From an uncultured Candidatus Soleaferrea sp. (GTDB lineage Bacteria > Bacillota > Clostridia > Oscillospirales > Ruminococcaceae), in the NCBI GenBank assembly GCA_934527325.1, contig CAKTAG010000016.1, positions 1 through 19,151 of the forward strand: 19,151 nucleotides of DNA, read 5' to 3'. The position numbers were made by a program, and so were the translations under genes. How positions within the stretch are numbered: position 1 is the first letter of the stretch; every line of letters begins with the position of its first letter. The notes beneath the pieces are model-generated. The model made no database searches. It was given only the letters and a program-made list of their open reading frames with translations, and was not told where the DNA came from. Below, one piece after another: positions 1-19,151 of this stretch.

Positions 1-84
1 AGTCAAGACCCTTTATTTTACACAACAAAAAATTTTGATTTTTAATTTAACCTATTAATCTAATTTTTTTAGTTGCGCACCAAT

Positions 85-123
85 AAAATATGGGCCGCTG
101 GCTTAGCCAGCGGCCCATATTTT
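85..123 (-). terminator. Rho-independent terminator downstream of the yebC-like gene
   Basis: Near-perfect inverted repeat ATATGGGCCGCTGGC / GCCAGCGGCCCATAT (88-102 / 106-120) with a 3-nt loop, extendable by A:T pairs. It overlaps the TAA stop at 122-124. On the minus-strand RNA it is followed by AUAUUUUAUUGG. Confidence 0.85.
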
Positions 124-847
124 ATTGTTCCCAATTGTGCCACACATTTTGAACGTCGTCGTTGTCGTCTAAAATGTCTAATAGTTTTTCTAGTTTTAAA
201 GCAGCGTCATTATCGGTAATTTTTACTTCTGTAGATGGGATTTGGTTAATTTCGGCATCTATTATATTGTAATTTAATTTTTCTAAGTTATTTTTAACTT
301 CAAATAAATCCTCTGGGGAGGTGTATATTATAGCGTAATCATCATTAAAATCAATATCTTGAATATTTAAATTTAAACATTCATCCATAATGGTATCTTG
401 GGTTTTGCCATCTTCTAAAATAATAGTTATAACACCTTTTTTTTCAAATAAAAATGAAACACAACCAGTTTGGCCTAAATTGCCTCCGAATTTATCAAAA
501 TAATGCCTTAAATCCCCAGCAGTTCTGTTTCTATTATCTGTTAAAGTTTCTACTATAATAGCTACACCGTTTGGCCCGTAACCTTCGTAAATAATTTCTT
601 CATAGTTATTTTTATCGTTGCCACCAGCAGCTTTTTTTATAATGCGTTCAATGTTTTCGTTTGGAACATTATTAGCTTTAGCTTTTAATATAAGCTCTTT
701 TAACTTAGCATTAGATGTTGGGTCGGCACCAGATTCTTTTACAGCAACAGAAATTTCACGACCTATTTTTGTAAATATTTTAGCTCTTTGAGCGTCAGTT
801 TTTTCTTTTTTTCTTTTAATAGTACTCCATTTAGAATGTCCAGACAT
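122..847 (-). CDS. yebC: YebC/PmpR-family (TACO1-like) transcriptional/translational regulator
   Basis: The N-terminus MSGHSKWSTIKRKKEKTDAQRAKIFTK and the ~240 aa length are typical of the family. The tracked ORF starts at a GTG (856), but the ATG at 847 gives the canonical MSGHSKW start and follows AGAGGTG. Confidence 0.95.
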   Translation of the reverse strand: MSGHSKWSTIKRKKEKTDAQRAKIFTKIGREISVAVKESGADPTSNAKLKELILKAKANNVPNENIERIIKKAAGGNDKNNYEEIIYEGYGPNGVAIIVETLTDNRNRTAGDLRHYFDKFGGNLGQTGCVSFLFEKKGVITIILEDGKTQDTIMDECLNLNIQDIDFNDDYAIIYTSPEDLFEVKNNLEKLNYNIIDAEINQIPSTEVKITDNDAALKLEKLLDILDDNDDVQNVWHNWEQ

Positions 848-893
848 TTTTTTCACACCTCTTTATATAGTTGATTTTTTTATAAATTTTTAC

Positions 894-1724
894 TTAATCA
901 TTTTCTTGTATAGTATTTTTGTAACTTTCTACTAAGTACCTAGAATACAAAGTTAAAGATATTTTAATATATGGAAAAACAAAAAATATTGGAATAATAA
1001 GAATACAAGAAAGAATCCAGCCAGAAAAAGATAGCAACAATAATATAAAATCTATTTTTTTGCCATTCATTATTTTTATAGAAAGTTTTATGGCTTGCCT
1101 TACTTTTGTGCATTCACCAGAAACTATTAAGTACCTAGTTAAAAAATACCGTTGAAGGAATATAATACATATTATTATTGAAACTATAGCCAATAGCAAC
1201 GAGAGTATATAGCCAAAATTAATTAAAATGCTGTCATAAACATCGTGTTGGTAAATTGTTGCATATGTAGACCACCAACCTATTACAATAGATGGTAATA
1301 ATAATATACTAACCCAAAAAAATTTCCGTATAAAAATTTGAATAGATATACACCAACTTTTAAGTATTTTTTTTAAAGTGGAATAATAGTTAAAAATAAT
1401 ATAAAAATCATTATCCATGCCATGAATTGTAGAATAATTCCAAAATAAATCACCGGTTTTTAAAATAGAAAATATTGCAAAATATACTAAACTTATTATT
1501 GCCGAAGCTATAACAAGTGTTGGTAAACACTCTATTTGAACAATAATATTGTCATCAATTATTAATTTGGTATTATTTACACTTAGTAAAGCGTAAACAA
1601 ATGTTTCTATTATAAAACACATTAAAAATATTGTTAGCCATACCAATGTTATACCAATTACTTTTAGCCAATTAGATTTTAAAGCTAATAAAGAATCTGA
1701 TTTTATATTTTTATTTAAACTCAT
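894..1724 (-). CDS. Polytopic membrane protein, probably DUF975 family
   Basis: 276-aa ORF with an ATG start preceded by GGAG and about 6 hydrophobic segments. The N-terminal pattern IKSDSLLALKSNWLKVIGITL resembles the DUF975 signature (..A...LKG.W...IG..L). The family call rests on motif memory only. Confidence 0.7.
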   Translation of the reverse strand: MSLNKNIKSDSLLALKSNWLKVIGITLVWLTIFLMCFIIETFVYALLSVNNTKLIIDDNIIVQIECLPTLVIASAIISLVYFAIFSILKTGDLFWNYSTIHGMDNDFYIIFNYYSTLKKILKSWCISIQIFIRKFFWVSILLLPSIVIGWWSTYATIYQHDVYDSILINFGYILSLLLAIVSIIICIIFLQRYFLTRYLIVSGECTKVRQAIKLSIKIMNGKKIDFILLLLSFSGWILSCILIIPIFFVFPYIKISLTLYSRYLVESYKNTIQEND

Positions 1725-1739
1725 TGTTGTAACACACTC

Positions 1740-2507
1740 CTATTCTATATTAAACAAATTACAAGTGTTAAAATTTGTTTTGTTTGCAACTTCCTGAAGT
1801 GGAATGTTTTTTATAGTTGCTATTTTTTCTATTATAGATGGTAACATAGTTGAATTACATATCTGCCCACGAAATGGTTCGGGAGCCATATATGGACAAT
1901 CTGTTTCTATTAAGATTTTTTCAATTGGAGTAGCGTATATAATTTTAGAGTGTTTGGTATTATTTTTAAATGTTATAACTCCTGTAAAACCAAGGTGGTA
2001 ACCCATTTTAATTAATATTTCAGCAGTTTCGCAGCTGCTAGAAAAGCAATGAATAACGCCACGTAATTTAAAATTTTTTAATATTTCTATTGTGTCTTGG
2101 TCTGCTTCCCTAGAATGAATAATAACGGGCATGTTAAGCTCATAAGCCAGTGATAGTTGTTCTTTAAAAAATTTTTTTTGAATATCACTTGTATAAGAAC
2201 CGTAATGGTAATCTAAACCTATTTCACCTATAGCAACTACTTTTTTTTCTTTTAGTAAGTTTTCTAATTGGTATAAATAATTAGGTGGTAGGTTGTTAAC
2301 TTCAAGCGGGTGAATTCCAACAGAAGAATATATGTAATTATAATTTTTAGAAAGTTCAACGCTTTCATAAGATTCTTTAATATTTGAGCCTACATTTATA
2401 ATTTTGGTTATTCCCTTGGTGGGCAAAGTGTTTAAAAGCTGTTCGCGGTTGGTGTCAAATTTTTTATCGTTATAGTGAGCGTGAGAGTCAAATATATTAG
2501 TTACCAT
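1740..2507 (-). CDS. tatD: TatD-family metal-dependent hydrolase (YabD-like)
   Basis: FDSHAHYND N-terminal His motif, GEIGLDYHY, IHSREA and ETDCPYMAP motifs. Its ATG overlaps the metG stop (TAATG). This is the classical metG-yabD synteny. Confidence 0.93.
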   Translation of the reverse strand: MVTNIFDSHAHYNDKKFDTNREQLLNTLPTKGITKIINVGSNIKESYESVELSKNYNYIYSSVGIHPLEVNNLPPNYLYQLENLLKEKKVVAIGEIGLDYHYGSYTSDIQKKFFKEQLSLAYELNMPVIIHSREADQDTIEILKNFKLRGVIHCFSSSCETAEILIKMGYHLGFTGVITFKNNTKHSKIIYATPIEKILIETDCPYMAPEPFRGQICNSTMLPSIIEKIATIKNIPLQEVANKTNFNTCNLFNIE

Positions 2508-4048
2508 TATTTTTTGTTGTCTATTCTTGGGAATAGAAGCTCCTTTTTACCAGTTTTAAAAGCTTTATCTAGTAATCCCCAGTCTTTAGTATTTTCCCAG
2601 TTTAATATATCGTTAGGCATGTTAAATTGCATTTGAATTTTTTTAGATGTTTCTGGCATAAAAGGGGATATTAAAATAGATATTATTCTTATTGATTCAG
2701 AAAGGTTATATAAAACGCATGCTAAGCGTTCTTTTTCATTTTCTGATTTGGCTAAAACCCATGGAGATGTTTCATCTATATATTTATTAGCACGAGAAAC
2801 AATTTTAAATATTTGTGCAAGAGCGTTAGAAAATTGTAGGTTTTCTAAATGTTGTTCTACAATAAGTTTAGATTCTAAACAAGTAGAAATTAAGTCATTA
2901 TCAATGTTGTTTGATTGGTGAGAACTAATAACAGTACCGTTGAAGTATTTTTCTACCATAGAAACAGTTCTAGAAATTAAATTACCCAAGTCGTTAGCTA
3001 AATCAGAATTAATTCTGTTAATTAATGCTTGGTTATCAAAATTACTATCTGAACCAAAGGGAATTTCTCTTAAAAGAAAATACCTTATAGCATCTGCACT
3101 GTACATATTGCAAAGGGCAACAGGGTCAACTACGTTGCCTTTAGATTTTGACATTTTATCACCATCAAACAATAACCAACCGTGCCCAAATATTTTTTTG
3201 GGTAAGGGCAAATCTAAAGCCATTAACATCGCTGGCCATATAATAGCATGGAACCTAACAATTTCTTTAGCCATAAGGTGAATATCACAAGGCCAATATT
3301 CGTTAAAATCGTTGTATTGATTATTTTTATACCCTAAAGCAGTTATATAGTTAGTTAAAGCATCAACCCAAACATAAATTACGTGTTTATCATCAAAAGG
3401 TACAGGAACACCCCATTTAAATGATGACCTTGAAACGCATAGATCTTCTAACCCAGGTTTAATAAAATTATTAATCATTTCATTCATTCTAGATGTAGGT
3501 TGTATAAAATCTGGGTTGTTTTCATATAGCTCTAATAGCTTGTTAGAATATTCGCTTAATTTAAAAAAGTAAGCTTCTTCGGTAGCATCTGTAACTTCAC
3601 GGCCACAATCTGGGCATTTTCCATTTTTAAGTTGGCTTTCGGTCCAAAAAGCTTCGCAAGGTGAGCAATATTTCCCGGAATATACACCTTTATAAATTTT
3701 ACCTTTATTATATAGTTCTTGAAATATTTTTTGAACACTTTCCATATGGTAATCGTCGGTTGTTCTAATAAATCTGTTATAAGATATGTTCATTATTTCC
3801 CAAAGGCTTTTGATTGATTTTACAATGTTATCTACATATGCTTTTGGGGCAGTTCCAGCTTTGGTTGCAATAGTTTCTATTTTTTGCCCATGTTCATCTG
3901 TGCCGGTTAAAAACATTACGTCAAAACCACGTAATCTTTTATATCTTGCTATAGTATCTGCGGCAACAGTTGTGTAAGTGTGCCCTATATGTAGTTTATT
4001 GGAAGGGAAATATATAGGTGTAGTAATGTAAAATTTTTTATTATTCAT
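2507..4048 (-). CDS. metG: Methionine--tRNA ligase, short form without the C-terminal tRNA-binding domain
   Basis: Class I signatures HIGH (LHIGHTYT) and KMSKS, plus a Zn knuckle CSPC...CPDC. The tracked ORF begins at a TTG (4069). The ATG at 4048 is preceded by GGAGG (4056-4060) with a 7-nt spacer and gives MNNKKFYITTPIYF. Confidence 0.95.
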   Translation of the reverse strand: MNNKKFYITTPIYFPSNKLHIGHTYTTVAADTIARYKRLRGFDVMFLTGTDEHGQKIETIATKAGTAPKAYVDNIVKSIKSLWEIMNISYNRFIRTTDDYHMESVQKIFQELYNKGKIYKGVYSGKYCSPCEAFWTESQLKNGKCPDCGREVTDATEEAYFFKLSEYSNKLLELYENNPDFIQPTSRMNEMINNFIKPGLEDLCVSRSSFKWGVPVPFDDKHVIYVWVDALTNYITALGYKNNQYNDFNEYWPCDIHLMAKEIVRFHAIIWPAMLMALDLPLPKKIFGHGWLLFDGDKMSKSKGNVVDPVALCNMYSADAIRYFLLREIPFGSDSNFDNQALINRINSDLANDLGNLISRTVSMVEKYFNGTVISSHQSNNIDNDLISTCLESKLIVEQHLENLQFSNALAQIFKIVSRANKYIDETSPWVLAKSENEKERLACVLYNLSESIRIISILISPFMPETSKKIQMQFNMPNDILNWENTKDWGLLDKAFKTGKKELLFPRIDNKK

Positions 4049-4123
4049 TAATAAACCTCCTAAGTGCAATGTAAATTATAATTTAAAATAGTACGTAAAT
4101 TATTAAATCTTAAATATGAAAAT

Positions 4124-4152
4124 ATTATACCATAAAATAAAAAAAAAGTATA
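4124..4152 (-). promoter_or_regulatory. Candidate extended -10 promoter for metG
   Basis: The minus strand reads TGGTATAAT (TGnTATAAT; TATAAT at 4129-4124, TG at 4132-4131). The -35 at 17-nt spacing is poor (TATACT), which an extended -10 tolerates. It lies about 75 nt upstream of the metG ATG. Confidence 0.4.
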
Positions 4153-4226
4153 GGTTAAAAAAGTTGTTTTGAGTGATATAGTAAAAAATAGTAAATTTTA
4201 CATAAAATTTTTATAGGCATAAAAGT

Positions 4227-4264
4227 AGTCGCCGCATAAATAAAAATTATAATTGGCGACGACT
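4227..4264 (-). terminator. Possible terminator after the 772-aa gene
   Basis: On the minus-strand RNA, AGUCGUCGC pairs with GCGGCGACU: 9 bp including one G.U that would be a C/A mismatch on the plus strand. It is followed by ACUUUUAUG. The loop is about 20 nt, which is large for an intrinsic terminator. Confidence 0.4.
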
Positions 4265-4296
4265 TATTGTACATATTATTATTAATTTAAGGTGAG

Positions 4297-6615
4297 CTAT
4301 TGTTTTGCTTGTTCAATTATTTGGCTAACATGGTTGCAAATTTCTTTAGCAAATTCTGCTTTATATGCTTCTGCCAAAATAGTTAAACCGTTACCTTTTT
4401 TTAATGGTTTAATTAAAGCGCTACCGTTTTTGTAGTTAATTAAAATTCCTTCGGATGTATTGTAGGTATTGTTGTTGGGGGAAATTTTTCTTAATATGCT
4501 GGTTATATTGTTGTCGCAAGGTATAGTTTTTAAAGACGTTTCAAATTCTGGAATAATATCTTTTATTTGTTTTATAGATTTTTGGGAATTTTTTAAGAAA
4601 GATAAAAATTTAATTGTTAGCATTAAAGCGTCTCTAACCCATGCTTGTTTTTTTGCTATTGTTCTGGCAGCTTCATCAGATTTATCAGCGGGACATTTAA
4701 AATATCTAAACACTTTAGAGTTATAGCTTTCTGCTATTTTGTTTATAATTTGTGGTGCATCTACTGGAATAGAAATATTATACCCTTTTTCAAATTCTTC
4801 TAAACAACAAGCGCAAACAACTTGCCAATGTGTTAAGCTGCTGTAGTTTAGGTTGCGGTTATTGATAGTTAGTTTTGTTCCGGCTGGGTTTATGTTTATT
4901 ATTGTGTCTTTGCTTAGCTCTGCGCCAAGGTTAGTTAAAATATTGTTCATTGTTGATTCTATTAATGGATTTTTAGACTTTACAATTGCTTTTAAACCTC
5001 TTAAGCCAAAAGGGGCTTGAGCTTTTAAAAAATTTGCATATAACCCTTTAATTCCAGACATATCAATTTGAGGAGGGAAGTCATTCCATCTACATCTGTT
5101 GTATTCTCCGTTTGCAATAGTAGCTTCTAAAGCTCTTTCAATATGGCGGGTGGCTGGTAGACCACCTTCAGAAAATATTTTTATTGTACCCGTTTTTTCT
5201 CCATTAATAAATACACCAAGTTTTAAATTGCAAAATGCCATTCCATATAAAAATAAAGATTCAAAATTATCTCCAAAATTCCAAACTTGTGTTCCGGTAG
5301 ATTGAATGCCGGCTATTAATGAACTTTTTAAATTTATAGCAAATGGAGTGTTGTTGGAACCTACAGCAATAGTAGAATCGCCAGTAATGCTTCCAAGCGC
5401 ACTGCCTACTTTTGCAAGAAATTCTGGGGTTAATTCTGTTCCAGCTTCACCTGTGATGCCATCGTCATCAATGTATTCCCTTTTAGCGGAAGAATATTTT
5501 ATATTATCTGTTATAATTATATTATCCTCTATAAATTTTTGTGGCCATATTTTTATGTTAGGGTAAACTGTAACAGAATTACCTATAACGGAATTGAACC
5601 CTATAGTGCTACCTTCAAATAGGTGGCAATCTTTTTTTATTGTTGCCCCGCTGCATACAATAGAATCTATTAAAGAAGAACGATCATCAATTAGTGCTCT
5701 TTCCTGAATATTGCTTCCTTTTATTTTAGAATTTTCGCCAATAATGCAGTTATCTTCTAACACAGAGTTAGGCCCAATTATAGCTCCTGTTTCTATTTTT
5801 ACATTTTCGCCTATATAAACAGGCGGAATTATTTTGTATAGTCCATGAGGTTTAGATGATTTAAATATATTTCCATCGTTGTTGAATTGGTTAAATATGT
5901 TACATTTTACTTTTTTATTTAATATATCTTTTTGGCAATTTAAAAAAGATCTCAAATCACCAATATCACACCAGTAAGAATTACTTTTAAAGGCCATTAA
6001 TTTCATATTATTTTTTAACATTAATGGAAAAACATCTTTTGCAAAATCAAATTCTTGGTTATTAGGTATAAGGCTTAAAACTTTAGGGTTTAGAATGTAT
6101 ATTCCTGTGTTAGCGGTATCTGTATTAACTTGGGAATAGCTAGGTTTTTCAATAAACCCTTTTATGTTATTTTCGTTATCTATGTTTACTAATCCATATT
6201 CTCTGGGGTCGGCTACACTTTTAACTATTACAGTTGCATAAGCTAAGTTTTTTTTGTGAAATTCTATTGCTGCAGATAAATCACAATCGGTGATAGCGTC
6301 ACCACTTATTACAATAAAATCATCTGTTATATTTTTAGAGGCGTTTTTCACACTACCTGCTGTACCTAATGGTGAAAGTTCTTCAAAAAATTCTAAATTA
6401 ATATTTTTATATTTTTTGTTTGGAAAGTGCTCTATAATATATTGAGATAAATATTTTACAGTTATTCCAGCAGATGAGATATTGTGTTTTTGTAACAGTT
6501 CTAAAATGTATTGTAGTATTGGTTTGCCGCAAAGTTTGGTCATTGGTTTTGGAATATTGCAAGTTAAAGGTCTTAACCTAGAACCTTTACCACCTGCCAT
6601 AATTATAGCATGCAT
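4297..6615 (-). CDS. Fusion protein: sugar-1-phosphate nucleotidyltransferase + left-handed beta-helix + phosphomannomutase/phosphoglucomutase-like C-terminal half
   Basis: N-terminus MHAIIMAGGKGSRLRPLTCNIPKPM (the GxGxRLxPLT..xPKP nucleotidyltransferase motif). Hexapeptide-repeat region around aa 265-355. From about aa 385, GITGEAGTELTPEFLAKVGSALG and onward follows the PGM/PMM domain I-IV layout. RBS AAGGAG upstream of the ATG at 6615. Confidence 0.9.
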   Translation of the reverse strand: MHAIIMAGGKGSRLRPLTCNIPKPMTKLCGKPILQYILELLQKHNISSAGITVKYLSQYIIEHFPNKKYKNINLEFFEELSPLGTAGSVKNASKNITDDFIVISGDAITDCDLSAAIEFHKKNLAYATVIVKSVADPREYGLVNIDNENNIKGFIEKPSYSQVNTDTANTGIYILNPKVLSLIPNNQEFDFAKDVFPLMLKNNMKLMAFKSNSYWCDIGDLRSFLNCQKDILNKKVKCNIFNQFNNDGNIFKSSKPHGLYKIIPPVYIGENVKIETGAIIGPNSVLEDNCIIGENSKIKGSNIQERALIDDRSSLIDSIVCSGATIKKDCHLFEGSTIGFNSVIGNSVTVYPNIKIWPQKFIEDNIIITDNIKYSSAKREYIDDDGITGEAGTELTPEFLAKVGSALGSITGDSTIAVGSNNTPFAINLKSSLIAGIQSTGTQVWNFGDNFESLFLYGMAFCNLKLGVFINGEKTGTIKIFSEGGLPATRHIERALEATIANGEYNRCRWNDFPPQIDMSGIKGLYANFLKAQAPFGLRGLKAIVKSKNPLIESTMNNILTNLGAELSKDTIININPAGTKLTINNRNLNYSSLTHWQVVCACCLEEFEKGYNISIPVDAPQIINKIAESYNSKVFRYFKCPADKSDEAARTIAKKQAWVRDALMLTIKFLSFLKNSQKSIKQIKDIIPEFETSLKTIPCDNNITSILRKISPNNNTYNTSEGILINYKNGSALIKPLKKGNGLTILAEAYKAEFAKEICNHVSQIIEQAKQ

Positions 6616-6647
6616 TGTTGTTTACTCCTTTAAATTTTTTTATTTAT

Positions 6648-6675
6648 AAAACCCCACGGGGTAACGTGGGGTTTT
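6648..6675 (-). terminator. Rho-independent terminator after the CotF-like gene
   Basis: AAAACCCCACG-GGGTAA-CGTGGGGTTTT: an 11-bp stem with a 6-nt loop and a T-run, located 9 nt downstream of the stop at 6684. Confidence 0.85.
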
Positions 6676-6683
6676 ATAAATAA

Positions 6684-6986
6684 TTAGTTGTTGTTGAATT
6701 TTTGTTTAGCTTGTGAAATTTTTTGCTGTTCTGCTGGTTGGGTAGGGTACCAACCGCGTTTATTCATTTCAGAAAAAACTTCAAATTGTATTTGATGTTC
6801 TTCATTTAAAATGTTCATAAATTCGTTTTTTACAGATGGGTTAGAACATTCGTTAGCGAATGTGTTATAATTTTCTGTTGCAAATTTTTGTGAAGAAAGG
6901 GCATCGGTTAATATTTCTTTTTCTCCAAAAGAATTAGAATTAAAGTAATTGTTTAATTGGTTGTTGTTATTAAAATTTGTTGGCAT
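6684..6986 (-). CDS. Spore coat protein, Coat F (CotF) family
   Basis: The pattern EKEILTDALSSQKFATENYNTFANECSNPSVKNEFMNILNEEHQIQFEVFSEMNKRGWY matches the Coat_F domain (L.D.L...K.....Y....E..np.lr......ee......f....GWY). Strong RBS AAGGAGGAAATTAAATG. Confidence 0.85.
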   Translation of the reverse strand: MPTNFNNNNQLNNYFNSNSFGEKEILTDALSSQKFATENYNTFANECSNPSVKNEFMNILNEEHQIQFEVFSEMNKRGWYPTQPAEQQKISQAKQKFNNN

Positions 6987-7022
6987 TTAATTTCCTCCTT
7001 TTTTAACTTATAATAGTTAGTT

Positions 7023-7208
7023 TTAATTTAATTGGTTTAATAGTCTATCGTAGTGGTTTTGATGTTTAGATGCAATTTGTTCACATTTTGTTTTAATTTG
7101 AGGGTCTGTACTTGCTTGAGCGTAAAGTTGATATTTTTTTATTAAAATTTGTTCGCTAGATAATTGGTCTTCGATGGCAGATAATTCTTTAGCAGTTAAA
7201 TTGGCCAT
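7023..7208 (-). CDS. Small (61 aa) helical protein paired with the CotF-like gene; likely spore-coat associated
   Basis: MANLTAKELSAIEDQLSSEQILIKKYQLYAQASTDPQIKTKCEQIASKHQNHYDRLLNQLN has a Coat-F-like helical repeat pattern. The ATG at 7208 follows AAAGGAG (7217-7223) with an 8-nt spacer. The upstream ATG at 7247 has no RBS. The gene lies immediately upstream of the CotF gene. Confidence 0.6.
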   Translation of the reverse strand: MANLTAKELSAIEDQLSSEQILIKKYQLYAQASTDPQIKTKCEQIASKHQNHYDRLLNQLN

Positions 7209-7332
7209 ATAAAAATCTCCTTTATAAAATAATTTTTTTGATATCATTATTATTTATCATTTCCAATTTTTTATTCATTAAAAAACTATATTTTATTAAT
7301 TAATAATTCTAAAAAAAATGTTTATTTTTTTG

Positions 7333-7361
7333 TTGACAACATTGGTTTTCAAGGTTATAAT
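7333..7361 (+). promoter_or_regulatory. Consensus sigma-A type promoter for the secreted-protein gene
   Basis: TTGACA (7333-7338), an exact 17-nt spacer, then TATAAT (7356-7361). It sits about 60 nt upstream of GGAGG (7413-7417) and the ATG at 7424. Confidence 0.75.
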
Positions 7362-7423
7362 ATAAATTATAAATAGTAATTTGAATATAATTTTTGAAAG
7401 TTAATTTTCTGTGGAGGTAAAAA

Positions 7424-8638
7424 ATGAAAATAAATAAAATTATTTCGGCTAGTTTAGTAGCAACTTTAAGTTGTGGTTTTGCAGGTGCTTTTAGTGTACA
7501 TGCTGCCTATACTGAAGATCGGGCTATAGAAAGATTTAATGAAGTTAAGAGTAAATATGGTATTGCTAATTTAGAGGGAGATGTTGTATTAAGTATATTA
7601 CAAGCGGATTTGGGTGTAGATTATAATGGTTTACTTAATTTTATAGATGATAATGGTAACCTACTTACACAAAAGATGACAGTTGAACAAAAGAAGAGAT
7701 TAAAAGATTCGTTAGCAGCTAATGGTTATACAGTAACAAAAGGAAATGAAGAAGGTACGTATGACATATATAAAGAAGGTAATGATACACCAGCTATATC
7801 TGCTGAGGATTTGAAGGAAGAATTAAGAAAACTTAAAACCGGATCACCGGATAGTAGTACTACTGATATTGACAATACTGGTAGTGGCTTTGTTATAAGT
7901 GGTGGAAGTAGTGGTTCAACAAGTACAAGTAGTAGTTCGACAAGTACAAGCACTGGTTCAACAAGCTCAAATACTAAAGTTGATTATGGTAGTGTTGGTG
8001 ACAAAAATAAAATTGTACAAGATAGCGGTGTATACAAATTTGCCAGTGAAAAAGCTGGTGTTACTAGGTTGCAAGAAGGAATAACAAACGTAGTGTTTGA
8101 ATCTACAATAAAAGATGCACAGGCAAAAGGTATGTCTTTGGTAACTATTGCTCTTGAAGGAACAGGTAAAGATGACGATACTAAAACTATATGGGCTTTA
8201 GATGTAGGGAGTGTAGTTGAAAACAAAATAGGTGTCCCCTTTGAAACAAAAGTTGTAGTTAGTGAAGGAATAAATATAATTAATGGAACATCAGAAACTG
8301 GTTCTAACTTATTATCTGCTGCTAAAATAAATGCGATACAAGATAGTGCAATAGCTACAGATGCTGGAGCAGCAGCAGAGTTAAAAACTGATATTAATAA
8401 AAAGGGTACCAAAGTTGTAGATTTTGGTAAAGCAGATGGTGATGCATTACCTTGTGCAGCAGCAGTAAGGGTAAATATAGCTGATACTGATAAGAAAATA
8501 AAAATTAAAGTATATTATATTTGTAATAGTAGATGTTATAAATTGGGAAATTTTGAAACAGATAGCAAAGGTAATGTAGTTTGTAATTTCAAAGCAGGAA
8601 GTCAAATCGGAGATTTTGTATTTGTTCCTGCTGAATAA
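7424..8638 (+). CDS. Secreted protein of unknown function (signal peptide, Ser/Thr linker, Cys-containing C-terminal domain)
   Basis: N-terminus MKINKIISASLVATLSCGFAGAFSVHA|AY is a Sec signal peptide with a VHA-A cleavage site. No LPXTG, SLH, lipobox or recognisable catalytic motif. Strong RBS and promoter. The antisense ORFs within it are shadows. Confidence 0.85.
   Translation: MKINKIISASLVATLSCGFAGAFSVHAAYTEDRAIERFNEVKSKYGIANLEGDVVLSILQADLGVDYNGLLNFIDDNGNLLTQKMTVEQKKRLKDSLAANGYTVTKGNEEGTYDIYKEGNDTPAISAEDLKEELRKLKTGSPDSSTTDIDNTGSGFVISGGSSGSTSTSSSSTSTSTGSTSSNTKVDYGSVGDKNKIVQDSGVYKFASEKAGVTRLQEGITNVVFESTIKDAQAKGMSLVTIALEGTGKDDDTKTIWALDVGSVVENKIGVPFETKVVVSEGINIINGTSETGSNLLSAAKINAIQDSAIATDAGAAAELKTDINKKGTKVVDFGKADGDALPCAAAVRVNIADTDKKIKIKVYYICNSRCYKLGNFETDSKGNVVCNFKAGSQIGDFVFVPAE
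7844..7975 (+). repeat. Low-complexity Ser/Thr/Gly-coding tract (interdomain linker)
   Basis: Encodes SPDSSTTDIDNTGSGFVISGGSSGSTSTSSSSTSTSTGSTSSNT. Short DNA units such as GGTTCAACAAG and ACAAGTACAAG each occur twice. Confidence 0.7.
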
Positions 8639-8682
8639 TAGATGAAATATAAATTGATAATTAAATTGATAAAAGCTCTATT

Positions 8683-8728
8683 TTGGTATGTATGTGAAAA
8701 GTTAGGTACTTTTTTAGTTACATACCAA
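8683..8728 (+). terminator. Long imperfect hairpin downstream of the secreted-protein gene (possible terminator)
   Basis: TTGGTATGTA (8683-8692) pairs with TACATACCAA (8719-8728). An inner stem pairs AAAAGT with ACTTTT around a 5-nt loop. The T-run (GGGGTTTTTATTTT) starts only about 8 nt later, so terminator function is uncertain. Confidence 0.35.
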
Positions 8729-8763
8729 TAATGGGGTTTTTATTTTATGTGAGGGATATTTAA

Positions 8764-10500
8764 ATGTTGGACGGTTTTTTTCTTAGTTTTATAATAGATG
8801 AGGTAAAAAATAAAGTTTTAAATTGCTATGTTGATAAATTATATCAACCTTCTAAAAATGAAGTGGTGTTACATTTTAGAACTCAAGGTAGCCCCAAGCT
8901 CTTAATATCTGCTAACCCAGATCAATCTAGAATAAATTTTATAAATGAAAAAATTGAACATCCACCAATACCATCTATGTTTTGTATGTTGTTGCGGAAG
9001 TATTTGGTTAATGCTAAACTTGTTAATGTATGTCAGCAAAATTTTGAAAGGCTAGTTTTTTTAGATTTTTATACATCAAATGAGGTGGGGGATAAAATTT
9101 CTGTTCGGTTAGTTGTAGAAGTTATGGGTAAGCATTCAAATATAATTTTGTTAAAGCAAGGTAATAATGTTATAGATTCTATAAAGCGTGTAGGTAGCGA
9201 TATATCTAGAGTAAGGCAAATTTACCCAGGTGTTATATATCAATTACCTCCTTTACAATGTAAGTGTAATATAGTAAAAAATAATGTAGATGAGATAGTA
9301 AATCAAGTATTGTTATTTTCAGATGAAACGTTGCCATCAGCAATTGTTAAAGCTGTTCAGGGAATTTCTTATACTATGGCCGATGAAATTTCTTTTGTTG
9401 TAGTTAATAATTTAGATTTTAAAGTTAAAGATTTAAATTTAGACCAGATTGAACAATTGAAAAAAAATTTTTGTAATTTAAAAATTTTAATAGAAGGTAA
9501 ACTTGGTTCACCGCTTTTGTTTAAAACTTTTGATGGCGAAATGAAAGATTTTTATTTTACAGAATTATGTAAATTTAAAAATAATGGTATTATAAGTAAA
9601 AAAAATTCTTATTCAGAATTGGTAGAAGAGTTTTATAAAAATAAAACAAATGAATGTAGAGTTAAACAGAATGCAAATGATGTACTTAAAATTTTAATGA
9701 ATTGTTTAAAGAAAACAAAAAAGAAATTACAAATCCATGAATTAGAAAAAGCGAATTGTGAAAATAAAAATAAAATACAACAGACAGCAATTTTACTTCA
9801 AAGTAACTTGCATTTGGTAAATAAAAATAGTAGTTATATTGTAGTAGAAAACTTTTTTGATAATAATAATAAAATAAAAATTGACTTAGATAATACAATT
9901 TCTGGGGCAGCAAATGCTCAAAAATATTTTAATAAATATAAAAAATTATGTGTAGCAGATAAAGTGTTGGATGAGTTGATTATAAAAACTAAAAATGAAA
10001 TTATTTATCTAGAATCAGTTATAGATGCTGTAATGAGGTCTACATCTTTAGAGGACATAATGCAAATTAAATTAGAGTTGCAACAAGAGGGGTATTTAAA
10101 AAAACATAAAAAACAAGCTAAAAATGTTAAAATAAAATCTCCTAAAGAGTCTGTTTTGAAAGTAAAGTCTGTAGATGATTTTGATATATTAGTTGGAAAT
10201 AACAATGTTAATAATGATTGGTTAACACTTAAATATGCAAATAAAAATGATTTGTGGTTACATACTCAAAAAATACCAGGTGCACATGTAGTAATTGTTA
10301 CTAATGGCAAAGATGTACCTAACACAACTGTTGTTCAAGCTGCAAAAATAGCAGCAGAACATAGTAAAGCAAAAAATAGTAATTTAGTACCTGTAGATTA
10401 TACTATAATAAAAAATGTAAAAAAATTTTCGGGTGCTAAGCCTGGTATGGTTAAGTATAGTAATTTTAAAACAATATTTGTAAAACCAGAAGTTAATTAG
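8764..10500 (+). CDS. rqcH: RqcH (NFACT / FbpA-DUF814 family) ribosome quality-control factor
   Basis: NFACT-N motifs PSMFCMLLRKYL and VEVMGKHSNIILL, a central coiled coil, and the C-terminal DUF814 motif LWLHTQKIPGAHVVI. The 578 aa length is typical. RBS GAGGG upstream. Confidence 0.93.
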   Translation: MLDGFFLSFIIDEVKNKVLNCYVDKLYQPSKNEVVLHFRTQGSPKLLISANPDQSRINFINEKIEHPPIPSMFCMLLRKYLVNAKLVNVCQQNFERLVFLDFYTSNEVGDKISVRLVVEVMGKHSNIILLKQGNNVIDSIKRVGSDISRVRQIYPGVIYQLPPLQCKCNIVKNNVDEIVNQVLLFSDETLPSAIVKAVQGISYTMADEISFVVVNNLDFKVKDLNLDQIEQLKKNFCNLKILIEGKLGSPLLFKTFDGEMKDFYFTELCKFKNNGIISKKNSYSELVEEFYKNKTNECRVKQNANDVLKILMNCLKKTKKKLQIHELEKANCENKNKIQQTAILLQSNLHLVNKNSSYIVVENFFDNNNKIKIDLDNTISGAANAQKYFNKYKKLCVADKVLDELIIKTKNEIIYLESVIDAVMRSTSLEDIMQIKLELQQEGYLKKHKKQAKNVKIKSPKESVLKVKSVDDFDILVGNNNVNNDWLTLKYANKNDLWLHTQKIPGAHVVIVTNGKDVPNTTVVQAAKIAAEHSKAKNSNLVPVDYTIIKNVKKFSGAKPGMVKYSNFKTIFVKPEVN

Positions 10501-10574
10501 TTGGCAGCGTTTATTTTTTTTAGTATATTATTTGATGTGGCAATTTGGTGTAGTGTAAGTATATATAGTGGTAT

Positions 10575-10628
10575 AAAACAAGCTGTAGTCAACTCGATTA
10601 AAAAAATCGTTTTGCTACAGCTTGTTTT
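10575..10628. terminator. Bidirectional terminator between convergent rqcH and the DUF1292 gene
   Basis: Perfect 14-bp stem AAAACAAGCTGTAG / CTACAGCTTGTTTT with an internally paired 26-nt loop (CGATT..AATCG). It is T-rich on the 3' side in both orientations. Confidence 0.8.
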
Positions 10629-10686
10629 TGATTTATTTTGTTTTTGCTTAATTTTTTAAAATATATATTTGTTATAGAGTTTCCAA

Positions 10687-11022
10687 TTATCTTTCAATAT
10701 CAAAATCGTCAGATAAATGGTCTATCATAAGTTGGCAAATTTCTTCGTAATCATCTTTACCTTCTATAGATACTAAAAATTCACCATCATCATCAGATGC
10801 TACTTCCATAATAAAAAGATCTGTAGAGTTGGTGTTTTCGTCACTTTCATCATTTTCGTTATTGAGTTCACCTGCAACGTCAGCCGGAATTAATGCGGCA
10901 TAATTTTTGTTTTTATACTCTATAATGTCTAGTATTATGCAGTCATGCTCGATTCCATCATCATCTGTTATGGTTATAATATCATCTGAATTTATATCAG
11001 ATTCGGGGATGTTATCATTCAT
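10687..11022 (-). CDS. DUF1292-family acidic small protein
   Basis: ITITDDDGIEHDCIILDIIEYKNKNYAALIP...LFIMEVASDDDGEFLVSIEGKDDYEEICQLM fits the DUF1292 pattern (short acidic protein; ...dedGee.e..il..ie..gk.Y..l.p...l.i.r...d.......). Confidence 0.85.
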   Translation of the reverse strand: MNDNIPESDINSDDIITITDDDGIEHDCIILDIIEYKNKNYAALIPADVAGELNNENDESDENTNSTDLFIMEVASDDDGEFLVSIEGKDDYEEICQLMIDHLSDDFDIER

Positions 11023-11083
11023 TAATAAAACCTACTTTCTTTTAATGTAATAGTATTAATTAAAAAATTTTTATTGCTTAATA

Positions 11084-11112
11084 ATTCTATACTATATTAT
11101 TAGTAAAGTCAA
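11084..11112 (-). promoter_or_regulatory. Candidate promoter for the DUF1292 gene
   Basis: The minus strand reads TTGACT (11112-11107), a 17-nt spacer, then TAGAAT (11089-11084). It lies about 60 nt upstream of the ATG at 11022. Confidence 0.5.
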
Positions 11113-11227
11113 TACAAAATTTTAATATAAAATACTGTAACACTACACTGTGCTGTTTTATAATGTATAGATCAGATTTTATAGAAAAAATTTTACATTT
11201 TGTTTTAACTGCAACCAATTTGTGGTA

Positions 11228-11881
11228 CTACAAATTAATCAAATTGCAATCTTTAATTGTATAAATTTTATCACATTCATTAGCAATATTAACATTATGT
11301 GTAACAATTAATATTGTTTTACCATTTTTATTTAATTGTTTTAATATCTGTAATATTTCTTTTGACGTTTCTTCATCTAACGACCCTGTAGGTTCATCTG
11401 CTAAAATTATTTCACAAGGTTTTAACATTACTCTGGCTAAAGATACCCTTTGCTGTTCGCCTCCACTAAGTTCATATACTTTATTATCCATTTTATCAGA
11501 TAATCCTACATACTCCAATACCTTTTGCTTAGCCAGCTGTTTTTCTTTTTTATTTTTATTTACATATTCCAGTGCTATATCTAAATTTTCAGATACAGTT
11601 TCATTATCTACTAAAGCAAAATTTTGAAATATATAACCTATTAAATTTCTATGCGCTAATGTAACTTGTTTGCCATCTATTTTACTATATCTTTTATTGT
11701 TAAGTATAACATCTCCACTATCAGGTTTTTCTATTAAACCAATTATATTTAGCAATGTAGATTTTCCCGAACCTGAACCACCCATTATTGCTATCATTTC
11801 ACCTTTATTAACTTTTAAATTAACATTATTCAGTATCTCTTTATTGCCAAAACTTTTCTTAATATTTTTTAACTCTATCAT
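11228..11881 (-). CDS. ABC transporter ATP-binding protein (MacB/FtsE-like subfamily)
   Basis: Walker A GGSGSGKST, Q-loop, signature LSGGEQQRVSLAR, Walker B ILADEPTGSLD, H-loop VTHN. Its ATG lies 2 nt after the permease stop (GGGGAATAAATATG). Confidence 0.93.
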   Translation of the reverse strand: MIELKNIKKSFGNKEILNNVNLKVNKGEMIAIMGGSGSGKSTLLNIIGLIEKPDSGDVILNNKRYSKIDGKQVTLAHRNLIGYIFQNFALVDNETVSENLDIALEYVNKNKKEKQLAKQKVLEYVGLSDKMDNKVYELSGGEQQRVSLARVMLKPCEIILADEPTGSLDEETSKEILQILKQLNKNGKTILIVTHNVNIANECDKIYTIKDCNLINL

Positions 11882-11883
11882 AT

Positions 11884-14169
11884 TTATTCCCCTTTCAACA
11901 CACTGCTGATTTTTTTATTTTCATATATTTTAAGTAATACTGCTGAAATAACTACATCTCCTAATACAATTCCTAATAATATTTTCCAATTTACAGACTC
12001 TATATAAAAATTGCTACTTGGTACCAATTTATCTATTAACACTATTTTACTTGGTATGTAAAATAAACATATCACTTTGTCTACCAGTTCTCCATTGTAA
12101 TTTATTAACAACATTAAACAAATTGATATTAACCATATTAATAATAAACTTCCAAAAAAACCTATACTTCTTTTTGCAAACCCGACCCCATTAAGTTTTT
12201 TTACTGTATTTTTTACCTTATTTTGTTCAAGGTAATTTATACACGATGATATAATTAACATCAATAATAATATAACAGAAAATATTGCATATTCTATTGT
12301 ATATATAAATTCTTGTTTAATTTCATAAATTTTTTGAGCTGCCGTTTCATATAACGTTTTTGCACTTATTAACAAGTTATCAATATTACAATCTTTAATA
12401 TCAGATATCACATCTTGGTATGGGTTATCTATATTACTAATTTTAGGGTAAAACCCATTACAATCACAACACCCATAGCTATCTATACACATATTATTAT
12501 TACTAATAACTTGTATTATTGAACCAATAACATAATTTTGCGTTTCTGTAGCTAAGTCCGTTTGATATGTAAAACACTTTTGGCCATCTTTAATATAAAT
12601 TATGTTTAATTTGTAATCTGGCCAATTATTACTATAAAATTCACCTTTATATTTTTCTTGAATTTGTTTTTCATATAATTTTAATCTTTCAGGTACAAGT
12701 AAATTTAAAGTATGTTCATCATGGTCAGGTATGTTAATTTGTTTACCGTTAATACCATATATTGGGTTGAGTTGTAAATAATTATTATTTACCTTTATAC
12801 TTTTTCCCAATATTTCATCTATTTTATTTTTTTTAATGTTTCCTCTTAACTTTTGTTGTTTTTCATATTCATCAATTCCTGCCCGATGATTTCTTGCATT
12901 AATATAAATTTCTCCTTTTTTGTTGCATATTTTAAACCATTTTTTCATATTTAAATCTAAATTTTCTACTTTTTCATCGTTATCACGTCCTGCAACTGTT
13001 CCTTCAAATAATCCACTACGTTTTACTAAAGTGTAATTTAACGCATTATCCCAAATTTTATTTCCTTCCATTTTGCCTATTAATAAATATAAACTATTGC
13101 TGCTATTTATTATAGCAGTTACCATTGCTACACTTATAAAGCATTTAGATATATTATTAATATTTTGTATTACCTTTACTGGTTTCTTATTTTTTAACAT
13201 CAACGGTATTTTTACATATTTTATAAACATAAGAGGAATAGCCATTAATAAAATAGAAATCAATGTTAATTTAAAATTAAACAATAACCAGTTTTTAAAA
13301 AATATACTTAAATTTTTTAAACCTAATTTATATATTAAAAAACTGAAAATCATAAAACCAGATAATCCACACCCGTATATATGGTACTTTAACAACTTTT
13401 TAAAAATAATCTTGATTTTTAAGCTAACATTTGATTCCCCAAACATTTTTTTTATAGCAAGTTCTTTATAAATAGAAAATAGCCAATATATCATCGTTAA
13501 AAATGTAATTACATATATTATAATCAATATTCCTATAATATTATTCTTTAAGCGGTAACATTCATCAGACTGCAACATATCTATTTCATTACTAGATGGT
13601 ACATAAAAAATTACTTCTTCACAACCTAATTCATTTTTCAAATCTTTTTCTAATAATTTAATTTTAGTTTGATTATTTGTATCAACAAACCATTTACTAA
13701 TTAACTCTCCATTATATAAAATACCAGATAAATTATATATGTTAAGAATAGAATCTAAGCTAAAAAATTCAAATTTCCCAAGTTGATTTTCGTCTTTTAA
13801 ATCTTCTGAAGAAATAAATTTATTGTAAAAATCTTCATTTCTTAAAAGTCTACCATTTGAAAGTTTTAATTTGTTAAACATATTTCCATTACATGTAGAA
13901 TAAACTCTAATCGTTCTTTTTCCATTCCCTGACTTGCTTTTATAACTAACATTATATATATTTAAATTATGCTTCTTAGATAGTGATTCAAAAATTTCTA
14001 TTAACTGTTTTGGAGTATTAATTTTTTTTACATTATATATACGAAAGCAAGAAACATTATCATCTTTCCATAATATGTTTCTAACATTTTTAAATTCATA
14101 TAGGCTAATATAAACTATTGAGGTTAAAAAATAAATTAAAAATAAAAAAATAGATATTAATTTTTTCAA
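11884..14169 (-). CDS. Large polytopic ABC permease, DUF1430 / FtsX-like 'bacteriocin-associated integral membrane protein' type
   Basis: 761 aa with a TTG start preceded by AAGGGAG. The architecture is TM1, an extracytoplasmic domain of ~190 aa, a TM cluster, a second extracytoplasmic domain of ~250 aa (with a CIDSYGCCDCNG motif), then 3 C-terminal TMs. FtsX-like loops KKMFGES and KKLNGVGFAKR are present. It is immediately followed by the ABC ATPase, as in lactococcin-972 loci. The family call rests on architecture and context. Confidence 0.85.
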   Translation of the reverse strand: MKKLISIFLFLIYFLTSIVYISLYEFKNVRNILWKDDNVSCFRIYNVKKINTPKQLIEIFESLSKKHNLNIYNVSYKSKSGNGKRTIRVYSTCNGNMFNKLKLSNGRLLRNEDFYNKFISSEDLKDENQLGKFEFFSLDSILNIYNLSGILYNGELISKWFVDTNNQTKIKLLEKDLKNELGCEEVIFYVPSSNEIDMLQSDECYRLKNNIIGILIIIYVITFLTMIYWLFSIYKELAIKKMFGESNVSLKIKIIFKKLLKYHIYGCGLSGFMIFSFLIYKLGLKNLSIFFKNWLLFNFKLTLISILLMAIPLMFIKYVKIPLMLKNKKPVKVIQNINNISKCFISVAMVTAIINSSNSLYLLIGKMEGNKIWDNALNYTLVKRSGLFEGTVAGRDNDEKVENLDLNMKKWFKICNKKGEIYINARNHRAGIDEYEKQQKLRGNIKKNKIDEILGKSIKVNNNYLQLNPIYGINGKQINIPDHDEHTLNLLVPERLKLYEKQIQEKYKGEFYSNNWPDYKLNIIYIKDGQKCFTYQTDLATETQNYVIGSIIQVISNNNMCIDSYGCCDCNGFYPKISNIDNPYQDVISDIKDCNIDNLLISAKTLYETAAQKIYEIKQEFIYTIEYAIFSVILLLMLIISSCINYLEQNKVKNTVKKLNGVGFAKRSIGFFGSLLLIWLISICLMLLINYNGELVDKVICLFYIPSKIVLIDKLVPSSNFYIESVNWKILLGIVLGDVVISAVLLKIYENKKISSVLKGE

Positions 14170-14189
14170 TTATTTCTCCCTTCTAACAC

Positions 14190-14235
14190 AAATAAATTAT
14201 TACCAGAAGTAATTACTTCTGGTAATAATTTATTT
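14190..14235 (-). terminator. Perfect 46-nt palindrome (23-bp arms): intra-operon hairpin, likely a partial terminator or transcript stabiliser
   Basis: AAATAAATTATTACCAGAAGTAATTACTTCTGGTAATAATTTATTT is exactly self-complementary. It starts 24 nt after the stop of the Lcn972-like ORF and ends about 10 nt before the permease RBS. Confidence 0.6.
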
Positions 14236-14259
14236 AATATGTAATGAATAATATTTTAC

Positions 14260-14550
14260 TCAATCTTGAGTGTATCCACATTTTTTATCTATGCTACATC
14301 TGTGCCAAAAACCATGTCCATGTTTAGAACTATGCCTATAATTATCTTTTTGTTCTGAACGTGCAATAACACCACGTGCCACACATATCCTATCTGTTTC
14401 CCAAGATGTTTCGTTATAAACTTGTGTTGAAGCTCCATGAGGTTTTGTGTTATGTAAATATTCAGAGTATATTATATCATCACCATTTTCCTCGCAATAT
14501 CCCACAATCCAGTTTTCGCCACCAACTTTACTAATCACTTCTTCCCACAT
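14260..14550 (-). CDS. Lactococcin 972-family bacteriocin-like protein, without a signal peptide
   Basis: By-eye alignment to the mature Lcn972 peptide as I remember it (EGTWQHGYGV..AYSNYHHGSKTHSATV..RAGVWAKATV..FYYNFW). The matches are GENWIVGY / IIYSEYLHNTKPHGASTQV / ARGVIARSE / HGFW. The DUF1430-like permease and ABC ATPase lie directly downstream. The start is uncertain: ATG at 14550, or GTG at 14538. Confidence 0.7.
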   Translation of the reverse strand: MWEEVISKVGGENWIVGYCEENGDDIIYSEYLHNTKPHGASTQVYNETSWETDRICVARGVIARSEQKDNYRHSSKHGHGFWHRCSIDKKCGYTQD

Positions 14551-15047
14551 CCTTTATCAGACTTTTCATATATAATATGTAACGTTAATCTATATGTAAA
14601 GCAAAATAATAAATAAGTACACCAATATGTTATCTGATACATAAATTCCCATTTGACAAATACTATATAGCAAAAAATCCATAGCCATTGACCACAATAG
14701 TATAATATTAGTTCCCATTTATTATGAAATCTAGTTAAATCTTTTTGATAATCTCTCTTCACTTTAGACTTTATACATTTATATACTCGAGCCAAATTTT
14801 TACTTAATACACCATTGTTTTTTCTATCAATTATCTTAGATGCAAAAAATATTATATAAATAAAAATAAAACCTAACAACAATAAAAAAGAGCATATTAA
14901 AAAAAATTCTAAATTATACTGATTTGTCATTACCATAATCTCTAAAAGAAATAAATCAGAAGATATAAACAAGCAAAACAACACTTTACTTAATTTACTT
15001 CGAAAAATTTTACTTAAGTGGTTATCTATATTACAGATATCCTTCAT
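14535..15047 (-). CDS. Uncharacterised small membrane protein (~4 TM), candidate immunity/accessory protein
   Basis: A 170-codon ORF, which is very unlikely by chance in DNA this AT-rich. The ATG overlaps the upstream stop (ATGA at 15044-15047). It has hydrophobic segments at about aa 22-40, 48-70, 113-132 and 139-158, and a basic loop SKIIDRKNNGVLSKNLARVYKCIKSKVKRDYQK. I recognise no family. Confidence 0.7.
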   Translation of the reverse strand: MKDICNIDNHLSKIFRSKLSKVLFCLFISSDLFLLEIMVMTNQYNLEFFLICSFLLLLGFIFIYIIFFASKIIDRKNNGVLSKNLARVYKCIKSKVKRDYQKDLTRFHNKWELILYYCGQWLWIFCYIVFVKWEFMYQITYWCTYLLFCFTYRLTLHIIYEKSDKGCGKK

Positions 15048-15304
15048 AAAATTTTAGTCCCCTTTATATTATTTGTGATATTTGCAGGTTCAGGATATTT
15101 AGCAGCTTCGCTACCTAATTCATACCCTTCACATGCTTCAGTAAGAGCTCCTACAACAGCAGCTGCAGCCTTACTCTTAGGTGGTGGTGCTCCATCTTTA
15201 ACCTTACTAGGCTCAACACGCCCCATATCATTAGATATAATTAATGTATTTGCCACTAATAAACTAGCACTCAAAAAAGTAATAAAATATTTCTTTAATT
15301 TCAC
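15044..15304 (-). CDS. Small secreted protein (signal peptide plus an Ala/Pro/Gly-rich part of ~60 aa), unknown function
   Basis: The tracked ORF starts at a TTG (15328). The GTG at 15304 follows AAGG with an 8-nt spacer and gives (M)KLKKYFITFLSASLLVANTLIIS, a typical n-h signal region. The locally GC-richer stretch has G/C in codon positions 1-2 (Ala/Gly/Pro) and A/T at position 3, which supports this frame. Confidence 0.6.
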   Translation of the reverse strand: MKLKKYFITFLSASLLVANTLIISNDMGRVEPSKVKDGAPPPKSKAAAAVVGALTEACEGYELGSEAAKYPEPANITNNIKGTKIL

Positions 15305-15343
15305 ATTTTCAGCCTTATTATTAATCAATTATATTATATTTTC

Positions 15344-15372
15344 ATTGTAACCTAAACACAATAAAACATCAA
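15344..15372 (-). promoter_or_regulatory. Candidate promoter of the accessory cluster
   Basis: The minus strand reads TTGATG (15372-15367), a 17-nt spacer, then TACAAT (15349-15344). It lies about 40 nt upstream of the GTG at 15304. Confidence 0.5.
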
Positions 15373-15427
15373 TACATTTTATGTTATTTTAAAGTAAACG
15401 TCTTAGTCAATGCGAATTTAAGTATTT

Positions 15428-16357
15428 TTATTCAAAATTTATTTCTTTATCTTTTAACATAACATGGTTAATATTTTGTATTTTGTTTTGGTTATTTAAT
15501 TTATTAATTACATCCATAATAATATTAGAAGGTGTAGAAGCCCCAGCTGTGATGCCAACGTTTTTATATATACTAAAATCATATTTAGTTAAGTCTAAAG
15601 CGGTTTCTATTAAATAAGTAGTACAATTGGGTTTACAAACGCTAACTAATTTTTGAGTATTAGAACTATTTCTATCACCAATAATTAACATTAAATCTTT
15701 TTTTTTAGACATATTAGCTGCTTCGATTTGCCTTTTTTTTGTTTCATTGCAAATAGTATCAAATATCTCATAGTTAATAAAGTTCGCTTTTATTATTTCT
15801 ACGCATTTTTCTAATTCTAGAGGGTTATATGTAGTTTGAGTTACTACTTTGATATTTTTGTTTGTTAAATGATGGTTATTTTTTAAATATTCATTAAGAG
15901 TATTAGAGTTTGCAATAGTTTTAAAGTTATATATGCAGTGCCCTTCAATACCTTTAATTTCTGGGTGATTTTCATCACCTATTATTATAACAAAAATAAG
16001 GTTATTGTCTATTTTTTCACCTGTTTTATTATTAATGAATTCACTAGAAACTATATTATGTATTTTAGAAACAAAAGGGCAAGTGCCATTTAAAAAATTT
16101 TTTTTAGAAAGTTGTGCAAAAACATCATTACTAACACCATGTGAGCGTATTACAATTGTTTCATCATTTTTGGCATCATTTATATTTTCTATTACTTTAA
16201 CACCCTTGCAAGCAAGTTCATTAATCATATTTTTGTTGTGTATTATATTGCCCAAAGTACAAATTTTTTTGTTTTGGTCTAGTGCATCATATATCATTTT
16301 TATAGCTCTTTGAACACCAAAACAAAACCCAGCAGATTTTGCTAATTCTATATTCAT
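15428..16357 (-). CDS. ispH: 4-hydroxy-3-methylbut-2-enyl diphosphate reductase (stand-alone, no S1 fusion)
   Basis: MNIELAKSAGFCFGVQRAI, GTCPFVSKIH and DTICNETKKRQ supply the three Fe-S cysteines of IspH/LytB. The HPE motif is also present. Confidence 0.95.
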   Translation of the reverse strand: MNIELAKSAGFCFGVQRAIKMIYDALDQNKKICTLGNIIHNKNMINELACKGVKVIENINDAKNDETIVIRSHGVSNDVFAQLSKKNFLNGTCPFVSKIHNIVSSEFINNKTGEKIDNNLIFVIIIGDENHPEIKGIEGHCIYNFKTIANSNTLNEYLKNNHHLTNKNIKVVTQTTYNPLELEKCVEIIKANFINYEIFDTICNETKKRQIEAANMSKKKDLMLIIGDRNSSNTQKLVSVCKPNCTTYLIETALDLTKYDFSIYKNVGITAGASTPSNIIMDVINKLNNQNKIQNINHVMLKDKEINFE

Positions 16358-16384
16358 AATATTGGTAACTCCATAAAATTTAAT

Positions 16385-16978
16385 TTATTTTGTTGGTGTG
16401 AGGTTTTTAATATTATCCATAATAAATTTACTTGCGTCTCTAATTTGTTGTAATGAATTTTCTGTGATATTTAATTTATTAGCTGGTATAACCTTTCCAT
16501 ATATAACATCTATTTTGCTTCTAAACTTAATTGGTTCGTGGTAAATTATTTTAATAGGGAGTATATCGGCATGAGCTTTATAGGCTATTAGTGCTGCACC
16601 AGCTTTTGGTTTTAAAAAATCACCATTTTTAGATCGAGTTCCTTCGGGGAATATAACAATAAAATTATTATTGTTTATTAAGTTAATAGATGTGGCTATA
16701 GCAGATGCATCTTTTTTACCTCTTGCAACAGGGAAAGCGCCTAATTTTTTTAAAAAATTACCTAAAAATTTATATTTAAAAAGTTCTTCTTTAGCCATAA
16801 AATATAAATATTTTTTTATGGGTTTTGATATTAATATAGGGTCCCAATTTGAACGGTGGTTACAACAAATTATACAACCTTGATTCTGTGGTATATTTTC
16901 AATACCATAATAGTTTACATTAAAAAATATTTTAGAGGCGAAAATAACGCTATTTTTTACGAATTTATAAAAAATCAT
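16385..16978 (-). CDS. plsC: 1-acyl-sn-glycerol-3-phosphate acyltransferase
   Basis: Acyltransferase motifs NHRSNWD (HX4D) and FPEGTRS. The ATGA overlap with the cmk stop indicates translational coupling. Confidence 0.9.
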   Translation of the reverse strand: MIFYKFVKNSVIFASKIFFNVNYYGIENIPQNQGCIICCNHRSNWDPILISKPIKKYLYFMAKEELFKYKFLGNFLKKLGAFPVARGKKDASAIATSINLINNNNFIVIFPEGTRSKNGDFLKPKAGAALIAYKAHADILPIKIIYHEPIKFRSKIDVIYGKVIPANKLNITENSLQQIRDASKFIMDNIKNLTPTK

Positions 16979-17655
16979 TTAAGTATAGTATTAGTTATAA
17001 TTTTATATATGTGGTTTAAAGTCTGGTTAAAATCCATGTTAGAAGAGTCTACCAAAATAGCGTCATTGGCTTGTTTTAAGGGTGCAATTTCTCTAGAACT
17101 ATCATTTTTGTCCCTTTCTACAAGTTCTTTGTAAACGTCATCAAAGTTTATATTGTTGTTATTGGTTAATAAAAGTTCTTTGTACCTTCTAATTGCTCTA
17201 CTTTTTTTAGAGGCGGTTAAAAATATTTTAAGGTTGGCATTAGGCAACACAACAGTACCAATATCTCTACCATCCATAATTACGTTATTATTTTTTGCCA
17301 TGTTTTGTTGTAAATCAAACAAAAATTCCCTAACAAAATTAAAAGCAGAAATGGTAGAAGCAACCATTGAAATTTTTGGTGTTCTAATATTATTGGTTAC
17401 ATCTTTATTGTTTAAAATAATTTTTTGAGAATTGTTTGTGTATTCTAGTTTTATGTTTATGTTTTTTAAACTGTTTTTTATAGCAGATTGGTTATTGGGT
17501 GAAATATTGTTCTCTGTTATATAAAAAGCAATAGCTCTGTAAAGTGCACCGGTATCTACGTAAATGAATCCAAGTTTTTTAGCAAGTTGTTTAGCAATGG
17601 TAGATTTTCCAGCACCGCAAGGGCCGTCTATTGCTATAGATTTATAATTTTCCAT
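16975..17655 (-). CDS. cmk: Cytidylate kinase
   Basis: IAIDGPCGAGKSTIAKQLAKKLGFIYVDTGALYRA (P-loop and the Cmk signature). The tracked ORF extends to 17751 and overlaps the upstream gene. The ATG at 17655 (MENYKSIAIDGP) gives a typical length of 226 aa and lies 12 nt beyond the malQ-like stop. Confidence 0.93.
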   Translation of the reverse strand: MENYKSIAIDGPCGAGKSTIAKQLAKKLGFIYVDTGALYRAIAFYITENNISPNNQSAIKNSLKNINIKLEYTNNSQKIILNNKDVTNNIRTPKISMVASTISAFNFVREFLFDLQQNMAKNNNVIMDGRDIGTVVLPNANLKIFLTASKKSRAIRRYKELLLTNNNNINFDDVYKELVERDKNDSSREIAPLKQANDAILVDSSNMDFNQTLNHIYKIITNTILK

Positions 17656-17666
17656 CTGGTTTAAAA

Positions 17667-19151
17667 TTACCTCCCATAAAGGTTTGATAGTTGATTTAAT
17701 TTTTTGGAAATTTGCTTGTTTAATTTTTTTTCTGGAATTCGCCAACACCAATTAGTAGCTTTTTTTGAAGTGTTGTATAAAGCCATTTTATTGCGTAAGC
17801 TTACAACATCTTGAATAGGGGTTATTATTTTTTCTGCAGCACTTTGGTATGCAGATGTAATAAAAGCGTAGTTAAACTTTGTTTTAGATGTTGGTTTAAT
17901 ATATTGGCAGCAATATTTTTTTTCAATAGAAGGTAGTTTATTTTTCCATTGTTTTAAATTTGAAAAAACATATGAACTGGTAAAAATCACATCTGTAGAT
18001 GAATAGTTATGAGGTAAACATATTTCACATTTTTCTTCGGAAAAAGCAGATTGCATTATTTTTATAATAGGGAATTTGTAATTTTTGTTATTAGGTTTTT
18101 TATTATAATTGCAGTCATATAAAATAGGTTTAAAAAATAAAATCCTGGTTTCTAAAATTTTAAAAACGGCATCTTTTATACCAGGTTTTTCTGTGAATTT
18201 TTGTAATTCAAATTTGCCAGATGCAGAATCTTTTTCAATTACTTTATAGTTATCGTATTGGTCGAAATTATCTATAATTAATTCGTCATATACTTTGTAT
18301 AGAAATTGTATTTTTTTGGTTAAAAATCTGTAATTTGTTTTTTTGAGTTCTTTTAGATTGTAAACTGCTTTAGTGTTAAAAGAATATTTATTGTAAATAA
18401 CTTGTTGTTCGTGAAATAATTTTTGGGTAGGGTGTTTATCTTTATCTAGCATAAATAAATTAGGTTTTGCCCAAACATTTGCACTATCTAACTCACAGTA
18501 AAAAGGAAATTCACCAAGTATTTTTATGTTTTTAGAATTAGCGTATTTTTTTAATGCAAACCACTGGGAGTAAAATAAATATTGAAGGAATACCCAAAAA
18601 TCTATTTTATCTTTTAATTGTTCTTTATATATATCTAATGTTAATTTTTTTCTATTTTTAACAGCATCGTCCCATTGTTGCCACGGCTTATTTTCAAAAA
18701 CATATTTTTTTAAACAAATATATAATGTGTAATCTTCTAACCAAAAGCTATTGTTAGCTCTAAATTTTTCTATGTTGTGTTTAATTTTGTTGTAACTTTG
18801 TTTAAATGCTTGTTCTAATATATAAAATTTATAAATATCAAGTTTTTTATAATTTATTTTTAAATTATCTGTGTAAAAATTTTTTATGTATTTTTGGTAA
18901 GATTTTTTATCTAGTAAATTTTGCTCGACTAATTTTTTTATATCTATTAAGTATATGTTACCAGCTAAAATAGAGTAAGTACAATAAGGGGAACCAGTGC
19001 TGTTTACATGGCTAATAGGTGGTAAGTGCCAATATTTTTGCTTAGATTCAAATAAAAAATCTATAAAACTGTAAGCATTTTCGCCTAATGTTCCTATTCC
19101 CTCATTTCCAGGTAAAGAAAATACAGGCAATAAAATTCCTGCTGATCTCAT
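17667..19151 (-). CDS. GH77 4-alpha-glucanotransferase (amylomaltase, MalQ) homolog, apparently with degenerate catalytic motifs
   Basis: N-terminus MRSAGILLPVFSLPGNEGIGTLGENAYSFIDFL..YWHLPP, plus ILGEFPFYCELDSANVW, IIKIMQSAF, LPHNY and PIQDVV..NWCWRI, all match the GH77 layout. The ATG sits at the window edge (19151). See the finding on catalytic residues. Confidence 0.8.
   Translation of the reverse strand: MRSAGILLPVFSLPGNEGIGTLGENAYSFIDFLFESKQKYWHLPPISHVNSTGSPYCTYSILAGNIYLIDIKKLVEQNLLDKKSYQKYIKNFYTDNLKINYKKLDIYKFYILEQAFKQSYNKIKHNIEKFRANNSFWLEDYTLYICLKKYVFENKPWQQWDDAVKNRKKLTLDIYKEQLKDKIDFWVFLQYLFYSQWFALKKYANSKNIKILGEFPFYCELDSANVWAKPNLFMLDKDKHPTQKLFHEQQVIYNKYSFNTKAVYNLKELKKTNYRFLTKKIQFLYKVYDELIIDNFDQYDNYKVIEKDSASGKFELQKFTEKPGIKDAVFKILETRILFFKPILYDCNYNKKPNNKNYKFPIIKIMQSAFSEEKCEICLPHNYSSTDVIFTSSYVFSNLKQWKNKLPSIEKKYCCQYIKPTSKTKFNYAFITSAYQSAAEKIITPIQDVVSLRNKMALYNTSKKATNWCWRIPEKKLNKQISKKLNQLSNLYGR

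Follow-up and report, generated by a model that had tools for sequence, protein, structure and literature searches.

A five-gene variant of the lactococcin 972 system and an apparently degraded allele of it in an uncultured Candidatus Soleaferrea sp.

Gene organization of the locus

The window, i.e., the whole stretch of DNA analyzed, comprised 19,151 nt of contig CAKTAG010000016.1 (GCA_934527325.1) from an uncultured Candidatus Soleaferrea sp., a gut bacterium. ORF calling recovered all five genes of the original prediction (g1 to g5) in their predicted places, all on the minus strand. The cassette was flanked by ispH (LYTB, E 8e-82) and a DUF1292 gene (E 4e-11), and both predicted identities were borne out by HMM. 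Neither a recombinase nor any meaningful flanking repeat turned up in a search of the cassette surroundings, in agreement with the prediction. The last three genes, g3-g4-g5, formed the trio of the Lcn972 system (peptide, DUF1430 permease and ABC ATPase), an assignment confirmed by Pfam and TIGR HMM matches.

The predicted ATGA overlap between g1 and g2 (15044-15047) and TAA-AT-ATG junction between g4 and g5 (11881-11886) were both seen in the sequence. The 16-nt overlap proposed between g2 and g3 (14535-14550) holds if g3 begins at ATG, but the homologs point to a GTG at 14538, which leaves a 4-nt GTGA overlap. Judged from its sequence, the cassette represents a small and rare version of the Lcn972 system, with five genes, that had not been described before.

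The Lcn972-family peptide g3

The start of g3 was assigned to the GTG at 14538 on the basis of homologs, among which P0001 begins MISKK at the homologous GTG. The gene (14260-14538, minus strand) thus encodes 92 aa, while initiation at the alternative ATG (14550) would extend it to 96 aa (14260-14550). Its predicted membership in the Lcn972 family was upheld by PF09683 Lactococcin_972 (22.7 bits, cut-off 22.0, E 1.5e-4), although the score against TIGR01653 (21.1 bits) was under the cut-off of 32.1. Furthermore, PF09683 matched six of six members of the g3 subfamily, with a best E of 4e-8, and the subfamily profile matched 9HKJ (E 0.002) and 2LGN (E 0.15) in the PDB. The g3 proteins of this subfamily contain cysteines and are C-terminally extended.

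The description of the window g3 as an atypical Lcn972 homolog proved apt, because the signal peptide is missing. Each of the five other g3 proteins begins with a hydrophobic signal peptide, and the maximum 19-residue hydropathy was -0.1 for the window g3 versus 2.52 for that of L001. The latter is conspecific, with ispH, plsC and cmk 99.5% identical to those of the window, yet its g1 and g3 are intact. Alignment with the L001 g3 placed the scar of a 69-nt in-frame deletion at 14527-14530 (minus strand), which took out the signal-peptide core and the cleavage site. The near-repeats AAAAAGGTTG and AAAAAGTTGG border the corresponding segment in L001. The resulting N-terminus, MISK-VGGENW, is compared with EK-VGGGNW of the predicted mature L001 peptide, so that the deletion left almost exactly the mature protein. 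The window g3 equals the L001 mature region save three substitutions, up to a replaced C-terminus. This new 3' end (14260-14286, minus strand), which terminates in CSIDKKCGYTQD, also holds the left breakpoint of a divergent g4 allele, since similarity to L001 stops at 14286. The C-terminus ..CG[IA][DE]IxxC[NG]GAxxxFD(Y), found in 5/5 of the signal-peptide-bearing relatives, is absent in the window.

Moreover, the window g3 has a G to E change in the Gly of G-x-W, a motif whose Trp is conserved. This Gly is invariant in the subfamily and present also in Lcn972 and 9HKJ. Another change, G to S, lies in the invariant HRCG motif. The allele P0026 has A59V and H102Y, both at invariant positions. 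Four of five changes fell on invariant positions (P about 0.14 by chance). Relaxed selection on g1 and g3 is suggested rather than demonstrated, as the substitution counts are tiny. The window g3 is still open at 92 aa and was 100% conserved across the seven near-identical contigs compared; this conservation and openness were counted against reading it as a decayed allele.

The upstream genes g1 and g2

The g1 gene (15044-15304, minus strand) was an 86-aa remnant with a GTG start placed from homologs. Its length had been given as 86 or 94 aa, the latter from a TTG at 15328 (15044-15328), and homologs favour the GTG at 15304. The g1 homologs P0006 and P0007 and the g1 proteins of L002, L043, L044, L045 and L049 had 126-153 aa, and that of L001 had 153 aa. 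The window g1 kept its N-terminal signal peptide (hydrophobic residues 6-24) and had lost its central hydrophobic core. According to the alignment, about 59 central residues were absent from it and from P0006, while the core was present in the other g1 proteins. Pairwise alignment with the L001 g1 showed one 177-nt gap, and the scar of this in-frame deletion lies at 15158-15169 (minus strand), where the blastn segments against L001 overlap and microhomology of GCTGC type is found. In addition, g1 had a +1 frameshift in the sub-lineage of L055 and L057, which have adjacent ENA accession numbers and are perhaps not independent. L055 may also have lost everything past g3 codon 30.

No described family was matched by g1 in HMM searches, which gave weak Gly-zipper matches only. 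Full-length g1 has two Ala/Gly-rich hydrophobic helices rich in GxxxG/AxxxG, resembling a glycine-zipper-like secreted protein. The g2 gene (14535-15047, minus strand) encodes a 170-aa protein with four TM segments predicted from hydropathy and positive-inside charge distribution. The AF2 model of g2 was all-helical (pLDDT 66) and had no fold match in the PDB; no Pfam family was found for the protein. The gene was intact in every contig covering it. An exhaustive HMMER search of 1.84 billion proteins returned only six g2 representatives, and the five whose contigs were looked up (all but P0005) were all flanked by cassette genes. We infer that g2 may be the partner of g1, serving as a second membrane protein for immunity or in an accessory role.

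The claim that g1 and g2 have no counterpart in the Lcn972 system stood, in that neither matched a family or is an annotated component of such loci. Their homologs co-occur with the trio: five-gene synteny was found in six other cassette variants, one of which is complete in a different genomic context adjoining relB/yafQ. The intact-form cassettes (L001, L002, L044, L045-48 and L049) have Sec signal peptides on both g1 and g3. As all placed g2 relatives are located in the same cassette, g1 and g2 are, from the comparative evidence, real, conserved partners of the trio in a small subfamily.

It is improbable that g1 and g2 instead form an independent module that is merely linked to the trio, for example a membrane toxin of glycine-zipper type that is secreted and has a dedicated 4-TM immunity protein. 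The secretion signal, helices and weak Gly-zipper matches of g1 would suit it, as would the size and topology of g2, which are typical of class II immunity proteins; moreover, the window allele combines damage to the two putative toxins with retention of the two putative immunity functions. Against it, none of the five placed g2 representatives lay outside the cassette, no subfamily g3 with upstream sequence lacked g1 and g2, and the genes overlap or are tightly packed behind one promoter. This alternative concerns the intact cassette and is compatible with the interpretation preferred below for the window allele.

The permease, the ATPase and expression signals

The g4 gene (11884-14169, minus strand) encodes an intact 761-aa DUF1430/bact_immun_7tm-type permease with seven hydrophobic segments. 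The predicted family was supported by PF07242 DUF1430 (30.8 bits, cut-off 28.2); the match to TIGR01654 (E 4e-37, 127.9 bits) was under the cut-off of 189.35. The protein shared 27% identity with the L001 g4 over 335 aa and 32-35% with those of L002 and L045. The g5 gene (11228-11881, minus strand) encodes an intact 217-aa ABC ATPase of the Lcn972-associated subfamily TIGR03608 (284.1 bits, cut-off 254.85), and this family (L_ocin_972_ABC) is named putative bacteriocin export transporter in NCBIfam.

The candidate sigma-70 promoter TTGATG-17-TACAAT (15344-15372, minus strand), 5' of g1, was found by a consensus scan with 9/12 matches. The predicted site is thus present, but by itself it is no better than chance (the region has 49 promoter-like sites, versus 45 expected from shuffles). 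At the same position L001 has a perfect TTGACA-16-TATAAT, so that the window site is conserved but weaker. The g1 RBS is also weaker, AAGG in the window versus AGGAGGTG in L001. Furthermore, the g3-g4 spacer contains a 46-nt perfect palindrome (14190-14235, minus strand; inverted repeat I4, with 23/23 positions complementary) and a U-rich run behind it, an arrangement like that of a terminator or attenuator. The 93-nt spacer holding it (14170-14262) had an RNA fold of -29.7 kcal/mol (z = -6.7), and 0/200 shuffles were as good. The palindrome is missing in the spacers of L001, L002 and L045. With a strong hairpin before g4 and a weak promoter, g4 and g5 could be poorly expressed too, a point against retained immunity.

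These features bear on whether the cassette is a dead relic, being lost, with g4 and g5 also unexpressed or useless. The fall of the promoter from perfect consensus, the very stable hairpin and U-run directly 5' of g4, the possible truncation in L055, and the many non-synonymous g4 changes (13 versus 10 synonymous against L057) would fit such an outcome. However, it is unlikely, as no disruption of g4 or g5 was found in any contig covering them: g4 is open over its full length in the window, L004-L008 and L051, as are the partial L053 and L057 copies as far as they reach. A neutral 2.3-kb AT-rich ORF would soon gain stop codons. The non-synonymous g4 changes between strains concentrate at residues 42-47, more like a specificity hot spot than random decay, and g5 showed 2-3 synonymous and 0-1 non-synonymous changes between strains.

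Interpretation of the window allele

The locus had been proposed as a possible new production/immunity variant. The new five-gene form does exist as an intact cassette elsewhere, but the window copy is unlikely to be a working system, because its atypical features are derived damage relative to L001 and five more distant relatives: the 69-nt g3 and 177-nt g1 deletions, the replaced g3 C-terminus, the substitutions of invariant residues and the g1 frameshift in a sub-lineage. The window copy is, on this comparison, apparently a derived, degraded allele of the intact five-gene cassette. The deleted allele occurred in contigs from at least nine different samples of several studies and was the commonest in the assemblies.

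If Lcn972, streptococcin B and mediterrocin are taken as models, g3 of the intact cassette would be secreted and target the envelope of competing cells, while protection of the producer would fall to g4 and g5. In the window, deletions flanked by microhomology removed the g3 signal peptide and the g1 hydrophobic core, recombination apparently swapped the g3 C-terminus and the entire g4 for a divergent allele, and the promoter and g1 RBS drifted from consensus. The window g3 would then be unsecreted, so no bacteriocin would be expected, while the intact g2, g4 and g5 would still be protective. The in-frame deletions may have been favoured, since they preserve translational coupling to downstream genes. 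With the secreted components crippled and the self-protection genes intact, the cell is most likely protected without making toxin. It is therefore probable, if well short of certain, that the locus is a degraded, non-producing but immunity-retaining ("cheater") allele of the Lcn972 variant.

Dedicated ABC exporters serve other leaderless bacteriocins, and the NCBIfam name of TIGR03608 was taken as a point against loss of production, as g4/g5 might carry a leaderless peptide. The window might accordingly carry a functional new system, in which a leaderless, cytoplasmic Lcn972-type g3 of 92 aa is exported by g4/g5 and the short g1 is a secreted helper. The open and identical g3, the in-frame deletion with its near-exact mature N-terminus, the retained coupling and the predominance of the allele would all be expected in such a case, and a g4 allele unlike that of L001 might match the altered g3 C-terminus. 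This explanation is nevertheless quite unlikely. A Sec signal peptide is found in all other subfamily members and is also used by Lcn972, mediterrocin and streptococcin B (PMC11796350). Moreover, the window g3 has lost the G-x-W Gly, the HRCG Gly and the C-terminal NGAxxNFD motif, P0026 has two more invariant residues changed, g1 is frameshifted in a sub-lineage, and the promoter and RBS are weaker.

The degraded, immunity-retaining allele has precedents. Partial streptococcin clusters that keep the B and C genes without the bacteriocin gene are common in pneumococci and were read as cheaters (PMC6120550), and scbBC without scbA occurs in about 25% of strains (PMC11796350). B/C-gene immunity is experimentally unverified in most Lcn972 loci (PMC11796350), and this status was counted against the immunity-retaining interpretation.

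Comparison with known systems

The window cassette resembles the Lcn972 operon of Lactococcus lactis pBL1 (lcn972/lclA, orf2/lclB, orf3/lclC) in the order of peptide, DUF1430 protein and TIGR03608 ATPase, on one strand behind a single promoter, with a large membrane protein of TIGR01654 type (PMC4055356). Unlike that operon, it has two extra family-less upstream genes, g1 and g2, and its matches are under the NCBIfam cut-offs of TIGR01653 and TIGR01654. The g3 subfamily differs from Lcn972 in that it has conserved cysteines and its C-terminus runs on for another 25-30 aa (HGHG[FY]WHRCGI..CNGA..FD); the window peptide differs further in having no Sec signal peptide.

With its GxxxG/AxxxG helices and a small multi-pass protein encoded directly downstream, full-length g1 is like class IIb or glycine-zipper peptides with multi-TM immunity proteins, a likeness of composition and topology only, as no significant HMM match of g1 or g2 to bacteriocin or immunity families was found. 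It differs from class IIb peptides in that a Sec-type signal peptide takes the place of the double-glycine leader, and in its mature length of about 100 aa.

The mediterrocin BGC of Mediterraneibacter gnavus, a human-gut Firmicute, is also an Lcn972-family locus with DUF1430 (mdcH) and ABC (mdcI) genes (PMC12345188). By its description, it likewise includes unassigned genes, one for a likely secreted protein. However, its order differs, with an unassigned gene between the bacteriocin gene mdcF and mdcH, it has a regulator and mobile elements, and the Sec signal peptide of mediterrocin, 25 residues long, has no equivalent in the window g3 (PMC12345188).

Finally, the window shares with the pneumococcal streptococcin loci, especially the partial (cheater) scbBC clusters, a fixed place in the chromosome where alleles are replaced by recombination (Rezaei Javan et al. 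2018, PMC6120550; PMC11796350). The streptococcin clusters have three genes, compared with five in the window cassette. In scbBC the bacteriocin gene and a promoter element were deleted outright, whereas the window g3 persists as an ORF with its signal peptide excised in-frame and its C-terminus replaced.

Gene Organization of the Cassette

The five same-strand ORFs of the original prediction were all found, on the minus strand. They were g1, for a secreted Ala/Gly-rich protein (15044–15328, 94 aa from a TTG, or 15044–15304, 86 aa from a GTG); g2, for a four-TM protein (14535–15047, 170 aa); g3, for a peptide like lactococcin 972 (Lcn972) (14260–14550, 96 aa from an ATG, or 14260–14538, 92 aa from a GTG); g4, for a DUF1430 permease (11884–14169, 761 aa); and g5, for an ABC ATPase (11228–11881, 217 aa). 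The g1/g2 ATGA overlap and the g4/g5 TAA-AT-ATG junction were likewise present in the sequence. The proposed 16-nt overlap of g2 and g3 exists only if g3 starts at its ATG, but the homologs start at GTG (MISKK...). A start at the ATG at 14550 was possible, but disfavoured by these homologs, by an AAGG abutting it directly with zero spacing, and by the choice of the gene callers, which took the ATG in just two contigs (L007 and L008) and the GTG in L004–L006, L009, L051, L052, L056 and L057.

The proposed promoter TTGATG-17-TACAAT was located at 15372–15344, although 49 such sites were counted against 45 expected in shuffled sequence. The candidate was supported because its position is conserved in a related strain, represented by contig L001. 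Upstream of g1, L001 had a perfect TTGACA-16-TATAAT and the ribosome-binding site AGGAGGTG, compared with TTGATG-17-TACAAT and AAGGCTG in the window.

The cassette lay between ispH (LYTB, E 8e-82) and a DUF1292 gene, with cmk, plsC, an NFACT gene, a CotF-like gene and other housekeeping genes farther out. As predicted, no recombinase and no convincing flanking repeats were found, nor were mobile-element genes detected around the cassette in the window. The GC content of the cassette was about 22–26%, compared with about 26–30% in the surroundings. The CotF gene and a GC content of 27% suggest that the host is a spore-forming gut Firmicute. The g2, g3, g4, g5, ispH and NFACT proteins of the window were also present at NCBI, as unnamed proteins.

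Several other features of the region were noted. Upstream of the DUF1292 gene, a TTGACT-17-TAGAAT site (11084–11112, minus strand, 10/12 matches) suggests that this gene has its own promoter outside the cassette operon. Two long antisense ORFs on the plus strand, one over g1/g2 (15018–15350, 110 aa) and one over g4 (13073–13471, 132 aa), look less like genes than like side effects of AT-rich coding on the opposite strand. An alternative genetic code with TGA as Trp was disfavoured by the long intact ORFs under table 11. The NFACT/FbpA-like gene (8764–10500, plus strand, 578 aa) was polymorphic among near-identical contigs, being split in L007 (475 + 82 aa) and called as 516 aa, with no Pfam match, in L004/L052. 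Its 90% cluster oddly included 53-aa JGI proteins named "putative transposon-encoded protein".

Family Assignment of g3, g4 and g5

Profile HMM searches, proposed as a check in the original prediction, gave family matches for the trio. The g5 protein was a clear Lcn972-associated ABC ATPase, with 284.1 bits against TIGR03608 (cut-off 254.85), and its homolog in L045, a contig of a more distant relative, scored 270.7 bits. The g4 protein, encoded directly downstream of g3 and containing seven hydrophobic segments, scored 30.8 bits against PF07242 (DUF1430), above the Pfam threshold of 28.2. Furthermore, it matched TIGR01654, "bacteriocin-associated integral membrane protein", end to end over residues 1–691 (E 4e-37), with 127.9 bits, under the cut-off of 189.35.

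The match of window g3 to PF09683 was marginal (22.7 bits, E 1.5e-4, cut-off 22.0); this model was matched by all six members of the g3 subfamily, with a best E of 4e-8. Against TIGR01653, both window g3 (21.1) and P0001, the full-length g3 of L001 (29.3), scored under the cut-off of 32.1, and the alignment of window g3 began at model position 30. In PDB, the g3 subfamily profile reached 9HKJ ("Lactococcin 972 family bacteriocin", E 0.002) and 2LGN (E 0.15). The latter is the Lcn972 beta-sandwich; an AF2 model of P0001 from a four-sequence alignment reached a pLDDT of 39, too low for a comparison of folds. Since g3 and g4 both matched their families, the predicted assignment held. The trio is of a known kind (g3/PF09683, g4/DUF1430 and g5/TIGR03608).

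Conserved Partners Upstream of the Trio

The HMM and profile searches of g1 and g2 gave no Pfam, NCBIfam or PDB family match. For g1, only sub-threshold matches of the Gly-zipper type were obtained (E 0.001–0.15, in one or two members, none in PDB), and the family-search matches of g2 were at chance level only. The AF2 model of g2 (pLDDT 66) was all-helical with four TM helices, and Foldseek found no match for it in PDB. Hydropathy and charge distribution placed both termini of g2 inside (N-in/C-in), with four TM segments and a strongly basic loop in the middle (13 K/R in 42 residues). In agreement with the original prediction, which knew of no counterpart for the two genes, neither is an annotated part of Lcn972 loci.

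Among 5.8 billion proteins, word-indexed searches returned two to three relatives each for g1 and g2. Exhaustive HMMER searching of 1.84 billion cluster representatives with a profile returned six g2-family representatives only. The contigs of five of these six were examined, the one left out being P0005, a 100-aa fragment. All five had cassette genes on both sides of g2 as far as the contig extended: a g1 homolog upstream and, where downstream sequence existed, an Lcn972-like g3 followed by a DUF1430 gene and an ABC ATPase (L001, L002, L043, L044, L045–L048 and L049/L050). The neighbourhood comparison suggested in the prediction thus placed g2 homologs at Lcn972 loci in 5/5 cases. Moreover, g1 and g2 stood upstream in each of the seven variants having sequence upstream of g3. 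This conserved synteny indicated that they are not accidental neighbours, and it defined a five-gene cassette variant.

The complete cassette of L045–L048 (131, 155, 114, 702 and 218 aa) occurred in an unrelated context, flanked by AAA-ATPase_like/PDDEXK_9 genes on one side and the toxin-antitoxin pair relB/yafQ on the other (L045 6494–9417 and 13720–14221; likewise in L046–L048). This type of context was variable and possibly mobile, and that of the window was housekeeping.

Two other ideas about g2 were rejected. A DsbB/VKOR-like thiol oxidase acting on the Cys-rich g3 was not compatible with a single invariant Cys (C25, inside TM1) and the lack of a CxxC. A g2-g3 fusion through frameshifting, giving a membrane-tethered Lcn972 domain, was set aside as there was no slippery site at GGGAAGAAGTGA, the C-terminus of g2 was predicted to be cytoplasmic, and the genes are separate in relatives.

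Intact Form of the Cassette

Full-length g1 proteins (126–153 aa) started with a signal peptide of the Sec type, its site being AxA-like (..VQA/MGK, ..SNA/MGK). A conserved segment in the N-terminal part came next (GKVxPSxVVNGAxxPKxG..DR..KLAGS), then two hydrophobic, Ala/Gly-rich helices of the glycine-zipper kind, and finally the tail ..G(C/Y)xxGxEAAKYPK. Full-length g3 proteins (114–121 aa) had a signal peptide, the motif V-x-G-G-x-W-x-V-G-Y, HGASTQV, and a cysteine-containing C-terminal extension, HGHG[FY]WHRCGI[DE]IxxCNGAxxNFD(Y), which is absent from Lcn972. The signal peptide was present in P0001, in P0002 and in g3 of L044, L045 and L049.

Neither the g3 profile nor g4 found a relative in scans of JGI metagenomes. 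Among the GTDB species representatives, the profile found no g3 relative, and ispH was there only 33–49% identical and from unrelated taxa. The five-gene architecture and its Cys-rich, C-terminally extended peptide subfamily are new compared with the known trio, and apparently limited to a handful of uncultured gut bacteria. The intact g1–g5 cassette would be a new subclass of Lcn972 systems with two secreted components.

Deletions in g1 and g3 of the Window Allele

L001, a 5.4-kb contig from another sample, carried the cassette at the same site as the window. Its cmk, plsC and ispH were about 99.5% identical to those of the window, so that it belongs to the same species. Its g3 product P0001 (120 aa) begins MISKKVVNILFGVCIISALSFFVFAEKVGGGNW, whereas the window reads MISK-VGGENW. 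Pairwise alignment of the two genes showed one 69-nt in-frame gap; in L001, the segment lies between two near-repeats, AAAAAGGTTG and AAAAAGTTGG. Because of this deletion, window g3 lacks the Sec signal peptide of the Lcn972 family; it contained no hydrophobic segment, and its maximum 19-residue hydropathy was -0.1, compared with 2.52 in L001. Similarly, compared with the 153-aa g1 of L001, the window lacked 177 nt (59 codons) comprising both hydrophobic helices, again in-frame and with GCTGC microhomology at the borders. The long forms also occurred in the more distant L002, L043, L044, L045 and L049, which indicated that they are ancestral and that the window forms are deletions.

At least nine samples, drawn from several studies (ENA, Logan; Hadza gut metagenomes included), yielded contigs with the same deleted allele, which ruled out an assembly error as its source. 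One of these contigs, L051 (ERZ27287456, 19.3 kb), was 100% identical to the window in all nine genes compared and probably is the contig from which the window derives.

The part of g3 that remained had also changed. The G-x-W-x-x-G-[YF] motif of the mature N-terminus was VGGENWIVGY in the window, with Glu for the Gly two residues before Trp that the five relatives all share with Lcn972 (EGTWQHGY) and 9HKJ (EGGTWRYGF). Mature g3 differed from that of L001 at three amino acids, two of which are invariant in the five signal-peptide-bearing relatives (G to E before Trp, and G to S in HRCG). P0026, a further g3 with no signal peptide, on the 33-kb contig L057, had A59V and H102Y, both at invariant positions. 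Altogether 4/5 changes fell at invariant positions (P about 0.14 by chance), counts too small for a formal dN/dS test. In addition, L055 and L057 shared a +1 T insertion that frameshifts g1.

Beside these substitutions, g3 is still an ORF, the 69-nt deletion leaves an almost exact mature N-terminus, and the window-type allele is the commonest. These features would suit a leaderless, ABC-exported peptide of the Lcn972 type, which we regard as quite improbable. Very improbable, in our view, is that the shortened g3 is the first leaderless Lcn972-family protein and not a pseudogene, whether exported by the DUF1430/ABC pair or kept in the cytoplasm, where it would meet inner-leaflet lipid II, with a regulatory or self-addiction role. 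If export were true, the DUF1430/ABC transporter class could export as well as protect; if the leaderless g3 were functional, the dominance of the allele in assemblies of the species would reflect selection and not decay.

Some further variation was seen in these two genes. In L055 (2.2 kb, 2086–2176), g3 stopped after codon 30 (..EYLH) and was followed by sequence absent from the window and the other loci, with a new ORF, ATGAAAAAATGTTTATC. Either more of the cassette has been deleted or replaced in L055, or the assembly is chimeric; the contig ends 90 nt later. P0024, a 75-aa g3 variant at the very end of a contig, was set aside as a probable end artefact. A hypervariable patch of g1 (window 15120–15155, codons about 51–62) read GALTEACEGY in the window, L051 and L001, and GAAYGVCEWY in L004–L009 and in P0006, a g1 homolog. 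Several adjacent nucleotide changes in near-identical contigs suggest a small recombination patch in g1.

Recombination at the 3' End of g3

Along g3, nucleotide similarity to L001 reached as far as window position 14286, eight codons short of the stop. Beyond it, the g3 tail was ..CSIDKKCGYTQD in place of the conserved ..CGIDIENCNGAFENFDY, and the g3-g4 spacer was unrelated to that of L001. The g4 proteins of the window and L001 were 27% identical over 335 aa, compared with 49% between L001 and L002. Position 14286 is thus a recombination breakpoint, at which the permease allele was replaced. Allele replacement at bacteriocin hot spots has been described in pneumococci (PMC6120550).

The 93-nt spacer held a perfect palindrome of 46 nt (23/23) at 14190–14235, between g3 and g4, in which the inverted repeat is followed by UUUAUUUGUGUU (U-run). 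The fold of the spacer was -29.7 kcal/mol (z = -6.7). The palindrome occurred in all window-type alleles and was absent from the spacers of L001, L002 and L045. A consensus terminator scan did not report the palindrome; it could attenuate transcription into g4/g5.

Persistence of g2, g4 and g5

The g2 gene was full length in every contig covering it, and g4 and g5 showed no disruption wherever covered. Between strains, g5 had two or three synonymous and zero or one non-synonymous changes. The g2 genes of the window and L001 differed by 11 non-synonymous and 3 synonymous changes; g2 is fast-evolving and never broken. The non-synonymous changes of g4 clustered at residues 42–47, in the first extracytoplasmic domain. 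Among strains otherwise 99.7% identical, codons 42–47 (about 14029–14046) had F42V, R43C/H, Y45H and V47I, and E420A and I445N were found elsewhere. These variable residues in predicted extracytoplasmic domains may form a specificity hot spot.

It is unlikely that the whole locus is on its way out. Such decay would agree with the weakness of the promoter, with the hairpin that precedes g4 and with what may be a larger deletion in L055, but the 2.3-kb AT-rich ORF of g4 is intact and the variation in g5 is mostly synonymous. The best-supported reading is that the window carries a derived copy of a five-gene cassette of the Lcn972 type, one that no longer produces the bacteriocin but keeps immunity. 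In this putative "cheater" allele, g3 lacked its signal peptide and g1 lacked its core or was frameshifted, g2, g4 and g5 were undisrupted, and an intact allele occupied the same site in L001. The reading drew on the observed homology of the trio, the five-gene synteny, the two in-frame deletions with their polarity and the breakpoint. The substitutions at invariant sites, the g1 frameshift of a sub-lineage and the persistence of g2, g4 and g5 were also observed.

The proposed mechanism was as follows. Loss of the signal peptide would abolish export of g3, and hence toxicity, and g4 and g5, possibly with g2, would confer immunity. The g1 protein may be another secreted effector, or else a helper specific to producers, a toxin-side role suggested because g1 decays together with g3. 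The g2 protein would be an immunity or accessory membrane protein, as it persists with g4 and g5. If frameshifts would uncouple the translation of the protective genes downstream, in-frame deletions are to be expected in both genes.

Significance and Comparison with Known Lcn972 Systems

Lcn972-type bacteriocins bind lipid II, have a narrow spectrum, and shape pneumococcal and gut communities. To our knowledge, the roles of their partner genes are largely untested. The cassette described here joins the classic trio to a glycine-zipper-like secreted protein and a four-TM protein, a rare architecture so far seen only in uncultured gut Firmicutes. The original prediction of a possible new variant of a production/immunity system was not supported for the window copy, which is decayed by the g1 and g3 deletions and the substitutions at invariant sites, and its value as a new bacteriocin is lowered accordingly. 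Moreover, an Lcn972 match in this genome should not count as a bacteriocin producer in annotation. One species nevertheless offers a natural experiment, with the intact L001 allele on one side and, on the other, a dominant allele that keeps the putative immunity genes, its two secreted components being predicted to be inactive through their in-frame deletions. As a natural knockout, the window allele predicts which genes belong to the toxin side and which to the immunity side. The pair of alleles would likewise be a clean example, from the gut, of the dynamics between producer and cheater and of allele swapping at a bacteriocin locus.

The canonical Lcn972 cluster has been described as three genes (PMC4055356, PMC6120550, PMC4289311), and the window locus differed from it in having five, with g1 and g2 as the extra genes. 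The mediterrocin BGC of M. gnavus also contains additional unassigned genes, including one for a secreted protein, but its gene order is different from that of the window cassette (PMC12345188). In most partial streptococcin clusters of pneumococci, the bacteriocin gene (A) is missing and the genes of the DUF1430 membrane protein (B) and the ABC ATPase (C) are kept, which was read as a cheater phenotype (PMC6120550). In addition, scbBC occurred with no scbA in about a quarter of strains (PMC11796350). These partial clusters are a direct precedent for the window genotype.

Follow-up and report, generated by a model that had tools for sequence, protein, structure and literature searches.

A 69-nt in-frame deletion as the probable origin of a leaderless Lcn972-family open reading frame in an uncultured gut bacterium

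Precursors of Lcn972-family bacteriocins usually carry a Sec-type signal peptide. In the stretch of DNA analysed here (19,151 nucleotides, called the window below), an open reading frame of this family carries none, and in its longest version it begins inside the 3' end of the gene upstream. How did this gene come to lack a leader, and what could its product still do? A first-pass annotation, made from the letters of the sequence, had offered three answers: a functional leaderless peptide exported by the dedicated ABC system, a single fusion gene split by a 1-nt indel, or a decaying gene. The features at the centre of the question are the following.

14535 to 14556, minus strand: the interval flagged in the annotation, with a TAA (14556-14554), an SD-like AAAGGA, an in-frame ATG (14550-14548) and a GTGA stop/start overlap (14538-14535)
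14550 to 14260, minus strand: the Lcn972-family open reading frame without leader in its longest version, 96 codons, from ATG 14550-14548 to the stop TGA 14262-14260
14260 to 14538, minus strand: the same open reading frame from its probable true start, GTG 14538-14536, 92 codons, with the same stop TGA 14262-14260
14535 to 15047, minus strand: orf170, a predicted four-helix membrane protein of 170 aa, taken from the list of open reading frames

Direct reading of the minus strand gave the same coordinates for both open reading frames as the annotation, the same closure of the frame and the same ATG inside the upstream gene. The 96-aa frame is closed 5' of the ATG by TAA at 14556-14554, followed by AGG. 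The ATG at 14550-14548 sits within the end of the 170-aa gene, which ends in ...KSDKGCGKK with TGA at 14537-14535, and the two open reading frames overlap by 16 nt; the ATG version equals the 92-codon GTG version plus four codons (MWEE). The Sec-type signal peptide usual for Lcn972 precursors was absent, as the annotation had said: the N-terminus has no h-region, and the maximum Kyte-Doolittle mean over 12 residues was 0.5-0.7, compared with at least 1.9 within the first 40 residues of each of 22 leader-bearing relatives.

The proposed homology to Lcn972 was borne out by profile searches. Against Pfam PF09683 the window open reading frame scored 22.7 bits (E 1.5e-4), with profile position 1 falling on residue 10; as the gathering cutoff of this family is 22 bits, the match is marginal. 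Against NCBIfam TIGR01653 it scored 21.1 bits, below the cutoff of 32.1, with a match that begins at profile position 30, and this cutoff was missed because the leader part of the model (positions 1-29) is absent from the window sequence. PF09683 was matched by 10 out of 10 aligned relatives (best E 5.4e-15), and a profile of the aligned relatives matched the PDB entries 2LGN (Lcn972) at E 3e-5 and 9HKJ at E 1.3e-5. Judged by these profiles, the homology is weak for the window open reading frame alone and secure at the level of the family. The open reading frame is also linked to a DUF1430/TIGR01654 membrane protein and a TIGR03608 ATPase. An AlphaFold model of the 96-aa version, made with a 3-sequence alignment, reached a pLDDT of 41, which was too poor for fold comparison, and gave an all-beta secondary structure only.

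By its sequence, the host is an uncultured gut member of the Oscillospiraceae; its MetRS shares 82% identity with that of MAG RGIG8779 and 81% with that of a Candidatus Soleaferrea MAG. An alternative genetic code in which TGA is read as Trp was excluded, as conserved housekeeping open reading frames are full length under table 11 and the MetRS can be aligned to Oscillospiraceae orthologs over residues 1-513.

A protein search retrieved relatives of 120 and 121 aa (P0001 and P0002), both with a classical Sec-type leader. P0001, the 120-aa precursor on contig L006, reads MISKKVVNILFGVCIISALSFFVFA / EKVGGGNWTVGY..., its mature side reading EKVGGGNW, and P0002, the 121-aa precursor of the outgroup locus L007, reads MVCKKITGFSIVTLMTFMFGILAFEVFA / QSVGGGDW.... 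The gene has the same neighbours in L006 as in the window, namely cmk, plsC, ispH, a gene for a secreted protein and the 170-aa gene; the first three share 99.5-99.7% identity, so that the window and L006 represent one species. When the window was compared with L006 and with L014, the second contig of the intact haplotype and likewise conspecific (~99.5% identity in the flanking genes), an identical prefix of 26 nt was followed by the absence of exactly 69 nt (23 codons, in frame), after which window and L006 both resume with GTTGGTGG. The removed segment, KVVNILFGVCIISALSFFVFAEK, comprises the h-region, the c-region and the cleavage site of the Sec leader. Codons 5-27 are gone, which leaves MISK running straight into VGGENW..., close to the expected start of the mature peptide. 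The scar falls just outside the flagged interval.

14526 to 14529, minus strand: deletion scar, AAA/GTT at 14529-14527/14526, ambiguous across the A run, placed by pairwise comparison with L006 and L014

In L006 the removed segment is bracketed by imperfect 10-nt direct repeats, AAAAAGGTTG and AAAAAGTTGG, which share 6 exact bases; they were read by eye and, being imperfect and offset by one base, do not appear in the automatic repeat listing. Such repeats would fit slippage or a microhomology-mediated deletion. A real deletion of 69 nt almost certainly accounts for the missing leader.

A leader was present in 22 of the 22 full-length relatives retrieved, the outgroup P0002 on L007 among them, and these leaders consist of a K/R-rich n-region, a hydrophobic core and a c-region of the [VA]FA type. 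Among the 22 are P0025 and P0026, which are representatives at 50% identity, as well as P0028-P0043 and P0045 from the profile search. The sole other leaderless entry among the relatives, P0044, is an N-terminally truncated fragment of 68 aa. As the outgroup and all other full-length relatives have a leader, the deletion is the derived state, and leaderlessness is recent and confined to one haplotype. The window allele is accordingly best described as a defective member of the Lcn972 family by descent and not as a functional precursor of the usual kind.

The flagged interval itself is identical in the leader-bearing alleles of L006 and L014, and so is the junction sequence GGATGTGGGAAGAAGTGATTAGTAAA. 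In L006 the called start of the P0001 precursor is the GTG that overlaps the upstream TGA (GTGA), and several gene calls on other contigs use this GTG too (P0016, 92 aa). The ATG singled out in the annotation is in frame in L006 too, where it gives a 124-aa version (P0018); there it would place MWEE before the positively charged n-region, and the ATG abuts the SD-like AAAGGA. The ATG within the upstream gene is probably a by-product of choosing the longest open reading frame, with GTG 14538-14536 as the orthologous start. The annotation was therefore right about the position of the ATG, whereas the start inside the upstream gene probably comes down to an ordinary 4-nt GTGA overlap.

An exact-sequence look-up placed the 96-aa open reading frame on five metagenome contigs, all assembled independently and 99.6-100% identical to the window, with the arrangement unchanged. 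Besides the window, 11 contigs fetched from separate samples carry the deletion haplotype (L001-L005, L012, L013 and L095-L098), one of them from a Hadza human gut metagenome, and two contigs, L006 and L014, carry the intact haplotype. Samples with the deletion allele include ERZ27287265 and the Hadza sample behind ERZ4560783, and SRR25571582 has the intact allele; the two haplotypes are also told apart by a 19-nt indel in the intergenic region upstream. The deletion allele is thus the majority allele among the sampled contigs (12 vs 2), from which it follows that it is, at least, not strongly deleterious. The open reading frame was open in all 12 deletion contigs, including L013, a deletion sub-lineage that has diverged by 1-1.5% from the window. 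L012 carries a 75-aa variant (P0017), which was not counted as further decay because its divergence, an odd C-terminus, falls entirely within the final 29 nt of that contig. In scans of JGI metagenomes neither the junction 25-mer nor the family alignment gave a match, and a scan of the GTDB representative genomes using the 3-sequence alignment gave none either.

The bacteriocin gene is preceded by orf170, which gave no match in Pfam or NCBIfam. Orthologs of 170 aa in L006 and of 186-190 aa in L007 occupy the equivalent position, and the pN/pS of orf170 against L006 was 0.77. It is a conserved partner directly 5' of the type-A Lcn972 gene, the subtype found in L006, and possibly serves as an accessory or immunity protein. 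The next gene upstream has been reduced to a remnant.

15044 to 15328, minus strand: what is left of the gene for a secreted Ala/Gly-rich protein; it encodes 86 aa if counted from GTG and 94 aa in its longest open reading frame

The ortholog of this secreted protein in L006 is 153-156 aa long; relative to it, the window lacks 177 nt in frame and 49 nt that shift the frame. In L013 the gene has an additional 1-nt insertion and the gene call is 60 aa, and the ortholog in L007 gave a faint Gly-zipper match.

Downstream, the window departs from L006 near the 3' end of the bacteriocin gene itself, and the following features are involved.

14287 to 14307, minus strand: recombination crossover interval, TGG CAC AGA TGT AGC ATA GAT (WHRCSID)
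14190 to 14235, minus strand: hairpin between the bacteriocin and permease genes with a perfect 20-bp stem and a U-rich tract, found as a blastn self-match
11884 to 14169, minus strand: permease, DUF1430/TIGR01654 'bacteriocin-associated integral membrane protein', 761 aa, intact
11228 to 11881, minus strand: ABC ATPase of the Lcn972 group, 217 aa, intact

The blastn homology of the window to L006 ends at 14286. On the 5' side of the crossover the window is of type A, like L006, and on the 3' side (tail, terminator, transporter) it is of type B, a second Lcn972 subtype. The likeness to type B consists of three elements: the tail ...IDKKCGYTQD at the stop codon, the position of the hairpin and the start of the permease gene. 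The tail (GIDKKCGYTQD, then stop) and the start of the permease gene resemble those of L009 and L010, and the tail also resembles P0030, P0031, P0033 and P0034; L009, L010 and these four proteins all terminate in WHRCGIDK(K/N)CGY(T/D)QD. The gene is a chimera: its tail and the transporter were exchanged for those of the second Lcn972 subtype, with recombination at WHRCGID, a conserved motif.

The hairpin, with a predicted RNA fold of -29.7 kcal/mol (z = -6.7), is probably an intrinsic terminator or attenuator, and type-B loci have a hairpin at the equivalent position with a different stem sequence. The terminator scan did not pick up this AT-rich hairpin.

The permease scored 30.8 bits against PF07242 (cutoff 28.2) and matched TIGR01654 over its full length, below the cutoff. 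It is 60% identical to P0004, which adjoins the type-B Lcn972 gene in L009, and 53-60% identical to type-B permeases, while the permease of L006 resembles that of L007. No deletion contig had an internal stop in the permease gene, and pN/pS against L013 was 0.29. The ATPase scored 284.1 bits against TIGR03608, the ABC model of the Lcn972 group (cutoff 254.85), and was intact in every deletion contig that reaches it. The arrangement expected of a non-producer allele was thus found, namely a structural gene apparently disabled by loss of its leader beside an intact ABC pair with a constrained permease.

Within the structural gene, all deletion alleles have changed GGG.W to GGE.W and T to I at positions otherwise conserved in the family. 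Further replacements at conserved positions are G to S in HRCG in the window, and A to V in HGAST and H to Y in WHRC in L013. In the mature region, two nonsynonymous and three synonymous changes were counted against L006 and two of each against L013; pN/pS was not raised, at counts far too small to show relaxed or maintained constraint. Because the divergence since the deletion is at most ~1.5%, an open reading frame of 92 codons is expected to have stayed open by chance. Points that weigh against decay are the frame that is still open, an in-frame excision that takes out the leader with near precision, and the majority status of the allele. A literature search on Lcn972, signal peptide and pseudogene found no relevant precedent.

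The reading that we prefer, and consider probable, is that the window open reading frame is a non-secreted remnant in a non-producer strain that retains the transporter and is probably immune. A single 69-bp in-frame deletion removed the Sec signal peptide from a genuine Lcn972-family structural gene in one lineage. Translation, if any, would begin at GTG 14538-14536, coupled in the usual way to that of the upstream gene through the GTGA overlap. The predicted product (MISKVGGENW...) has neither h-region nor cleavage site, would therefore be unable to use Sec and would stay in the cytoplasm. Lcn972 is reported to bind lipid II (PMC4055356), and since it would meet lipid II outside the cell, a cytoplasmic copy should be inert and not an active bacteriocin; strains with this allele would be non-producers. 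Such a strain keeps the permease/ATPase pair intact, and in the literature the ABC pair of Lcn972 loci is regarded as a putative immunity or transport module (PMC4055356). As the role of the B/C proteins lacks experimental verification in any Lcn972 locus (PMC11796350), that immunity is retained is something we infer. The open reading frame would then be a young remnant that has yet to acquire stop codons. Of the three answers offered in the annotation, the decaying gene is thus the one best supported, by way of an in-frame deletion of the signal peptide and with no frameshift.

Known systems bear comparison with the window. The peptide shares its family, PF09683, with lcn972 of Lactococcus lactis plasmid pBL1 (lcn972 plus orf2-orf3), and the operon has the same order: structural gene, large DUF1430-type membrane protein, TIGR03608 ATPase. 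In contrast to pBL1, the window peptide belongs to a distant subfamily with four Cys residues and is encoded by an allele without Sec leader, the locus has two extra upstream genes (the secreted Ala/Gly-rich protein and the 170-aa membrane protein), and the host is an uncultured gut Oscillospiraceae bacterium and not a lactic acid bacterium. The locus looks like an ordinary loss of toxin production with putative immunity genes retained, and the nearest case described is the pneumococcal scb locus. In pneumococcus, 27.5% of genomes retain scbBC after scbA was lost by natural deletion, and that deletion takes the entire scbA gene together with its ComE-box promoter (PMC11796350). As with the scbBC-only strains of Streptococcus pneumoniae (D39/TIGR4/R6) and the scbABC producers, the polymorphism in the window species is within species, a natural deletion would abolish the bacteriocin while the B/C genes are retained, and the non-producer may still be immune. 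Unlike scb, the window loses only 23 leader codons in frame and its mature-domain open reading frame stays intact; the non-producer allele is also the commoner one in the sample of this species (12 vs 2 contigs), whereas it makes up ~27% in pneumococci.

The peptides of the leaderless class II bacteriocins are small, cationic and helical, and the lack of a leader holds for their whole family. Made without a leader and dependent on dedicated transporters, they are the model for a different reading of the window, in which the gene encodes a functional leaderless bacteriocin, a mature-only peptide translated by GTGA coupling and exported by the newly acquired type-B ABC transporter. Dedicated ABC systems do export such peptides, for example enterocin DD14 (PMC9865063). 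The in-frame deletion fuses M-I-S-K to the start of the mature domain, the frame is open in 12 of 12 contigs and the allele is common; four Cys residues are retained, one of them within the swapped tail, and the adjacent ATPase family is titled 'putative bacteriocin export ABC transporter' (TIGR03608). We nevertheless regard functional leaderless export as unlikely, and the annotation's first answer found no positive support. All 22 full-length relatives have Sec-type leaders and the only other leaderless entry is a 68-aa fragment, so that leaderlessness, unlike in class II, arose recently in one allele, whereas the rest of the family always has the leader. Lcn972-like peptides are thought to be secreted via Sec (PMC4055356, PMC11796350), and their B/C genes are assigned to immunity or transport, a role still unproven. 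Moreover, GGG.W has become GGE.W alongside further replacements at conserved residues, the neighbouring secreted-protein gene is visibly degraded, and at a divergence of at most ~1.5% an open frame is what chance predicts. The more specific proposal, that a near-exact excision and the recombined type-B tail and transporter together made a leaderless Lcn972-type peptide with Sec-independent export by the DUF1430/TIGR03608 pair, is quite improbable in our estimate. If true, it would be the first leaderless member of the Lcn972 family and direct evidence that the 'immunity' ABC pair can export.

It is very unlikely that the leaderless domain has been repurposed inside the cell, where it might, for example, regulate the transporter or lipid II metabolism or serve as a decoy for them. 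Such a role would draw only on the persistence of the open frame and the majority frequency of the allele; a precedent was not found in the literature searched, Lcn972 would meet its reported target, lipid II (PMC4055356), outside the cell, and conserved motif residues are altered.

The chance that the 69-nt gap is an artefact of assembly or sequencing, a collapse between short repeats, is slighter again. Imperfect 10-nt direct repeats do flank the deleted segment, and the window is itself probably a metagenome-derived contig, since a 19.3-kb NCBI/ENA contig has an identical permease, but the repeats share only 6 exact bases, far below any assembler k-mer. All deletion contigs share the linked changes GGA to GGC, GGA to GAA and ACT to ATT beside the scar; junction and substitutions recur in more than 10 samples, and one carrier, L013, is the 1-1.5% diverged sub-lineage. 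Three naming styles occur among the deletion contigs (k141, NODE/scaffold, Logan), which points to the use of different assemblers. The annotation had held that leader-bearing orthologs at this position would make the window an artefact; such orthologs were found, but the artefact does not follow from them, as the deletion haplotype stands in 12 independent assemblies.

Next to no likelihood attaches to orf170 and the Lcn972 domain being one protein, split by an indel or joined by programmed frameshifting within 14538-14553: the 16-nt overlap that arises if the ATG is taken as start, with its short runs of G and A, is base-for-base identical in L006 and L014, whose downstream gene has a complete signal peptide, 12 independent assemblies agree on the sequence, and in the more distant L007 the two genes do not overlap, a stop, a strong GGAGG and an ATG coming between them. 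The comparison of orthologous loci that the annotation had recommended therefore gave two genes in each of L006, L014 and L007, with the same junction in the first two, and a frame-joining event was neither needed nor seen. Overall, the annotation's interpretation was partly supported.

What explains the odd gene start is a defined 69-bp deletion, rather than gene fusion, recoding or faulty assembly. The locus would add a case from a gut commensal to the within-species polymorphism of producers and non-producers at Lcn972-type loci. It also shows that such loci are shuffled in modules by recombination at WHRCGID, the C-terminal tail of the peptide moving together with the transporter. The intact and deleted alleles may thus form a natural pair suited to asking whether the DUF1430/ABC pair provides immunity or acts as an exporter, and whether the tail is matched to the transporter.

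The Lcn972-like gene in the window is a chimera, in which a type-A body (the subtype of the conspecific, leader-bearing contig L006) is joined to a type-B tail (the second subtype, seen in loci L009 and L010) within conserved WHRCGID codons. The type-B portion, with the tail reading GIDKKCGYTQD*, runs from the crossover downstream to about position 11228 and comprises the tail, the terminator and the ABC permease.

14287-14307, minus strand: crossover in the Lcn972-like gene, at the conserved WHRCGID codons
14190-14235: AT-rich perfect 20-bp hairpin followed by a U-tract, between the peptide and permease genes

The hairpin folds at -29.7 kcal/mol (z = -6.7) and was not picked up by a consensus terminator scan. 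Both L009 and L010 carry a hairpin at the equivalent place, with different stem sequences.

Upstream of the peptide gene, strains differ further.

15376 (approximately), minus strand: 19-base indel in the intergenic region between ispH and the bacteriocin module
15044-15328, minus strand: gene for an Ala/Gly-rich secreted protein, the first of the module
L006 2919-3389, L007 66-446, L013 7313-7495: the same gene in other contigs
14535-15047, minus strand: orf170, a predicted four-helix membrane protein

Nineteen bases present in L006 (GTAAAATTTTTCTAAAAAC) are missing from all contigs of the deletion lineage; the site lies in the putative promoter region 5' of the module, and the indel may affect expression of the operon. 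The Ala/Gly-rich product carries a signal peptide. Its length is 153-156 aa in L006; in the more distant outgroup locus L007 it has 126 aa and faintly matches Gly-zipper_YMGG (E 0.01). In the window's lineage its gene has suffered an in-frame deletion of 177 nt and a frameshifting one of 49 nt, with an additional 1-nt insertion in L013, from a diverged sub-lineage. This protein may represent a second secreted membrane-active peptide of such loci. Immediately 5' of the type-A Lcn972 genes of L006 and L007, orf170 is retained; it has no family match. Between conspecific strains it is fast-evolving: 11 of its changes are nonsynonymous and 3 synonymous, a pN/pS of 0.77.

Unusual variants were also found elsewhere. 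The final 29 nt of L012 (4612-4640), a contig with the deletion allele, diverge from all other contigs and lead to a gene call of 75 aa (P0017); the cause would be an artefact at the end of the contig or else another rearrangement. The Lcn972-family relative P0044 (68 aa, from NCBI) is likewise leaderless: this type-B fragment has a truncated N-terminus, also lacks the GGG.W motif, and may be a second case of structural-gene decay in the family. Another variant concerns L001, 99.6% identical to the window.

8764-10500, plus strand: NFACT-family gene, a single ORF of 578 aa

Its L001 counterpart (5946-7682) is called as two genes (475 and 82 aa), suggesting that its reading frame is broken by a frameshift or a stop codon, either in the strain itself or in its assembly.

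Peptide and permease genes each occur twice in the 54-kb contig L009.

L009 4493-10637: two pairs of Lcn972 gene and DUF1430 permease in tandem

In the first pair the peptide has 108 aa and the permease 756 aa; in the second the lengths are 105 aa and 727 aa. A single TIGR03608-type ATPase follows, which both pairs appear to share. Across loci, tail type co-varies with transporter type, which suggests that peptide tail and transporter were swapped as one unit; possibly, the two work together functionally.
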